A DNA stretch of 64,000 nt from Candidatus Obscuribacteraceae bacterium (GTDB lineage: Bacteria > Cyanobacteriota > Vampirovibrionia > Obscuribacterales > Obscuribacteraceae), in NCBI GenBank assembly GCA_044226015.1, contig JBGAHS010000001.1:992001-1056000 (forward strand), written 5' to 3'. Positions 1-64,000 of the stretch are shown here, one piece after another. Made by a program: the position numbers and the translations under genes. Numbering within the stretch: position 1 is the stretch's first letter; the number at the start of each line of letters is the position of its first letter. The notes below the pieces were generated by a model. The model searched no databases. It had not been told where the DNA came from and saw only the letters and a list, made by a program, of their open reading frames with translations.

Positions 1-2521
1 CGCCAAGCACATTAGTGCGTATCAACACTTCTTCGTCAAGCAGTGTCTTCGCTTCCGAAATTCTTCCCATACGCAGCAAGCATACTGCTAGTGCATGGTT
101 GGAATCTGCGACTGAAAGGTGATTTTGTCCGAACAGTGCTTTTCGCTTGCTGAGTGCTTCTGTTAGAAGCGGCTCTGCATCCATCTCGGCACCTAGCGCA
201 ATAAACATTGCACCGACACTGTTCATTGACTCGAGCGTATCTGGATGGTTATCACCTAACGCTGCTTTGCGAAGTTTGAGTGATTTCTCCAGAAGCGGTG
301 TGCCTTCCAGAAGTTGATGTTCGTCCCCTAGAGTGCCGCGCTTCCAGTAGAGGCGACCGAGGTCGTGAACTGACGCTGCTGCGCTCGGGTGGTTTTCACC
401 AAGTGTTGTTTTGCGAATATACAACGCCTGGCTGAGGAATCTCTTGGATTCATCATAGTTACCCATGTGATAATGCAGAATTCCAAGTTGGTTGAAGCTT
501 GCTGCTGTTTCGGGGTGGCGTTCTCCAAGGCTCTTCTTGCGCGTGGTGAGTGAATGCTCAAGCAGTGGTTGCGTTTCTGCATAACGCCCCATCTTGTTCA
601 AGCACTCGCTATAGTGCAGCAAAGTTTGTGCAAAGTCAGGGTGTTCGATTCCGAGATGTTCTTTGCGATATGCCAGCGCCTGCGAGAGATATTTCTCAGC
701 TTGCGTCAGCTTATCGAGCAAGAAATAAAATCGACCCATGTCGCTCTTACTTTGGGCAGTGTCGATGTGATCGTCACCAAAGATTTTGGTGCGCATCGCC
801 AGTGCTTTCTCATACATTGTAGTGGCTTCCGCGTATTCGCCTTGCATCATATGGAGAATCGCGATGTCGTGAATTGTTTGTGCAATTGTTTTATGTTCTT
901 CGCCGAATAGCTGCTTACGCAAATCAAGCGCTTCATTTAGAACACGTTTCGCTTCTTTGTAGTTGGCACGCTTTGTATATAATTGACCGAGGTCGTTCAT
1001 AGTGCTGACTGTGTCAGCGTGATTGCTTCCGAGTGCCATAGCTCTCCGGACAAGCGCCTGCTGGAAAGTCTCTTCGGCTTCTGCGTACTTGCCTCGTTTG
1101 AATGCGATTACCCCAAGCTTATGGAGAATTTCTACTACTGCAAGATGTTCTCTTCCAAGAACTTCTTCCAGTGTTGGCAAACCGGCTCGATAATGCTTTT
1201 CTGCTTCTGCGTACTTGCCCTGATTGTAGAGACGGTCTCCATGGTGAGTGAATGCTTCCGAGAACGGTTGCTCGACAGTCATTTGGGTGTCGAATTCGGG
1301 CACCATCGGTAAACCTTGCGCCTGCATGCTCATGAGGCGCTCTGTGGCTTCGTCCAGTTTTTCTTGAGGGCGTGATCTTTCAGATTCTTCAATTAACTGG
1401 CGCGCTTCTTCTTCGAGTACTCGCTCAAGTTCTTTTTGCTTCTCAGCCGAAATCGGCACGGGGGGTGATGTTGGACCTGGTGCTAACTCTCTTGCTGCTG
1501 GAGCCGGACCAGCCATAGCTGGCTGGGCTTGTGGCGGCACTGCCTGCGGTGCTACCGCTGCTGGGGCTGGTTCAGCTAGAGGCGCGGCTGGTTTCCCTGC
1601 ATAGAAATTCGCCCCTGGTGCAGCAAGTTGCAATTCCTGTACTGTGCTGTCTTGAAACTGAGCCGCCAATTGTTTTTGCTTTTCAGCTTCTAATTGCTGT
1701 CGTTTTAGTTCTTCCTCTGCAGCGAGTCGCTTTCCTTCTTCTTCTGCTGCGCGGCGAGCCGATTCTATTTCGTCTGCTACTCGTTTTTGCTCAGCTTCTT
1801 CCTGAGCTCTCTTTGTAGTTTCTTGTTCGATGGCTTCGAGGCGCAAAGCTTCTTGCAATGCAGCTTCTTGTGCAGCTTTTCTCGAAGCTTCGGCTTCCAA
1901 TCTTGCTGCTTCTTCCTGTCTAGCATTCTCAAGACGCTCAGCTTCTAAGCGTGCGGCTTCGAGTCTTTCCGCTTCCAAGCGGGCGGCTTCTTCTCGTGCA
2001 GCCTCTTCTTTGGCAGCTTGCTCACGGGCGACATTCTCTGCCTGCAGGCGGCTTTCTTCAGCGGCTCTGTGTATAGCAGCTTCAGCTTCCTCTGCTGCTC
2101 TCTTAATTTGCTCAGTGTCAGTGGGGGCGACACCTGCATTTTGCAGTGTACCTACCAATGCTTGAATGGCAGCTGGTTCAGCACCCTGAGGCATTAGCAA
2201 TTTGAACTCTTTGACCAGGTCTCTGTTTTGCACCAGAGAAAGCGTAAACTCTATGACTTTATCTGACTCGGCATTTTTTCCAATCATTGGAAGAAGTTGT
2301 GCCATCACTTGTAGCTCAGCGATCTTATTCATTCGCTCGAGCGCAGTATTGAGAGTCTGAATCTGTTTCATTGATTCAGCGTGTTGAACCCGCAGCAGCT
2401 CGGCTTGTTGGCTGTGCAATTGTTCTTGCTTTGCAACCATAGAATTGACCTGGTCGCTAATAAGTTGTTTGAGTAGGTCAGAATCAGGTTGCGCTGTCAT
2501 TAATCCGTTGTTCTCATTCAT
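1..2521 (-). CDS. Large TPR-repeat protein (kinesin-light-chain-like TPRs) with an Ala/Glu/Arg coiled coil and a Pro/Ala linker; runs off the left edge
   Basis: Absent from the ORF track, consistent with no stop inside the window. Manual translation from ATG at 2521 gives MNENNGLMTAQPDSDLLKQ..., then EAARLEAER-type repeats, and in the same frame near the edge ALGDNHPDTLESMNSVGAMF...EALSKRKALFGQNHLSVADSNHALA...TNVLG. Confidence 0.85.
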   Translation of the reverse strand, partial: MNENNGLMTAQPDSDLLKQLISDQVNSMVAKQEQLHSQQAELLRVQHAESMKQIQTLNTALERMNKIAELQVMAQLLPMIGKNAESDKVIEFTLSLVQNRDLVKEFKLLMPQGAEPAAIQALVGTLQNAGVAPTDTEQIKRAAEEAEAAIHRAAEESRLQAENVAREQAAKEEAAREEAARLEAERLEAARLEAERLENARQEEAARLEAEASRKAAQEAALQEALRLEAIEQETTKRAQEEAEQKRVADEIESARRAAEEEGKRLAAEEELKRQQLEAEKQKQLAAQFQDSTVQELQLAAPGANFYAGKPAAPLAEPAPAAVAPQAVPPQAQPAMAGPAPAARELAPGPTSPPVPISAEKQKELERVLEEEARQLIEESERSRPQEKLDEATERLMSMQAQGLPMVPEFDTQMTVEQPFSEAFTHHGDRLYNQGKYAEAEKHYRAGLPTLEEVLGREHLAVVEILHKLGVIAFKRGKYAEAEETFQQALVRRAMALGSNHADTVSTMNDLGQLYTKRANYKEAKRVLNEALDLRKQLFGEEHKTIAQTIHDIAILHMMQGEYAEATTMYEKALAMRTKIFGDDHIDTAQSKSDMGRFYFLLDKLTQAEKYLSQALAYRKEHLGIEHPDFAQTLLHYSECLNKMGRYAETQPLLEHSLTTRKKSLGERHPETAASFNQLGILHYHMGNYDESKRFLSQALYIRKTTLGENHPSAAASVHDLGRLYWKRGTLGDEHQLLEGTPLLEKSLKLRKAALGDNHPDTLESMNSVGAMFIALGAEMDAEPLLTEALSKRKALFGQNHLSVADSNHALAVCLLRMGRISEAKTLLDEEVLIRTNVLG

Positions 2522-3027
2522 TATTCGAAAATTCCCCACAGAACCCGCCTGTCTGCAAGAGGCAGTACTATATTGTGCCCAGTTAGCTTCGCTTCCCCCA
2601 CTAAGATTCTAAAATTTGGGAGCTTTGAACTTCTTGACAAGCGGGGCGTATGAGATTTTGTTCAGTAGTTCTAAATTTTTGTCGACTTCTTTTGGCTGAA
2701 GCAATTCAAAAAAAAATTTCTGGGTAAATTTAAATACTTTTTCGATTTCGGTTCAGTGGCTGTCGGTTTCAAGACGGTTTTTCGGAACGTCAGGACAGTA
2801 GCAGCTTGGGCCGACTCGCAAAAGCTTTGCTTTGTCAGCGTTTTCCAATATCAACAGATGAAATCTTTCAATTCGGTTGTCGCAATTTCGAATCAAATGC
2901 ATATATTCAATCGGCTGAATCAGGAAAACGATCAACTCAATATCTTTGAGTGATTGATTAGGCTGCGCACTGTGGGGACAGTGCTGGTCTTTCGCGTGTC
3001 GTGTCGCTGAGACACGGAGGAAAGATT

Positions 3028-3954
3028 ATGGCTACACCTGGCGACAACACAGTTTCTGAAAGACTTCCACGCGATATAGAAAATGCTCTGGCTGATTTTG
3101 GGACGCAACTGCTGACCGAGACCAAGCATTTCTCGCGTTCTATCAATAAGATGATAAACGAATTGCCCTCGTTATTTCCGCGTCTTGATCTTATAGATCA
3201 GAAACCAGCGAAGTCCGAAAAGTCGGCATTGAGTGAGTCTCACAAGGTTCTCTATGGGAATCATGAGAATCCGCTGGATGCCGTAAAGCCCGACGCGTGC
3301 ACTCAGCCCGTCGGAATCGGAAATTGTTACTTTGTCGCAGCTATGGCTTCCCTCTCAAAATCAAATCCACAAGCCATTGTCGATATGATCAAAAGTAATA
3401 AAGATGGAACCTACACTGTGAAATTCCCTGGTGCTTCTGAGACCTACACCGTGGAAAAGCCGACTAAGGACGAGCTAGAACAAGTGGGCGGTTCAAGCTC
3501 TTACGGCGACTGGCCGGTCGTTATGATGAAAGCCTTCGGTAAGCACTGTGGTGGTGGCAAGGGAGGTATTGAAAAGACTGACGGTGGTTCGCTTTTCAGT
3601 CTGGGCGTCAGGGTGCTAACTGACAAAGGTGTCGTTAACAATGGTGTAGGGTATATGGTTCCGCTATTGAGTTGGAAAGATCTCGATAGCCACTTGAACG
3701 GAGCTATGAATTCCAAGGATGCATTGCCGGTTACAGCAAGTACACGCTACTCTTTCTCCAGCGAGAAGACGACTAAGGCTGGTTTCCGTAGTGAGCACGT
3801 TTATAGCGTTCTTTCATACAAACCGGACTCTAAGAATCTAAAAGACGGCAAGGTGCTTGTGCGTAATCCCTGGGGAGGTAAGGACGCAACCAGTGAAATA
3901 ACTCTGCAACAATTCAGTGACAACTTTTTTCAACTGAGCATTCCAAACCGTTAG
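3028..3954 (+). CDS. Calpain-like (peptidase C2, papain fold) cysteine protease
   Basis: Motifs TQPVGIGNCYFVAAMASL (Gln/Cys), SEHVYSV (His) and VRNPWG (Asn). GGAGG precedes ATG 3028. Confidence 0.8.
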   Translation: MATPGDNTVSERLPRDIENALADFGTQLLTETKHFSRSINKMINELPSLFPRLDLIDQKPAKSEKSALSESHKVLYGNHENPLDAVKPDACTQPVGIGNCYFVAAMASLSKSNPQAIVDMIKSNKDGTYTVKFPGASETYTVEKPTKDELEQVGGSSSYGDWPVVMMKAFGKHCGGGKGGIEKTDGGSLFSLGVRVLTDKGVVNNGVGYMVPLLSWKDLDSHLNGAMNSKDALPVTASTRYSFSSEKTTKAGFRSEHVYSVLSYKPDSKNLKDGKVLVRNPWGGKDATSEITLQQFSDNFFQLSIPNR

Positions 3955-4107
3955 CCCAAAAACATTGCTGCAGCGGGATCTTTTGACTACGAAAAAATGA
4001 ATCGTATTATGAATAAGATCCGTTAAATGGCAATAGGGCGGGCGTGAAAGTATACTTGAAACCCAAATCCCCTTATAAATTGTCATTTCCGAGTTAAGGC
4101 TGTCACG

Positions 4108-5013
4108 ATGACCCCCGGTACCAAAGCAAATTCAAACAATCCTCTTTCGCGTCAACAAGGCAATGCTGCTTTTCAAGAGGCGCGCCGTGTTGTTGGCGTT
4201 TCAGCCAGAGACCAGGTCATGATTGAGTTTCAGCGCACGTCGTTGGAAATGGCTAAGCGTTTCATGGAAGCACAGCAAAACGTCATGCTTGCTTATCTTG
4301 GCGCTCAAGGGCAGACAAATAGTTTCAATTCAGAGTTCATCGACCTGGCTGTTCAATCTCAGTCAGCATGGGTTCAGTCACCTGTGAATTATGCAGTCAG
4401 TGCCGAAGCGCCTGTGACCAATCCGACGGTGCAATACGAAAGCAACAAGGCTGCAGTGGTCAAGGTTGAACCTGCCATTGTGAGCAATGAAATCGTAGTG
4501 GCTCCTATGGTGGCAGAGGCAGCGGCGGTTCCGGCGAACGGTGGTTCTAATGGAAAGTCGAACGGTGCAAATACTGAAGTAGTTAGTCTTGTTAAGTCGG
4601 GCAATAATGGTAGCGGTCCGCTTTCACCTAGCAGCACCACATCTGGTGCTAGTAACGCGCCTGATGCAGAGCAGTTAGTTGCATCTCTTATAGAGATTGT
4701 GAGCGAAAGAACCGGCTATCCACCCGAAATGCTTGACCCTGAGCTTGATCTTGAAGCTGATTTGGGAATTGATTCAATTAAACGTGTTGAGATTTTGAAT
4801 AACTTCAGAAAATTACTACCGGAAAGCACACAGTCTGTTTTGGAAGAAGGCATCGAGCGTTTAGCTGGAGTCAAGACTCTTGCTGGAATTATCGATTGGA
4901 TCAGAAATGATCTAGACCTGGGTGGATCATCATCTAATTCAACAGCTATTAATAGCCTGTCACTGGCTCCTGGCTCCGCAGAAACTAGCCAGATGCAACG
5001 AGAACTGGTCTAA
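4108..5013 (+). CDS. PfaA/HglE-type acyl carrier protein with a long N-terminal linker
   Basis: IVSERTGYPPEMLDPELDLEADLGIDSIKRVEIL is the PUFA-synthase-type ACP signature including the phosphopantetheine Ser. Only one ACP domain is present. Confidence 0.85.
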   Translation: MTPGTKANSNNPLSRQQGNAAFQEARRVVGVSARDQVMIEFQRTSLEMAKRFMEAQQNVMLAYLGAQGQTNSFNSEFIDLAVQSQSAWVQSPVNYAVSAEAPVTNPTVQYESNKAAVVKVEPAIVSNEIVVAPMVAEAAAVPANGGSNGKSNGANTEVVSLVKSGNNGSGPLSPSSTTSGASNAPDAEQLVASLIEIVSERTGYPPEMLDPELDLEADLGIDSIKRVEILNNFRKLLPESTQSVLEEGIERLAGVKTLAGIIDWIRNDLDLGGSSSNSTAINSLSLAPGSAETSQMQRELV

Positions 5014-6908
5014 TGTCCTCCGCAAAATCTGACTGCATTGCAATCGTTGGAATGTCCTGTATCTTCCCGGGTGCCGAAAGCCTGTCGCAATTTTGGTCAA
5101 ACATTGAGAGTGGCGTAGACTCACTTAGAGAGCCCTCTGCCAGTGAGTGGGATGCTGTCTTTTACAAGAACAAATCTGAGTCGCAGTTCGGCCGTATCTA
5201 TTGCAGCAAGGCGGGGTTTATCACCGAATATGCGAATTTCAACCCGCTCGATTTCGGCATAATGCCAGCCAGTTTGCGCGGAGCTGACCCAGATCAATTC
5301 CTCGCTCTTCGAGTAGCCGCTGAGGCTTTGCTAGACGCTGGATACAGTCATAAGAATTTCAATGGTGAGCGAGCAGATATAGTTATCGGCAGAACCATGG
5401 CACCAGGGGTGGGGTCGCTCAATCTGATTCAACATGGACAGACTATAGACCAGGTTCTAGCTGCATTGCGTGTGGTGAACCCAGGCTTAAGCGATGCTGA
5501 CTATGAAAAGATTTCTGCTGCCCTTCACAAATCTCTTGAGCCTTGCAATGCTGACACTATTCCTGCGGTCATGCCAAATGTTCTGTCTGGACGCATCGCA
5601 AGCAAGCTAGGATTTCGTGGACGAAATCTTGTTTTGGACGCTGCCTGTGCTTCTTCTCTGGTCGCAGTTGAGACCATAATGCAAGGGCTATTAGCAGGCA
5701 GTTCAGACCTCGGTATTGCTGGTGGAATTCATGTCAATTCCAGCCCGTATTTTTCTCAAATGTTCTGTGAGCTAGGCGCGCTTTCGAGCAATAATTCAAT
5801 TCGTCCTTTTGATGAAGCAGCTGACGGCACCATGCTTGGCGAAGGCGTCGGCATGGTTGTTCTGAAGAGATATGCTGACGCGTTGAGAGATGGCAATAAA
5901 ATTTACGCCCTGATTAAAGGCATTGGTTCATCGAGCGATGGAAGAGGCAGTTCCTCTCTTGCGCCGAGCGAAGATGGTGAAGCTCTCGCTATGAACAGAG
6001 CTTACAGTATGGCTGGCGTTAGCCCTTTGACAGTGGGGCTTTACGAAGCCCATGGCACAGGCACGAAGGCAGGCGACAAGGCCGAAATGAAAGCTGTGCA
6101 AATGGTATTCAATAGAGAGGCTGCAAAAGTAGAGCCATGGTGTGCTCTGGGCTCAGTTAAAACAAATATCGGGCATACGCAGGCAGCCAGTGGCATTGCC
6201 GGTTTAATAAAAGCTGCATTGGCTTTGCACTATAAAGTTATTCCACCAGCCATCAATTTCAGCAAGCCGAGTTCTCAGATAGATTGGGATAAGTCTCCTT
6301 GCTATTTGAGTTCAGAAAAGAAAGCCTGGGTCCTGAAATCCGGAGAACATCCGCGTAGAGCTGCAATCTCAGCCTTTGGTTTTGGCGGTGTCAATTCGCA
6401 TGCTGTGCTTGAGGAATTCGTTGCTGACGCTTCTTACAATCCAACACCATTGGTGCTGCCTAAGGTGCGAAGCGCTAAATCGATTAGGTTGAACCTCCGT
6501 TATCCTGAGCTATCACTTAAAGGGTTGGAACAGGATTTTCAGTCTCGCTCTGAATTGCGAGCTGACGCGGTCTCTGGGGCCGACCAGAAGCAAGCAAGTT
6601 CTCTTACTTCAATTGCGAAGCCTGGCAGTCTCGCTCGTGCTCGAATTGATATAAAAGCCTCAGCTCCAATTGAAACACAATCTGCCGCACCGGCTTCCCC
6701 TGCTGTTGTCCGACAGAAAGTAAGTCAGCTTGTTCCTCCAGCAGTTTCGTCGACTCAAAATCAAATAATTGAGTCAGTATCAGTGACTGAAACCAATCAG
6801 GACGAGGTAATGGTGACCTATCTTCAGACGGTAGGAAGCTTTCAGAAGAACTTACTAAATGTTCAAGAGCAGGTATTGATGCAATACCTCTCTCAAGAAG
6901 AACAATAA
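5013..6908 (+). CDS. Stand-alone type I PKS ketosynthase (PfaA-like), without AT, KR or ACP domains
   Basis: IAIVGMSCIFPGA, DPDQ, DAACASS (Cys), EAHGTGT (His), KTNIGH (His), SAFGFGGVNSH. The start overlaps the upstream stop (TAATG). Confidence 0.9.
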   Translation: MSSAKSDCIAIVGMSCIFPGAESLSQFWSNIESGVDSLREPSASEWDAVFYKNKSESQFGRIYCSKAGFITEYANFNPLDFGIMPASLRGADPDQFLALRVAAEALLDAGYSHKNFNGERADIVIGRTMAPGVGSLNLIQHGQTIDQVLAALRVVNPGLSDADYEKISAALHKSLEPCNADTIPAVMPNVLSGRIASKLGFRGRNLVLDAACASSLVAVETIMQGLLAGSSDLGIAGGIHVNSSPYFSQMFCELGALSSNNSIRPFDEAADGTMLGEGVGMVVLKRYADALRDGNKIYALIKGIGSSSDGRGSSSLAPSEDGEALAMNRAYSMAGVSPLTVGLYEAHGTGTKAGDKAEMKAVQMVFNREAAKVEPWCALGSVKTNIGHTQAASGIAGLIKAALALHYKVIPPAINFSKPSSQIDWDKSPCYLSSEKKAWVLKSGEHPRRAAISAFGFGGVNSHAVLEEFVADASYNPTPLVLPKVRSAKSIRLNLRYPELSLKGLEQDFQSRSELRADAVSGADQKQASSLTSIAKPGSLARARIDIKASAPIETQSAAPASPAVVRQKVSQLVPPAVSSTQNQIIESVSVTETNQDEVMVTYLQTVGSFQKNLLNVQEQVLMQYLSQEEQ

Positions 6909-6915
6909 ACCCTGA

Positions 6916-7692
6916 CTATTCGTTTGCGCTTGCTGATTTCTCTTTGTTTGCTTCAGGTTCATGAGCAACTGGCGTGAATCCTAACGAACGGCTGGTTTGC
7001 ATGTCTCTGCTGGCAGCTTCGCGATTGCCGAGTTCAGAATAAACACGAGAGCGTTTGTAATAAGCTTCGCCTTCTTGATGAAACATGTGAACCGGATCGG
7101 GATTCAAGGAAATAGCTTTCGTGTAGTCTTTCAACGCTTCTTTCAGTTTCTTTTGCTTGAGATATGCATCGCCGCGAGTGATATAAGAGTCTGCATCACT
7201 TGAGTCAATTGCGATTGCAGAGCTTGCGTCAGTAATTGCTTTATCGATATCACCCTTTCCCAGCTCGACCTCTGCTCTGTTTTCGAGAATGTCTCCACGT
7301 TCAGGGTCGAGGTTCAAAGCGCGGTTGATTGATTCAATTGCTTCATCGAATTTTCCAAGTTTGTATAAGCAGAACCCTCTGCTGCTCAATGCGTCAACAC
7401 TGTGGGGGGCGCATTTCAAGGCCGCGTCAAATTCTTGCAAGGCTACGTCCATTTTTCCTAAACGGCTGTATGCAAATCCTCTGGCGATGTAACCATTGGC
7501 AAACTTCGGATTAATACTCAACGCGCGGGTGAGCACTTTTACCGCCTCTGTCATCTGCCCGTTTGCAATCATACGCTGGGCTCTCAAATAGTCGTCGTTA
7601 ACAGCATCGGCGAACGCGTTGTTGTTAAATGATGCGATGAAAATTGCCAGCGAGGAAATGGTTTTGAGTGTTGTCTTGTTTTTATTGTTCAA
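6916..7692 (-). CDS. Secreted TPR-repeat protein
   Basis: Several canonical TPRs (GYIARGFAYSRLG, ALSSRGFCLYKLG, SYITRGDAY) and a signal-like N-terminus. Start set at TTG 7692 behind GAGGG; the track start of 7800 overlaps fabD. Confidence 0.75.
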   Translation of the reverse strand: MNNKNKTTLKTISSLAIFIASFNNNAFADAVNDDYLRAQRMIANGQMTEAVKVLTRALSINPKFANGYIARGFAYSRLGKMDVALQEFDAALKCAPHSVDALSSRGFCLYKLGKFDEAIESINRALNLDPERGDILENRAEVELGKGDIDKAITDASSAIAIDSSDADSYITRGDAYLKQKKLKEALKDYTKAISLNPDPVHMFHQEGEAYYKRSRVYSELGNREAASRDMQTSRSLGFTPVAHEPEANKEKSASANE

Positions 7693-7711
7693 CGCAATAC
7701 CCTCGGATTCT

Positions 7712-8662
7712 CTAGACAGTTGCTGCTTGCTTGAGTTCAGACAAAACCTGTTCGAGTGTTTCGGTGTCGTAAATGTTGAAGATGTTCGCAGCGCGATCAA
7801 TCTTTTTGACCATTCCAGTTAGTGCCTTGCCGGGGCCAATCTCGATGAAAGTATCGACGCCCTGTTGCAACATGTATTCGATGGAGTTTGACCAGCGAAC
7901 TGCACTCGGCATTTGCTTGGAAAGCTTCTGTTTGAGCTCTTCCTTATTTGTTGCAGACTTCGCGTCATAATTTTGAACAACTGGAATCTTCGCATCATTC
8001 ATTTGCCAGTTATTGAGTTCTGCGGCAAATGTTTCAGCTGCTGATTGCATCAATGGAGAATGGAATGCACCTCCAACTGGAAGTGGTATCACACGTTTGG
8101 CACCGCCTGCTTTTGCTTTGCTACCCGCTAATTCAACTGCTTCGGGGCTGCCTGAAATGACCAGCTGCTCGCCAGTGTTGAAGTTTGCAACTATCACTAC
8201 GCTTCCAGGCTTTTCGCTCTGGGCTTCTTTACAGCAATTCTCCAGTGCCTCGGCGCTCATTCCCATAATGGCTGACATGGCACCAGCGGGGCATTCTTCC
8301 ATCAGTCTTGCGCGGCGGTCGACAAGGCGAACACAGGCTTCTAACGGAAGAGCCTCGGCAGCGCTGAGAGCACTAAATTCACCGAGGCTGTGTCCTGCTA
8401 CAAATGATGGTTTCGGTCCGCCTTGTGCTTCATAAGCCTTCCATGCTGCCAGTGAAACCGCAAGAATCGTTGGTTGCGTATTTATTGTTCTCTTCAAATC
8501 TTCTTCCGGACCGTTGAAGCAAAGCTCGGATAAACTGCGTCCGGCGATTGCATCAATCTCTTCAAAGGTCTTTCGAGCAATAGCATTTTTTTCAAACAGA
8601 TCTTTGCCCATTCCGACGGATTGCGCTCCCTGTCCGGGAAAAACTACTGCTATTTTTTTCAT
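7712..8662 (-). CDS. fabD: Malonyl CoA-ACP transacylase
   Basis: VFPGQGAQ, TQP, AGHSLGE, GAFHSPLM, EIGPG; lies in the plsX-fabH operon. Confidence 0.95.
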   Translation of the reverse strand: MKKIAVVFPGQGAQSVGMGKDLFEKNAIARKTFEEIDAIAGRSLSELCFNGPEEDLKRTINTQPTILAVSLAAWKAYEAQGGPKPSFVAGHSLGEFSALSAAEALPLEACVRLVDRRARLMEECPAGAMSAIMGMSAEALENCCKEAQSEKPGSVVIVANFNTGEQLVISGSPEAVELAGSKAKAGGAKRVIPLPVGGAFHSPLMQSAAETFAAELNNWQMNDAKIPVVQNYDAKSATNKEELKQKLSKQMPSAVRWSNSIEYMLQQGVDTFIEIGPGKALTGMVKKIDRAANIFNIYDTETLEQVLSELKQAATV

Positions 8663-9735
8663 GATGATGCTTTTCCTGTAGATACTTGTTCTGTGTTTGT
8701 CTCTGTGGTTTCCGGTTTGCTTTCTGTGATTCGTTTATCAACTGCTGTCCATCTGGTGATGGCTGAGCCCCATGTGAGCCCGCCTCCGAAACCAACTAGC
8801 GCAATGGTAGATGGATTCTTGATGGTATTGCGACGAACGGCCTCGGCAAAAGCTAGAGGAATTGATGCTGCAGAGGTGTTGCCGTAGTCAGCTACGTTGC
8901 TGATTAATTGCTCCAGTCGCATTCCAAGCCGTTCTGCCACAGCTTTGATGATACGTTGGTTTGCCTGGTGGGGTACCATGTAATCTAGATCTTTGACTTC
9001 GATTCCAGCTTTTTGGCAACAGTGTTTGACGGCTTCTGGAACTTCTTTAACAGCGAACTCGTAAATGGCGCGCCCATTCATTTGAAGAAATCTGTCCATC
9101 GCTTGAGGCTTTTCTGTACCAGCGTGAGGAAACATTGTTCCGTAATTCGGAATCCAGAGCAGATGTCCACCGCTGCCATCAGCCTTCAAGTATGTCGCAA
9201 GCACTTGGTTTTCTTCGCAGGCTTGCATAATGAACGCTCCGGCGCCGTCTCCAAACAGGATGCAAGTATTTCTATCTTGCCAATCTAAAAATCGAGAGTG
9301 AATATCAACACCACACACAAGAACTGTTTTGTACATTCCAGTATTGATGAATTGCTGAGCGATGGTGAGGGCATAAATTATGCCTGTGCATGCAGCTTCT
9401 ACATCGAACGCCGCTGCACGTTTTGCTTTCACATGCGCTTGAACCATGCATGCTGTTGATGGATACAAATTATCTGGTGTCGAGGTAGCGACAATAATCA
9501 AATCTATTTCTTCAGGGTCTATTCCTGCAAAGCCAATAGCATCGCGAGCAGCTTCTGCAGCTAGTTCGCTTGCTGTCTCGTTCTCGTTGACGACGTGTCT
9601 TTGTCTAATTCCAGTTCTTGAAGTGATCCACTCATCAGATGTGTCGACAAGTTTCTCGATATCAGCATTTGTCACCACATGTGGTGGAACAGCTGAACCG
9701 ACTCCGATCAGTCTAGCGCCTACTGGAAATTTCAC
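8659..9735 (-). CDS. fabH: 3-oxoacyl-ACP synthase III
   Basis: DTSDEWITSRTGI, AACTG (Cys), LFGDGAGA, PHQAN, GNTSAASIP, GFGGGLTWG. Confidence 0.95.
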   Translation of the reverse strand: MKFPVGARLIGVGSAVPPHVVTNADIEKLVDTSDEWITSRTGIRQRHVVNENETASELAAEAARDAIGFAGIDPEEIDLIIVATSTPDNLYPSTACMVQAHVKAKRAAAFDVEAACTGIIYALTIAQQFINTGMYKTVLVCGVDIHSRFLDWQDRNTCILFGDGAGAFIMQACEENQVLATYLKADGSGGHLLWIPNYGTMFPHAGTEKPQAMDRFLQMNGRAIYEFAVKEVPEAVKHCCQKAGIEVKDLDYMVPHQANQRIIKAVAERLGMRLEQLISNVADYGNTSAASIPLAFAEAVRRNTIKNPSTIALVGFGGGLTWGSAITRWTAVDKRITESKPETTETNTEQVSTGKASS

Positions 9736-9737
9736 TT

Positions 9738-10763
9738 TTATTTTCCTGCTGTGCCCAGAGCCAAAATAGCAAGTGAAAGTGTTTGACCGATCTTTGTGAT
9801 GACGTCTGCTTTCACCATGTCTTTTGCAACTCTGATGGCATTTTTAATTGCTGTATGCCTTGAGCCGCCATGAGCTATAACGTAGACGCCTTTGACTCCC
9901 AGCAGGAGCGCGCCACCAAGCTCATTGTAGTCCACGCGCTTTCTTAGAGCGTTGGTCGCAGGCTCGATAATTTTGGCACCAATTTTGGTGCGTGTTGACG
10001 ACAGCAACTCCTGCTTAAGAATCACTGACATCATTCGTGCGATTCCTTCTGAGGCTTTCAGTACGCAGTTTCCGGTGAATCCATCGGTGACTGTTACGTC
10101 CACCTTACCGAGAGGAAAATCACGACCCTCAACATATCCAATATAGTTGATGTTCTCTTGAACCTTTAGAAGCTTGTTGGCATCTTGAACTAGCTTGGTT
10201 CCTTTGCTTTCTTCTGTTCCTATATTAAGCAAACCCACCCTGGGTGGTTTGCCTGGATACAGTCCCTCGAATAATACAGAGCCCATTAACGCAAATTGCA
10301 AGAGCATCTTCGCGTCGCAGTCTTTGTTTGCGCCAACGTCTAAAACGAGTGCGCGTTTTTCAGTATCAATGGAAGGCATGAAGCAAGCTATAGCTGCTCT
10401 GTCTACATGTTCGATGCGCTTCAGATAAAGTTGCGCAGCAGCTGCCGCTGCCCCTGTAGATCCTGCCGCTACCACTGCGTCTGCCAGACCTTTGCCGACC
10501 TGGTTAGTTGCCACCACTATAGATGAGTCGGCCTTTTTGACTACGGCTTTAGCGCTCTCGTCCATCGAGACCACTTCTGCAGCAGGCACTAAACTGATTT
10601 CGAGCCCGGTAGTGTCATGGCGCTTGAGCTCTTGCGCCACCTGTTCAGGCGGACCAACGAGCTGTATAGCCACGCCATACTCTCTAGCAGCCAGAACGGC
10701 GCCATGCACTACTTCTCTTGGTGCGTGGTCACCGCCCATGGCGTCAACAGCGATGCGAATCAC
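9738..10763 (-). CDS. plsX: Phosphate acyltransferase
   Basis: IAVDAMGGDHAP, LDVGAN, LLNIGTEESKG, DGFTGN, GGALLLGVKG, HG. Confidence 0.95.
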   Translation of the reverse strand: MIRIAVDAMGGDHAPREVVHGAVLAAREYGVAIQLVGPPEQVAQELKRHDTTGLEISLVPAAEVVSMDESAKAVVKKADSSIVVATNQVGKGLADAVVAAGSTGAAAAAAQLYLKRIEHVDRAAIACFMPSIDTEKRALVLDVGANKDCDAKMLLQFALMGSVLFEGLYPGKPPRVGLLNIGTEESKGTKLVQDANKLLKVQENINYIGYVEGRDFPLGKVDVTVTDGFTGNCVLKASEGIARMMSVILKQELLSSTRTKIGAKIIEPATNALRKRVDYNELGGALLLGVKGVYVIAHGGSRHTAIKNAIRVAKDMVKADVITKIGQTLSLAILALGTAGK

Positions 10764-10880
10764 TTCGAATACCTACCTGTGTTTGCAGCAAAACAACCAA
10801 ACGCTACGAAGCAAATCTATCCGAGAGGCGCTAAGAAACGTTTAAGACCGGTTCCTACCAGAGAACCGATTTTTCGAATC

Positions 10881-11072
10881 TTATTCGCTTAGCAACCAAT
10901 CGCGACGGCGTGCTGGACGACCGCGATAGTAGCCGCAGCCTGGGCATGCGATATGAGGAAGTTTGGGGCTATTGCAATTAGCACAAGTTGATTGAGGAGC
11001 TAGTTCGAGTTTCCAATTAGCTCTTCTCTGTGCTTGTTTTTGATGTGATGTCTTTTTCTTTGGTTGTGGCAT
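10881..11072 (-). CDS. rpmF: 50S ribosomal protein L32 (Zn-binding type)
   Basis: MPQPKKKTS, CxxC...PHxxCxxCGYY; conserved position between yceD and plsX. Confidence 0.95.
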   Translation of the reverse strand: MPQPKKKTSHQKQAQRRANWKLELAPQSTCANCNSPKLPHIACPGCGYYRGRPARRRDWLLSE

Positions 11073-11251
11073 TGACCTATCTCCAGAACTGTTTGGCTTT
11101 CAATCTGAGCGTTTGCTCATATACGCCCGGTATTCTGCCGTTTTTCGGGGAGCTTATTATAAGCCCTCCGCAGAAATCGCCAAGGCGATAAGACGGCTAC
11201 CGTCTCGGCTGACATGTGAAAGCCGGCTGAAAATCAGCACCATATTATCTA

Positions 11252-11794
11252 TTATTTTTGCTCTGTTTCGTCGTTTGGAAAGAGAGTCTTCAAGTTTTTC
11301 CATCTTGGATCGATAGGTTTTTTATGACTTGAAGAGTCCTTATCACTTGCTAATGAGCTGCTTTTGCCTTCCCCATCAGGAAAAGCGGGACCCGGGCAGT
11401 CGTCGCCACATAGACAAGTGACGGGTGTTGCAAGCGTAACAGCTTGATACACAAGATCTGTAATGTCAAGAATTCCATCCTCGGGAAGCTCTTCTACAAA
11501 GTCTTTGCTCAATAGTTCACGTTCTCTTGGATAGTCTTCGTGACCTGCACTCTCGACCATAAATTCTTCCAAAGGTACATTTATGTTCAAAAAATAAGGT
11601 CGCAGACAACGATGGCAAGTGAGTTTTAGAAGGGTTTGCACACTCCCAGTAACTTTCACTCCTGTTGAGCTAGCGCTGATGCTCAGTTCACCTAAAACCG
11701 GTTTTACTGCGCCGATGTCTTCAATGGTTTCTTTGAAATTAACTGAGAGTCTTTGATGCGGCAGATTTCTCAGCTCGTCTATACTTATCTTCAA
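11252..11794 (-). CDS. yceD: YceD/DUF177 family protein
   Basis: CHRCL, CLCGDDCPG and IDPRWKNLK; directly upstream of rpmF. Confidence 0.9.
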   Translation of the reverse strand: MKISIDELRNLPHQRLSVNFKETIEDIGAVKPVLGELSISASSTGVKVTGSVQTLLKLTCHRCLRPYFLNINVPLEEFMVESAGHEDYPRERELLSKDFVEELPEDGILDITDLVYQAVTLATPVTCLCGDDCPGPAFPDGEGKSSSLASDKDSSSHKKPIDPRWKNLKTLFPNDETEQK

Positions 11795-11823
11795 TGCGAT
11801 TATTTTTTATTCAGGAACGACAA

Positions 11824-11870
11824 CGAAATTTCGCCCGGCTGGGCAAGAACGGCCCACCTCGGGCGTTTCG
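11824..11870 (-). promoter_or_regulatory. GC-rich hairpin in the 5' leader of the yceD-rpmF-plsX-fabH-fabD operon
   Basis: CGAAA..CGCCCG..TGGGC pairs with GCCCA..CGGGCG TTTCG. A TACTAT -10-like hexamer lies at 11879-11874 on the minus strand. Confidence 0.4.
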
Positions 11871-11898
11871 ATAATAGTACACCACACTTTCAAAGGGA

Positions 11899-13275
11899 TT
11901 GCTAATGACCGAACTCAGTCAAGCCAGCCAATTTTTGCAAGCACGATGGATTCTGCCGATTTCTGAGGCTCCCCAAGAATTTGCCTGGTTGGTTTTGAAT
12001 GAGGACAAGATTATTGGAATCATTTCGCAAGAAGAGTATGCGAGTTTGCCGGAAAAGCTCACCAGTGGCGGCAGCCGAAAGCTCGGTGACGCCATTATTT
12101 GCCCTGGTTTGATGAATCTGCACACGCATCTTGATTACTCGGCGTTGAAGCATTTTGACAATTACTCTCCCTTCTTTAGCTGGATTCAGGGGCTAATTGG
12201 CAATTCCTGGCAGTGGTCGCCTGAGCAATGGCTGGAATCGGCTCTGCTTGGAGCTCAAGAGATAATGCAATCTGGAACTAGCATGGTTTTGGATGCTTCC
12301 TACAGCGGAGCTGCTGCTCGCGCCGTGGCTCGTGCGGGCTTTCGAGGTGTTGTTGGGCTTGAATTATTTGGCATTGTCGAGGGGGAGGCTGATATAGCAT
12401 TTGACGCCTGGCTGGAGAAATACCGAAAGTTTGTAGAAGAAGCCGAACCAACGCTGAAAGGCGCTATAAGTGATGGTCGAGTGAAGGTCACGATTGCACC
12501 TCATACTCCGTATTCTGTCTGCCCAGAGTTAATTCGAAAGGCGCTGAATTGGTCGAATTCACAGGGGCTGCCGATGTTGATTCACATATCTGAATCAGAG
12601 GCTGAGTGCCGATGGATAGCTGCAGACGATGCCGACCTGAACCAATTTCTTGCCCGAGCTTTTCGGGTTGAAGTGCCTCAGCTTGATTGGAAAGGTCATG
12701 GGCTCAGCCCCGTCAAACATCTCGATAAGCACGGTTTACTTGCTGATAACGTCATTGCTGCCCATTTAGTGCAGGTAGACGAGGCAGACATTAGCTGTCT
12801 GGCAAAAGCTGGCGTATCTGGAGTGCACTGTCCGAGAAGCAACTCCAGGCTTCGTAACGGCATTTCTCCTTTGTCAAAAATTGTCGACGCTGGCGTGCTT
12901 ATGGCTTTTGGCACGGATAGTGCCGCTTCTGGTGATGACCTCGATGTTCTGGCCGAAGCGAGATTTGCCTGGGATTTGCACCGAGCCGTTGACAAGTCTT
13001 TTGATCTTCAGGCTGAAAAGGCACTGTTTTATCTGACGTTAGGTGCTGCGCAAATTCTGAAAATGGATAAAATCTTGGGCAGTTTAGAAAGTGGGAAGAA
13101 AGCTGACCTGGCTATATTTTCTATAGCCCATCTGCCAAATATGGCTAAGCAGCGACCTTTTGAATCACTAATTTATGGCGGAGCGCAGCTGAAAGAGCTT
13201 ATTGTTAATGGAGTTAGCTTAGTTCAAGGAGGGTACATTGCTAATGACAAATCTGAGCTAAAGGCAATTGTCTAG
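11899..13275 (+). CDS. Metal-dependent amidohydrolase (MTA/SAH deaminase-like)
   Basis: PGLMNLHTHL, PHTPY, IHISES, AAHLV, HCPRSN, GTDS, GSLESGKKADL. Confidence 0.85.
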   Translation: MLMTELSQASQFLQARWILPISEAPQEFAWLVLNEDKIIGIISQEEYASLPEKLTSGGSRKLGDAIICPGLMNLHTHLDYSALKHFDNYSPFFSWIQGLIGNSWQWSPEQWLESALLGAQEIMQSGTSMVLDASYSGAAARAVARAGFRGVVGLELFGIVEGEADIAFDAWLEKYRKFVEEAEPTLKGAISDGRVKVTIAPHTPYSVCPELIRKALNWSNSQGLPMLIHISESEAECRWIAADDADLNQFLARAFRVEVPQLDWKGHGLSPVKHLDKHGLLADNVIAAHLVQVDEADISCLAKAGVSGVHCPRSNSRLRNGISPLSKIVDAGVLMAFGTDSAASGDDLDVLAEARFAWDLHRAVDKSFDLQAEKALFYLTLGAAQILKMDKILGSLESGKKADLAIFSIAHLPNMAKQRPFESLIYGGAQLKELIVNGVSLVQGGYIANDKSELKAIV

Positions 13276-13434
13276 CCTTATCGGACGTTTCGAATTACTA
13301 AGCTGAAAAGGCTAAAAAGTCTCAGAATTGTCAGAAATTCGCCCATATACTGATCCTATGCGTTAGATCAGTCAGCGAATTGGGAACATTAAATTTGCAC
13401 GCAGCCGAATTTAGCAAACTTTTGAGAGATATTT

Positions 13435-14145
13435 ATGGCAGGTACAGGTAGAACAGATCACATTTGCAGCGGTAGAACATGCATGTTTTGCCGTGTTCTC
13501 GACAATCCTCAACGCTCTCGCCTGACCGGCAACCAGGGGCGTTCAGCTGTTGATTCTCAAGTACTTGAAAGGGTGCGTGAGTTAGAGAGCAGGTCGATGC
13601 TTCAGAATGCGCAGTCGAACATGACGACCGCCAAAGCTGATGAGCTTGAGAAATTAGCACTTCTTGACTCTCTTACAGAGTTGTATAACTCAAGAACTTT
13701 GATCAAAGAATTAAAAGATGAGCTTAAGCGAGCCAAGCGTTACAAACGCCCAGTTTCGTTGCTGATGATCGCAGTTGATGGTCATAGAGAGATTCAAAGG
13801 CAATATGGTGCTTTGACATCAGATGCGGTGCTCAAAGTAATCTCCAACGTTCTTCGTGATTGTGTGCGAGATGTAGATGTTCCTGCCAGATATAGTGGCG
13901 ATGAATTTGCGATTGTTCTGCCAGAAACAAATGCAGCGGGCGCTGCAGTAGTGGCTGAGCGTATCAGGCAGCGTGTCGGTACGCAGGCTATCACACACAA
14001 TTGGAATAACTTGAAAGTTACAGCTAGCATTGGACTGGCATCATTTCCAGCTCATGCTCGCGAACACGATGAATTAATCGCTCGTTCAGTGCAGGCTCTA
14101 GAGCTTGCGGTGCAACGTGGTGGCGACCGCGTCTGCGCAATCTAG
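13435..14145 (+). CDS. Small GGDEF-domain protein (SGDEF variant) with a Cys-rich N-terminus
   Basis: DSLTELYN, RDVD I-site, ARYSGDEF, VTASIG. Confidence 0.85.
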   Translation: MAGTGRTDHICSGRTCMFCRVLDNPQRSRLTGNQGRSAVDSQVLERVRELESRSMLQNAQSNMTTAKADELEKLALLDSLTELYNSRTLIKELKDELKRAKRYKRPVSLLMIAVDGHREIQRQYGALTSDAVLKVISNVLRDCVRDVDVPARYSGDEFAIVLPETNAAGAAVVAERIRQRVGTQAITHNWNNLKVTASIGLASFPAHAREHDELIARSVQALELAVQRGGDRVCAI

Positions 14146-14168
14146 CGTTGCGGATAGATCAGGCTTCG

Positions 14169-14198
14169 GGCTTCACCTTCATGGTGGAGCCTTTTTTT
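14169..14198 (+). terminator. Rho-independent terminator
   Basis: GGCTTCACC-TTCAT-GGTGGAGCC followed by a T7 run, downstream of the GGDEF gene. Confidence 0.8.
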
Positions 14199-14224
14199 GA
14201 CTGGTTCCAATCAAGTTCAAACCG

Positions 14225-15379
14225 CTAATTCAATACTCTGTCCATGTCCTTTATTTGTATCTCGAGTTGGTGCAAGTCACGATATTCATCTTCGAGTTGT
14301 CTGTCCAGTTGATCAAGCTCGCGTTGAGATTCAAGGCTGCGATCACGCTTCAACATATCGACTCGCTTTTGATGTTCGTCAACGTCTCTCCACAGAAGGT
14401 CATATTGTTTCATCAGCCCTGACCTTTCCGCTTTCACAGACTGATATGAATTTGCATCAAGGTTATTGGCTGCGTCTGCCGCAGGCATGGTGGCAAATGC
14501 AGTGCTTGAAACAACCACGGTGCTTGCGACAATCGCCGCATACTTATGCACCACCTGATGGAACCTGGCATTGAAGTCGGGCGGAACGATATTTGCCAGG
14601 CGCGCCGCTAACACATCTAAGTGAGCATGCCAGAAAGCCATGAATTCATGCATTTTGCCGTGTGGCAATCTGCTGTGGTTCAGCACGAGAGCCGTTCCAT
14701 CAGCATCTTCATGTAGCTCGATGGAGACTGCAGAGTCTAGATCATTCTCAATGTCCATCCAGGAGAAGGCGAGGCGCTGCACAGGCTCGAAAGCTTTGAC
14801 CAAGCCAATAATTCTTGAGCCTGATTTTTGCTGAACTTGCATAGCACCATCGAATGCAAGTTCAACTCGTCCTCCTGTTTTGTTTTCCAGTGTCGCTTGT
14901 GACGCGAGCCACTTGCGAAGCAGCTCAGGTTCAGTAAAATGGCGCCATACGTCTGCGATATTTGCTTGCAGTGAGCGCTCAAACCTTATCGTGTCGCCAC
15001 TAACTACGGTGCCTAGTGACTCGGGCGGAGGTCCAGCTTCAATTAATCGAACTCCGGCTTCCTGGCTCATGCTCTCCAGCATCATTTGGGTCTTTTCGGA
15101 CGACTCTAATAAAAGATTTTGTGCTTCGTCGAGCTTTTGCGCGCTCTCGATGAGCATTTGTTGTGCATAAGCTGTTCCATCTTTAAGCTCGCTGACATAG
15201 TCCGTCAACTTTGAGACTATGCCCTCAAGCTGCTGGACTCTTTCGGTGAGCGCATCGGAACCGCGCGATTCGATTTCGACTGGCTTCTTTCCACGCTCTA
15301 AATAAGTGATTAAAGGCTTCCTCATTACAATTGCTATGACGAAAATCCAGAAACCGATAATTGCGATCGTGCCGTCCAT
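14225..15379 (-). CDS. Membrane-anchored SRPBCC/AHSA1-domain protein with coiled coils
   Basis: N-terminal hydrophobic helix; IRFERSLQANIADVWRHFTEPELLRKW, RLAFSW, GTALVLNHS and WHAHLDVL fit the AHSA1/START-like pattern. Confidence 0.7.
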   Translation of the reverse strand: MDGTIAIIGFWIFVIAIVMRKPLITYLERGKKPVEIESRGSDALTERVQQLEGIVSKLTDYVSELKDGTAYAQQMLIESAQKLDEAQNLLLESSEKTQMMLESMSQEAGVRLIEAGPPPESLGTVVSGDTIRFERSLQANIADVWRHFTEPELLRKWLASQATLENKTGGRVELAFDGAMQVQQKSGSRIIGLVKAFEPVQRLAFSWMDIENDLDSAVSIELHEDADGTALVLNHSRLPHGKMHEFMAFWHAHLDVLAARLANIVPPDFNARFHQVVHKYAAIVASTVVVSSTAFATMPAADAANNLDANSYQSVKAERSGLMKQYDLLWRDVDEHQKRVDMLKRDRSLESQRELDQLDRQLEDEYRDLHQLEIQIKDMDRVLN

Positions 15380-15727
15380 TTCGTTTCCTCCGCCAACCTC
15401 TTTGAATGTGTATTGCCATTATATGTAAGTAATTTAGGTTTCGACTGAATATGAACTGGATATAAACGCAAACAAGCGTAGATAGTGGGACTTGCCTCAT
15501 TCAGAAAACTAGCGCTACGAGTTTTTATACTGCCAGAGCGAGCTAAATGCCCACTGCTACTTGTTTCTGAGTTGTCGAGCCAGCTCAGATATCGGGGTGC
15601 ATTTTTGAGCAGAATGAAAGGTAAAGATTCGCCATCAATAGGTGGGAGTATTAACAGTCTTCACTTGGCGCAGAATGGCTGCACGGTAGAATTGAAAACT
15701 GGTAATTAGTTACATCGAGAATAAAAC

Positions 15728-17260
15728 ATGTTCGCAAGGAACTGGAAAGTATTTGTAGTTTTGGGTGTGCTTATCTGGTCTCTTTGGACGCTGGTTCAAG
15801 TAATTCCAGATGACAAATTAGCGCGCTTGCAAGCTATGTCATCCATGCCGCCGAGTCAGCTTCAAACTGAGATTATGAAGCGTCTTGAAAGCATGCCCGA
15901 CTGGGGCAAAATGAATCAGTTTCAAAAAGAAGACTCCATCAAAGAAGCGCAAGACGAAGCAGCTTTCGCTAATAACTTGCAAATTCTCGGACATGTAAAA
16001 GGCTACACTATTGCAACCAACTTGAAGCTTGGTTTGGACTTGCGTGGCGGCAGTCAGCTGGTCTTGCAGGCTCAGCCTTCCAAGCTCGTACCAGAAATTA
16101 CTCCTGAAGTCATGAAAGGTGTTGAGACGGTAATTAACAACCGTGTCAACACGCTTGGCGTATCAGAAACTGTTGTTCAACGCACAGGCAAAGACCGTTT
16201 GATTGTTGAACTTCCTGGTGTGAAAGACCCACAGGAAGCAAAAGACAGAATTGGTACAACAGCACTTCTTGAGTTCAAAGAAATGCTTTACGAAGATGAT
16301 GGTCGGCCAAAAGTAAACGAAGAAGGCGAGTACCAGTGGAAAGATGTGGGACTGACAGGGTCCGACTTCAAGCGCGCCCAAGCGATGCAGATGGCTGGCG
16401 GACAAACTTACAGAATTCTTTTCGAATTCAAGCCGGACGGTGCCACCAAATTTGGTGACCTTACCCGACGCATGGTAGGCAAAAGCATTGGGATTTTTCT
16501 GGATGGGCAACCAACAGAACGTGGACCAGATGGGCGTCCTGTTTCATTCAAAGAATACAGAGGCATCAATGTCCGGGAACCAATTCTCGGAGGAACTGGT
16601 GAAATCACAGGAAGTTATACGAAAGAACAAGCTTTGGATTTGTCACTCAAGCTGAACGCTGGCTCACTTCCGACTACGGTTGTGATTCTTGAAGAAAGGA
16701 CTGTCGGAGCAACTCTCGGCGCAGATTCTATTGAGAAGAGTCTCATCGCGGGCGCAGTAGGTATCGCACTGGTTATGTTGTTCATGTTCTTGATTTACGG
16801 TGTGGCTGGTTTCGTTGCAGACATAGCACTGATTCTCTACACCATCACAACACTGGCAATCTTCAAAGCTGTGCCCGTTACATTAACTCTGGCTGGTATA
16901 GCTGGTTTCATTCTGTCAGTTGGTATGGCAGTTGATGCAAACATCCTCATCTTCGAGAGAACAAAAGAGGAACTTGCTAATGGCAAGAGTCTGTATAACG
17001 CAATTGAGGCAGGCTTTGGCAGAGCGTTTTCTTCCATCTTCGACAGTAACATGAACAGCCTCATAGCGTGTTGCGTCTTGATGTTCTTCGGCACATCAAT
17101 CGTAAAAGGTTTCGCTTTCACCCTGGCGATAGGTGTTTGCGTGTCGCTGTTTAGCGCAATCACTGCTACGCGAGTGCTATTGCACTTGCTGCCGAAAAAC
17201 GTGCCAATCTTTGGCGCAAAGATGCAAAAGACCCAAAAGAGTGCAGAGAAAAAGAGCTAG
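15728..17260 (+). CDS. secD: Protein translocase subunit SecD
   Basis: LGLDLRGG, RVNTLGVSE, VGATLG, TLTLAGIAG, GMAVDANILIFER. Confidence 0.95.
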   Translation: MFARNWKVFVVLGVLIWSLWTLVQVIPDDKLARLQAMSSMPPSQLQTEIMKRLESMPDWGKMNQFQKEDSIKEAQDEAAFANNLQILGHVKGYTIATNLKLGLDLRGGSQLVLQAQPSKLVPEITPEVMKGVETVINNRVNTLGVSETVVQRTGKDRLIVELPGVKDPQEAKDRIGTTALLEFKEMLYEDDGRPKVNEEGEYQWKDVGLTGSDFKRAQAMQMAGGQTYRILFEFKPDGATKFGDLTRRMVGKSIGIFLDGQPTERGPDGRPVSFKEYRGINVREPILGGTGEITGSYTKEQALDLSLKLNAGSLPTTVVILEERTVGATLGADSIEKSLIAGAVGIALVMLFMFLIYGVAGFVADIALILYTITTLAIFKAVPVTLTLAGIAGFILSVGMAVDANILIFERTKEELANGKSLYNAIEAGFGRAFSSIFDSNMNSLIACCVLMFFGTSIVKGFAFTLAIGVCVSLFSAITATRVLLHLLPKNVPIFGAKMQKTQKSAEKKS

Positions 17261-17269
17261 GACAAGAGA

Positions 17270-18247
17270 ATGCGTTTACCTCACGTTGATATAGTTAAGT
17301 ACAGAGCCTGGTGGTTCGGCATTTCCGCTGCTATCACTCTTCCCGGAGTGCTGGGCGTGATCATGTGCCTCTATCTCTACCATGCGCCGCTGAAGCCAGG
17401 AATTGACTTCACTGGCGGCTCCATCATGCAGTATCAGTTCGCGCCTACCGTCAAGCTTGACCAGGTGCGAGAAGTAGTCGATAAAGTCTTGCCTGGTTCG
17501 CAGGTGCAAGAGGCGCAGATCAGCGGCAAGACCGTAATGGTTTTGCGCACCAAGGCGCTTGATGATGAGAACAAAGATGAGGAAATGAAGAAGTCGCTCA
17601 AAGCAACTTTGCAAGAAAAATTGGGCGAGTTTCAGCAGCTTTCCGTTGACAAAGTTTCGGGTGTTGTTGGTCCAGAACTCTTGCAGAGCGGCTTAATGGC
17701 GCTTGTTTTGACCTTCGGTGCGATGGTTTTGTATATTCGCTATCGATTTGAATACTTCGATTATGCAATGTGCGCAATTGCTGCCTTGTTCCACGACGTG
17801 ATGGTCTTGGTTGGTGTCTTCGCTCTTATGGGTTGGCTCATGGGAACAGAAGTTGACAGCTTATTCATAAGTGCCATTTTGACTGTAATCGGTTTTTCCG
17901 TTCATGACACCATTGTTGTCTTCGACCGTATCAGAGAAAACTCCAAATACGTGGGAAGCAAAGGGCATGACAAGGATGGCAATGAGTACAAGAAAACCTT
18001 CGGACATATTGCAAACGACAGCATCAACCAAACGCTGGCACGTTCTTTGTACACATCCTTAACAGTTATTATTACCCTTACCGCACTTTACTTCCTCGGT
18101 GGTGTAACGACCCGAGATTTCGTGCTGGCAATGCTTATTGGTATTATTTCGGGTACATATTCTTCTATTTTCAACGCCAGTGCTCTGCTTGCTTGGTGGA
18201 GAGAATTGAGGTCGAAAAAGAAAACGGCCAAACCGGCTGCCGCTTGA
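17270..18247 (+). CDS. secF: Protein translocase subunit SecF
   Basis: GIDFTGG, ALFHD, GFSVHDTIVVFDRIREN, GTYSSIF; follows secD. Confidence 0.95.
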   Translation: MRLPHVDIVKYRAWWFGISAAITLPGVLGVIMCLYLYHAPLKPGIDFTGGSIMQYQFAPTVKLDQVREVVDKVLPGSQVQEAQISGKTVMVLRTKALDDENKDEEMKKSLKATLQEKLGEFQQLSVDKVSGVVGPELLQSGLMALVLTFGAMVLYIRYRFEYFDYAMCAIAALFHDVMVLVGVFALMGWLMGTEVDSLFISAILTVIGFSVHDTIVVFDRIRENSKYVGSKGHDKDGNEYKKTFGHIANDSINQTLARSLYTSLTVIITLTALYFLGGVTTRDFVLAMLIGIISGTYSSIFNASALLAWWRELRSKKKTAKPAAA

Positions 18248-18290
18248 GCCCCTATAATGTTATTGTTCTTTACCGCTAATAGGTGACAAC

Positions 18291-18578
18291 ATGGTTGAGC
18301 AAGAAGCGCGAGAATCTTGGACCGACGAACAAAAGTGGAGCTACCTGGTGCGACATGAGCGCCTGGGTGAAGTCCTCGTTCGGCAAGGCAAGCTCACACT
18401 TGGTCAGCTCGAAGCTGCTTTAAAAGACCAGGAAGGTAGCGGCAAGCATCTAGGTGAAATCATAGTTGAAAAGAAGATGCTCACCCTTGATGAAATCATT
18501 GATGCGCTGGACAAGCAGAAACAGAACCAGCATACAAGCGAACAGACAATCAAAGAACTGAAAGAAAAGCACGAGTAG
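18291..18578 (+). CDS. Stand-alone MshEN-type (c-di-GMP-binding) protein
   Basis: Two 24-aa repeats, RLGEVLVRQGKLTLGQLEAALKDQ and HLGEIIVEKKMLTLDEIIDALDKQ, separated by 5 residues. Confidence 0.75.
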   Translation: MVEQEARESWTDEQKWSYLVRHERLGEVLVRQGKLTLGQLEAALKDQEGSGKHLGEIIVEKKMLTLDEIIDALDKQKQNQHTSEQTIKELKEKHE

Positions 18579-18582
18579 CACC

Positions 18583-19362
18583 TTGGAACCTAGAGTCGCC
18601 TTAGTTACTGGTGCGGGCTCAGGAATTGGTCGGGCAACCGCACTGAAATTACAAAATGATGGTTTGAGCGTTGCTGCATTAGATTTGAATGCTGCAAGTA
18701 TTGCCGCACTTTCTGAGGAGCTAACTCGGGTTGGGAAACGTTCCTTTATATGTCACGTCGGCGACATTTCAAAAGAAGACGATGTACAGAACTTTGTGAG
18801 CGCAGCCGTGAAGAAGTTTGGACGCATCGACTACCTTTTCAATAACGCTGGTGTCGAGTTTGTGGCTCCGCTGGATGAGACTTCGGTAGAGCAGTGGCAG
18901 CATGTTCATGACACAAACATGAAAGGCACTTTCATGATGAGTAAAGCTGTTATTCCACACATGCGTGCCATCGGTGGTGGTGCCATTGTGAATAATGCAT
19001 CTGATGCTGGCTTGAGGGGAATAAGATTGAATGCTGCCTACAGCTCGTCCAAAGCTGGCATCATTCACCTTTCTCGTTCCATAGCACTTGATTATGGACA
19101 ATACAATATACGGTGCAATTGTGTTTGCCCTGGGTGCATCAAAACTCCTCTATGTGAACGGTTCAACGAAGAGGTTGGCGCACGTCGCGGAATCTCTGGA
19201 AAAGAGGCCTTGCAAGAATTTGTTGATGCCAATATTCCTATGCTTCGGGTTGGCTATCCCGATGAGGTGGCTTCGTTAGTTGCTTTCTTGTTTTCTGATA
19301 GCGCTTCGTATATTTCTGGTGCAGTTATTCCAATCGATGGCGCATTGACCGCTGGAATGTAG
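18583..19362 (+). CDS. SDR family oxidoreductase
   Basis: TGAGSGIG, NNAG, YSSSK (YxxxK), CPG. Confidence 0.9.
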   Translation: MEPRVALVTGAGSGIGRATALKLQNDGLSVAALDLNAASIAALSEELTRVGKRSFICHVGDISKEDDVQNFVSAAVKKFGRIDYLFNNAGVEFVAPLDETSVEQWQHVHDTNMKGTFMMSKAVIPHMRAIGGGAIVNNASDAGLRGIRLNAAYSSSKAGIIHLSRSIALDYGQYNIRCNCVCPGCIKTPLCERFNEEVGARRGISGKEALQEFVDANIPMLRVGYPDEVASLVAFLFSDSASYISGAVIPIDGALTAGM

Positions 19363-19765
19363 CCCTGAGTCATTAGCTCCATTCAGAAGATGCGCTGTAA
19401 ATTATCTCGCCAAAATCTTGCTTTCTTTTTGCTGCAAATCCAACACGTTTGTTGTGGTTTCTCGTTATATTTTGCAAGAAACTTTCTGAGAATTGGGAAC
19501 CGCTACTGCCTTTAGTCTGAAGCGGTAAAATAGTGCGAATTTTTTTCCATCCCGAAAGACTTTCGCTAACTGCATCTTGCCATTCTCTGCAGATGTCTTT
19601 GGAGGTGGATATAGGGAAACCCATAATTTTTCGGGGAATCCTGAATGGGACGATTTCTGCTTGGACGATATGATTTTCTTGTGAATCGGGCAGAGCAGTC
19701 AAAGCATTTGCTGGGCTGATGACACTAAATACGGTGCCCGCCAAGATTGCAGGAGAATGAGATAA

Positions 19766-20377
19766 ATGAATACTCAAGTCAATGTGAAGAGAAACTATGC
19801 AGAAGTCCCTACCGCGGACCTGGTTGTCTTGTCACAGAGAAAAGATGAGGCAGCATTGACCGAACTGTTGAAGAGACACAAAGCTTTCATTTCGAATCGA
19901 CTCTATAAATTTGCTCCAGACTGGAAAGATCAATCAGATTTGATTCAAGAAGTAAACATAAGAGTCTGGCGTTTCATTGGTCAGCTCAAGAAGCCTGAAT
20001 CGTTCAGAACTTGGCTGTCGCAACTAGTAATGAACGTATTTTACGATGAACTCAGAAAGCGTCCTCGCGACTTTCATCTCGTCTCGCTCGACGAGCCAAT
20101 GTCTGATGACTCGACTGACACTCGTGATGTTAGAGACAGCAGCCAGTTACCTGATGACGCCATGCTTGGAAAAGAACTCATGGGCGTTCTAATGGATGCG
20201 ATGGCTGACATACCAGAGCAGTTCAAGCAAGCTCAGTTGTTGCGTGACATTCAAGGGCTATCCTATGAAGAAATCGCTAAGCTCACAAACACCGAGCTCG
20301 GTACAGTTAAATCAAGAATCGCACGTGCAAGAATGCGCATTCAGGAAAAAGTCGGCGCATATGTGAACTGCGCATAG
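19766..20377 (+). CDS. ECF sigma-70 factor (SigG/RpoE-like)
   Basis: DLIQEV, SFRTWL, VSLD, LRDIQGLSYEEIA, GTVKSRIARAR; AGGAG lies upstream. Confidence 0.9.
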   Translation: MNTQVNVKRNYAEVPTADLVVLSQRKDEAALTELLKRHKAFISNRLYKFAPDWKDQSDLIQEVNIRVWRFIGQLKKPESFRTWLSQLVMNVFYDELRKRPRDFHLVSLDEPMSDDSTDTRDVRDSSQLPDDAMLGKELMGVLMDAMADIPEQFKQAQLLRDIQGLSYEEIAKLTNTELGTVKSRIARARMRIQEKVGAYVNCA

Positions 20378-20402
20378 TTTTCACTCAACCACTCACAATA
20401 AA

Positions 20403-20479
20403 CAAAGGCTCTGAATGATTTGATCGGCTCGCAGGCTCACACGTGCGGTCCCATCAAGTCATTCAGACCTTTGCTTTTT
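20403..20479 (+). terminator. Long rod-like hairpin with a T-rich tail after the sigma gene
   Basis: CAAAGG(C)TCTGAATGATTTGAT pairs with ATCAAGTCATTCAGACCTTTG, with an inner CGCA/TGCG stem and a CTTTTT tail. Confidence 0.6.
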
Positions 20480-20633
20480 GAACTCCCTTCTAAGCGTTCA
20501 GTCGTATCCACCTGTTTATTGTTTAAAGTTCTATTTAAACCTCCTTTGTTTTGAAATTTTAGTTCGTGTGTGTGATGCATACACTGTTATGATTTAGGAG
20601 GGGCAGACGACTTACTATTTTTGGAGTGAGCTG

Positions 20634-21458
20634 ATGGTTGATGCCGGCAAGGGGGATTTCAAGCCTATTCTCCTGGTAGATGACAATCCAGTTAATCAGA
20701 AGGCTGGTGAGGCTATTTTGAAGAATCTGGGTTTCATCGTCCGGATAGCCAAGAACGGTCAAGAAGCCCTTGAGGCTTTTAGCAAAGAAAAGTTTTCAGT
20801 GATTTTGATGGATTGTCAAATGCCTGTGATGGATGGATTTCAGGCAAGCACTGCCATTCGTAAATTAGAGCAATTATCGGGGGCATACACACCAATCATT
20901 GCTGTGACTGCGCTTACTATGTCTGGAGACAGAGAGCGCTGCATCTCTGTGGGAATGGACGACTACCTTTCCAAGCCAATCGATATGCGTCTGCTCAAGC
21001 TTAAGCTGAATCACTGGCTTAACGCGGAAGTTGTTTATCAGAGCCAGAAGCTTGCGCGCAAGGTTCTCTTTGCTGATGCAGAAACCGATCCATCAAAGAA
21101 AGACCCCATTGACCTGGCAGAACTTCAAGATTTCTACAGTCGCGATCAGCTAGTTGATCTCTTGAATCTTTTCAAGATTCACTCACAAGACATGATAAAT
21201 CGCATTCAGTTTTTCGTGAGAGAAAAAAGCTCTAAATCGGTTGCCGGACTTGCGCATGAAATGCGTTCATCATGCGCTTCTATTGGCGCCAAGCAGCTAG
21301 CAAGAGTGTGTTTGTTTTTAGAACAATCAGCAACTCAAGAAGATTGGATTGAGGCTGAAGACTCGCTGAAAATGCTGCAGCAATCATTTTCATTTTTAGA
21401 TTCATTCATTCAAAATTCATTAGCAGATAAAGAGTTCTCTGGCAAAAACTCCAGATAA
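20634..21458 (+). CDS. Receiver (REC) plus HPt domain protein
   Basis: ILLVDDN, LMDCQMPVMDG, DDYLSKP; HPt motif LAHEMRSSCASIGA. Confidence 0.88.
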   Translation: MVDAGKGDFKPILLVDDNPVNQKAGEAILKNLGFIVRIAKNGQEALEAFSKEKFSVILMDCQMPVMDGFQASTAIRKLEQLSGAYTPIIAVTALTMSGDRERCISVGMDDYLSKPIDMRLLKLKLNHWLNAEVVYQSQKLARKVLFADAETDPSKKDPIDLAELQDFYSRDQLVDLLNLFKIHSQDMINRIQFFVREKSSKSVAGLAHEMRSSCASIGAKQLARVCLFLEQSATQEDWIEAEDSLKMLQQSFSFLDSFIQNSLADKEFSGKNSR

Positions 21459-21573
21459 AGTTCCTTGTAAAAGACTGCCAGTACAGCTTCTTGCTGCTTG
21501 CATATCATCGTTGGGAACTATTTGTGTTAACTCGTGTCCTTAACTTCGCTTAGATCATTACGGAGAGCGAGTT

Positions 21574-21966
21574 ATGACACTAGATCTTAAACAATGTGCA
21601 GCGTTGTTCGGCGTTGTAGCGTTGATGACAGCATGTAGCGCCGAATCTCAAAGGATCTCGGCTGCCAAAGAAAATGTTGATCAACAAAAAGAAGAACAAA
21701 AGAAGATGATTGATCAACGTACCGCTGAATTGAAGCGGGGTGTAGATCTCAACAGAGATAAGTACAAACAATATATTGCAGCCAGGAAACAAGAGCTCGA
21801 CACTGAGAAGAAGAACCTGGATGTAGAAGCGAAAGATGCTGATCGTTATTCAGATCTCGCTAAGAAAAATCTTGATGTGCAGCAAGACGCTTGCAAGAAA
21901 ACAGTTGATCAAAATGCTCGGGAACTCAAAGCAAAAATTGACGACTATGCAAATGCTCGCAAATAG
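21574..21966 (+). CDS. Putative coiled-coil lipoprotein
   Basis: Hydrophobic leader ending LMTA-C, a highly charged helical body, and GGAG upstream. Confidence 0.7.
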   Translation: MTLDLKQCAALFGVVALMTACSAESQRISAAKENVDQQKEEQKKMIDQRTAELKRGVDLNRDKYKQYIAARKQELDTEKKNLDVEAKDADRYSDLAKKNLDVQQDACKKTVDQNARELKAKIDDYANARK

Positions 21967-22030
21967 CCCATTAGAAAATTAGTTTTTATCATCACGTCGT
22001 TTGCCAGGCAAACATTAAAAGGAGAAGAAA

Positions 22031-22291
22031 ATGAGTATTATTGGTTTTATTTTGTATTTGATTGTAGCTTCCGCATGTGCATGGCTAGCTGATTTCCTCG
22101 TCCCAGGACGCATACCAGGCGGATTCTTTGCCTCAGCAATCGTCGGTATTCTTGGTGCATGGATCGGTGTTAGCTTAATGGGTGCTGTCGGACCAAGTCT
22201 GGCTGGTGTTCCACTTCTGCCTGCAATCTTCGGTTCCGGTATCCTCGTGTTCTTGTTCTCGCTTTTGTCCAATCGATTTTCACTTCGTTAA
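22031..22291 (+). CDS. GlsB/YeaQ/YmgE (transglycosylase-associated) membrane protein
   Basis: Three Gly-rich hydrophobic segments (PGG...IVGILGAWIG...LPAIFGS); AAGGAG RBS. Confidence 0.85.
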   Translation: MSIIGFILYLIVASACAWLADFLVPGRIPGGFFASAIVGILGAWIGVSLMGAVGPSLAGVPLLPAIFGSGILVFLFSLLSNRFSLR

Positions 22292-22309
22292 TCGGTGTGA
22301 ACGCGAGAA

Positions 22310-22432
22310 ATGTTTCCGCTAGATGAATTTAGCGAATATCAAAGAGACATGGAAGCTAAGGCAATCGTTTTGGGATCTGTAATGGTCGCCATTTTGATTG
22401 CCTTAGCTTTTATAACAAAAGTTTTTTCCTGA
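22310..22432 (+). CDS. Possible 40-aa single-TM microprotein
   Basis: MFPLDEFSEYQRDMEAKAIVLGSVMVAILIALAFITKVFS, below the track cutoff. It overlaps a 14-bp inverted repeat, so it may be non-coding. Confidence 0.3.
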   Translation: MFPLDEFSEYQRDMEAKAIVLGSVMVAILIALAFITKVFS

Positions 22433-22522
22433 GCAGGAACTAAATCACAAAGCTCACGCCATAGTCGTTGTTAGAGATTGAATGAGACTTTCAATTTTTC
22501 TGCTTTAGAAGGAGTATTCACC

Positions 22523-22717
22523 ATGTACGCTGATGCCAGAAACCTGACAGCAAGCCGCAATGAGATGGACTATAACGTCATCATCTTGGGCATTATAGTC
22601 TGCGCCACAATCAGCATTCTGCTTTTTTATGGTGCAGCTCTTGGTTCGTATGAAGAAATTCTAGAGAGTTTGCACATCATCAGTCCTCAAAGCATAGCTA
22701 GTTGCCCGAGAGGTTAA
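22523..22717 (+). CDS. Small single-TM hypothetical protein
   Basis: AAGGAG before ATG 22523; hydrophobic VIILGIIVCATISILLFYGAAL. Confidence 0.55.
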   Translation: MYADARNLTASRNEMDYNVIILGIIVCATISILLFYGAALGSYEEILESLHIISPQSIASCPRG

Positions 22718-22722
22718 GTTTT

Positions 22723-23028
22723 ATGGAACCTACTACTGCTCATCCAGACCTGGTGTTCATGGTCGACGAGCCTGCGCCACCATCGCCACAGCCGGCACCT
22801 CCAGTGCCAGAGCCGCAGCCTCAACCGCCAATTCCAGAGCCAGAGCCGAGCCCGCCAGTTCCAGAGCCAGAGCCGAGCCCACCAATTCCAGAGCCAGAGC
22901 CGAAGCCACCAATTCCAGAGCCGGAACCGAAGCCACCAATTCCAGAGCCGGAACCGAAGCCGCCAATTCCAGAACCAGCACCGGTGCCTCCGATACCTGA
23001 GCCTGAACCTATTCCTCCAGTCAGCTAG
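22723..23028 (+). CDS. Pro/Glu-rich repeat protein (PPIPEPEPK)n
   Basis: GAGG before ATG 22723; repeat variation is mostly at third codon positions of this frame. Confidence 0.55.
   Translation: MEPTTAHPDLVFMVDEPAPPSPQPAPPVPEPQPQPPIPEPEPSPPVPEPEPSPPIPEPEPKPPIPEPEPKPPIPEPEPKPPIPEPAPVPPIPEPEPIPPVS
22790..23020. repeat. Imperfect 27-bp tandem repeat
   Basis: Unit about CCAATTCCAGAGCCAGAGCCGAAGCCA, roughly eight variably degenerate copies, no spacers. Confidence 0.85.
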
Positions 23029-23105
23029 TCCGAGCTGCATTAGCGTGGTAGATTAGATTCAGCAGAAATGAATGCAGGATTCCTTTATCAAATTCCAGGT
23101 GTGAT

Positions 23106-23954
23106 ATGAATACCGCTACCAACAATAAAGACTACTCTCCTCCCATTTCAGAGGTGCCGTGTCCGATACTTCTGGTTGAAGATAACATCATCAATCAGAA
23201 AGCGACATTGTTGCTGCTGGAGAAAATTGGACTGCAGGCTGATGTTGTTTGCAATGGAATGGAGGCACTAGAAGCGGTGCGCCAGAGAAAGTTTTCTTTG
23301 ATCTTAATGGATTGCTACATGCCAATGATGGACGGCTTTGAAGCTACTGTAGCAATTCGCGAACATGAGATGGAATCAGGAACTTACACTCCGATTATTG
23401 CAGTCACCGCACTGGCAATGTCGGGTGACAGAGAACGTTGTATTTCTGCCGGCATGGACGACTATATTTCGAAGCCCATAGACTTCAAAGTCTTTCAAGC
23501 AAAACTGAATTATTGGCTCAACACAAATTTGGAGTTGCAGCAGCAGAAGGCTGGTCGCAGACCGTTGCGAACACATTCGCACCTGATGTTGGTTGAAAAT
23601 TCGCCCGTTGATCTGGCAGAATTGCGTAACTCGTACAGCAATGATGAAATCAACGAGTTGCTACAGGTATTCTTGAAGTGTGCGCGCAGCACAATTGCAA
23701 AAATCGAATCGCAACTCCGTGAAAGAAATCCGGTTTGTGTTTCGAAGCTTGCTCATGAACTCAGAGCCGCATGTCTCTGTGTTCGCCACAAGCAGCTGTC
23801 GCAACTTGCACTTTATTTGGAGATGGCAGGCGGTCAGGAGGATTGGCTTGAAGCATATGAAACAGTACGTTCCATGCTTCTTGCTGTTGGTGAATTTGAC
23901 GCGTTTCTAAATACCAATTTCGCTCCAGGATCGGGGAGAATAAAAGGACAATGA
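23106..23954 (+). CDS. Receiver (REC) plus HPt domain protein, paralog of 20634-21458
   Basis: ILLVEDN, LMDCYMPMMDG, YTPIIAVTAL(A/T)MSGDRERCIS shared with the paralog, HPt LAHELR. Confidence 0.88.
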   Translation: MNTATNNKDYSPPISEVPCPILLVEDNIINQKATLLLLEKIGLQADVVCNGMEALEAVRQRKFSLILMDCYMPMMDGFEATVAIREHEMESGTYTPIIAVTALAMSGDRERCISAGMDDYISKPIDFKVFQAKLNYWLNTNLELQQQKAGRRPLRTHSHLMLVENSPVDLAELRNSYSNDEINELLQVFLKCARSTIAKIESQLRERNPVCVSKLAHELRAACLCVRHKQLSQLALYLEMAGGQEDWLEAYETVRSMLLAVGEFDAFLNTNFAPGSGRIKGQ

Positions 23955-25663
23955 GATATAAGGCGCTTGCCTGCGATTATGACGGCACCCTTGCCGAGCA
24001 TAAGCAGCTTGAACCGGATCAAATAAGTCAATTATTGAAATTACAAGCAAATGGACGGAAGTTGCTTCTCGTAACGGGGCGGCTACTGGAAGACTTGCTT
24101 GTAATTATTCCGGATATTTCAATTTTTGATTATGTAGTTTGCGAAAACGGTGCGTTGTTGTACGAACCACGCTCACGCAAAGAGACTTTAATTGGTCAGG
24201 CTCCGCCTGAAAAAATGTTGCAACTTGCTACAGAGCGAAATGTGACACCACTCTATGTTGGGCGCTCAATAGTTAGCACCCTTGTGCCTTGGGACAAGAC
24301 CATGTTCGAAATAATTCGTGAACTCGGTCTTGAATGGCAGCTTATATTTAACAACGAGGCTGTGATGTTGTTGCCTCCTGGCGTGAACAAAGCTTTCGGT
24401 TTGCGCTCGGCACTCAAAGAGCTTGGCTTGTCGCCACATAACTGCGTTGCTATTGGTGATGCTGAAAATGATCACGCCTTTTTGAATCAGGCAGAAATAG
24501 GCGTAGCGGTAGGAAACGCAATTCCGACGTTGAAAGAAAATGCCGATATGGTGACGCAAGGAAGGGTTTTTGAAGGTGTGAGGGAATTGATTGACAAGAT
24601 CGTCGAATCAGACCTCGCAGCAGTGCGCCCTTCGCTGGTCAAGACGGAGCTAAAGCTTGGAACAGACGAGCAGGATCAAGCGTTTCGTGTAAATCCATAT
24701 GGAAGCTCTCTGCTAATTGCTGGAGCTTCTGGCAGTGGCAAATCTACCGTTGCTCATGCGCTACTTGAGCGCTTAACGGAGAAGAAATATCAATTCTGCT
24801 TGATCGATCCAGAGGGCGACTACGAAAAACTAGACAATGCTGTGTCGCTGGGTGACCCGAAGAATATTCCAACAATAAACGAGATTCTGCAAATTCTGCG
24901 CAATCCATCTGAAAGTGTTGTCGTTAACCTTCTCGGTGTTCCGCTAGCAGATAGACCTAAGTATTTTCATGCCTTGCTGCCGCACTTGCATGCGTTTTAC
25001 ACCGAGACGGGGCGGCCGCACTGGTTGGCTATTGATGAAGCGCACCATTTGTTGCCTGCTAATATCTCGACTTCCAACCTGGCAATGAGCGAATTGTCGG
25101 GCAGTACTTTGCTTGTAACTGTTCACCCTGACCACGTAAGTCCTAAGGCTCTTGCTGCAGTCGACACTGTTCTTACCATAGGTCGCTTTCCTCGTGAAAC
25201 GATACGCCAATTTTGCGGAGCAATAGGCGAACTTGAGCCACCGTCTGTAATACCAGAGTCGCAGAATGGTAACGTCATTGCCTGGAGGCGTGATCAGAAT
25301 ACTGAACCATTCGTCATTCACATGGTGCCTGCCAAACAAGAACGTCAGCGCCATCGCAGGAAATATACTCAGGGTGACGTAGGGATGGAGAAGAGTTTCG
25401 TTTTCAGAGGACCCGAAAACCGGCTCAAACTTCGAGCACAAAATCTGCAAATCTTTATGCAAATGGCAGACGGTGTTGATACCGACACTTTCACGTATCA
25501 CCTTCGCAAAGGCGACTACTCAAAATGGTGCAAGGATGCTATCAAAGATGAGGCACTCGCTTCTGAAATGGCTGCAATTGAAAACAGACATGAACTAAAT
25601 GCGGAAGAGAGCCTTGAAAGCGTCAAGGCACTGATTCAGCGACGCTACGGCGGACCTGAGTAA
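23951..25663 (+). CDS. Cof-like HAD phosphatase fused to a HerA/DUF87-like P-loop ATPase
   Basis: DYDGTL, VTGR, GVNK, GDAEND (HAD IIB); GASGSGKS, IDPEGDY, IDEAHH (P-loop). ATGA overlap with the upstream gene. Confidence 0.85.
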   Translation: MRYKALACDYDGTLAEHKQLEPDQISQLLKLQANGRKLLLVTGRLLEDLLVIIPDISIFDYVVCENGALLYEPRSRKETLIGQAPPEKMLQLATERNVTPLYVGRSIVSTLVPWDKTMFEIIRELGLEWQLIFNNEAVMLLPPGVNKAFGLRSALKELGLSPHNCVAIGDAENDHAFLNQAEIGVAVGNAIPTLKENADMVTQGRVFEGVRELIDKIVESDLAAVRPSLVKTELKLGTDEQDQAFRVNPYGSSLLIAGASGSGKSTVAHALLERLTEKKYQFCLIDPEGDYEKLDNAVSLGDPKNIPTINEILQILRNPSESVVVNLLGVPLADRPKYFHALLPHLHAFYTETGRPHWLAIDEAHHLLPANISTSNLAMSELSGSTLLVTVHPDHVSPKALAAVDTVLTIGRFPRETIRQFCGAIGELEPPSVIPESQNGNVIAWRRDQNTEPFVIHMVPAKQERQRHRRKYTQGDVGMEKSFVFRGPENRLKLRAQNLQIFMQMADGVDTDTFTYHLRKGDYSKWCKDAIKDEALASEMAAIENRHELNAEESLESVKALIQRRYGGPE

Positions 25664-25720
25664 CTCGTGTTCTCTGGGAACTGCTTTGTGACAGAACTTC
25701 ACTCTCAGTGCTGCTTGAGA

Positions 25721-26758
25721 CTAATATTGCTGAAGTGCCCATTGGGCATGTTCAATTAGCATTTCATCAGTTTCGTTTGTGAGAAACTTTTCTAACGCGT
25801 CTTCGCCGCCTTCAGGAAGCCTGTTTCCGATCACCACAATCGCGTTGCGAACTAATCCTTTTCTCTTCGGTCTACTCAAGGGTGTGTTGCCAAATCGGCG
25901 AACGAATTCTCGCTGACTTGGAATCTGAAGCAATTCAAATAGATCAAGATAATGCCCAACTCCGCATTCCGGCTGAAACTCGGCCCAGATATTTGGATTC
26001 GCTTTGAAGTTGTATGGACAAACTTCCTGGCAGACATCACAGCCAAAAACCCAATCGCCCATTTGTTTCCTGAACTCAATCGGAATGCCTTGTTTGTTTT
26101 CGATTGTCAAAAACGAAATGCAGCGATTCGAGTCCACAACTTTCTCTGCAACAATTGCGTCGGTAGGACAGCCCGCAGCGCATCTAAAACAATTTCCACA
26201 GGTGCCTTTATAGGGAGCATCACTTTCCATCTCAATATCAGTGAAGAGCTCAGCAACGAAATGGTATGAACCCAACATCTTTGGTCCAATTATCAAACTG
26301 TTTTTTCCTGTAAACCCAAGCCCGTGCCGTGCAGCTAGACCTTGCTCAAATAGATTCACATCATCTGTGAAATATTTTCCTAGCAATGGACGCGATAGCT
26401 TGTTCTCGATTTGCTCTTTCAATTCCTGAAGTTTCTTCGGAAGGACATGGTGGTAGTCTTGCCCGACTGCATACCTGGCAACCTTTCCATATTGAGCACC
26501 GGGATCTGGCGGTCGCTCGGTATAATAGTTTGCAAACAGAAGGATTACAGAGTACGCTCCGGGAACTAGTAAAGATGGTCGGTTTCTGCCTTCAGGGTCA
26601 CGTTTCAAATAGTTCATTGTTGATGCGTAGCCCTTTGCCAGCCACTCTTCGTAGAACTTTTGTTCCGCTTCCATTGGTTCCAGGCTTGCGATTACAGCAT
26701 GCGCAAAGCCCATCGATGAAGCGCACTCAATAATCGTTTTCTTAGCATCAATGGTCAT
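25721..26758 (-). CDS. queG: Epoxyqueuosine reductase
   Basis: ARYAVGQDYH, GKN, CGNCFRCAAGCPT, RCISFLTIE, FGCDVCQEVCPYN. Confidence 0.93.
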   Translation of the reverse strand: MTIDAKKTIIECASSMGFAHAVIASLEPMEAEQKFYEEWLAKGYASTMNYLKRDPEGRNRPSLLVPGAYSVILLFANYYTERPPDPGAQYGKVARYAVGQDYHHVLPKKLQELKEQIENKLSRPLLGKYFTDDVNLFEQGLAARHGLGFTGKNSLIIGPKMLGSYHFVAELFTDIEMESDAPYKGTCGNCFRCAAGCPTDAIVAEKVVDSNRCISFLTIENKQGIPIEFRKQMGDWVFGCDVCQEVCPYNFKANPNIWAEFQPECGVGHYLDLFELLQIPSQREFVRRFGNTPLSRPKRKGLVRNAIVVIGNRLPEGGEDALEKFLTNETDEMLIEHAQWALQQY

Positions 26759-26773
26759 AGCAAAGGTGAAAAC

Positions 26774-27898
26774 TTGTCAGCTCCTCAACACGATAAAAGT
26801 ATAACTGAAGCCGAGCGGCACTTAGAGATTGAAGATTTTGATTATGAGCTTCCTCCTGGGTTAATTGCGCAAGAACCGGCAGTTGAAAGAACTCATTCGC
26901 GCCTGATGGTTCTGAACAGAAGTCAGCAAACAATTGAACATAAGCAATTTTTCAATTTGTCTGAGTATTTAAAATCAGGCGATTTGATTGTTTTGAACAA
27001 CACAAAAGTCATTCCCGCACGCATAATGGCTCGTCGGCAAAGTGGCGGTGTTGTAGAGGTGTTGCTTCTTAAACCAGAGGCGACAAGACCCGGGGTCTGG
27101 CAAGCTATGGCAAGTCCATTGCGTAAGTTGAAAGAAGGAGACGCTTTGCTTGTCACTACTGGTGATGGCACTGACGCTGAAATTAAAGTTGCTGGATTTT
27201 TCGAGTCGGCTGATTCTCAGAGACGAGTTTACGTTGATTTCGGAAGCCCAGCTGCCGTTCACACCCTCTTAAGTAAGGTCGGGCAGTCTCCTCTGCCGCC
27301 CTATATTCGAAGTGAAAGAACAAAAAGCCATTCAGAACTGTTTACTCCTCAGGACCTCAGCCGCTACCAGACCGTTTTTGCTAAGGTTGACGGGGCCGTC
27401 GCGGCGCCAACTGCTGGGTTGCATTTTAGTGAAGCTCTCTTCGGCGAACTGAGAGAAAAGGGAGTTGATATTGAGTTCCTGACACTTCATGTAGGTGCAG
27501 GGACATTTAAACCCATTTCCGGTTCAGTGTCGGACCATACCGTGGAGTCAGAAGAGTTCTTTATTAGACCTGCACTTGCAGACAAAGTAAACAGCTGCAA
27601 AGCCGCAGGAGGGCGTGTGATTGCTGTTGGAACGACTTCCTGTCGGGCATTGGAAACCGCTGGAGCAAGTGGAAAGCTCTTGCCTGCAGAAGGCATAGAA
27701 AGTCATCTGTATATCAGTCCGGGACACGATTTCAAAATTGTCGACTGCCTGGTTACAAACTTCCACTTGAGTCGATCAAGCTTGCTTGTTCTTGTTTCTG
27801 CTTTTGGAGGGCATGAACTGGTCATGTCTGCGTATCGGGAAGCGATTGAACGAAGGTATCGATTTTACAGCTACGGCGACGCCATGTTCATTTTTTAA
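26774..27898 (+). CDS. queA: S-adenosylmethionine:tRNA ribosyltransferase-isomerase
   Basis: FDYELP..LIAQEP, PLPPYI, YQTVFA, AAPTAGLHF, LHVGAGTF, TNFH, YRFYSYGDAM. Confidence 0.95.
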   Translation: MSAPQHDKSITEAERHLEIEDFDYELPPGLIAQEPAVERTHSRLMVLNRSQQTIEHKQFFNLSEYLKSGDLIVLNNTKVIPARIMARRQSGGVVEVLLLKPEATRPGVWQAMASPLRKLKEGDALLVTTGDGTDAEIKVAGFFESADSQRRVYVDFGSPAAVHTLLSKVGQSPLPPYIRSERTKSHSELFTPQDLSRYQTVFAKVDGAVAAPTAGLHFSEALFGELREKGVDIEFLTLHVGAGTFKPISGSVSDHTVESEEFFIRPALADKVNSCKAAGGRVIAVGTTSCRALETAGASGKLLPAEGIESHLYISPGHDFKIVDCLVTNFHLSRSSLLVLVSAFGGHELVMSAYREAIERRYRFYSYGDAMFIF

Positions 27899-28043
27899 CA
27901 GGCAATGTACACCGAGTCGCCTGGTTTCTGCTGCGCAATGGTCTCTAATTGTAGAAGAGTTTTTTTATTTGGATCCCAAATTCTATCGAGACGAGTGCAA
28001 GACCCTGTTTGAGAGCGCCGCCATCATGGCGGCTTCTGTCTGA

Positions 28044-29390
28044 TTAATGAGCCGTAGTATTTTTAACGGAAATGTCGACTACCCTTTCGTCTTTTCGTAG
28101 TATCTCAGAATAAAGCAAATACATGCGCACCATATTCAGTGCTTCATTGCTCGCCCTCATTCGGATACCGCTTCTGCCCATTCTCGCCGGAAAGAGTTTC
28201 TTTATGACGATGGTCTCCTGTTCACTAGCGAGGCTGATGTACACCAAACCTACGGGCTTTTCGTCTGTTCCGCCATCGGGTCCTGCAATACCTGTAATGC
28301 CTACTCCAATGTCAGCCTTCCCCACTTTTCTTGCGCCTTCCGCCATAGCTTTTGCGCATTGCATGCTAACCGCACCATGTTCTTTCAAAACTTTCTCATC
28401 GACGCCGAGAATTTCTTGCTTTGCCTCGTTAGCATAGGTAACAAGATTCAAGCGAATGAATGTCGAACTTCCTGGAATGTCGGTAAGCCGCTTGCTGACT
28501 AATCCGCCAGTGCATGACTCTGCGGTAGTGAGTGTAAGTTTTCGTTCAGTCAAGAGTCGAGCTACCACCGTTTCGAGAACGTCTTTGTCAATTCCGTAAC
28601 AGAGGAAACCGCTTTCATTTTTGATCTTCTCAATGACAGGAATGGCTATTCGTTTTGCTTCATCGACGGAGCTGGCTTTGGCTGAGACACGCAAGCGGCA
28701 TTCGCCGGTTCCTGCAAGCGGTGCGACCGTTGGATTGGAGCCATTTAAAAGGTCTGCGTATTTTTCAGCCAGATTTGATTCACCTATTCCGAAGTGTTTT
28801 AGTTCTTGCGACCAGACCACCGAAGAATCAAACTCTTTGGCCAGGAACGGAGCTGCAGTCTCTTCCCACATTTTGGTCATTTCAGAGGGCACTCCAGGAA
28901 ATGTGAAAATGTATTTGGGGCGGCTACAATCATCTATGCCAGCGCGCTTCAGTTCTTCTTCTGAGAGCTTCCAGATGATACCAGGAGCGGTGCCCGTAGG
29001 ATTTGCCAGAATGTTGGCACCAGCTGGTCTTGTTGCTTGTTTTTTGTTGGAGTCAACCATCTTGATTCCCAGACCCTGGAAAATGCCCTGTATATGTGCC
29101 AGAACATTCTCGTCGAGCATCATCTGTACTTTAAAGAGTTCTGCAATTGATTCATGTGTGAGGTCGTCCGCAGTAGGTCCTAACCCTCCTGTAGTGATAA
29201 CGACATCAGACCTGTTCAGTGCTAACTTCAGCGTCGAAACGATGCGCTCCATGTTATCGCCGACAGTGCTCTTAAACATGCAGTCGAGACCCAAATTTGC
29301 TAACTCTGTCGAAATAAACTGACTGTTTGTGTCTAAAATCTGTCCTAATAAAAGTTCAGTTCCTATAGAAACAATTTCAGCTGATGGCAT
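28044..29390 (-). CDS. cinA: Competence/damage-inducible protein CinA (MoCF-like plus PncC domains)
   Basis: GTELLLGQILDTN, TGGLGPTADD, PGVPSEM, AESCTGG, TGIAGPDGG. Confidence 0.93.
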   Translation of the reverse strand: MPSAEIVSIGTELLLGQILDTNSQFISTELANLGLDCMFKSTVGDNMERIVSTLKLALNRSDVVITTGGLGPTADDLTHESIAELFKVQMMLDENVLAHIQGIFQGLGIKMVDSNKKQATRPAGANILANPTGTAPGIIWKLSEEELKRAGIDDCSRPKYIFTFPGVPSEMTKMWEETAAPFLAKEFDSSVVWSQELKHFGIGESNLAEKYADLLNGSNPTVAPLAGTGECRLRVSAKASSVDEAKRIAIPVIEKIKNESGFLCYGIDKDVLETVVARLLTERKLTLTTAESCTGGLVSKRLTDIPGSSTFIRLNLVTYANEAKQEILGVDEKVLKEHGAVSMQCAKAMAEGARKVGKADIGVGITGIAGPDGGTDEKPVGLVYISLASEQETIVIKKLFPARMGRSGIRMRASNEALNMVRMYLLYSEILRKDERVVDISVKNTTAH

Positions 29391-29487
29391 GGCTTCTCCT
29401 AAATCTCTGGCACTCCATCTGCGATTTTAGTCATCAATTTATCTAGCAAATCGACGTCAGCTGAGAATTTGTTGCTATTCTTTTTAT

Positions 29488-30168
29488 ATGAATAGTAAGT
29501 TTGCTCCTTTTGCATGTTGGTCTATCGCTGCGGCCGTATTCGGATTGCTGGTATCTCCGGTTGGGTCAGTGGCTTCATCTGACGTGGAAAAGTCGAAGTC
29601 GAAGTTGTCAGAGTTTTGGACTGATGACGAAAAAGACTTCAATCTAGCAATCGAAAACGGCAGTGAATTCAGCAAAGTTTCAGATGATGTCCTGCAGCTA
29701 AAAAAGGGTAGCTTTCTGGTTGAAAGTGAAGGGGCTGTGAGCTTGCGCTTGCCCATGTCAGAGCTGCAATTGAAACCCAAAACGATTATTTTGGTGCGCA
29801 TCACAAACAACAGTGAACGCTTTTTTTGCCTGCTGGATGAAGCCGTGCTGACCGTCTCTGGAAAGTCATTTATTATTCACTGTGGTGAAGAGAGTCTCTT
29901 ATCTGATCACAATCCTCGTCCATCCGAGCTCACAGGCGAGAACGAGGTCTGGGTCAGGCAAGGCATAGGTACGGACATTGCAGATGACAGAAAGTTGGCA
30001 ATGATGGAGTTTTCCATTATTCAAGCAATGGAAAGAGAGCCCTTGCTATATCAAGTGTCTCATTCCAAGCACGGTCATGATCGGGCATTGCGCGACAAGC
30101 TATTGAAAGCCGTTGCGGTCTTGAATTTTGTAACTAACAAGCATGGGCAATATCGGCCCACGAATTAG
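29488..30168 (+). CDS. Hypothetical exported protein, possibly with a FecR-like beta domain
   Basis: Signal-like N-terminus and a beta-rich core LQLKKGSFLVE...IHCGEE. The fold call is tentative. Confidence 0.55.
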   Translation: MNSKFAPFACWSIAAAVFGLLVSPVGSVASSDVEKSKSKLSEFWTDDEKDFNLAIENGSEFSKVSDDVLQLKKGSFLVESEGAVSLRLPMSELQLKPKTIILVRITNNSERFFCLLDEAVLTVSGKSFIIHCGEESLLSDHNPRPSELTGENEVWVRQGIGTDIADDRKLAMMEFSIIQAMEREPLLYQVSHSKHGHDRALRDKLLKAVAVLNFVTNKHGQYRPTN

Positions 30169-30246
30169 AAGACATTAGCCCCCGAATTAGCAAAAGCCGG
30201 TGCCCACGAACAAAGCCGGTCTGGCGTTCTATACCCACAAAGCAAA

Positions 30247-30275
30247 AAAGGTTTGACTCTGCAAACCTTTCTTTG
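30247..30275. terminator. Bidirectional terminator between convergent genes
   Basis: AAAGGTTTG-ACTCTG-CAAACCTTT flanked by A and T runs. Confidence 0.65.
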
Positions 30276-30294
30276 ACTTAATTTATTGCTCTTC

Positions 30295-30510
30295 TTAGGC
30301 GCTTGGGAAGCTGAACGCATGGGGCGCCCATTCTTCGTCACCCTTCGGAATAATCATGCCGCCATGTCCGCCACCGCTCGGTTTGGCTTCCGGCGCATTG
30401 CAATCGTAACTGAAGATAGCCCACAGCCCTATCGCCATGATGCTCCAGAAGCACACCATGAAGAATATTAGCCAGTTGTGAGACGCATCGCTATGATGTT
30501 CGGTACTCAT
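30295..30510 (-). CDS. Small single-TM hypothetical protein
   Basis: GAGG upstream; hydrophobic WLIFFMVCFWSIMAIGLWAIF; ends before a terminator. Confidence 0.6.
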   Translation of the reverse strand: MSTEHHSDASHNWLIFFMVCFWSIMAIGLWAIFSYDCNAPEAKPSGGGHGGMIIPKGDEEWAPHAFSFPSA

Positions 30511-30676
30511 TGACGACCTCTTGTTACCTTTCAGATCTGGATTTTAGTAAACGATTAAAGAATCATACTTATGATAAACCTGCTGACAGCTTAGCGCTAG
30601 CCGGAATTTTCAATTTCAGCGGAAAAAGTTAATCATAAACGGTGAATGACAAAATTGAGGTGCACTTTGCTGATTG

Positions 30677-31597
30677 TCAGGAGATGTTGGCAATCAGTTT
30701 TGTATAGAGTTCCGGGTCAACATTTCCGCCGCTGGCTATAGCAAGCACTTTGCTTCCTCGAAATATAGCCTTGTTTTCCAAAACTGCTGCTAGAGCTAAC
30801 GCACCCGTGGGTTCGACTTTCAAATTTGCCAGAAGGAAAGCTGTGCGGACAGTATTTTCTATAGCTTCATCGTCTACTTCCAGCACTCCTGCTAGATTCC
30901 CATTTAGTATCGCAAAGTTGCGTTTGCCCAGGCTCAGCGTCCTGGCTCCGTCAGCGATGGTTTGTGCCTCTTTGGCAAAACTGACTATTTCCCCTTTTTT
31001 CATTGATTGCGCAGCATCATTAGCAAGGGCTGGTTCTGCCGCATAAACTCTGGTGTGTTCATTTTTTGCTTGGCGAAGACCTTTGATAATGCCCGCGCAT
31101 AATCCGCCACCACCAATGGGGACAACAATATAGTCCAGGTCGGGAAATCTGTTTGCAATTTCAATTCCGAGAGTGGCATTTCCATCTATGACGTAGTCGT
31201 CGTCGTAAGCGCTTGCAATGTATGCTCCAGGATTCTCAGCTGCAAGCTCAGCCACACGCACTGCTCGCGGTTTCACCGTGGTATCAACAAGCTCAACTCT
31301 GGCCCCCCAGTATTTCGTGGAAGCCACTTTTATTGCTGCTGAATTGTGTGGCATCACTATGATGCTCTTTTTGTTTAAGAGTGAACATGCGCATGACAGA
31401 GCTTGTCCAAAGTTTCCAGAAGATGCTGTTATGAGCATTTCGTTTGGGACGCTAGATGCCAAATTGTAAGCTGCTCTAAACTTAAAACTTCCCGTAGTTT
31501 GGAAGGTTTCCGACGCTAATAGAATGTCCAGTCCGCTCTCTTTTTTGAGTCGAGCCGAATTGATGATAGTTGTTGGTTGAATAATTGATTCGTTCAC
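30677..31597 (-). CDS. PLP-dependent threonine/serine dehydratase (serine racemase-like), no regulatory domain
   Basis: FQTTGSFKFRAA (PLP Lys), ASSGNFG, PIGGGGL, TIADG, VEPTGA, SGGN. Confidence 0.88.
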   Translation of the reverse strand: MNESIIQPTTIINSARLKKESGLDILLASETFQTTGSFKFRAAYNLASSVPNEMLITASSGNFGQALSCACSLLNKKSIIVMPHNSAAIKVASTKYWGARVELVDTTVKPRAVRVAELAAENPGAYIASAYDDDYVIDGNATLGIEIANRFPDLDYIVVPIGGGGLCAGIIKGLRQAKNEHTRVYAAEPALANDAAQSMKKGEIVSFAKEAQTIADGARTLSLGKRNFAILNGNLAGVLEVDDEAIENTVRTAFLLANLKVEPTGALALAAVLENKAIFRGSKVLAIASGGNVDPELYTKLIANIS

Positions 31598-32565
31598 TTG
31601 AATTTTTTGATTGCTGAGAGTAGCTCGATCGCTGCATTCATGTTGAAACTGGTTTCTTGTTTTATTGTCTTAGCTTGCTGCGCAGTGTTAATGTCTCTGG
31701 CTGAAGTTTTTTCCGTTCTTAGCGTTTCTGATTTCGCGTCTGCCGACTTTTCTGCAGCCGGTGCGCTTGCCACCTTTGTTGCGCTCATGTTTGTGGCATC
31801 CGTTGCAGCGTCTTTATCCTGTGAGTTTGAAGGCACTGAATTTAGAGCCTTAGCTTCAGAATTAGTTGCATCAGCATCGACATTCGGTACGGACTGGGAG
31901 CTTACGCTTTTCTCGGTTTGAGTACCCGCTGCGCCACCATTGGCGGTGCTTTTAGGTTCGGTGCTTCCCGCGGCTTGCTTAACTGGTGTCAGCCCATAGA
32001 GTAAAACCGTTCTGCCGTTTTCTAGCATGATGCAACCTATGAAACCACCAAACTTCTCACCGTTGCGGTCGTCAGCTGAGCCTAAAACGTATTCGAGTTT
32101 TTCGCCTGCAATATCGAACGAGCCTTTTCCTTCAATGTGCATTTCATTGGAGAGCGCAGGAATGCCTTGGTCAGCCATCTTATCGGCTAAGGTTCTTGCT
32201 GTCTCGTCTCTTCTATCTCCCGGAGGCAGAGAGCTTATGAGGAAGGAAGTTTGGTCTGGCTGATACAAGAGATTGACCATATGAACATTGAACATTGAAC
32301 CTGCGAGTTGGTATTTAAAACCCGGCGGCAAGGTACTGTCGATCTCAGCTATTCTCTCCACGACCTTTGCTATGTAGTTTGGCTGCGAAGCTTGTCGTGC
32401 GACATTCACCGTGTTTGCCACTGTGGAGGTCACCATATACGCTGCCACTGCCCACAAGAGAACCACTAGACCAATAATAAAAGAAGCCCACCAGGGATAC
32501 GATCGAGGTCGTTGCTGATTGCTACGCCCAGTATTTGCACCTTTCATATCTGGCTTATTTGCCAT
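31594..32565 (-). CDS. Hypothetical membrane-anchored protein with a low-complexity Ala/Ser/Thr segment
   Basis: One N-terminal TM helix; co-oriented with folD and overlapping the dehydratase start. Confidence 0.7.
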   Translation of the reverse strand: MANKPDMKGANTGRSNQQRPRSYPWWASFIIGLVVLLWAVAAYMVTSTVANTVNVARQASQPNYIAKVVERIAEIDSTLPPGFKYQLAGSMFNVHMVNLLYQPDQTSFLISSLPPGDRRDETARTLADKMADQGIPALSNEMHIEGKGSFDIAGEKLEYVLGSADDRNGEKFGGFIGCIMLENGRTVLLYGLTPVKQAAGSTEPKSTANGGAAGTQTEKSVSSQSVPNVDADATNSEAKALNSVPSNSQDKDAATDATNMSATKVASAPAAEKSADAKSETLRTEKTSARDINTAQQAKTIKQETSFNMNAAIELLSAIKKFK

Positions 32566-32586
32566 ATTTGGCGGATCACATCCGTG

Positions 32587-33507
32587 TTAGCTAATTTTGC
32601 TTTTGTATGCCTGAACCGTATTCGATAGCAGCATCGCTACTGTCATCGGACCCACACCGCCAGGTACCGGAGTGATGTGGGATGCGAGGTGTTTTGCCTC
32701 TTCGAAATAGACATCACCACAGAGTCTTGATTCGCCTTCTTGCATTTCAACTTTGTGGATGCCTACATCGATAACGACAGCACCTTCTTTTATCCAGCTG
32801 CCTTTGACCATTTCCTGTCTGCCAGCGGCCACAACGAGGATGTCGGCTTCTTTGGCAAGTTTTTCCAGCTCAGGACTTTTACTGTGGCATATTTTCACAG
32901 TTGCATTTTTCTCTAGCAACATGATTGCAATAGGTTTTCCAACCAGATTCGAGCGACCAATCACAACTGCGTTTTTTCCTTCAACTGGAATCTGATAGCG
33001 CTTAAGTATTTCGATAATGCCTTGGGGAGTGCATGGTCTCAAACCTTTCTTCCCAGAAAATAATAATCCCATATTCTCTGTATGCAATCCGTCTACATCC
33101 TTTTCCGGAGAGACAGCTTCTAGTATTTGGTCTGTGGGAAGTCCCGCTGGAAGCGGCAATTGAACCAGTATGCCGTCGACATCAGAGCGTCCGTTGAGTT
33201 CTTCAATCAATTTGAAAACGTCATTGCTCGCTACATTTGCTGGCAGCTGAAACAGATGGCTTTCAATGCCTGTTTTCTTGCATGCCAAAACTTTGTTCTT
33301 TACGTAAACATGACTTGCAGGGTTGTCACCAATTAGTACAACAGCCAGGCCAGGTCTGCGTTCTCCTTTGTTGACGAATGACTCGACTTCACGCGCCAAT
33401 TCTTCGCGAATGTCTTTTGCTGTTTTGGTTCCGTCTAAGATAGCCGCTGTTTTGGACTTGTCCTGCACTTGTGACACTGTTGATGTCTCCCTCGGTGAAC
33501 TCATCAA
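32587..33507 (-). CDS. folD: Methylenetetrahydrofolate dehydrogenase/cyclohydrolase
   Basis: GILVQLPLP, KDVDG, PCTPQG, GRSNLVGKP, TPVPGGVGPMT. Confidence 0.95.
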   Translation of the reverse strand: MMSSPRETSTVSQVQDKSKTAAILDGTKTAKDIREELAREVESFVNKGERRPGLAVVLIGDNPASHVYVKNKVLACKKTGIESHLFQLPANVASNDVFKLIEELNGRSDVDGILVQLPLPAGLPTDQILEAVSPEKDVDGLHTENMGLLFSGKKGLRPCTPQGIIEILKRYQIPVEGKNAVVIGRSNLVGKPIAIMLLEKNATVKICHSKSPELEKLAKEADILVVAAGRQEMVKGSWIKEGAVVIDVGIHKVEMQEGESRLCGDVYFEEAKHLASHITPVPGGVGPMTVAMLLSNTVQAYKSKIS

Positions 33508-33601
33508 GAGCCTATTAACGCAGCTGCTTCAGTAAAAGTACAAGGCTGTTTCTATCAGCTGCAAGAAATATCAATATTAATCTTAGAGACAGGCGTGGCC
33601 A

Positions 33602-35194
33602 CTATTTCGAAGAATGTGCCGCTTTCCCCGTGCCGGCTGCTTTTCGAATAGCGGCTGCCTGCGCCTCGAAAGTTTTTGCCTCTGAATTGCTATTGGCTTG
33701 TCTGGCAATATATGCAAGGTTTTGATAGGTTGCTGCCAATAGTTCATTGTCACGCCCAGGTTTTACATATTTCAGCACTGCCTGAAAATGCTTTTGAGCC
33801 TTCAATAATTGTTCAGATTTTATTTCTTGAATGCCTGCTTTGAAATATGCTTTTCCTGCATTTATCGCGTAATTCGGATTTCCCGGCATAATGGCTGTTG
33901 CTTTCTCAAAAAGCGCTGCAGCCTCTAAATATAACCCTGCACCAAATTTGATTGACGCTTCATTGTTCGCCCTGTCTGCAGATTTTTGTGTTTCACTGGT
34001 GGTCTCGAACATTGGGCGATTGCTGCTGCGAGAAGCGTATCGCTCCATTTCGTCACTGGAAAGCGAGTAGAGCATTAAGATCGTGCGCTTGTCTCTTTCG
34101 GAGAGCGCAGCTGGTTTGTCGGCGCTCTTGGTGAACATAAACATGATGTCGCTCGGGTCGCTGCTGTGTCCGCTGAGTCCAAGTGCGTGACCAATTTCAT
34201 GCAAGCTAACACTCTTCATGTTTTTGCTTGAATTGCCTGTACTGTCTACCGTCAGCAGCAGAATCTTTGCGCTCATCAATCGTCCCGTGCTGGCGGTGAA
34301 AAGAGTTTCGCCTTCTTCAAGCTGGCTGGACATGTCTGCTTTATTTGCGGTCCACAAAACGGTAATCAGAGCCTTCTGTGCTGAGTCAACAAATTTGAAC
34401 GAGAAGCGCTGATTAGCTGCACTTGACCAGTTTTGAAATGCATCTATGACATACTGTCTAAATTCTGGCTGATAGCCCCTTGCAGATGATCCATCGGAAA
34501 TGAAAATAGGCACTGGCATTTGTGCTAACCTCCATCTACAGACGCTGACGGAAAGTGTTTCCTCAAGATAGTTGTCTTTTCCTTTGCTATCGGCAAAAAT
34601 ATTTTTGCGCTGATTCTCTTCTTTGAGTGAGTCGATAATTACTTTCACCTGTGCAGCGGTTTTCCTGTCTGGATATAGCCACAAGTATCGCTCGTACTGC
34701 CTAATCGCGTGATCGCGATCTCCATTCATTTGATAAGCATTTCCGAGATTCCAGAGTACGTCTGGGTCATCCGGCAGAGTTCTTGCTGCACCTTCCAGCT
34801 CCCAGATCGCATCCGAAATCTGTCCCATTTCCTTCAGGCAAATCGCATAGTTTATTTTTGCCGGAACAAAATTAGGTAATGCTCGTGATACTTCTTTGTA
34901 GTTTTCCGAAGCCTCGGCATATCTCTTCTGTTGAATCAGGTCTATTCCGGAATTGAACAAATAGCGATACTTTTCAGGAGTTTCCGCTGCCATTATTTTT
35001 CGACTATCATTGGCGGACGTCTGGCACTCACTCAGTGAAGCGGTGAGCGCTACAGTAAATACTGCGATGAGGAAGGCTGTTGCCAGCGTTTTCAATGATG
35101 CGAGTCCTGCCAGTACTTTAAAAACATACCAAGAACCATTGAACATAAAGCTCGGTTCTTTGCCTAATCGCAGAAAAGGGTATTGATTTAACAA
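33602..35194 (-). CDS. TPR - matrixin (M10-like) metalloprotease - TPR protein
   Basis: HEIGHALGLSGHS...DIM (metzincin zinc motif and Met-turn), LSERD, flanking TPRs, hydrophobic leader. Start uncertain. Confidence 0.85.
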   Translation of the reverse strand: MLNQYPFLRLGKEPSFMFNGSWYVFKVLAGLASLKTLATAFLIAVFTVALTASLSECQTSANDSRKIMAAETPEKYRYLFNSGIDLIQQKRYAEASENYKEVSRALPNFVPAKINYAICLKEMGQISDAIWELEGAARTLPDDPDVLWNLGNAYQMNGDRDHAIRQYERYLWLYPDRKTAAQVKVIIDSLKEENQRKNIFADSKGKDNYLEETLSVSVCRWRLAQMPVPIFISDGSSARGYQPEFRQYVIDAFQNWSSAANQRFSFKFVDSAQKALITVLWTANKADMSSQLEEGETLFTASTGRLMSAKILLLTVDSTGNSSKNMKSVSLHEIGHALGLSGHSSDPSDIMFMFTKSADKPAALSERDKRTILMLYSLSSDEMERYASRSSNRPMFETTSETQKSADRANNEASIKFGAGLYLEAAALFEKATAIMPGNPNYAINAGKAYFKAGIQEIKSEQLLKAQKHFQAVLKYVKPGRDNELLAATYQNLAYIARQANSNSEAKTFEAQAAAIRKAAGTGKAAHSSK

Positions 35195-35299
35195 TGTCGA
35201 TCAATCATTCTGACCCAAGGCACTACTGCTAGACTTAATTATTTGCAGGTATTAGTCGAAATGGCGTGGACAACTTCGACCTATTAAGGAGTCTTTGGA

Positions 35300-36025
35300 A
35301 TGACTACCCATATGAATGACTACAGGGGCAAGCGATTTCTTGCGACTGTGAGAAATGGAGACTATGCGCACGCTGGCGAAGAAGAGTCTATACAACTTGC
35401 TTTTGCAGGACTCGACGAAGACCCTACACGTCTAATTCTCGATATGGGCTGTGGCAGAGGTGGAACCGCTTTCTATATCCAATCTCGAGCTTTTGGAAAA
35501 GTCACCGGCATCGACATAGAAGAAGCTTCGATATTGGAAGCGAAATTAAGTTACCCGTCAGTGGAATTTTTGGTTAGCGATGTCGCGGAAATTGGTAAAA
35601 AATTTCCTGCTCACTTTGATCTCGTATATTTGTTCAATGTTTTTTATGCATTTCCTGACACAAATCTTGGAATGGCTAACTTGAGACAAGTCGCGAAGGA
35701 CGGCGCGAAGCTTCTTTTGTTTGACTACCTTGCCTATAAGCCCGAGCTTTATCCAGCTGAGATGCTTGCATTCAGCCCTCCCACCGATGAGCAATTCTCA
35801 GATCTATTCAAAAAAAATAGCTGGCGCGTGGACGAAGCAGTAAATCTTGATAGAAAATATGTCGATTGGTATGCTCGTTTCCTTGAGAGATTTGACAGAC
35901 CTGAAGTTCGCGAGAATTTCGATGCGGAATATATAGAAAGCGCGAGACAGAAATATCTCGCGCTCTACAAGGTTCATGAATCGGGCATCTTTGGTGGGCG
36001 GCTATTCAAATGCACCGCTGTTTAA
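35300..36025 (+). CDS. Class I SAM-dependent methyltransferase
   Basis: ILDMGCGRGG, VTGIDI, FDLV; AAGGAG RBS. Confidence 0.88.
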   Translation: MTTHMNDYRGKRFLATVRNGDYAHAGEEESIQLAFAGLDEDPTRLILDMGCGRGGTAFYIQSRAFGKVTGIDIEEASILEAKLSYPSVEFLVSDVAEIGKKFPAHFDLVYLFNVFYAFPDTNLGMANLRQVAKDGAKLLLFDYLAYKPELYPAEMLAFSPPTDEQFSDLFKKNSWRVDEAVNLDRKYVDWYARFLERFDRPEVRENFDAEYIESARQKYLALYKVHESGIFGGRLFKCTAV

Positions 36026-36063
36026 TTGGATCGCTTAGCAATTTTGCTTTCAATTATCAGCAT

Positions 36064-37383
36064 TCATTGGCTGAAAGCTAATGCTTTTTTAGCGGCTTCA
36101 ACAATGATTCTTGCGGCTGTCGTTCCACTTGCCAGGGAAGCATCTGCAAGGATGTCTTTTTCGCCAACCCAATCGCCACAAAACAGTATGTTTTTTAGAT
36201 CGCTGTTGTGTGCTTCAGGTGCTGAAATACCATTGCTGCCATTTAGAGCAGCAGTTGATATTGTCGAGCTTGCTACCATGTTTGGCAAAAATCTCTTGTA
36301 CACCAGTTCGCTTCTCCATCCGTCTTGCAATTGATCCATGAGAGAGAGCATGGCGTCTTCGTGCTTTTCATTGCCCTGCTCATCTGAATTCAGATAGTAC
36401 CCAAGGCATACCAGGGCGGCTCCTTTCGGTGCTAAATCGGCCGCTGCGGAGTGCACTGAATAATAGAGAGGCGTTTCAAAGCCTAGTGAAAAAGTGATGT
36501 GTTCATTCGGCAATTTCTTCAAGCAGAGGTCAAGGCATGCAATTTTTGCTGGCATGAGCTTTCTCTTTGTCGTGTCATCCACAAGATTTGGCACTAGCTT
36601 TTCAGCAGCTTTGTATGGCAAAGCAAACACTACTCTGTCGAACTCATATTCACTGGTGGCGGTGCCGAGTATTACTGTTCCACTTTCGCCTTGCTTCACT
36701 CTTTTCACTTCCTCGTGAAGGAAGCTAGTTTTTGGACTTAACGCTTTTTCTCGCAACGCTTCTACTATTTGTTGCCAACCACCATGTAGATACAAAACGC
36801 CTTCAGTGATTGAAATCTTCATCTGGCGAATGCTAACTCCGGCCGACAGGTTGTTCGTGTCGTTTGCATAGGAGCCTAGTCTGGCAAGGGCGTGCAAGAA
36901 CTCACTTACTCTCACACTGCTGGTTTTGGACTTGACCCAGTCACCATATTTGGTGCCCATGAAGCTGGATGGGTCAGATGTTGTTATTTCACCCATAATT
37001 ATGCCCAGCTCCATTTTTTCGCTTATGGAGAACAGCTCGGTTCGAGCCATAGCTGGCAGGCTGCGAGGTAGCTCATATTTCTTGCCATCGAGGATGGTCA
37101 CGGCAGAGTCACTCTTGGGCGGATTTCCTTTTGCTTCAATGCTCATTTCATTGAGAAGCCTGAAGCCGGCGGCTCCTTTGTACAACGCGTGAGCACCCTG
37201 GTTAAGCTGATATCCATCCTTCTCTGCAGTAGAAGCTCTGCCCCCAAGCTGTGAAGCCTTCTCGAAAATGCTTATTTCCAGCTCAATGCCATCATTTTTC
37301 ACAGAACGTACAAGCTCTACTGCTGCGGCCAGTCCGGCAAATCCGCCACCAACAATACCTACTCTAAGTGCTTGGGACTTCAT
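36064..37383 (-). CDS. FAD-dependent oxidoreductase (phytoene dehydrogenase/amine oxidase-like)
   Basis: IVGGGFAGLAAA, FEK...LGGRA, NQGAHALY, CGDWVG, ASLASG; AGGAG RBS. Confidence 0.85.
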   Translation of the reverse strand: MKSQALRVGIVGGGFAGLAAAVELVRSVKNDGIELEISIFEKASQLGGRASTAEKDGYQLNQGAHALYKGAAGFRLLNEMSIEAKGNPPKSDSAVTILDGKKYELPRSLPAMARTELFSISEKMELGIIMGEITTSDPSSFMGTKYGDWVKSKTSSVRVSEFLHALARLGSYANDTNNLSAGVSIRQMKISITEGVLYLHGGWQQIVEALREKALSPKTSFLHEEVKRVKQGESGTVILGTATSEYEFDRVVFALPYKAAEKLVPNLVDDTTKRKLMPAKIACLDLCLKKLPNEHITFSLGFETPLYYSVHSAAADLAPKGAALVCLGYYLNSDEQGNEKHEDAMLSLMDQLQDGWRSELVYKRFLPNMVASSTISTAALNGSNGISAPEAHNSDLKNILFCGDWVGEKDILADASLASGTTAARIIVEAAKKALAFSQ

Positions 37384-37427
37384 GGCTCATTCTCCTGGTT
37401 GATTCTGATGATGGTTTGATCTAATCA

Positions 37428-37483
37428 TGGATATTTAGTATCCACAATAGCCAAATGGATGAATTTTAGATAAAATGTATCCA
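37428..37483. promoter_or_regulatory. Two palindromic operators T(G/A)GATA-N5-TATCCA
   Basis: TGGATA-TTTAG-TATCCA at 37428-37444 and TAGATA-AAATG-TATCCA at 37467-37483, between the divergent oxidoreductase and Rrf2 genes. Confidence 0.7.
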
Positions 37484-37485
37484 TA

Positions 37486-37977
37486 ATGAAAATGGGTCAG
37501 GGAGTCGAGTGGTCTATACATTGCTGTGCTCTGCTGGGAGTTCTGCCCCCGGGGCGCAGTCTCAGGCTTGAAAAAATTGCAGAATACTATGACCTTCCTG
37601 TTCCGTACCTGCGAAAACAGTTTCAAGCTCTCTCTCGTTCAGGCATAGTTCAAACCAATACAGGTCCACAGGGCGGCTACAGGCTTGCCCGTCCAAATGA
37701 CGAAATCTCATTGCTCGATATCTATCTGGCTTTGGAAGGGGATGACCCCTGTTTTCGCTGTACTGAGATTCGTCAGCAAGGACCGGCGGCTAAAGGTGAC
37801 TGCAACTATGTATCACCTTGTAGTATTGCAAGTTCAATGTGGAAGGCTGAGGCGGCCTGGCGGAACGAACTGAAAAAGGTGTCCATTACTCAAGTAATAA
37901 ACGATGCTCGTCCGCACATAGACGATGCGCGAATGGCTCGCTCTCAGAAATGGCTTGAAGAAGCTCTTCGCGAATAG
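37486..37977 (+). CDS. Rrf2 family regulator, RsrR-like [2Fe-2S] redox sensor
   Basis: GVEWSIHCC (Glu8, Trp9, His12), GPQGGYRLAR, FRCTEIRQ and PCSIA match the RsrR Glu/His/Cys/Cys ligand pattern. Confidence 0.85.
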   Translation: MKMGQGVEWSIHCCALLGVLPPGRSLRLEKIAEYYDLPVPYLRKQFQALSRSGIVQTNTGPQGGYRLARPNDEISLLDIYLALEGDDPCFRCTEIRQQGPAAKGDCNYVSPCSIASSMWKAEAAWRNELKKVSITQVINDARPHIDDARMARSQKWLEEALRE

Positions 37978-38049
37978 GAAAGGGTCAGGCTAGCTTCGCT
38001 GAAAAAGGAGGGGGAGTTCTTTTGACGTAAAGACCGGAGGAGGCTCTGT

Positions 38050-39012
38050 CTAACCATAAAGAAGTTCCTGTGTTAAAACGAAAGACTTTCCCTTTGCCGC
38101 CGCTTGCAATTTCAGTCCAATCATTTGTTCCAGGTTAGCGCCACCATCCAAGACGAGAAAAATGTCTCGGAGATCGATGCCTAATAAATTTGAAATGGAA
38201 TTCTTGGCAAAAAATTCGCGTGTGTCTTCATCAAAAGATGGCAAGCAAATGATGATACAGAGCTCTTCTTGTGCGGACTCAAGAATTTCGCGAATTTTGT
38301 TTCGATCACAGTCTGCTTGCCACAGTGCATGCAGTGCGGCAGCTTCTTTTCCAAATTTGAATTTGCCAGTCACCTCCGTTTGTTGTAGGCGGAACGGTGC
38401 GATTTGTCTCAAGTCAGAGTTGGCAAAAAGCTTGTTGAGAAAAAGTTCGAGCGCATAGTTTCGTTCTGACTCAGCCATTAGCGTTAAGTCGATTAGCTCT
38501 TTTCGCATTCTAGAATGCAAATCTGCCATGGGAAGCTTTTGTAAGGCTTCGGTTGGTCTAGCCGCAGATTCTCCTCGAGGCAACGAGTTGAAGTAGTCTT
38601 GCGATTCTAGTTTTTCCACAGCCAGATTTAGTTTGCGCAGGCATGCTCGAATCTGCTCAAGTTCCATCTGAGAAAAGCTATGGCGCTGTGAGCGTAGCGA
38701 ACTGGAGTGCTCAACTATTTTTTCAATTAGCAAAGGGAATTTTTCGGGACACTCTTTCATTGTGCCTTCCAGCAATGATTTGATCGAGTGTTCCTTCATG
38801 TGTCCGCGCCAGTGCTTTTGAAGGTCTAGTTCTCTGGCAATGCCCTGAAAACTCGCGGGACTTATTGGATAACCTGGACCGGGACCAGGTAGGTAGTCCA
38901 GAAACAAGGTTGCCAGTTCATCCATCGCGCTCATTTCTTGCATGCTTTCTCCGTCTGGCTTAGTCGAATTGCTGCCATAATTTTCTTTCCCGTTTTTGCC
39001 GAAAAGTTTCAT
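38050..39012 (-). CDS. Hypothetical protein resembling a degenerate Mrr-like restriction endonuclease
   Basis: RNYALELFLNKLF..PFR...EVTGKF..LHALW..SF..IDLRDI resembles the recalled family pattern RGYxFExFL..FR..EQIDG.F..EAKW..GF..DGxDL. Start uncertain; the track start of 39111 lies inside a repeat. Confidence 0.55.
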   Translation of the reverse strand: MKLFGKNGKENYGSNSTKPDGESMQEMSAMDELATLFLDYLPGPGPGYPISPASFQGIARELDLQKHWRGHMKEHSIKSLLEGTMKECPEKFPLLIEKIVEHSSSLRSQRHSFSQMELEQIRACLRKLNLAVEKLESQDYFNSLPRGESAARPTEALQKLPMADLHSRMRKELIDLTLMAESERNYALELFLNKLFANSDLRQIAPFRLQQTEVTGKFKFGKEAAALHALWQADCDRNKIREILESAQEELCIIICLPSFDEDTREFFAKNSISNLLGIDLRDIFLVLDGGANLEQMIGLKLQAAAKGKSFVLTQELLYG

Positions 39013-39034
39013 TCGCTCTGTGCTGGAAGTGGTG

Positions 39035-39185
39035 CCGGATCCACACGCCGGGTCCTGAGCGAGCGCACCTGGTCCTGCCGGGTCCACCACGCCGGGTTCT
39101 GCCGGATCCATGCGCCGGATCCTGTCGGGTTCACACGCCAGGTCCTGATCGAGCCACGCGAAGGACCAAGAAGCCCGGTCCTGCC
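39035..39185. repeat. GC-rich degenerate 23-25 bp repeats
   Basis: CCGGATCCACACGCCGGGTCCTG, CCGGGTCCACCACGCCGGGTTCTG, CCGGATCCATGCGCCGGATCCTG, TCGGGTTCACACGCCAGGTCCTG, plus extra GGTCCTG half-units. Confidence 0.65.
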
Positions 39186-39430
39186 GTGGAGCCGACCCGT
39201 TGCTTCCACTCGTGCCTCACACCTGTTGCCTGGCTCCCCAGCGCACGTTCCACCGACGCAGCAAAGCATCCACATCAGCTCGACGCTCAGCGCCTCGGAT
39301 GCTACGTCGTAGCGACATCACGCTAGAGTCACAAGAATTCCACAAACCTAAATTACTATTCATTCATTCGGGTGGATTCGTTTTGTCGCATAGTCTGGCT
39401 GGTGGCTGTGATGCCGTGTAGGTCTCGCCG

Positions 39431-42400
39431 ATGCCACTTCCCGCAGAAAAAGATGACCACGAGCCGCGTGGTCAGAATGACTTTTTAAAACCTGATCCGC
39501 AAATCTTCCTTGCTGATTCCATGCCTAAGTGGAAAGCCCTGGAGATTCTTGATCAGAAGAATTCAGACAAGTCAACTGAAAGGAAGACTGTCACAAGAAC
39601 TGCTGCCGAGGCGCTTTCGGCTGAATATACCAATGAGCAGTTTGGACATTTGCGCCGCTCTCCTTTTCTTTCCAAAAACCGTTCAGCTGAAGGTCAGAAA
39701 GACGCTAAGGCTGAGTCTCCTAAAAAGCAGGCGGGTGACAATCCCGCCGTCGCCGTGAAGCCCGAGCAAGTTACAAAGCCGGCCGATCCTGAAAAGCCTG
39801 TGGGTCCTGATAAACGTGCCGAGGAGAAGCCATCTGCTATTGAAAAAATGCCCGTGAATGAAAAGCCTTCAGTAGCAGACAAGCCGGCTGAAGCGACTGC
39901 GTCCGAAAAAGTTGCTGACAAAAAGCCTAAAGACAAAGATGTTATTCGCGCAAGCTCAACTACTCCTGAGCCGGATTCCTCCGCGAAGAAATCTTTGCCC
40001 GAGCTCGTAATAGAAGACAAAGCTTCAAAATCTGCCGGCAACCTCGACTTCACATCGATGCTGCCGGTCATCAAGGACGCAGGAAGCAGGGCTGCTAGAG
40101 AACTTGGCAGTTGGGTCGATCAGCTTTCTGCAAAAGCAAATGAACTCAGTGAGTCGCTCAAGAAAATTCCGCAATCGATAACGGCTCCAGATGGTGGAGC
40201 GTGGAAGAGTTCTGACGGAAACTGGTCTTACGTTGACAAATCTGGCAAGACAGTTGAAAAATACGATGCGAAAGTCGACGGAGTCACTCGGCATGAGAAT
40301 GGTGGCACTACTGTAAATCTTGCTGATGGAAGAAGCATCAAGGAAAACTCCGATGGTTCGACATTTGAATACAATGCAAATCAGAAACTGAGTTCGATAA
40401 AGTATAAAGATGGCTCTACCCGCTCATTCGAATGGAGTGGCGATGACCTGGTTAAAATGACTTCCAAACTCGGCGAATGGACAAGAGTAAAAGACGACAA
40501 AGGTTCAGTTAAAGACCAATGGTTGCCGAAAGGAACGAGCACCCCCTGGTCAGGCGAAATCAATATTGACCAAAAGTCTGGTGAGCTTAAAATCGCTGGA
40601 AATACATATCGATCCGATTCCTCCATTGAGAAAACAAATGCTGATGGGACTCGGGAGATCAAATATGCAAACTCAGACACTGTCAAATTTGACAAGGAAG
40701 GACGCTTAAGCGAAATCCAGACGCAAGACGCGAAGAGAATTTTCTCATGGACCACGAACCCTTCAGCGACAGGCGAAAATGACAAGCAAGCTCTCTCCGC
40801 AATTCAGGTAATTAAAGACGGCAAAAACTATTTCCACACAAGGCAGAGTGATGGAAGTTGGAATGTCCAGACCTATGAAAATAACGCGTGGTCAGCATCT
40901 CAGTCAGAGAAAATTTCCTTTGCGGCAAATAATAAGACTGGTGAATATTCCTATGAAGAAGATGGAGCCAAGCACGTTCTTTCCCCCGGAAAGGGCGAAA
41001 AGGAAACCAAGCCTGACGGAACTGTACTTGAATATCAGGGCTCTCAGATTGTAAAAGCAACACAAGGTACGAATGTTCGTGAATTTGAATGGAAAGACAA
41101 GCAAATCGTTTCAGTCAAAGACTCAGCCAAGAACACAAGCTGGAGTTCTATCGACGGGAAATGGCAGTCGGACAAGGGAGATAAACTTCCCGGCAAGGCA
41201 TCCATTGATGACAATGGCAGTCTCATCGTTAAAGATGGAAACAAGAGTTCTGTTATCAAATTGGATGGAACTCAATATCAGCGAATTGAAAACGCGGCCG
41301 AAAAATCAACTGTAGACATCTCGAAGGACAAGGTTCAAGTCAAAGCCGGAGATGGTTCTACTCGCGAGTTCAAGCTCGACGAAAAAGGCGAAGTGGTGCA
41401 AGAAACCGTCCTCCGTAATTCGACAAGAGAGTCGTGGACCCGCGGAGAAAAGAAAACTGACGGAAGCTATGTTTGGACCAACGACCAGGATGCGGCTAAA
41501 ACCGAAATTCGCAGTTCTGTGACACAAAACGATGGGCAGTTGAAGATTTCATATCCAGATGGAAAGCAATATCAGGCGGACACCAATGGTGAAGAAGCTC
41601 TCGAAAACAAAAAGCAAGATTGGTCGATTAAGTGCAAGAATGGGCAACCTTCTGAATCGAAGTTTCCCGATGGAACTGTTCGAAAATATACTTTTGACAA
41701 ACCTGGTGAATCGCCAAAAACGGTCGAAGTCACAAACAAAGATGGTTCAGTAGTTAACATCTCTCGTGAGTCAGAGGGCGTTTACAACTACAAAACAAAG
41801 ACATCAGAGATGAAGTGGAATGTCAATTTCACAGTCAGCCGAGATGGAACATACAAATTCGTTGACAAAGACGAAAAGAACAAAGTGACCACGCGCACAA
41901 TTGATGGAAGCAAAACTGTTGAAGATCCAGCAAATAAATCTGTAGTTGAAAGCTACCGAGACTCGGTGCGCAGAGTGGTCAAAGACGGGAAATCCGTAGA
42001 GTTGGTGAAGGATGAGAAGAACCAGCTGAACGAATTGCGTGATAGTGCGAACAATGCTTCTTACAAGAGAAATCAAAGTGGAGAATGGGTCGCTTCTGCT
42101 ATCGATTCCAGCAAACCATTCAAGGATGATGGACTTGCACGTAAGGGTGAAATTTCGATTTCTGAAAAAGGCGCAGTCAGCTTTTCTGATTCTGATGGAC
42201 GCCTCGTTCGACAGGAACTTGGCGAAAAAGGAAAATTGATTAGCAGCAAAGAAAGCACTGTCGAAGCAACTCATCAAAACACAGCGATGAGTGATGCCGA
42301 CAAGGCAGCGCTCGAACAAACAATTCTCAACTACGCTAAAGACGCCAGTGTTTCAAGCATCGCAAAATCTGTGTTCCAGGAAAGCTTAAGCAATTTTGCT

Positions 42401-43387
42401 AAGAGAACAGACATATCAGAAAAGGAGAAGGCTGCAACCTACAAAGAAATTTCTCGTTTGCTCGACAGCAAGAACGAGGTTATTTTCTCTGCCGCAGACA
42501 AATCGTTGCTTGCTGCTCAGCTATCGTGGCACATCGGAAACTGTGTGAAGAATGCTCAGGGTGAAAATCCGACATGCCAGGTAACATCTCTTCGTGGACA
42601 ACTTCTATATGAGAGCCCATCAAATTTTGCAAGGATGATGACCGATGTTTTGACCACGGGTCAATTCAAAACAAATGATGGTTCTATCATCAAACCTCCG
42701 GCTAATTCTATGAAGCGTACTGAGGGTAGCGAAGAATCACGTTTTCCTCCAGAAGATGGTGTGCGCACCTGGCTTGGAAAAATTTCAGACATCACAGTAG
42801 CTAACATTCACTGGCAACGACAGACTGTTGCTCCTAGTGGTGAAGTCGTGCCCAAGGGCCAGCTAGTATACAGACAAGAGCCACCAACAGGGCGCAAAGA
42901 TGGCGGTCACCGCTTGTATAAAGAACCAAATAATGGCTACATTTATCCTCAAAATAATTCTGATGGCAAGCTCATTGAACAGCCAACAATGTACGCTAAA
43001 GACATTGCTGCCACCTACAATCAAATCGTTCCGTCGAACAAGAGCAACCCAGTAGTTGTGGTTGAGAGAGCCGACATCAAGGGCGGCGCTGGTGTCAGTT
43101 CGGTACAAACAGAAGACCAACTTCATGAGCTTTTGAGCAAAGAGCCAGGCACTCACATTACACAAATCTGGACCGGCGCTGATTGGTGCTGGAGGGAGCC
43201 CGCTCGCAAGTATAACTTCAAGCCCAAAGACGAGTCCGATGGCGAACATGCATTGATAATCAAAGATTACGATCCTAAAACGAAGACTGTGGCCGTGGAC
43301 AATTCCTGGTCTTCACTTTATGACAGAGTGGACGGATCTCGACGAATAAGCCTGCATGAGCTATATCTTGCAATGGCAAAGAAATAA
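39431..43387 (+). CDS. 1318-aa protein: disordered N-terminus, DG-turn beta-hairpin (YD/RHS-like) repeats, C-terminal papain-like peptidase domain
   Basis: Recurrent YKDGSTRSFEW, FPDGTVRKYTFD and PDGTVLEY units; C-terminal AQGENPTC, GEHALIIKDYD, VDNSW. Confidence 0.7.
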   Translation: MPLPAEKDDHEPRGQNDFLKPDPQIFLADSMPKWKALEILDQKNSDKSTERKTVTRTAAEALSAEYTNEQFGHLRRSPFLSKNRSAEGQKDAKAESPKKQAGDNPAVAVKPEQVTKPADPEKPVGPDKRAEEKPSAIEKMPVNEKPSVADKPAEATASEKVADKKPKDKDVIRASSTTPEPDSSAKKSLPELVIEDKASKSAGNLDFTSMLPVIKDAGSRAARELGSWVDQLSAKANELSESLKKIPQSITAPDGGAWKSSDGNWSYVDKSGKTVEKYDAKVDGVTRHENGGTTVNLADGRSIKENSDGSTFEYNANQKLSSIKYKDGSTRSFEWSGDDLVKMTSKLGEWTRVKDDKGSVKDQWLPKGTSTPWSGEINIDQKSGELKIAGNTYRSDSSIEKTNADGTREIKYANSDTVKFDKEGRLSEIQTQDAKRIFSWTTNPSATGENDKQALSAIQVIKDGKNYFHTRQSDGSWNVQTYENNAWSASQSEKISFAANNKTGEYSYEEDGAKHVLSPGKGEKETKPDGTVLEYQGSQIVKATQGTNVREFEWKDKQIVSVKDSAKNTSWSSIDGKWQSDKGDKLPGKASIDDNGSLIVKDGNKSSVIKLDGTQYQRIENAAEKSTVDISKDKVQVKAGDGSTREFKLDEKGEVVQETVLRNSTRESWTRGEKKTDGSYVWTNDQDAAKTEIRSSVTQNDGQLKISYPDGKQYQADTNGEEALENKKQDWSIKCKNGQPSESKFPDGTVRKYTFDKPGESPKTVEVTNKDGSVVNISRESEGVYNYKTKTSEMKWNVNFTVSRDGTYKFVDKDEKNKVTTRTIDGSKTVEDPANKSVVESYRDSVRRVVKDGKSVELVKDEKNQLNELRDSANNASYKRNQSGEWVASAIDSSKPFKDDGLARKGEISISEKGAVSFSDSDGRLVRQELGEKGKLISSKESTVEATHQNTAMSDADKAALEQTILNYAKDASVSSIAKSVFQESLSNFAKRTDISEKEKAATYKEISRLLDSKNEVIFSAADKSLLAAQLSWHIGNCVKNAQGENPTCQVTSLRGQLLYESPSNFARMMTDVLTTGQFKTNDGSIIKPPANSMKRTEGSEESRFPPEDGVRTWLGKISDITVANIHWQRQTVAPSGEVVPKGQLVYRQEPPTGRKDGGHRLYKEPNNGYIYPQNNSDGKLIEQPTMYAKDIAATYNQIVPSNKSNPVVVVERADIKGGAGVSSVQTEDQLHELLSKEPGTHITQIWTGADWCWREPARKYNFKPKDESDGEHALIIKDYDPKTKTVAVDNSWSSLYDRVDGSRRISLHELYLAMAKK

Positions 43388-43402
43388 GCGAGGACAATCG
43401 AA

Positions 43403-43921
43403 TTGATAATCAAAAACGTTGGGGCAATCTCGGAGCTTCGACTGCCAGCTCACTGGAAAGAATTAGGAGTTGTGCCCCAGTCTGAAGGCGAGTACGAGCT
43501 GCCGGCGGTTTCACGTGATTTCTCGCCTGGGGACCCCAAGGTTACTCTGTCGTTGTTCTACAGAGGAACTCCAATTTCTGAGAATTCAGCAGGTGCTTTG
43601 AAAACTATTGTTTCACAGCCAGACCATGAGTTGAGTAAAGCCGAATGGAACTCCATACATCAGGTCTTGAGCAAAATGGCGGACGAAGAAGCGTTTCAAA
43701 AACGTAAATGCTTTACACTTAACATTAAAGGACGTCGGGTCTTAGTCATTGACGGGGAATGGAGTAAAAGTCAGAATCAATTCTATGGGCTGATGTTGGG
43801 TATCGATGGGTCGGGGCGAGTAATACAAGAAGTTTTCCTGGAAGGTTCGGAAGGTTCTTTTAGCACCTATCTGGAAGAAGTGACTTCAGCAATGCGCTCG
43901 ATTGAATGGAAGGGGCAGTAG
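43403..43921 (+). CDS. Hypothetical protein, possible PsbP/Mog1/DcrB(DUF1795)-like fold
   Basis: GAGG RBS and TTG start; LRLPAHWKE start, GRRVLVIDGEW and a terminal FSTYLEEVTSAMRSIEW helix. The fold call is tentative. Confidence 0.6.
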   Translation: MIIKNVGAISELRLPAHWKELGVVPQSEGEYELPAVSRDFSPGDPKVTLSLFYRGTPISENSAGALKTIVSQPDHELSKAEWNSIHQVLSKMADEEAFQKRKCFTLNIKGRRVLVIDGEWSKSQNQFYGLMLGIDGSGRVIQEVFLEGSEGSFSTYLEEVTSAMRSIEWKGQ

Positions 43922-45020
43922 CGTGCGTTCTAAATACAAAGTCTCTTTATTGCTGAGTTCAGTTTCAATACTTGTTTCTCAGATGCCGGTTTTTGCTTAC
44001 ATCGACTGGAACTGGCCGATGAATCAGATTCCCAGTAACCCTAAGGAAATTGAACGAGCCATGACCGCCTACAACAGTGGCGAGATCGATACAGCGATTT
44101 CTGCATTGACTAACGTGAAAGGAATGTCGCCTGAAGATTGTCGTGTACGACACATTTTAGCCGAGTTGTATCGCGAGCAAAAGCGCTTTACCGAGGCTCG
44201 CAATGAGTACCAGGAACTCATTAACTTCGAAACGAAATATATGTCGAACAACTCCTCCAAGCCCGGCTGGATGGACCCAACGCAGCTGAAAATGGAGATC
44301 GCAGACTCATACTTTGAGCAAGGAAGCATCTCGGAAGCACAGCAAATGTACAGAGACCTGGCACAACAAAGACCCACTTGGCTCGAACCTCGCAAAATGC
44401 TTGGTCGTTGCTTAGAAATGCAGGGTGATTATGAAGGTGCCCGGCAGCATTACAAAACACTGCTAGACTCAGGAGCTGCCGCCAGTGCGGGTGACAAGAA
44501 TTATTTGATGTCCATGGTCACAAACTTGGATAAAGCGATTGAGGCTAAGAGTCAGTCGGCGCAGGGTCAACAGGTAGCCACTCAACCTGGTGGTCCTGCC
44601 GGAGTGCCAGCTAATGGTATGCCGGCCAATATGCATCAACCGATGGGCAACAACTCGTTTGGTAGTCGCAGTTTCTCTGCAGCTCCTGGGCATGCTATGC
44701 CTTCCTCTCCCTACGGTACGCCTGGTGGCATCGGCAGTGCCTCGCCATCTCACACTGTTGTTGCAACAGGACCTCTGGCTGAAGCAACTGCAGACATAAC
44801 TGGAAAGAAGTACGATGCTGCTATAGCTAAGCTGAAACCAATAGTTCAAAAATCTGCGGGTAACGCGCAGGCACATTACCTCATGGCTATAGCTTCGGTG
44901 GGAAAAGGCGATTATAAAACGGCTAAAGAAGAGTATGAGTTGACGCTCAAGTACGCTCAAGATTTGAAGTTGCAGAAGCTTGCTTCAAGTGGGTTGCTGA
45001 AAATTCAGAACAAGAATTGA
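43902..45020 (+). CDS. Secreted TPR protein with a Gly/Pro-rich linker
   Basis: Signal peptide-like ...MPVFA; TPRs (LAELYREQKRFTEA, LGRCLEMQGDYEGA, AHYLMAIA). The true start is probably GTG near 43923. Confidence 0.75.
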   Translation: MNGRGSSVRSKYKVSLLLSSVSILVSQMPVFAYIDWNWPMNQIPSNPKEIERAMTAYNSGEIDTAISALTNVKGMSPEDCRVRHILAELYREQKRFTEARNEYQELINFETKYMSNNSSKPGWMDPTQLKMEIADSYFEQGSISEAQQMYRDLAQQRPTWLEPRKMLGRCLEMQGDYEGARQHYKTLLDSGAAASAGDKNYLMSMVTNLDKAIEAKSQSAQGQQVATQPGGPAGVPANGMPANMHQPMGNNSFGSRSFSAAPGHAMPSSPYGTPGGIGSASPSHTVVATGPLAEATADITGKKYDAAIAKLKPIVQKSAGNAQAHYLMAIASVGKGDYKTAKEEYELTLKYAQDLKLQKLASSGLLKIQNKN

Positions 45021-45048
45021 GTGCCACTGTCCATGGTGTGCATTGTGC

Positions 45049-45987
45049 TTAGCTCCAGTGTTGAAAGATGCGTTCTCTCGTTATAGCTTCTTCCGAACCA
45101 TCTGTGTGAAGCATTTTTACTCCGCTTCCTTCAAGCACAGTACCTATATATACGAATCCGCTATCTTCGCAGTCTGCAACGGCGGAGGGTGGAACGCAAG
45201 CCACCAACTCATAGTCTTCGCCCCCATATAATGCAAGTCCCAAGGGGATTTTTCCGGAAAGTTCAGCGGCTGAGACTGTTTCCTGGTGCACTGGAATTTT
45301 GCTAGCGTCAATCTTAATTGCAACTCCGCTCAGTTCTGAGATTTGAAGCAATGCATCGGCCAAACCATCGCTGGCATCCATCAATGCTGCTTCGCCTGCG
45401 CATGCGTTATACAGTGCCTTAGCTTCAAACAAGCGAGGTTTAGGACGCAAATGTTTCATCATCATATGTGACGCAGACGAATCGGCCACCTGTTCCAAAA
45501 GAATAAGTTGCAGTCCCATAGCGCTTGCGCCAAAGTCACCACTTACCATTACCTTATAGCCGGCTTTAGCTGCAGAACGAAGCATTGGCTTTTGCGGGCT
45601 TTTAGCAAAAACGGTAATAGAGATTACAAGCGCGTCGCTGCCAGTCAGGTCACCCCCTACGATACGGCAGTTGTAGGTTCGAGCGCAATCGATAATGCCT
45701 CTGTACAAAAGCTCGAACTCTTCATCGCTCATGCTCGTGGGAAAAGCAATGTTTACCACCGCGAACTCACTTTGGGCACCCATGGCTGCGATGTCTGAGA
45801 GATTCACCGCTAACGCTTTCCAACCGAGGTCGTTCAGATTCATTTGCGGCAAGAGAAAATGCTTTCCCTGAACCAGCATGTCAGAGCTGACAAGCATTCC
45901 AGATGGAAGCACGGCACAATCATCGCCTATTAACTCTTCTCCCGTAAGGGATTTGATGAGCTTGATAAGTTTGTCTTCTCTACCCAA
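45049..45987 (-). CDS. thiL: Thiamine-monophosphate kinase
   Basis: IGDDCAV, GWKALAVNLSDIAAMG, GGD, MDASDGL, GGEDYEL. Confidence 0.95.
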   Translation of the reverse strand: MGREDKLIKLIKSLTGEELIGDDCAVLPSGMLVSSDMLVQGKHFLLPQMNLNDLGWKALAVNLSDIAAMGAQSEFAVVNIAFPTSMSDEEFELLYRGIIDCARTYNCRIVGGDLTGSDALVISITVFAKSPQKPMLRSAAKAGYKVMVSGDFGASAMGLQLILLEQVADSSASHMMMKHLRPKPRLFEAKALYNACAGEAALMDASDGLADALLQISELSGVAIKIDASKIPVHQETVSAAELSGKIPLGLALYGGEDYELVACVPPSAVADCEDSGFVYIGTVLEGSGVKMLHTDGSEEAITRERIFQHWS

Positions 45988-46082
45988 GCTTTTTTGATCT
46001 CGCCATCAGTATTTTTACCGTCGACACTCGAATCGATAATGTTACAATCTTGGAATATAGGAAGTCGAGAGGCGATTGTAAT

Positions 46083-46334
46083 ATGGGACAACCGGGAGCC
46101 ATTCTATCCACCGTAATTGAGGGATACACGTTTGTCATCATTCTCTGGTGCCTTCTAAGCTGGTTTCCAAACATCAGATGGTATGACCAACCTTTCAAGA
46201 CTCTAAACATGCTTGTCGATCCAGTGCTGTCGCCTTTCCGCAAGCTTATTCCGCCACTTGGCGGCATTGATATATCCCCCATGGTAGCTATTCTCATACT
46301 ACAATTCATAGCGAAACAGGTTGGGAATTTTTAG
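46083..46334 (+). CDS. yggT: YggT/YlmG family membrane protein
   Basis: LLSWFPNI.W, DPVLSPFRKLIPPLGGIDISP. Confidence 0.9.
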   Translation: MGQPGAILSTVIEGYTFVIILWCLLSWFPNIRWYDQPFKTLNMLVDPVLSPFRKLIPPLGGIDISPMVAILILQFIAKQVGNF

Positions 46335-46337
46335 TTT

Positions 46338-48314
46338 GTGATTTCAAGACGAGCTCTTCTCGCAACTTGGCTGGGTGCATATGCCTTAGCTCAAGTCCCG
46401 TCGTTTGCTCTGGGTCGAAAGCCTAAGGTTCAAGCAGCCCCTGTGCTTGGCGGACCGAGAACGCTTGCCCGGCAAGAATGGCCACCGGCAATAACCCCTG
46501 AATATGTTGGAATCGTGGACAAGGGTTACGCTTGCTTTGCCGATGACATGGGAAGGCTGGCTATAGTCGATTTGAAGAGGGAAGACAACCCACAAGTCAT
46601 GGGTGAACTCTTTGGCATAGGCCGGAAGGTTGTTGCCCTTGCGATAACTCAGCATCGGGCGATTGCCGTTGTTCAAGTTGACTCGGGCACAGATGTGCAA
46701 TTCCAAATGGTCATTGCCAGCCTGACCCCGGCTAACGACATATCGATAATGTCGAAGACTGTTCTTTCTAACTTCTCTGAGCCTTGCTCAGTTGCTTCGT
46801 TCGGCGATGTTATCGCTGTTGGTGGAACTGGTTTGAACAACGAAAACCAGCTAGTGTTCTACTCCATAGGAAAGAAGAAAGCCGTTGAGCCGGTGCAGAT
46901 ATCCGCCTTGACGCTTGAACACAATCCGTTCAAGCTCGATTTTCAAGACAGGCAGCTACTCGCTTTGTGTGGTGCCGATAGCACCGAGCTGCTTGCTGTG
47001 AATCTAGCGAACCCGCGAGCCCCTGAGCTAATTGGTAGCGTTCGTCTCGACGGAAGCTTCCAGTGTGTGGCGCGCAACCGAGATCAGATTTTGGTGGCTG
47101 GCTATGGCTTCGATCGCAAATGCCAGGTCAAGCTTATTACCATGAAACCTAGTATGTCCGTGGCAACGACGGTGGCTCTATCTGCGGTGACTGAAATTCT
47201 TGATCTTGCCGCACAGAGAACGCAGTTTCTACTGCTGGTAAATCAAACCGAGCGTCAAGCCGTTGTACCTGTTATTGTTGGGCGCAAGAATGCACTCTCT
47301 GCAGGGGCGACTGTGCCACTACCTGTAGGGGCACGTGGCTCTTCGCCTCGAGCGCATATCGCTGTTAAAGAAAAGGACGCTTATATTGCAACTGATTGGG
47401 GCGGCGTGCAAGTTCTGAACATCGCTAAAACCGGTTGGCAGCTCAGTTACGCTAATACGATTCCACGCCTTCCAGCCTCTGCTCTGGTTCTCAGCGGCAC
47501 AAACGCCGTTATCGCATGTGCAGAATTGAAGCTTTACGATCTCAAAGACCCGCACCATCCAGAGCTGAAGAGCTCGACTGATATTTCCAGTACTGTCAGA
47601 TCAATGCTCTCCCTTGGCAGAACCTTTCTTTGTTTGACAAAGGATTCTCTGACCATAAGGTCAGCAGATAAGCCATCGGAGATTATCGCAACTGCCAAAA
47701 GTAGTGGGAATTCGCTGGCATACGATGAATCGAAAAATACTGCGTACGTGCTCAAGCCGAATGATAAAGGCTGCCAGCTCAATGTTTTCAAAGCAACGGA
47801 AGACAGCCTGAAGTTCCTCGTGAGCCGAGACATTCCATCGCCTGGGCGAAAAGCCATTGCGCAGCAAGGCATGATTTTGCTTGCCGGGCTAAACGAGCTA
47901 AACCTGTACAAGACTGATGACACTGGCACAGCGCTGCTTGCCTCACGCAAGTTGCCCAATTTCGCTATTCGTGATTTTGTTATGGTTGGAAATACCATAT
48001 ACGTTTCATGTGTTGACGAAAACTTGAAAGGTTCGTTGCTGGCGCTGTCTGCCGACAAAGAGGACCTTGCGATTGCTGGCGCCTGCGAGCTACCTGTCGA
48101 TGCCAGCGCTTTGGCAGTGTCTGCGGGCAAGGCTGTGGTTTTGGGCAGAGCGAAGAACGGAAAAGATTCAGTTGCTCTGGTCTCAGTGGCGAATGCTGCT
48201 CAAATGCGTGTGCTTGAGTCGTTTGCGACAATCGAGGCAGCTTCTGCTGTTGTAATACAAAACAGCACAGCTATTGTTGCCGGTAGGGGATTGGAGCTTC
48301 TGAATATCTCCTGA
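46338..48314 (+). CDS. Tat-exported beta-propeller (LVIVD-like repeat) protein
   Basis: SRRALL twin-arginine leader ending SFA; repeats such as LAIVDLKREDNPQ, AVNLANPRAPEL, LYDLKDPHHPEL, AYIATDWGGVQVLNI. Confidence 0.7.
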   Translation: MISRRALLATWLGAYALAQVPSFALGRKPKVQAAPVLGGPRTLARQEWPPAITPEYVGIVDKGYACFADDMGRLAIVDLKREDNPQVMGELFGIGRKVVALAITQHRAIAVVQVDSGTDVQFQMVIASLTPANDISIMSKTVLSNFSEPCSVASFGDVIAVGGTGLNNENQLVFYSIGKKKAVEPVQISALTLEHNPFKLDFQDRQLLALCGADSTELLAVNLANPRAPELIGSVRLDGSFQCVARNRDQILVAGYGFDRKCQVKLITMKPSMSVATTVALSAVTEILDLAAQRTQFLLLVNQTERQAVVPVIVGRKNALSAGATVPLPVGARGSSPRAHIAVKEKDAYIATDWGGVQVLNIAKTGWQLSYANTIPRLPASALVLSGTNAVIACAELKLYDLKDPHHPELKSSTDISSTVRSMLSLGRTFLCLTKDSLTIRSADKPSEIIATAKSSGNSLAYDESKNTAYVLKPNDKGCQLNVFKATEDSLKFLVSRDIPSPGRKAIAQQGMILLAGLNELNLYKTDDTGTALLASRKLPNFAIRDFVMVGNTIYVSCVDENLKGSLLALSADKEDLAIAGACELPVDASALAVSAGKAVVLGRAKNGKDSVALVSVANAAQMRVLESFATIEAASAVVIQNSTAIVAGRGLELLNIS

Positions 48315-48448
48315 CTTCTGAATTAATCTTGTGGAGTCCTGACTGAGGTCACCTTTTTTACTTTACGGGCTCTCTTCCTAAGCAATGTTTTTCCAAATCG
48401 GGTAGAAAGGAAGATAGATCCTTCTGCATTTACCATACTGGAGATGAA

Positions 48449-49390
48449 ATGAGCTCAGTCGAAACCACGAGACGCCGATTTCCTCGTATTAGTTCAAATG
48501 CGTTCGAGCATCCCCTCGATCGCGCCGCTCTGGAAGCCCTGCGTAAGGTACCGGTCTTAGACACAGTGCTGAAAAAGTTCATGGAGCTTGGCGTGGAGCG
48601 AATGTTCCGAATCATGCTCATGGGCAATGCAATTCATGTGACGACAAAACAGTGCCACAAAATTCACAGAGTGTTCAAAGAAGCTTGCGACATTCTTGAT
48701 ATGCATGAGCCAGATTTGTTTTTAATGAACAACTTTCAGGTCAACGCCTGGACATTCGGCGTAGAGAGACCATTTATTGTCATGAACTCTGCACTAGTCG
48801 ACCTTCTGACGGAAGAAGAGTTGATGGCTGTTCTAGGTCACGAATTGGGTCACGTAAAAGCTGGACACGTCCTTTATAGAAGCCTTGCCTACTTCCTTCT
48901 GCAGCTCTTGCAGAGTTTCATCGGTATCGCAAGACCTGTTATGGAACTCGTTTTGATTGCCCTATCTGATTGGGCAAGAAAGTCGGAATTGACAGCAGAC
49001 CGTGCGGAGCTTCTTGTAGTTCAGAATGTTGAGACCTGCATCACTCTGCATATGAAACTAGCTGGTGGATCAAAGACAGTTTTCGACCAAACTGACATCA
49101 AAGAATTCTTGCGTCAGGGTGGTTCATATGAAGACTTCGATTACAGCACTCTGAACAAGTTCTACAAGCTCATGTACGAAATGCGCCTGTCGCATCCACT
49201 TCCAATTTACCGAGCTAAGGAAATTAAGCAATGGTCTGAAACCGGACAGTACAAAGAGATTCTGGCTGGGCGATATCCAACCGAGGATAGAGCCGATGAC
49301 CATGGTATTCGCGATTGCCAGCATTGCGGGGCCAAGCTAAGTCCATCGTTCTTCTTCTGTCCAGATTGTGGAAAGAGCGCTCGCGTCTAA
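48449..49390 (+). CDS. M48 family metallopeptidase with a C-terminal zinc ribbon
   Basis: FEHPLDR, GHELGH, ELTADRA, SHP, CQHCG...FCPDCG. Confidence 0.88.
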   Translation: MSSVETTRRRFPRISSNAFEHPLDRAALEALRKVPVLDTVLKKFMELGVERMFRIMLMGNAIHVTTKQCHKIHRVFKEACDILDMHEPDLFLMNNFQVNAWTFGVERPFIVMNSALVDLLTEEELMAVLGHELGHVKAGHVLYRSLAYFLLQLLQSFIGIARPVMELVLIALSDWARKSELTADRAELLVVQNVETCITLHMKLAGGSKTVFDQTDIKEFLRQGGSYEDFDYSTLNKFYKLMYEMRLSHPLPIYRAKEIKQWSETGQYKEILAGRYPTEDRADDHGIRDCQHCGAKLSPSFFFCPDCGKSARV

Positions 49391-49552
49391 GCTTCCTGCT
49401 GGATAGCATAGATCTTGTGGGTCCATCTTATCGCTTCGGTAAATCACCAAATGTGATACCAGTGTCGGCTCATTTCCTAACGAAGCGGCTACTAGCAGAG
49501 CATAAATTTGAAAGGTCCACCAGAAGGTGGACCTTTTCATTCTGAACTCAAG

Positions 49553-50308
49553 TCAAAGAAGTGAATCGTCGGTCTTCATCCTGCCTGGCTGAAAGGAATG
49601 AGGATTGCTGGCAAGAATGGTGAACAATGGTTCGTTCTTTTTCATTTCCCAGAGGAGGTATCCACCGACAAAAGCAAGCTTATTGTCTCCTCTTTCGACC
49701 TTCTTTGGCAGATGCTTCAAATGCCGACTGTTGCCACCACCCATGATGAGATAATCGGCAAGAAATGCCTCTCGAAGTGCTACTGCCAGTCGCTTAGCTC
49801 TGCGGTTCCATTCTTTTTTTCCTACCTTTCTTAATTTTTCTTTGCTGAGAACATCACCTGCCAGGTCGGTATTTCCATAATGGAGCGCCCCTAGCTCGAG
49901 GTTAATCACCATGTGATCTATTATCAATGCTGAGCCCACACCAGTTCCAAATCCCAAATAAAGCATGCGCCCACCACGATAGCTTCCTATGGCTTGGAGA
50001 ACAGCGTCATTCACAACTTTTACCGGCTTATCGAGAGCCTTTTCGAAGTCGAATTTTACCCATCCTTTTCCTAAGTTGAGTGGTTCTTCGAATATTCTAT
50101 TTTCTCGATTGACTCGTCCTGGAAAGCCGATTGAGACGCAGTCATAGTGCCAATCTTCAGGAAGCTCTTCGATTGCTTTTAAGAGGTCTTTCGGAGCAAA
50201 GCTTTTGCCCGTCTCGACTCTTAGCGCCTTTAGCTTTCCGCTAAGCAAAAATTTGCATGTACCGCCTCCAATGTCCACTGAAAGTATTTTCTTTTTCTTT
50301 GATGCCAT
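49553..50308 (-). CDS. ROK family kinase, polyphosphate glucokinase-like
   Basis: VDIGG, SIGFPG, VNDA, GFGTGVGSA, LELG, GGGN; very basic sequence. Confidence 0.8.
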   Translation of the reverse strand: MASKKKKILSVDIGGGTCKFLLSGKLKALRVETGKSFAPKDLLKAIEELPEDWHYDCVSIGFPGRVNRENRIFEEPLNLGKGWVKFDFEKALDKPVKVVNDAVLQAIGSYRGGRMLYLGFGTGVGSALIIDHMVINLELGALHYGNTDLAGDVLSKEKLRKVGKKEWNRRAKRLAVALREAFLADYLIMGGGNSRHLKHLPKKVERGDNKLAFVGGYLLWEMKKNEPLFTILASNPHSFQPGRMKTDDSLL

Positions 50309-50590
50309 GTTGTTTACTCAAGATGATGTCTGCTATTGGCGTGCTCTGAATACTAAAAGTTCCGTGTCTGAAAATGCCTTTTCTGCTTGGTTTAAGCTTT
50401 GGCATTTGCTAAAAGTGGTTTGGTATTTTTCAGATCAAAGCTTTCTTCAATCTTTCATGAATCAGTAAATTCTTTTCTTTTGCTTGTATGTGATACTACT
50501 GGTGGTGGCGTTGGCGTCGTTGATGCCAGCCGGGCTTCAGCAACCACGATTTGGAAGTTTCGGATAAATACTCATTTCATTTTGCAAGCA

Positions 50591-50628
50591 AAACAGAAGA
50601 GGGAGCATTTCTGCTCCCTCTTCTGTTT
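50591..50628 (-). terminator. Rho-independent terminator
   Basis: Perfect 17-bp inverted repeat AAACAGAAGAGGGAGCA-TTTC-TGCTCCCTCTTCTGTTT just after the stop at 50646. Confidence 0.85.
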
Positions 50629-50645
50629 CAATATTCATTGCGTTG

Positions 50646-51146
50646 TTAGTCGCGAGCTTCGCTATCACCATTGTCGCTGGGCTTGCTTGACTTTTCTGAT
50701 TTCAATTCGCCACCACAAAAAGCGCAAAATAGCTTTTCTTGATTGGCAGGCTCATGGCAGTGAGGGCATTCAAATCCAGGTGTTCTTGCATATCCAGCTT
50801 TGCTTTCGCTCTTAGTTCTTCTAGCGGCGTCGGGATCGTGGGCTTCCTCATAAGCTTTCACTTCAGCTCTTACAAGCTCCATCTCTTTTTCAATTTCAGC
50901 GATTTCGGTGGTTTTACGCTTAATCACGTCTTCGCCAACTTCATCGCCTCTTTCGTATTTGTCATAAATCAATTTGCCAAGATTTTCCAGGGCAACAGCT
51001 TTCTTCGCTTCTAAAGATGTGAGGCGGCTTTGCTGGGATGCGTTTTGCATCATCTCTTGAGACTTCTCTTGGACCTTATTAATGGTGTCACCGACCTGCT
51101 TGATTCCGGTATTTACACCCTTAACTACCTCGTCTATAAAACCCAT
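50646..51146 (-). CDS. Coiled-coil protein with a C-terminal zinc ribbon
   Basis: Helical N-terminus with LGKLIY; CPHC...FCAFCG; AGGAG RBS. Confidence 0.8.
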   Translation of the reverse strand: MGFIDEVVKGVNTGIKQVGDTINKVQEKSQEMMQNASQQSRLTSLEAKKAVALENLGKLIYDKYERGDEVGEDVIKRKTTEIAEIEKEMELVRAEVKAYEEAHDPDAARRTKSESKAGYARTPGFECPHCHEPANQEKLFCAFCGGELKSEKSSKPSDNGDSEARD

Positions 51147-51196
51147 TTCGTTATTACTCCTGTCTTGGATTTAGCTGGAACCAGTGCCACCACGCT

Positions 51197-52783
51197 CTAC
51201 GGACCTCCGAGAGTCATATCGTAAACGTAAACCTGATCTCTGCCTTTCTCTTTTGCTTTGTAGAGAGCTTCATCCGCTCTCTTGAACAAGTCGTCGGGGT
51301 CGCTTGCATGCAGAGGAAAGTTTGCAACTCCAATTGACGCTGATATTGTTTTCCCCGTGCTATCGAGAATTGTCTCACTAATCAACTTCCGCACGCGCTC
51401 AGCAATGAGGACTGATTCCTCGAGCAGAGTATTCGGAAGAAGCAGGCAGAACTCTTCACCTCCATAGCGAGCTACGACGTCAATGGATCGGGAAGACCGG
51501 GACAAAACACTCGCTACTGCTTTTATAGCATCATCTCCAGCGGTGTGCCCGAACGTGTCGTTTATTTTCTTCAGGTAGTCCAGGTCAACAACCGCAAGGG
51601 TCATGGGCTCTGCATAACGCCTTGCCCTCTCAAATTCTTTGTAGAAACATTCATTAAAATTACGACGATTGGACACGCCGGTTAAACCGTCTGTCACTGC
51701 CTGAAGTTTCTTTTCTTCATGGAGGTCTGCGTTTTCTACTGCTACGGAAAGATGGTCGGCAAGTGCTCCGAAGAATGTTAGGTCATCGATGCTCCATGGG
51801 CGCGGCATCTTGCAATCTTGCAAGAATATTGCACCGATAGTTCTGTCGCGCATAATTAAGGGAATGATGAGCCCCGAAAGAAAACCAAAGCTGTTCAAAA
51901 ATTCTTTGTCGAAGCCTTGCGATGGTCCGAACTCGCCATCGCCCAATTCGCAGGGAGCAGTCTTGCTCATTATGCTACTAACGAAGGCCTGACCCTGTTC
52001 AGAAAAAAACTTTGATTGAGCTGGTTCGATGCTTGCATTGTTGAACTCATAAACTTGTAAACTTGCTGCCGGTCTCAGTATTAGACATCGGCTCAGGTCA
52101 AACTTCTGTCCGAGGCTATTAACCGAATTTTGCAGAACCTTTTGAATCTCTACCGAGCTGCGCATTGCGCTGGAAATTTCGTAGAGAAGCTTATCGCGCT
52201 CTATAGTGCGGAAGCGCAAAGCGTCTTTAACAGTCAAGTCCTGGATAAGCTTTCTAGTCTGATCTTCGAGATTTGCGTTCTGATCTTCCAGGTCATCGTA
52301 GCGGCTGCGGAGTCTTTCGTTTTCTCTTTTGACTTCTCTGATTTCCCATGCGTTTGATAACGCAGTGTGGAGTGGTAGCTCGTCCAACTTAGCCTTCACT
52401 GCTTCGATGTCAAAGCTCTTACCAGCAAGTAGTAACGCTGCACAGAGCTTTCCATCTTCCTGAATTCTGACATAGACAAGTTCCGTGTCGTCTGGCAGGT
52501 CTTCATCTGTGTCGTACTCTCCGACGGTTTTCTCATCGAATTCGCGGCTCTGTTCGAGTTCTTCGGCGAATTCGTTGCTTATCGATGTAAGAAGTTGCCT
52601 GTTTTGTCCGTAAAAATATTTGTCACTTACCGTCTCAACGTCATTGTCCCAGATAAGTACTGCTAGAGATTCTGGTTTGAAAGCAGATAGGAATTCGTCC
52701 GCAACTGACTCAAGCACCTCATTAAATTCCAGGGTGCCGAGCAATCGGAGATATTTGTTTGTCTGGGTTTTGGTGGATTTCAT
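51197..52783 (-). CDS. GAF-containing diguanylate cyclase
   Basis: GAF (PLIMRDRTIG, RPWS, AVENADL), TDGLTGVSNRR, KKINDTFGH, RSID I-site, RYGGEEF. Confidence 0.92.
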   Translation of the reverse strand: MKSTKTQTNKYLRLLGTLEFNEVLESVADEFLSAFKPESLAVLIWDNDVETVSDKYFYGQNRQLLTSISNEFAEELEQSREFDEKTVGEYDTDEDLPDDTELVYVRIQEDGKLCAALLLAGKSFDIEAVKAKLDELPLHTALSNAWEIREVKRENERLRSRYDDLEDQNANLEDQTRKLIQDLTVKDALRFRTIERDKLLYEISSAMRSSVEIQKVLQNSVNSLGQKFDLSRCLILRPAASLQVYEFNNASIEPAQSKFFSEQGQAFVSSIMSKTAPCELGDGEFGPSQGFDKEFLNSFGFLSGLIIPLIMRDRTIGAIFLQDCKMPRPWSIDDLTFFGALADHLSVAVENADLHEEKKLQAVTDGLTGVSNRRNFNECFYKEFERARRYAEPMTLAVVDLDYLKKINDTFGHTAGDDAIKAVASVLSRSSRSIDVVARYGGEEFCLLLPNTLLEESVLIAERVRKLISETILDSTGKTISASIGVANFPLHASDPDDLFKRADEALYKAKEKGRDQVYVYDMTLGGP

Positions 52784-53250
52784 ATCAGATGTATTCTTCC
52801 CCGTCAGTTATTGCTTATAAACCTCCTGACAACGCCGCTTTGGCTAATTTGTGCGTTTGTTTGCCTCTGTAAATGGGCTTTCTGATGACTTAATGAATCG
52901 AGACGAGTCCAATTCGCTTTCTCTGAAATGATTTTGGGGAATTGGCGAGAGTTTATCTATTTGCGCGGACAGACAGAGCTAAAACCTCCTCGGATTCGTT
53001 TGAGTGAGTGAGCATCCTCTACTCCCGAATCTCCCATAAACTTTGGCCGTAACAAGAGGGTCAGATTCAAAATTGAGGTGTGTTTGGAACAAATTCGGGC
53101 AATTCAATTCAAATTCGATTTGCGTACAAGCCAAAGCTGGAGCCCGGAAGCTGTGGGGCAGCTCCCGGGCGCGGTTCATGCGGTGAAAAAGTCGTAGTGA
53201 GCCGTTCAGCTCTTTGTAATTTCTGAGCTATGACGTGGCGCGGAAAAGGT

Positions 53251-53550
53251 TTATTCGAACTCTTTCATTAGTTTCAGCATCGTATGTCGGCGTTGCTCTC
53301 GAGATAAGTCCGGGGTGTAATGCACAGCGGCCAGCAATTTGCTTGAACTCATTTCTTGCCAGAATTGCTTATTGCTTGTGTATTCTTCATTGTCGAGACA
53401 GTCTTTTACGCAAATTGTTTCGTCTAACTCAATCAGTTCAAACTCGCCTTTTCTTTCAGTGAAGAGCGCATAAATTCCTGCCGCGTCCCTTAAGTCTTCC
53501 GCGTCTGCAAACGGTCCTTCAAATTCCAATGGTCCAATAAAAATTCCCAT
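53251..53550 (-). CDS. Small acidic protein, degenerate GIY-YIG-like
   Basis: FEGPF...AGIYAL present but the YIG element and catalytic Arg are not evident; AGGAG RBS. Confidence 0.55.
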   Translation of the reverse strand: MGIFIGPLEFEGPFADAEDLRDAAGIYALFTERKGEFELIELDETICVKDCLDNEEYTSNKQFWQEMSSSKLLAAVHYTPDLSREQRRHTMLKLMKEFE

Positions 53551-53954
53551 GGGGTACTCCTGCCGTTACGTCTTTAGAGTGCAATTTCGTTGGAAGCTTC
53601 TTCGTTTCGATGCGAATATCTTGCCAGCGAAATACTAAGGAGAGGTTAAAGTAATCTCCTGACTTTTCGTTTTACTAAGATTTTGTTCGCACCGTATGTG
53701 GTGCTTGCCGTTTGGCAGTTCTTGTTTCCATTTTTTGCTCAGCAATCAGTTGTCTTAAGACTGTTCACTGTGCTGTCGGTTACCGAGAGGGGCGCTTCTG
53801 TGAGCCGGTGTTAAACCGAATCTTTACTTTACATATGCATTTCGAAATCAATCTTTACCAGCGGCAGGCCTTATCATCTAATGGCGACCGTAAGTGATGA
53901 AGTTGGGTTCAATTTCATCTATCTCGAAAGTAGTGATCAGAAGGAGCGGGCAGC

Positions 53955-55214
53955 GTGTCTGCAAACAGTGAGACCGAAACTGCCAGCTCAAACCCCTTCT
54001 TCGTTTTGCGGGATGCCAACTCCCAGAAGGTTTTCTGGGGGCAATTGATTTCGCAATCATGCGATAAGCTTCTCTCGGTTGGAATGATTTGGGTTTTAAG
54101 CACCAGATTTAGTCCTAAATGGGTGCCCTGGTTCATCGCGCTTGGAGCTCTGCCACACTTCGTTTTGGCTTTGAAGTCGGGAGATCTTATTGGGCGATGG
54201 GGCACTCTGCGCACTGTTATCTGGACCGATATTCTTCGAGGAATTTTGTTTGTTGGAATTGCAGCATCGATGCCGCTGCTCTCTGATGACAAAGTGCTTT
54301 TGGCGATTTTGATGGCTGCCGCGTTTGTTTCTAATATTGCTGGTGCTCTCTTCAACCCTGCAATTTTGACCCTGCCATTGGAACTAATGCCTGAAGGCGA
54401 GAATCGTGACAAATTGACCGCTTTGATTGATTCTTGTTTTTCCTGGGGTAACGTTTTGGGCCCACTGGTATCAGCGCTCAGTTATGCTTGGGTAGGTCTT
54501 GGGGGAATGCTTGCGTTAAATGGTTTAAGTTACTTCATCTCTGCGGCGTTGGCGCTGACGATTAAACTTCCCAAACTGATTAAGAGCGAGGAAGCAAAGA
54601 AGCAGGAACCTACAGCGAGCGAAGCACCCAAAACGAAGACCACGAAAGAGATTCTGAAAAGTCAACCAGTTATTTCTGGAATGCTTTTCACTTTTTTATT
54701 TATGAACTTCTTTTTGGCGCCTCTCATGATATTCATGCCCTGGTATGCGAAAAATGTGTATAGCGAAGGAATCGCAGCATTAGCAAAACTCGAATTCTCG
54801 CTGGGAATGGGAACTGTTGCAGGTGGTCTTTTGCTTTCTCTCGTCAAACTACCAGGAGCTACTTGGAAGCGTGTGAGCTTATCACTGCTTCTGATGGCAG
54901 TCTCCTATCTTGCATTCACGTTCTCGAAGAACATTTGGATAGCCTGTTCTGCAGTTCTCATGCTTGGGTTCTTTCTTTCGCTTGCAAATGTTGTTTGTTT
55001 GACATTTTTTCAAAGCACGCCTGAAGCCGAAGATGTGCCCAAGGTGATGGGACTTGTAAATTTGATCAGTGTTGCTTCCCTGCCTATCTCCATGGGTGTT
55101 GTGGGAGCGATCATCGAGAGAGTTCTTGTTCCTGATTTCGCCGCTATCTGTGCTGGGCTTGTAATTGGAATCGCACTGTTGATTCCGTTCATTCCTGGAA
55201 TCAGGAGGGTCTAA
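53955..55214 (+). CDS. MFS transporter (macrolide-efflux/EntS-like)
   Basis: About 12 hydrophobic segments; FWGQLIS, ALFNPA, GNVLGP, NGLSY; AAGGAG before GTG. Confidence 0.9.
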   Translation: MSANSETETASSNPFFVLRDANSQKVFWGQLISQSCDKLLSVGMIWVLSTRFSPKWVPWFIALGALPHFVLALKSGDLIGRWGTLRTVIWTDILRGILFVGIAASMPLLSDDKVLLAILMAAAFVSNIAGALFNPAILTLPLELMPEGENRDKLTALIDSCFSWGNVLGPLVSALSYAWVGLGGMLALNGLSYFISAALALTIKLPKLIKSEEAKKQEPTASEAPKTKTTKEILKSQPVISGMLFTFLFMNFFLAPLMIFMPWYAKNVYSEGIAALAKLEFSLGMGTVAGGLLLSLVKLPGATWKRVSLSLLLMAVSYLAFTFSKNIWIACSAVLMLGFFLSLANVVCLTFFQSTPEAEDVPKVMGLVNLISVASLPISMGVVGAIIERVLVPDFAAICAGLVIGIALLIPFIPGIRRV

Positions 55215-55215
55215 C

Positions 55216-56370
55216 ATGCGTATTGTTATCGAAAAACCAGCCCTTGAGGATATCGATGAACTGTTGAAGTTATACTTCATGGTTTACGGACAAAACTATC
55301 CTATTGCGTTAGGTAATAACTCAGAAGCTGCTGCTCAAGCCGTTCTATCTGATGATTATGTTTGGTTGATTGCGCGAGACAGATCTCGCTCGCGTATGAT
55401 AGTCGGTTCTATGGTGTATGAATTAGATCGACTCGACAAAGTGGCAAAAGCGCTAGCTCTGGTCGTTCACCCCGACTACCGTAAAGTCGGAATCGCCTCT
55501 CGCTTGTGTGCCTGGGGCGACAAACTAATCGAAAAAGGTGGACCTTTCAATTCGATTTATACGACGACGCGAACGCAAGGAATTGGTCCGCAGCTAATCT
55601 TTTTGAAGGAAAATTATCTTCCGCTGGGAATTTTTCCGAACGCGCATAAAATAAAGCGGCATGAGACTACAACGCTGTTTGCCAAGTTTCAAGAGGGCGT
55701 GTTAGAAAGACGAGTCGCTACTGAAAAAATCCCTACGCGCTTGGTTCCGCTCTACCAAATAGTTCAGCGGTATTATCCCGGTTTGCAAATTCCTCCAAGT
55801 GAAAATCTGTCAGACAGATCGATCAAAATGCACTCCCCATGGGATACAAGCTTTGAGGCAATCTTTGCACCTCACTATGTGCTTCGAAGGTTTAAGGCTC
55901 AAATTACCGATACCAACGCGCAGTTCTATCCATTCCATTTGCCAAACTTGCTGATAGCTGATGACTCAGGTAAGGTCGAGATTTTTGCTTATTACAACCA
56001 GTTAGACGGTTATTGCACGCTAATTTCATGCAATCAACCGATGTACGCCTTGCACGAAACTTTTCCTTCATTGTTGGAGAAACTTCGTTCGCTCGGAATA
56101 ACTTATGTGGAAGTCTTGATTGGAGCAAACAGATTCGAGTCGCTGGAAGTCTTGATGCGAGCTCAATTCTTGCCCTCGGCTCTTTACCCTGGCATGCGAG
56201 AAATCAATGGCGCCACTTACGACTACGTGATCATGACTCGCACAATGGAACCGCTCGATTTCCGCGGCATGCAGGTCGAGCAAGCTTTCAAACCGTATGT
56301 TGACCAGTATGTTGCTCTCTGGAAGAAAATGCACCTCGATGCCCTGGAGGTCTTTGATGACTACCGCTAG
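55216..56370 (+). CDS. GNAT family acyltransferase with an extended C-terminal domain
   Basis: Motif A LVVHPDYRKVGIASRL; starts 1 nt after the MFS stop. Confidence 0.8.
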   Translation: MRIVIEKPALEDIDELLKLYFMVYGQNYPIALGNNSEAAAQAVLSDDYVWLIARDRSRSRMIVGSMVYELDRLDKVAKALALVVHPDYRKVGIASRLCAWGDKLIEKGGPFNSIYTTTRTQGIGPQLIFLKENYLPLGIFPNAHKIKRHETTTLFAKFQEGVLERRVATEKIPTRLVPLYQIVQRYYPGLQIPPSENLSDRSIKMHSPWDTSFEAIFAPHYVLRRFKAQITDTNAQFYPFHLPNLLIADDSGKVEIFAYYNQLDGYCTLISCNQPMYALHETFPSLLEKLRSLGITYVEVLIGANRFESLEVLMRAQFLPSALYPGMREINGATYDYVIMTRTMEPLDFRGMQVEQAFKPYVDQYVALWKKMHLDALEVFDDYR

Positions 56371-57529
56371 TGTTTTGGTTCCTGATTCAAGTTCACTCCG
56401 AAAAGTGCAGCAGCTCTGCGATATCAGTGAACCATATCTGGTATCAAACGAAGCGGACGCCCTTTTCGTAGAAGCCATGCAAGAAATTGTTGCCTGGCAT
56501 TCTGAAAAAAATGAGTTCTACAGGAAACTACTTGAGCTGAAGCGCTTTGACCCGCACTCATTGAAAAAGGTTGAGGATTGCGCTTCAATTCCTTTCGTGC
56601 TTGCTAATTTCTTCAAGGCACACGAGCAAAAGTCAGTCAGTGAAGACAAAATTTCTGTTCATCTAACTTCGTCCGGCACCACCGGGCAGAAATCTCAGAT
56701 GTTTTTTGACGATTGGACCTTGGGTTCGGCGCAGCGGATGATTGATTTCATATTCGACTTTAATGGTTGGACCAGTGAAAACCCATGCAATTATCTCTTG
56801 TACTCATACGAGACCGAAGCTGATTCAAAGTTAGGTACTGCGTATACTGATAATTTCCTTTGCAAGTACGCGCCCATTAACCGAGTTTTCACCTCGCTTC
56901 GGCTCACGGGCAGTGGAACTCACGAATTTGATATTTTTGGTTGCATTGATAGATTGCGCGAGTTTGAAAAGGATGGTCGTCCTGTCAGAATATTTGGATT
57001 CCCAGCGTTTCTGCATTTTACGCTTGAGAGAATGCGGGCTTTGAAAGTGCCACCACTTAAGTTGTCTGAAGACTCGCTTGTATTCTTAGGTGGCGGCTGG
57101 AAGGGAAATGCGGACAAGGCTATCGATAAATTAGATTTATACCGTCATTGCAACGAGCTTTTGGGAATTCCAGATAAGCGCCTTCGCGATGGTTTTGGCT
57201 CAGTAGAGCATTGTATTCCATACATCGAATGTGAGAACCATCAGTTTCATGTTCCTGTATGGTCGCGAGTTTTTGTTCGCGATTTGAAGACTCTCGAGGC
57301 ACTTCCCTATGGTGAAAAAGGTTTCTTGCATTTTGTGTCCCCCTACATAACATCAGTTCCGGCAGCAAGTGTTTTGATGGGAGATCTTGCCTCTGTGCAT
57401 GAGGCGAAGACCTGCGGCTGTTCCCTAGAAACTCCATATTTCGTGGTTCATGGTCGTGCTGGTTTGTCCCGCAACAAGAGCTGCGCAGTCGCTGCTGCAG
57501 AGCTAATGGGTAAAGGGGGCAAGGTATGA
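56357..57529 (+). CDS. LuxE-like acyl-protein synthetase
   Basis: IPF...FFK, TSSGTTGQKS, GFP, GGGWKG, G.VE, D, GR...KSCA. GGAGG precedes ATG 56357; the track start of 56297 is too early. Confidence 0.85.
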   Translation: MTTASVLVPDSSSLRKVQQLCDISEPYLVSNEADALFVEAMQEIVAWHSEKNEFYRKLLELKRFDPHSLKKVEDCASIPFVLANFFKAHEQKSVSEDKISVHLTSSGTTGQKSQMFFDDWTLGSAQRMIDFIFDFNGWTSENPCNYLLYSYETEADSKLGTAYTDNFLCKYAPINRVFTSLRLTGSGTHEFDIFGCIDRLREFEKDGRPVRIFGFPAFLHFTLERMRALKVPPLKLSEDSLVFLGGGWKGNADKAIDKLDLYRHCNELLGIPDKRLRDGFGSVEHCIPYIECENHQFHVPVWSRVFVRDLKTLEALPYGEKGFLHFVSPYITSVPAASVLMGDLASVHEAKTCGCSLETPYFVVHGRAGLSRNKSCAVAAAELMGKGGKV

Positions 57530-60054
57530 GCACTTTAGCAACTCCGCACCTCTGGCAAGGGCACTGGCTCAGCGATGAAGAACTGGAAAATCGCCTGCCA
57601 AATCTAGCAGGTGATGTGCGTGTAGCACTTGCGTCTCCTTTTGAGGTTCGACACTTGCTTGATGCATGCGAACGTTTGAGCAAGCGCTTGCGCAAGAAAG
57701 ATGATGAGGTATATCTGGCTCTCGAGAAGCTGCTTTCCACCGGTTTTCGAATGGAAGAGGCTGAGCGCAGGAAGGAGTTAAAAGAGTTAGCTGACTTCTT
57801 GCGGCGAGCAGATCTCGAAGAAAAATTGGCTTGTGAGTTGGGCAAAGGTGACCCTTTCAATTTTGTTCGAGCTGATCAACGCGAGGACAATTTTGAACGC
57901 TGGAGCCCTCTAGGGTTCCTTGTTCATATTGCCCCAACAAATGCTTACAGTGCTGGTGCCTGGAGTATTCTGGAAGGTTTGTTGAGCGGAAACGTCAACT
58001 TTCTCAAGACTGGTGGCAGCGATGAAATATTTGCACAGTTGTTTTTGAAATATTTGACCGATGAAGACTTGTCTAACACGATTGCGCCTCGTATTTTTGC
58101 TTGCAGAATTTCTTCCCGTAACCAGAAAATGCTGACAGAGGTGCTTTCGCTCGCAGATGGCGTTGTCGTCTGGGGAGATGAAGGTGCAATTTCTGGTATC
58201 AAAGCTATTTCGCCGCCACATGCCCGGTTTATTGATTGGGGTCCCAAAATTTCGTTTGCTTATTTTGCAGAAGATTGCTTAGAAGATGAGGAGTCGATTG
58301 AAGGGCTGGCGTTCGAGTGTTGCCGCATGGAGCAGCAAGCGTGTTCGAGCCCTCAATGTGTTTATGTGGAAACAGAAGACCGCGCTATTCTTGCGAAGTT
58401 TGCGCAACGATTGGCATCTAGTTTGCAGCAACATTCGTTGCAAGTTCCAGTAAAATCACCTTCTGGGCAAGAGCAGGCTGAAATCACTTCGGTGGTTGAG
58501 CTATGCAGGCTGGAATCATGCCTTGGACTAACGGACTTAATAGAAGACCCAAATGGTGACTGGCGCATTTTAATTGATTATTCAAGCGTGATGAAGGCAT
58601 CTCCGCTCTATAGAACCATCTGGGTTAAACCAATGCTGCGTGGAAAAATCGTCGAGACGCTCAGTCCCTTCAGATTTTTTCTACAGACTGCTGGTCTTGC
58701 TGCAAAATTGAACTCGATTTCTGAGTTGAGTGAGTCGCTGATTCAAGCAGGTGTTTTGAGAATCACAAAATGCGGTGAGATGCTGGAAAGCTACAGTGGT
58801 GAACCGCATGATGGTGTATATGCGCTGCAGCGCTACTCAAAGAAAATAAGCATGCAGCGAGGTGCAGACCTGGCAGGAATTTCGACATTTGCAGATTTGA
58901 AATTGTCTCAATTCTCTCCGCCTTCCGCCCCAATTCTTAGTAAGGAAGGCTTTCAGGCTCATAAAGTTGAAGAAGAATACTCCCATCTGTTTTTCAAGAG
59001 TGGTGGAAGCACTGGAGAGCCAAAGCTGTCGATATTTAGTTATGATGATTACCATCACCAAATGCGAGCTGCTGCTTATGGACTTGTTGCTGCCGGGCTC
59101 GACGTGAAAGTCGATCGTTGTATGAATCTCTTCTTTGCTGGAGGTTTGTACGGCGGTTTTGTGAGCTTCTTCACGATTTTGGAAGAACTCGAAGCCATTC
59201 AGTATCCTATGGCTGGAATTAACGACCTTGAATTAGTTGCTAGAACAATCGTTTCCCAGAAATGCAATGTGCTTCTGGGCATGCCTTCTTACATCATTCA
59301 GCTGTTTACCAATAATGCTGAGCTGTTTCGTAAGAATCAAGTGGTGGAAAAGATTCTCTATGGTGGCGAGCACTTCAATGAAAGCCAACGAAGACATTTT
59401 CAGAGAGAGTTCGGAATAAAGACTATAAGATCTTCCGGCTATGGAAGTGTAGATGCTGGTCCGATTGGCTACCAGTGCACACACTGCACGGGCGCTGTTC
59501 ATCACCTTCACAGTCGGCTGCATATTATGGAACTGCTGGAACTTGATCGCGATGTGGCGGTCGAAGATAAAGAGCCCGGCAGGGTGGTTCTCACTTCACT
59601 CGCTCGCGCAGGGCAGAAAATCGAGCGATATGATATTGGTGATCTGGCAAGACGGCTAAGCGGAGATTGTGAATGTGGTCGTCGCTCACCCAGGTTTGAG
59701 TTGCTGGGAAGGCACGGTGATGTTTTCCGGATAGGCTCTGCGTTTTTCAATTATGGAAAGTTTGTACAGATAGCTGGCGAAGTGTTCGATTTTGCAGGCG
59801 AGCTGCAGATTGTGCTGCGACCTTCAAGTGGTAGCCGACAGGAAGAACTCGCACTTTATCTGTCCAATCACAGGGCTCATTCGACAGAGGAAATTAAAGC
59901 CGCCTTTCTTGATAATTATGCGGATTTGCATGAAATCGTAGTTCGAGAGAATCTTTTAGATTTGACAATTACTCATGTCGATACCGACTCTTTGAAGAGA
60001 ACCACAGGTAGTGGCAAGCTTCGAAGAATAATTGATGAGAGAGCAGGAGTTTGA
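57526..60054 (+). CDS. LuxC-like acyl-CoA/acyl-protein reductase fused to a PaaK-like (ANL) ligase domain
   Basis: PLGFLVHIAPTN, LLSGN, WGPKISF, EQQACSSPQ (Cys), HDG (LuxC); FKSGGSTGEPK, GGE, GYGSVDAG, RYDIGD, LLGR, GKLRRIID (ANL). Confidence 0.85.
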   Translation: MSTLATPHLWQGHWLSDEELENRLPNLAGDVRVALASPFEVRHLLDACERLSKRLRKKDDEVYLALEKLLSTGFRMEEAERRKELKELADFLRRADLEEKLACELGKGDPFNFVRADQREDNFERWSPLGFLVHIAPTNAYSAGAWSILEGLLSGNVNFLKTGGSDEIFAQLFLKYLTDEDLSNTIAPRIFACRISSRNQKMLTEVLSLADGVVVWGDEGAISGIKAISPPHARFIDWGPKISFAYFAEDCLEDEESIEGLAFECCRMEQQACSSPQCVYVETEDRAILAKFAQRLASSLQQHSLQVPVKSPSGQEQAEITSVVELCRLESCLGLTDLIEDPNGDWRILIDYSSVMKASPLYRTIWVKPMLRGKIVETLSPFRFFLQTAGLAAKLNSISELSESLIQAGVLRITKCGEMLESYSGEPHDGVYALQRYSKKISMQRGADLAGISTFADLKLSQFSPPSAPILSKEGFQAHKVEEEYSHLFFKSGGSTGEPKLSIFSYDDYHHQMRAAAYGLVAAGLDVKVDRCMNLFFAGGLYGGFVSFFTILEELEAIQYPMAGINDLELVARTIVSQKCNVLLGMPSYIIQLFTNNAELFRKNQVVEKILYGGEHFNESQRRHFQREFGIKTIRSSGYGSVDAGPIGYQCTHCTGAVHHLHSRLHIMELLELDRDVAVEDKEPGRVVLTSLARAGQKIERYDIGDLARRLSGDCECGRRSPRFELLGRHGDVFRIGSAFFNYGKFVQIAGEVFDFAGELQIVLRPSSGSRQEELALYLSNHRAHSTEEIKAAFLDNYADLHEIVVRENLLDLTITHVDTDSLKRTTGSGKLRRIIDERAGV

Positions 60055-60069
60055 TGGGACTAAAATCAG

Positions 60070-61344
60070 ATGAAGATATTTGATTGGAAAGAACTTGCTA
60101 AATTCGCTAAGCAGAATTCAGTTTATTATGGAAAGCTCTACTCGGGCATCAGTCATTTCGAGAAATTGAGCGATTTGCCAGTGGTTGATCAAGCCGAGTT
60201 TTGGGCTGCAAACACGAGTAAAAACAATCAAGTATTCACCTCGAAGCAGACGGATGGAATTGTCTTCAAGAGTGGAGGAACAACCGGCAATCCAAAGTTC
60301 TCCGTTTTCTCCAAAGAAGAGTGGGACCTATTTACGAGATTTTTTGGGGAAGGTATGAACAAGGGCGGTATGGTCGCAAGTGACCGCATTGCTAACCTAT
60401 TTTATGCTGGAGAATTATATGCTTCGTTCATTTTTATAATGAAGTGCATCGAATCGGCGCCGACACCGGCATTGCAATTTCCTATCAGTGGAAGCACCAA
60501 GCCGGAAATTATTTTGCAGACCGTAAGAGAATTTGATATCAATGTTCTTGCCGGACTGCCCACCACAATAATGAATGTAGCTGAATTCTATGCACATAAC
60601 CGGGAAGCCTTCCCCGAAGTTAAAGTGAGCAAGATTCTTTTTGGCGGTGAATCTATGTATCCCGACCAGCGCAGGCGACTGCAAGAATTGTTTCCCGGTG
60701 TTTCCATTCGCTCAATCGGATATGCCAGTGTTGATGCTGGTCTGCTTGGTTATTTTGATGATAGCTGTGAGGCGGATGAACACAGATGTTTTGGAACTGC
60801 CACAGTGCTTGAGATTGTGGATGACGATACCAACGAACCTATAACAGAGCCCAATAAGCCGGGCAAGGTCCTGTTGACGAGTCTGATCCGAGGATATATG
60901 CCGATAATTCGCTACCCTGTAGGCGATAGAGCAATATGGACGGAGGAAGCTTCGGAGTCAAATCTTGATCGCAAGTTTCTAATTCTTGGACGTTCTGAGG
61001 AAGCCGCAAGAGTGGGACCTGTTTCGGTTTACTATGAGGACATGCGTTCATTTTTGGATGGCTTAGAGCTGGATTTTCAAGTGACCGGATTTCAATTGCT
61101 GATTTCGCATTCCGAGTTGAAAGACAAGCTGACGGTGAGAATAGCATGTCCCGAGAAACCAGCTGACACCAAAATAATTGATCAATTCATCGCTGACTCG
61201 TTCGGTCGAGAGCGAAAAATGTTTGCTGAAGCCTCAGCAGATAACAAGATTCATCCGCTGCATATCGACTGGGTTGAGCCGTCTGCATTTGAAATCAATC
61301 CTAGAACAGGCAAGCTTCGCAGAGTAATAGACAATCGAAATTGA
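60070..61344 (+). CDS. Phenylacetate-CoA ligase (PaaK)-like ANL enzyme
   Basis: FKSGGTTGNPK, FGGE, GYASVDAG, PIIRYPVGD, ILGR, RTGKLRRVID. Confidence 0.88.
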   Translation: MKIFDWKELAKFAKQNSVYYGKLYSGISHFEKLSDLPVVDQAEFWAANTSKNNQVFTSKQTDGIVFKSGGTTGNPKFSVFSKEEWDLFTRFFGEGMNKGGMVASDRIANLFYAGELYASFIFIMKCIESAPTPALQFPISGSTKPEIILQTVREFDINVLAGLPTTIMNVAEFYAHNREAFPEVKVSKILFGGESMYPDQRRRLQELFPGVSIRSIGYASVDAGLLGYFDDSCEADEHRCFGTATVLEIVDDDTNEPITEPNKPGKVLLTSLIRGYMPIIRYPVGDRAIWTEEASESNLDRKFLILGRSEEAARVGPVSVYYEDMRSFLDGLELDFQVTGFQLLISHSELKDKLTVRIACPEKPADTKIIDQFIADSFGRERKMFAEASADNKIHPLHIDWVEPSAFEINPRTGKLRRVIDNRN

Positions 61345-61435
61345 GTCTAGCTTTCATAGCTATTGATCGCTTTATGACTTTTGAGCTTGCTGATTGGGAT
61401 TACCGATTTGTTCAATACCGGAGCCGACCTCTGGT

Positions 61436-62473
61436 TCAATCAAGAATTTTTTTCAGCCATAGCTTAAGCGTATCAACAGAGTCGAAGTCCAGTATGGATT
61501 CAACTAGCAATTCAAGTTTCGAAATCGAAAGTTGTTGTATTTGTGCCTCAACAACACTGTCAATTTTTCCGAATCGCTTGCTCAGGAGGCGCAAAAGCGT
61601 TTTTGCTGTGAGCTCACGGGCTTTCTCTAGTCCTTCCTGTCGACCTTCCTCGCGACCTTCCTCGCGACCTTCCTCGCGACCTTCCTCGCGACCTTCCTCG
61701 CGACCTTCCTCGCGACCTTCCTGTATAGCTTTCTCTCGTGCTATGCGCAAATCTTCCTGGTATGAAACGAGGCGACTAATTTCATCCCTTTGAACACGAA
61801 CTCGAGCTTTGTATCGCTCTCTTTCTAAATCGTCTTGACTCAGCATAACTAACTCTTCAAGTGCCTTCTTTATATGAGTATTGCATAGAGACTTTGGCAG
61901 ATGGCTGCTGTCTAAGTGGTCAGCATGGCGAAAAAAGTAGAGCCATGCGTCCAAACCATTGCTTATTTTCTCGGGCATTAGATTGAACTTGGGCAATTCC
62001 AACACCACTATTAATATATCAGAACTGAAAACAAAGCCGTTTTTTCGATTCCGAAGCTCAAAGGGCAGGCAATAATCTTCGGTTTCGGGAAAGAGAACAA
62101 AATCACAAAAGCATATGGAAATAGTTGGTCTTAGTTCATTGTATGGGTCTCCTGCGCGCAGCTGTTGCTGGTGCAATTCTGCCCAGTAGAAGAGTAGTCG
62201 TTCTTTTATTGGCCGCTCAAAAAGCAGCTGCATCTCCACATCAAATTGTCGCCCACTGCAATCACGAGCTTTCACATCGACAATTGAAAGCTTGTCGTCA
62301 ATGCTATCCTGTTCACTGAAAGGGTTCAGCAATTCAAGTGAAATTATCTCTTCCACCGCAAGAAGTGGTTTTAAAACAGCATTGAGCAAATCTATGAGTA
62401 AGGCTATATTTTGCTCTCTTCCGAAAAGCCATTTGAATGCCAGATCAATTTTGGGATCGATTCCAGGTTTCAT
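61436..62473 (-). CDS. Rpn family PD-(D/E)XK nuclease / putative transposase with EEGR repeats and a DUF4351-like tail
   Basis: DLAFKWLFG, IVDVKA, DVEMQ, RLLFYW, ELPKF, (EEGR)n, LLRLLSKRFG..LDF...L..WL; GGAGG before ATG 62473. Confidence 0.9.
   Translation of the reverse strand: MKPGIDPKIDLAFKWLFGREQNIALLIDLLNAVLKPLLAVEEIISLELLNPFSEQDSIDDKLSIVDVKARDCSGRQFDVEMQLLFERPIKERLLFYWAELHQQQLRAGDPYNELRPTISICFCDFVLFPETEDYCLPFELRNRKNGFVFSSDILIVVLELPKFNLMPEKISNGLDAWLYFFRHADHLDSSHLPKSLCNTHIKKALEELVMLSQDDLERERYKARVRVQRDEISRLVSYQEDLRIAREKAIQEGREEGREEGREEGREEGREEGREEGRQEGLEKARELTAKTLLRLLSKRFGKIDSVVEAQIQQLSISKLELLVESILDFDSVDTLKLWLKKILD
61641..61723. repeat. 12-bp perfect tandem repeat inside rpn
   Basis: CGACCTTCCTCG x6 plus a partial seventh copy; encodes REEG. 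Confidence 0.95.
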
Positions 62474-62912
62474 GGTTAATCCTCCAGAATTGTAAGAAAC
62501 TGCTGAGCTTGAGATCTTCTGCCAATTCTGAACTGATGTCCAATGAGGCATGGCACTGTATATGGTGCCAGTTCTCCCGGTACCTATCAAAATTGATAGA
62601 GCGCCAATAACTATTGGCAAATGAGATTTCGCAGGAGGTGAAAAACCGCTTCAACTCCGGCAAAGCATGTGCACGTATATACGTATGGTATCCGTGCGCG
62701 TGTTCAATTGCAATTCTTTTCAACCCAAATCTTTTAGCAATTTCTTTTGCGAAAGGTCTATCTTTTGACCTAGAGAAAAGAGCTGTTTCTATCTCTAAGT
62801 GAATCGGGTTTACTTCACTTTGAGATTAGATTTTTCCCTGATCGTCTGATAATGGCAAGCTGTTCGATGTACGTAATGTATATTCGATTGGTGGTACCAG
62901 TTATGGTGACTT

Positions 62913-64000
62913 GTGAAGCGTTCTTCCAGTAGCAAGAGAAACACAAATGCTGCGTCACACACTGTGCGAAAGAATCGGAGTGCTAATTCTGATTGCGCCA
63001 AAGCTACTGAACAGATTCAATACTTAAGTCCCAATGTCAGCAGTACCAATATATGTGTACCATTCTCTATAAATAGCTCTGACCTGAAACAAGGAGATTT
63101 TTCCATTGCTCTTGGAGGCTCAAGCAATTCTGGAATTGCGTTACCTCATACCGCTAGCCTCAATACTGACGCTACCATTCAGCAATCGCATTCACAGCAA
63201 TCTTTAGCTCAGTCGTTAGACAGGAAGACTTCGGAGGAAAATCAAAAGCCTCCCGCAAAAAGAGTTTCCGAAATTGAATTGGCCAGGCAAAAGTACATCC
63301 GTTTTTTGCAAAAGGAACGCGGTCTTTCGCTGAATACAAGTAATGCTTACAACAACGATATTTCTGCTTTTATTGCCTGGCTTGATTCCTCAAAAGTTGA
63401 AGTCAATCGCAATAGTTTGACCAAGTACTTGCAGTACTTGAAGGCGGAAGGAATGCAAGCTAGCACTCTTGCACGAAAGTTAGCCACCTTGCGAGGTTGG
63501 TTTGATTGGCAGAAGAGTAACCAACTGATTTCGAGTGACCCTAGCGATGGAATCATGAACCCTAAACTTGCGCGAAGGCTGCCGCAGGTTCTCAGCAATA
63601 ATGAAGTCACAAATATGATCGGCGCGGCTTCTACCCCACGCGAAAAGGTTATTGTTGAATTGCTTTATGGTGCCGGTCTTCGGGTTTCTGAATTGATTAC
63701 TCTGAGTTTGAATGATGTGAATTTATCTCACGGGTATGTTCGATGTTTAGGTAAAGGCAGCAAAGAAAGAATTGTGCCAATAGGTCGTGCAGCGATCGGG
63801 GCGATTAAAGAGTATCTTGACTCTGACGAGCGACTGAATCCAAAGGATGCGCCGCCGAGCACGAAAAAGAAGCGGGGGCGTCCTAAGAAAACTGTGAAAG
63901 ATATTGCCACTACTTCTGGTGGCAAGCGCAAAAAATTAGAGTACTCTGTCCCTTTGCTTGCTGACCGGCAGGGAAAAAATTTGAATCGACTTGTTGTCTG
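62913..64000 (+). CDS. xerD: XerD-type tyrosine recombinase; runs off the right edge
   Basis: Absent from the ORF track. Manual translation: FLQKERGLSLNTSNAY, STLARKLATLRGWF, RRLPQVLS, ELLYGAGLRVSEL, GKGSKERIVPIG. The frame is open from GTG 62913; start uncertain. Confidence 0.82.
   Translation, partial: MKRSSSSKRNTNAASHTVRKNRSANSDCAKATEQIQYLSPNVSSTNICVPFSINSSDLKQGDFSIALGGSSNSGIALPHTASLNTDATIQQSHSQQSLAQSLDRKTSEENQKPPAKRVSEIELARQKYIRFLQKERGLSLNTSNAYNNDISAFIAWLDSSKVEVNRNSLTKYLQYLKAEGMQASTLARKLATLRGWFDWQKSNQLISSDPSDGIMNPKLARRLPQVLSNNEVTNMIGAASTPREKVIVELLYGAGLRVSELITLSLNDVNLSHGYVRCLGKGSKERIVPIGRAAIGAIKEYLDSDERLNPKDAPPSTKKKRGRPKKTVKDIATTSGGKRKKLEYSVPLLADRQGKNLNRLVV

Follow-up and report, generated by a model that had tools for sequence, protein, structure and literature searches.

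Five co-oriented genes at positions 53955–61344 of the window (the whole 64,000-nucleotide stretch of DNA analysed here) probably constitute a distant variant of the leup (leupeptin) operon, and their predicted product is a small N-acylated peptide aldehyde, built and exported with neither an NRPS nor a carrier protein. In order, the genes encode an MFS transporter, a GNAT-like protein, a LuxE-like protein, a LuxC::PaaK fusion and a PaaK-like protein. The open reading frame list confirmed the shared orientation and tight spacing reported in the initial annotation, with all four junctions in agreement (in gene order, a gap of 1 nt, overlaps of 14 nt and of ATGA, and a gap of 15 nt). The features of the locus are as follows.

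53941..53946, + strand: Shine-Dalgarno-like AAGGAG, read from the letters, 8 nt 5' of the GTG of the first gene
53955..55214, + strand: MFS transporter, 419 aa, DHA3/EntS-like, predicted product exporter; GTG start, Pfam MFS_1
55216..56370, + strand: tandem-GNAT acyltransferase by model fold, 384 aa, 'type 0', predicted N-capping enzyme and LeupD counterpart
56357..57529, + strand: LuxE-like acyl-protein synthetase, 390 aa, LeupA counterpart; Pfam LuxE
57526..60054, + strand: LuxC-like thioester reductase fused to a PaaK-like ligase, 842 aa, LeupB counterpart; Pfam LuxC and AMP-binding
60070..61344, + strand: stand-alone PaaK-like adenylating ligase, 424 aa, LeupC counterpart; Pfam AMP-binding

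The families first assigned to these genes were recovered in profile searches (MFS_1, LuxE, LuxC and AMP-binding in Pfam), the GNAT being weak by sequence and its fold confirmed by a structural model. In a consensus scan, the 404-nt spacer upstream of the first gene (53551–53954) contained no sigma-70-like promoter, and the whole region gave 5 sites, compared with 10.1 expected from shuffles.

The leupABCD operon of Klebsiella oxytoca/michiganensis, Xenorhabdus and Photorhabdus was reportedly described by Li et al. in 2020 (Angew Chem 59:17872). According to the available text of four sources, the operon (leupABCD plus a transporter) gives rise to acetyl-Leu-Leu-argininal without an NRPS (bioRxiv 10.64898/2026.08.25.747093; PMC11480411; PMC8283571; PMC11212599), and leupeptin and analogues are produced by it in Klebsiella, Xenorhabdus and Photorhabdus (PMC11480411). 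The parts named in the accessible portion of bioRxiv 10.64898/2026.08.25.747093 are an MFS transporter, a LuxE/PaaK-family protein, an acyl-CoA reductase, a protein of the phenylacetate-CoA-ligase family, and a GNAT. The initial annotation had stated that no characterised product was known for this architecture; this statement fails, as the same five-part set makes up the published leup operon, whose three core genes show full-length homology to those of the window. Correspondence to a characterised pathway holds for the pathway type and not for the exact product. The window and the leup operon share the order of the three core genes (36–52% identity), the catalytic residues, and the absence of an NRPS and of a carrier protein. 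They differ in the GNAT, which in the window lies upstream as a 384-aa tandem protein, whereas the LeupD type has roughly 300 aa and N-terminal homology only; in the MFS, which has no BLAST match to the leup-locus MFS; and in the host, which is an uncultured Obscuribacterales-like bacterium and not a gammaproteobacterium. The role of each Leup enzyme is taken from secondary sources and inference. In strain CAV1374, leupABCD and the adjoining transporter are placed at 315353–321183 in the available part of PMC8283571, and this length of 5.8 kb fits a LuxE-like gene, a fusion, a ligase and a GNAT, which together span 5762 bp in the Cedecea locus L094 (from coordinates). A primer-based search for the Klebsiella leup locus gave no match. 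In the Xenorhabdus bakwenae genome, the sole LuxE-family match is the one in the leup-type locus.

The LuxE-like gene matched the Pfam LuxE profile (E 1.2e-30) and shared 49–52% identity with the Xenorhabdus, Photorhabdus, Cedecea and Pseudomonas genes. Its ATG start at 56357 was read in the sequence and agrees with the start of the Obscuribacterales homologue in locus L075; a longer reading frame opens at 56297. SSGTTGQK, GGGWK and the C-terminal Cys376 were invariant across 12 aligned sequences, one true LuxE included, and Cys376 aligned with the Cys that accepts the acyl group in Photorhabdus LuxE, a residue described in the available text of PMC9157457. The fusion joins a LuxC part (about residues 1–450; Pfam LuxC, E 1.7e-85) and a PaaK-like part (about 451–842; AMP-binding, E 1.6e-6, 27.6 bits, under the 29.9-bit cut-off) in one protein. 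It was colinear with an 801-aa 'acyl-CoA reductase' of Klebsiella michiganensis (37% identity, 843 columns, E 5e-169; this protein, P0166, was equated with LeupB by name, length and domains, without a locus tag), and its identity to the Xenorhabdus, Photorhabdus, Cedecea and Pseudomonas fusions was 36–39%. Among 18 diverse homologues, EQQAC(273)SSPQ of the LuxC part was invariant, as were the P-loop residues G493, G494, G497 and P499 together with Y639, G640, S641, D643, G830 and K831; the ligase motifs of the fusion read SGGSTGEPK, YGSVD, YDIGD and SGK. The two AMP-binding parts of the cluster were PaaK-like in NCBIfam (E 1.7e-21 and 6.1e-18, far under the equivalog cut-offs). The stand-alone ligase (Pfam AMP-binding, E 3.1e-8; NCBIfam PaaK-like, E 6e-18, under cut-off) carries SGGTTGNPK, YASVD, YPVGD and a C-terminal TGK (Lys413), and shared 33–37% identity with its counterparts in the same four genera. 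Its nearest solved structures are the phenylacetate-CoA ligases 4r1l (E 1e-12) and 2y27 together with the PaaK-like ligases 6siw and AjiA1 (6wuq). The adenylating modules are intact in all three cases, as are the C-terminal cysteine of LuxE type and the cysteine of the LuxC part.

Synteny was examined in the best 80 of 579 loci, which come from many phyla in one species-level genome collection. The genes, initially read as a single system, proved to be co-conserved elsewhere: the LuxE-like gene adjoins the fusion in 79 of these 80 loci, the second ligase is present in 77 (the misses being contig ends) and a GNAT in 70. All four Obscuribacterales loci in this sample, as well as the Bdellovibrionales locus L018, have all five genes arranged as in the window, and the 80 loci span non-photosynthetic cyanobacterial relatives, predatory Bdellovibrionota, Bacteroidales and actinomycetes. 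Because the same set is syntenic in these best 80 of 579 loci across many phyla, the association of the genes exceeds chance. A tree of the fusion (quick maximum-likelihood search, 82 proteins, midpoint root, with long-branch and composition warnings) split a Klebsiella/Xenorhabdus/Photorhabdus/Pseudomonas group (24 rows) from the other 58 rows, the window among the latter, along a branch of 0.73 changes per column with 100% SH-aLRT. The window is placed by this tree in a sister clade, outside the characterised leup clade.

The MFS gene matched Pfam MFS_1 (E 5e-27) and, in both cases under the cut-off, the NCBIfam H+ antiporter TIGR00900 (E 1.5e-33) and EntS (E 2e-8). Its product shared 72% identity with that of the Obscuribacterales locus L075, 52% with that of Bdellovibrionales L018 and 43% with that of Massilia L032; homologues lie inside the cassette in 10 of the best 80 of 579 loci, and BLAST returned no match to the MFS proteins of the Xenorhabdus, Photorhabdus and Pseudomonas loci. 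The GNAT gene matched Pfam Acetyltransf_7 at E 1.2e-4 (22.8 bits, under the 27-bit cut-off). An AlphaFold2 model of the protein (pLDDT 88.4, pTM 0.88) comprises two alpha/beta domains; Foldseek aligned it with single GNATs at TM 0.66–0.83 (target-normalised) and over its whole length with the tandem GNATs 9en3, 2wpw and 7q3a (E 8e-10 to 9e-8), and the model confirms a tandem-GNAT fold as the predicted structure of the second gene's product. The rmsd to these three tandem GNATs was 12–17 Å, so the domain orientation in the model differs. The R-x-x-G-x-A motif reads YRKVGIA (about residues 87–93). Profile-profile comparison (hhalign) matched the protein to LeupD-type GNATs (97.7%, E 1.9e-12) over the N-terminal 148 columns only, and no BLAST match was found to the GNATs of the named gammaproteobacterial loci; the window GNAT belongs to a subfamily other than the LeupD type. 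Three GNAT types occur among the best 80 of 579 loci, and type 0 adjoins the cassette in 34 of them.

Because the gene set shares the enzymes of the leup operon, an N-acyl tripeptide aldehyde, a compound of the protease-inhibitor type, is by analogy its likely product; since the window falls outside the clade of the characterised operons and has another GNAT, that product need not be leupeptin. The same predicted class of protease-inhibiting products includes the Streptomyces NRPS peptide aldehydes (antipain, chymostatin, MAPI and flavopeptins; livipeptin) covered in the available text of PMC10548850 and PMC11212599, where their routes, which rely on NRPS modules ending in reductase domains or on a tRNA-dependent transferase, neither of which is present in the window, are termed convergent with the NRPS-free one. 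Amino acids and peptides, rather than fatty acids, are the most likely substrates. In the proposed pathway, the tandem GNAT would transfer an acyl group from acyl-CoA to the first amino acid, capping its amino group, and the fused and free PaaK-like modules would each adenylate one carboxylate and form one amide, yielding an N-acyl tripeptide acid. The LuxE-like enzyme would then adenylate the C-terminal carboxylate and bind it in thioester form to its own Cys376, from which the acyl group would move to Cys273 of the LuxC domain; NAD(P)H reduction would give the aldehyde, and the product would leave via the MFS pump. Apart from its statement about the product, the general scheme of the initial annotation holds, in which an acid is activated, ligated and reduced to an aldehyde, the GNAT acylates, and a small molecule is exported, with no PKS/NRPS core.

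Laboratories use leupeptin as a standard protease inhibitor. In the available text of PMC11480411 and PMC11212599, the NRPS-free leupeptin route is described in gammaproteobacteria only; the window and the best 80 of 579 loci extend the same enzyme logic to many phyla, with three types of capping GNAT. We tentatively suggest, as a nearly even matter, that the type 0 branch (Obscuribacterales, Bdellovibrionota, Elusimicrobiota, Massilia and many actinomycetes) may make its own family of N-acyl peptide aldehydes, with a cap or residues unlike those of leupeptin, and that the family as a whole would then represent a large class of cross-phylum, carrier-free peptide pathways, with at least 579 loci in one species-level genome collection, lacking the PKS/NRPS core on which rule-based cluster finders had been expected to key. 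Should the variants differ in the peptide aldehydes that they make, they would offer a compact source of new protease inhibitors (five genes, about 7.4 kb, expressible as one piece) and a supply of stand-alone amide-forming ligases. For the window alone, the result is mainly a corrected annotation: the genes do not belong to a lux system, and their pathway is of a type already known.

The Pfam LuxE and LuxC matches would also suit a lux-like route, corresponding to the generic scheme proposed at the outset, in which LuxE and LuxC reduce a fatty or aromatic acid and the ligases and GNAT convert it to an exported N-acyl amine or similar lipid. Like the lux fatty acid reductase LuxC-LuxE(-LuxD), for which the available text of PMC9157457 presents a cryo-EM structure, the window encodes a LuxE-type synthetase whose C-terminal Cys would accept the acyl group and a LuxC-type reductase that has a catalytic Cys, both conserved, and the chemistry is likely the same (adenylate, enzyme thioester and NADPH reduction to the aldehyde). 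Unlike in that complex, the window LuxC is fused to a ligase, and the LuxE-like protein is only 20% identical to Photorhabdus LuxE. With 81.9 bits against the 550-bit cut-off of the NCBIfam LuxE equivalog, it is therefore not a true LuxE; the fusion reached 89.4 bits against the 750-bit LuxC cut-off. A true lux system was rejected on these scores, which lie far under the cut-offs, and no luxA or luxB lies beside the cluster. The absence of luxA/luxB nearby, claimed initially, was borne out by the window profiles, which gave no luciferase match around the cluster (Pfam). Across the whole genome, the one LuxE-family match and the one strong LuxC match both fall in the 53955–61344 cluster, and the single Bac_luciferase-family match lies on another contig and is to a generic family that also matches in 9 of 14 control genomes; no luxAB locus explains the genes. 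LuxE-LuxC pairs without luciferase do occur in the Aeromonas flagellin glycosylation islands, where, in the available text of PMC7874193, these lipid-acting proteins accompany an ACP, a FabG-like 3-oxoacyl-ACP reductase, along with glycosyltransferases and pse genes; the Pfam search of the window recovered none of them, and no ACP or fatty-acid gene lies by the cluster. The nearest characterised relatives, as far as the available text of bioRxiv 10.64898/2026.08.25.747093, PMC11480411 and PMC11212599 describes them, lead to a peptide aldehyde, and we regard the lipid route as unlikely.

There is a similarly small chance that the relevant end product of the same enzymes is a pyrazinone or another cyclised signal, the peptide aldehyde being a precursor and not an inhibitor as such. 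The leup operon in Klebsiella and Photorhabdus also leads, according to the available text of PMC11480411, to Leu-Arg and Leu-Lys pyrazinones, which form by cleavage, cyclisation and oxidation and have a signalling role. However, no gene for a dedicated leupeptin-cleaving protease was found in the cluster (Pfam), and a peptide aldehyde would still be needed first, so that this possibility refines the peptide-aldehyde reading and does not replace it. Pat and AcuA acetylate the catalytic lysine of acetyl-CoA synthetase. It seems very improbable that the window GNAT similarly regulates the three adenylating enzymes by acetylating their catalytic lysine, under the control, in other clades, of a fused anti-sigma-kinase-like domain. 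The C-terminal lysine is kept in the PaaK modules, a HATPase_c_2 (RsbW-like)-GNAT fusion occurs in 13 of the best 80 of 579 loci, and homologues of the SpoIIE-type phosphatase of locus L055 (BLAST-linked) flank the cassette in 6 of them. The window GNAT, however, has no regulatory domain in Pfam or in the AlphaFold2 model, and in the available text of bioRxiv 10.64898/2026.08.25.747093 and PMC11480411 the GNAT of the leup parts list is an N-acetyltransferase and leupeptin is N-acetyl-capped. Moreover, the widespread GNAT (70 of the best 80 of 579 loci, as above) has a type that tracks the reductase tree, which fits a pathway enzyme: types 0 and 1 need 2–3 changes, compared with 20–26 in shuffles, and type 2 needs 7.

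ORF calling reproduced the coordinates of all five genes proposed in the initial annotation, all on the + strand, together with their junctions (1-nt gap, 14-nt overlap, ATGA overlap, and 15-nt gap). Direct reading of the sequence placed the ATG start of the LuxE-like gene at 56357 and the TAG stop of the GNAT-like gene at 56368-56370, and found AAGGAG 8 nt upstream of the GTG at 53955. The cassette and its neighbors are as follows.

Genes of the cassette and its flanks
51197-52783, -, GAF-GGDEF diguanylate cyclase gene, upstream of the cassette (E 8e-44)
53251-53550, -, 99-aa ORF upstream of the cassette, no family match in Pfam or NCBIfam
53955-55214, +, MFS gene, GTG start (Pfam MFS_1, E 5e-27)
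55216-56370, +, GNAT-like gene (Pfam Acetyltransf_7, E 1.2e-4, weak and under the cut-off)
56357-57529, +, LuxE-like gene (Pfam LuxE, E 1.2e-30)
57526-60054, +, LuxC::PaaK-like fusion, 842 aa (Pfam LuxC, E 1.7e-85, and AMP-binding in a single protein)
60070-61344, +, stand-alone PaaK-like ligase gene (Pfam AMP-binding, E 3.1e-8)
61436-62620, -, PD-(D/E)XK nuclease-family transposase gene with DUF4351, directly downstream of the cassette (E 1e-53)
62913-63998, +, phage-integrase-family gene downstream of the cassette, extending past the window edge

An ORF at 61341-61793 (+) was rejected as a gene, as it overlaps the strongly supported opposite-strand PD-(D/E)XK gene and has no family above cut-off. 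A promoter and terminator scan of the region returned fewer sites than shuffled sequences and none in the spacer upstream of the MFS gene; therefore, no operon boundaries were drawn from it.

The initial annotation knew of no characterized product for this architecture, but the component list and the homology of the core genes show that the pathway type is already known from the leup operon, in which LeupA, LeupB, LeupC, and LeupD (the presumed counterparts of the LuxE-like protein, fusion, ligase, and GNAT, respectively) and an MFS transporter make leupeptin (acetyl-Leu-Leu-argininal) without an NRPS. The leup locus of K. oxytoca (NC_016612.1) is described as scored by five components (bioRxiv 10.64898/2026.08.25.747093), and in strain CAV1374 leupABCD with the neighboring transporter is reported to occupy 5.8 kb (PMC8283571). 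Reported products of leup operons are leupeptin, a lysine analog, and derived pyrazinones, and the operons are also reported in Xenorhabdus and Photorhabdus (PMC11480411); peptide-aldehyde routes in Streptomyces are described as NRPS-based and termed convergent (PMC10548850). In the compared loci of Xenorhabdus, Pseudomonas, and Cedecea, the genes run MFS, LuxE-like, fusion, ligase, GNAT; the Photorhabdus loci, compared for four genes, show LuxE-like, fusion, ligase, GNAT. Identity between the window and these gammaproteobacterial loci was 49-52% for the LuxE-like protein, 36-39% for the fusion, and 33-37% for the second ligase, and BLAST gave no match between its GNAT and MFS proteins and theirs. 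An 801-aa 'acyl-CoA reductase' of Klebsiella michiganensis shares 67-68% identity with the Cedecea fusion, and the window fusion aligns with this Klebsiella protein over its whole length (37% identity, E 5e-169). The published leupA forward primer (PMC8283571) had no exact match in 401 genomes of the family of Cedecea and just two matches with 2 mismatches, one in a 0.7-Mb genome and one in a 3.2-Mb genome, both of which we took as chance; a Klebsiella genome carrying the leup locus was evidently absent from this sample. As the primer search yielded no locus, the link to Klebsiella is based on protein names, lengths, and the component list.

Three other roles for the LuxC/LuxE pair were considered and rejected. 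Fatty-aldehyde formation as in lux systems would fit the Pfam families; however, the NCBIfam equivalog scores were under the cut-offs (82 bits against 550 for the LuxE-like protein, 89 bits against 750 for LuxC), and luxAB is lacking. The description of the operon as luciferase-free held across the whole genome (8.19 Mb, 13 contigs), where a search with the luciferase family found no luxAB locus and a single, generic Bac_luciferase-family match on a different contig, a family also matched in 9 of 14 control genomes. The only LuxE-family match and the only strong LuxC match of the genome both lie in the cassette at 53955-61344. Neither a role in a glycan island, as described for LuxC/LuxE in Aeromonas (PMC7874193), nor a stand-alone reductase of the TabE type agrees with the gene content, since the window holds no ACP or sugar genes and, for the latter, no tambjamine genes. 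Among leup-type hosts, the sole LuxE-family match of Xenorhabdus bakwenae falls in its leup-type locus, and Photorhabdus khanii has a leup-type LuxE-family gene (88.9 bits) besides a true luxE (637 bits). A third LuxE-family gene of P. khanii scored 130.7 bits (G042:C4:541625-542671, locus L098).

The catalytic motifs are retained throughout the core proteins. The LuxE-like protein keeps SSGTTGQK and GGGWK, and its C-terminal Cys376 aligns with the cysteine of true LuxE for which an acyl-accepting role is described (PMC9157457). The LuxC-domain motif EQQAC(273)SSPQ is invariant across 18 diverse homologs. Both AMP-binding parts of the cassette are PaaK-like by NCBIfam and retain the P-loop, YxSVD, and GD motifs as well as the C-terminal lysine; among solved structures, they are closest to phenylacetate-CoA ligases and PaaK-like ligases. 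For the window's organism, we infer from sequence a pathway in which three carboxylates would be activated at the expense of ATP; the PaaK-like modules would form two amide bonds, the LuxE-like cysteine would carry a thioester that is then reduced on the LuxC domain, the GNAT would add an N-acyl cap, and the MFS protein would export the product. With two ligations, a tripeptide is predicted.

To examine how widely the cassette occurs, the fusion was used as a protein query; of 7987 scored candidates, 1025 matched at E ≤ 0.001, the best of them nearly full-length and with source names including Obscuribacterales, Bdellovibrionales, Elusimicrobiota, Massilia, and actinomycetes. A scan with one genome per species gave at least 579 loci, the best 80 of which were used for synteny. 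Of these 80, 79 have the LuxE-like gene adjoining the fusion (the exception begins at the end of a contig), 77 have the second ligase (the other three stop at a contig edge), and 70 have a neighboring GNAT, so that the genes taken together as one system in the initial annotation are indeed co-conserved elsewhere. The identical order of the window's five genes was found in all four Obscuribacterales loci and one Bdellovibrionales locus of the same 80. Among close relatives, full-length fusion matches were present in 5/7 genomes of the same genus, a strong match, split in two pieces, in only 1/17 genomes of other genera of the family (G022), and no match in 16 genomes outside the family; this patchy presence marks the cassette as an accessory trait and, together with the transposase and integrase neighbors, hints that it lies in or beside a mobile region. 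In one genome of the same genus as the window (G003:C218:86833-89523, locus L010), the fusion match is split into residues 1-447 and 449-839, separated by ~160 nt but contained in a single open frame of 918 aa, which points to a longer linker joining the LuxC and ligase domains.

The neighboring GNATs of the best 80 of the at least 579 loci sort into three types, with one outlier fitting none. Type 0, to which the window's 384-aa tandem GNAT belongs, occurs in 34 loci from Obscuribacterales, Bdellovibrionota, Elusimicrobiota, Massilia, and actinomycetes; type 1, the LeupD type of ~300 aa, in 22 loci from Xenorhabdus, Photorhabdus, Pseudomonas, Enterobacterales, and some Betaproteobacteria; and type 2, fused at its N-terminus to a HATPase_c_2 (RsbW/SpoIIAB-like kinase) domain, in 13. 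The model of the window GNAT (pLDDT 88.4, pTM 0.88) has two alpha/beta domains and matches single GNATs with TM up to 0.83; its full-length structural matches are the tandem GNATs 9en3, 2wpw, and 7q3a, but with rmsd of 12-17 Å. The acyl-CoA motif R-x-x-G-x-A is located in the N-terminal domain, and profile-profile comparison with LeupD-type GNATs detected homology in this domain only (97.7%, E 1.9e-12, 148 columns).

When 82 fusion proteins were placed in a quick maximum-likelihood tree, rooted only at the midpoint and run with tool warnings on long branches and uneven composition, the characterized group came out as a single clade. Its 24 rows, 22 of them with a type 1 GNAT, come from Klebsiella, Cedecea, Xenorhabdus, Photorhabdus, Pseudomonas, and some Betaproteobacteria and are set apart from the remaining 58 by a branch of 0.73. 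The window and the four Obscuribacterales loci cluster together (100% SH-aLRT), amid type 0 rows and beside Bdellovibrionota. Types 0 and 1 require 2-3 changes on this tree, compared with 20-26 in shuffles, and type 2 requires 7. The window cassette is thus related to the leup operon but lies outside its characterized clade, and its product may differ from leupeptin. Literature searches of a more general aim found neither the tandem-GNAT variant nor leup relatives beyond gammaproteobacteria; both the variant and the broad spread may be new relative to the searched literature, though Li et al. 2020, which may include a distribution analysis, may cover part.

Several loci carry further genes beside the cassette. 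Comamonas badia has a Cache-HAMP-SpoIIE phosphatase gene immediately upstream, and BLAST-linked homologs of this phosphatase (642-697 aa) occur in the cassette flanks of 6 loci (examples of type 2 GNATs and partners: L020:12496-13983, L062:13698-15299, L055:13591-15336, and L055:6605-8599). The HATPase_c_2-GNAT clades suggest control of the capping step of a partner-switching type. Pseudomonas lini has a penicillin-amidase-family gene (L087:3798-6200, -, E 2e-136) ~1.3 kb upstream of the cassette MFS gene, and Kitasatospora sp. NBC_00085 has a 1047-aa BTAD/AAA regulator upstream and, near the cassette, a 416-aa paralog of the alanyl-tRNA synthetase catalytic domain (L043:14328-15575, -, tRNA-synt_2c, E 2e-81).
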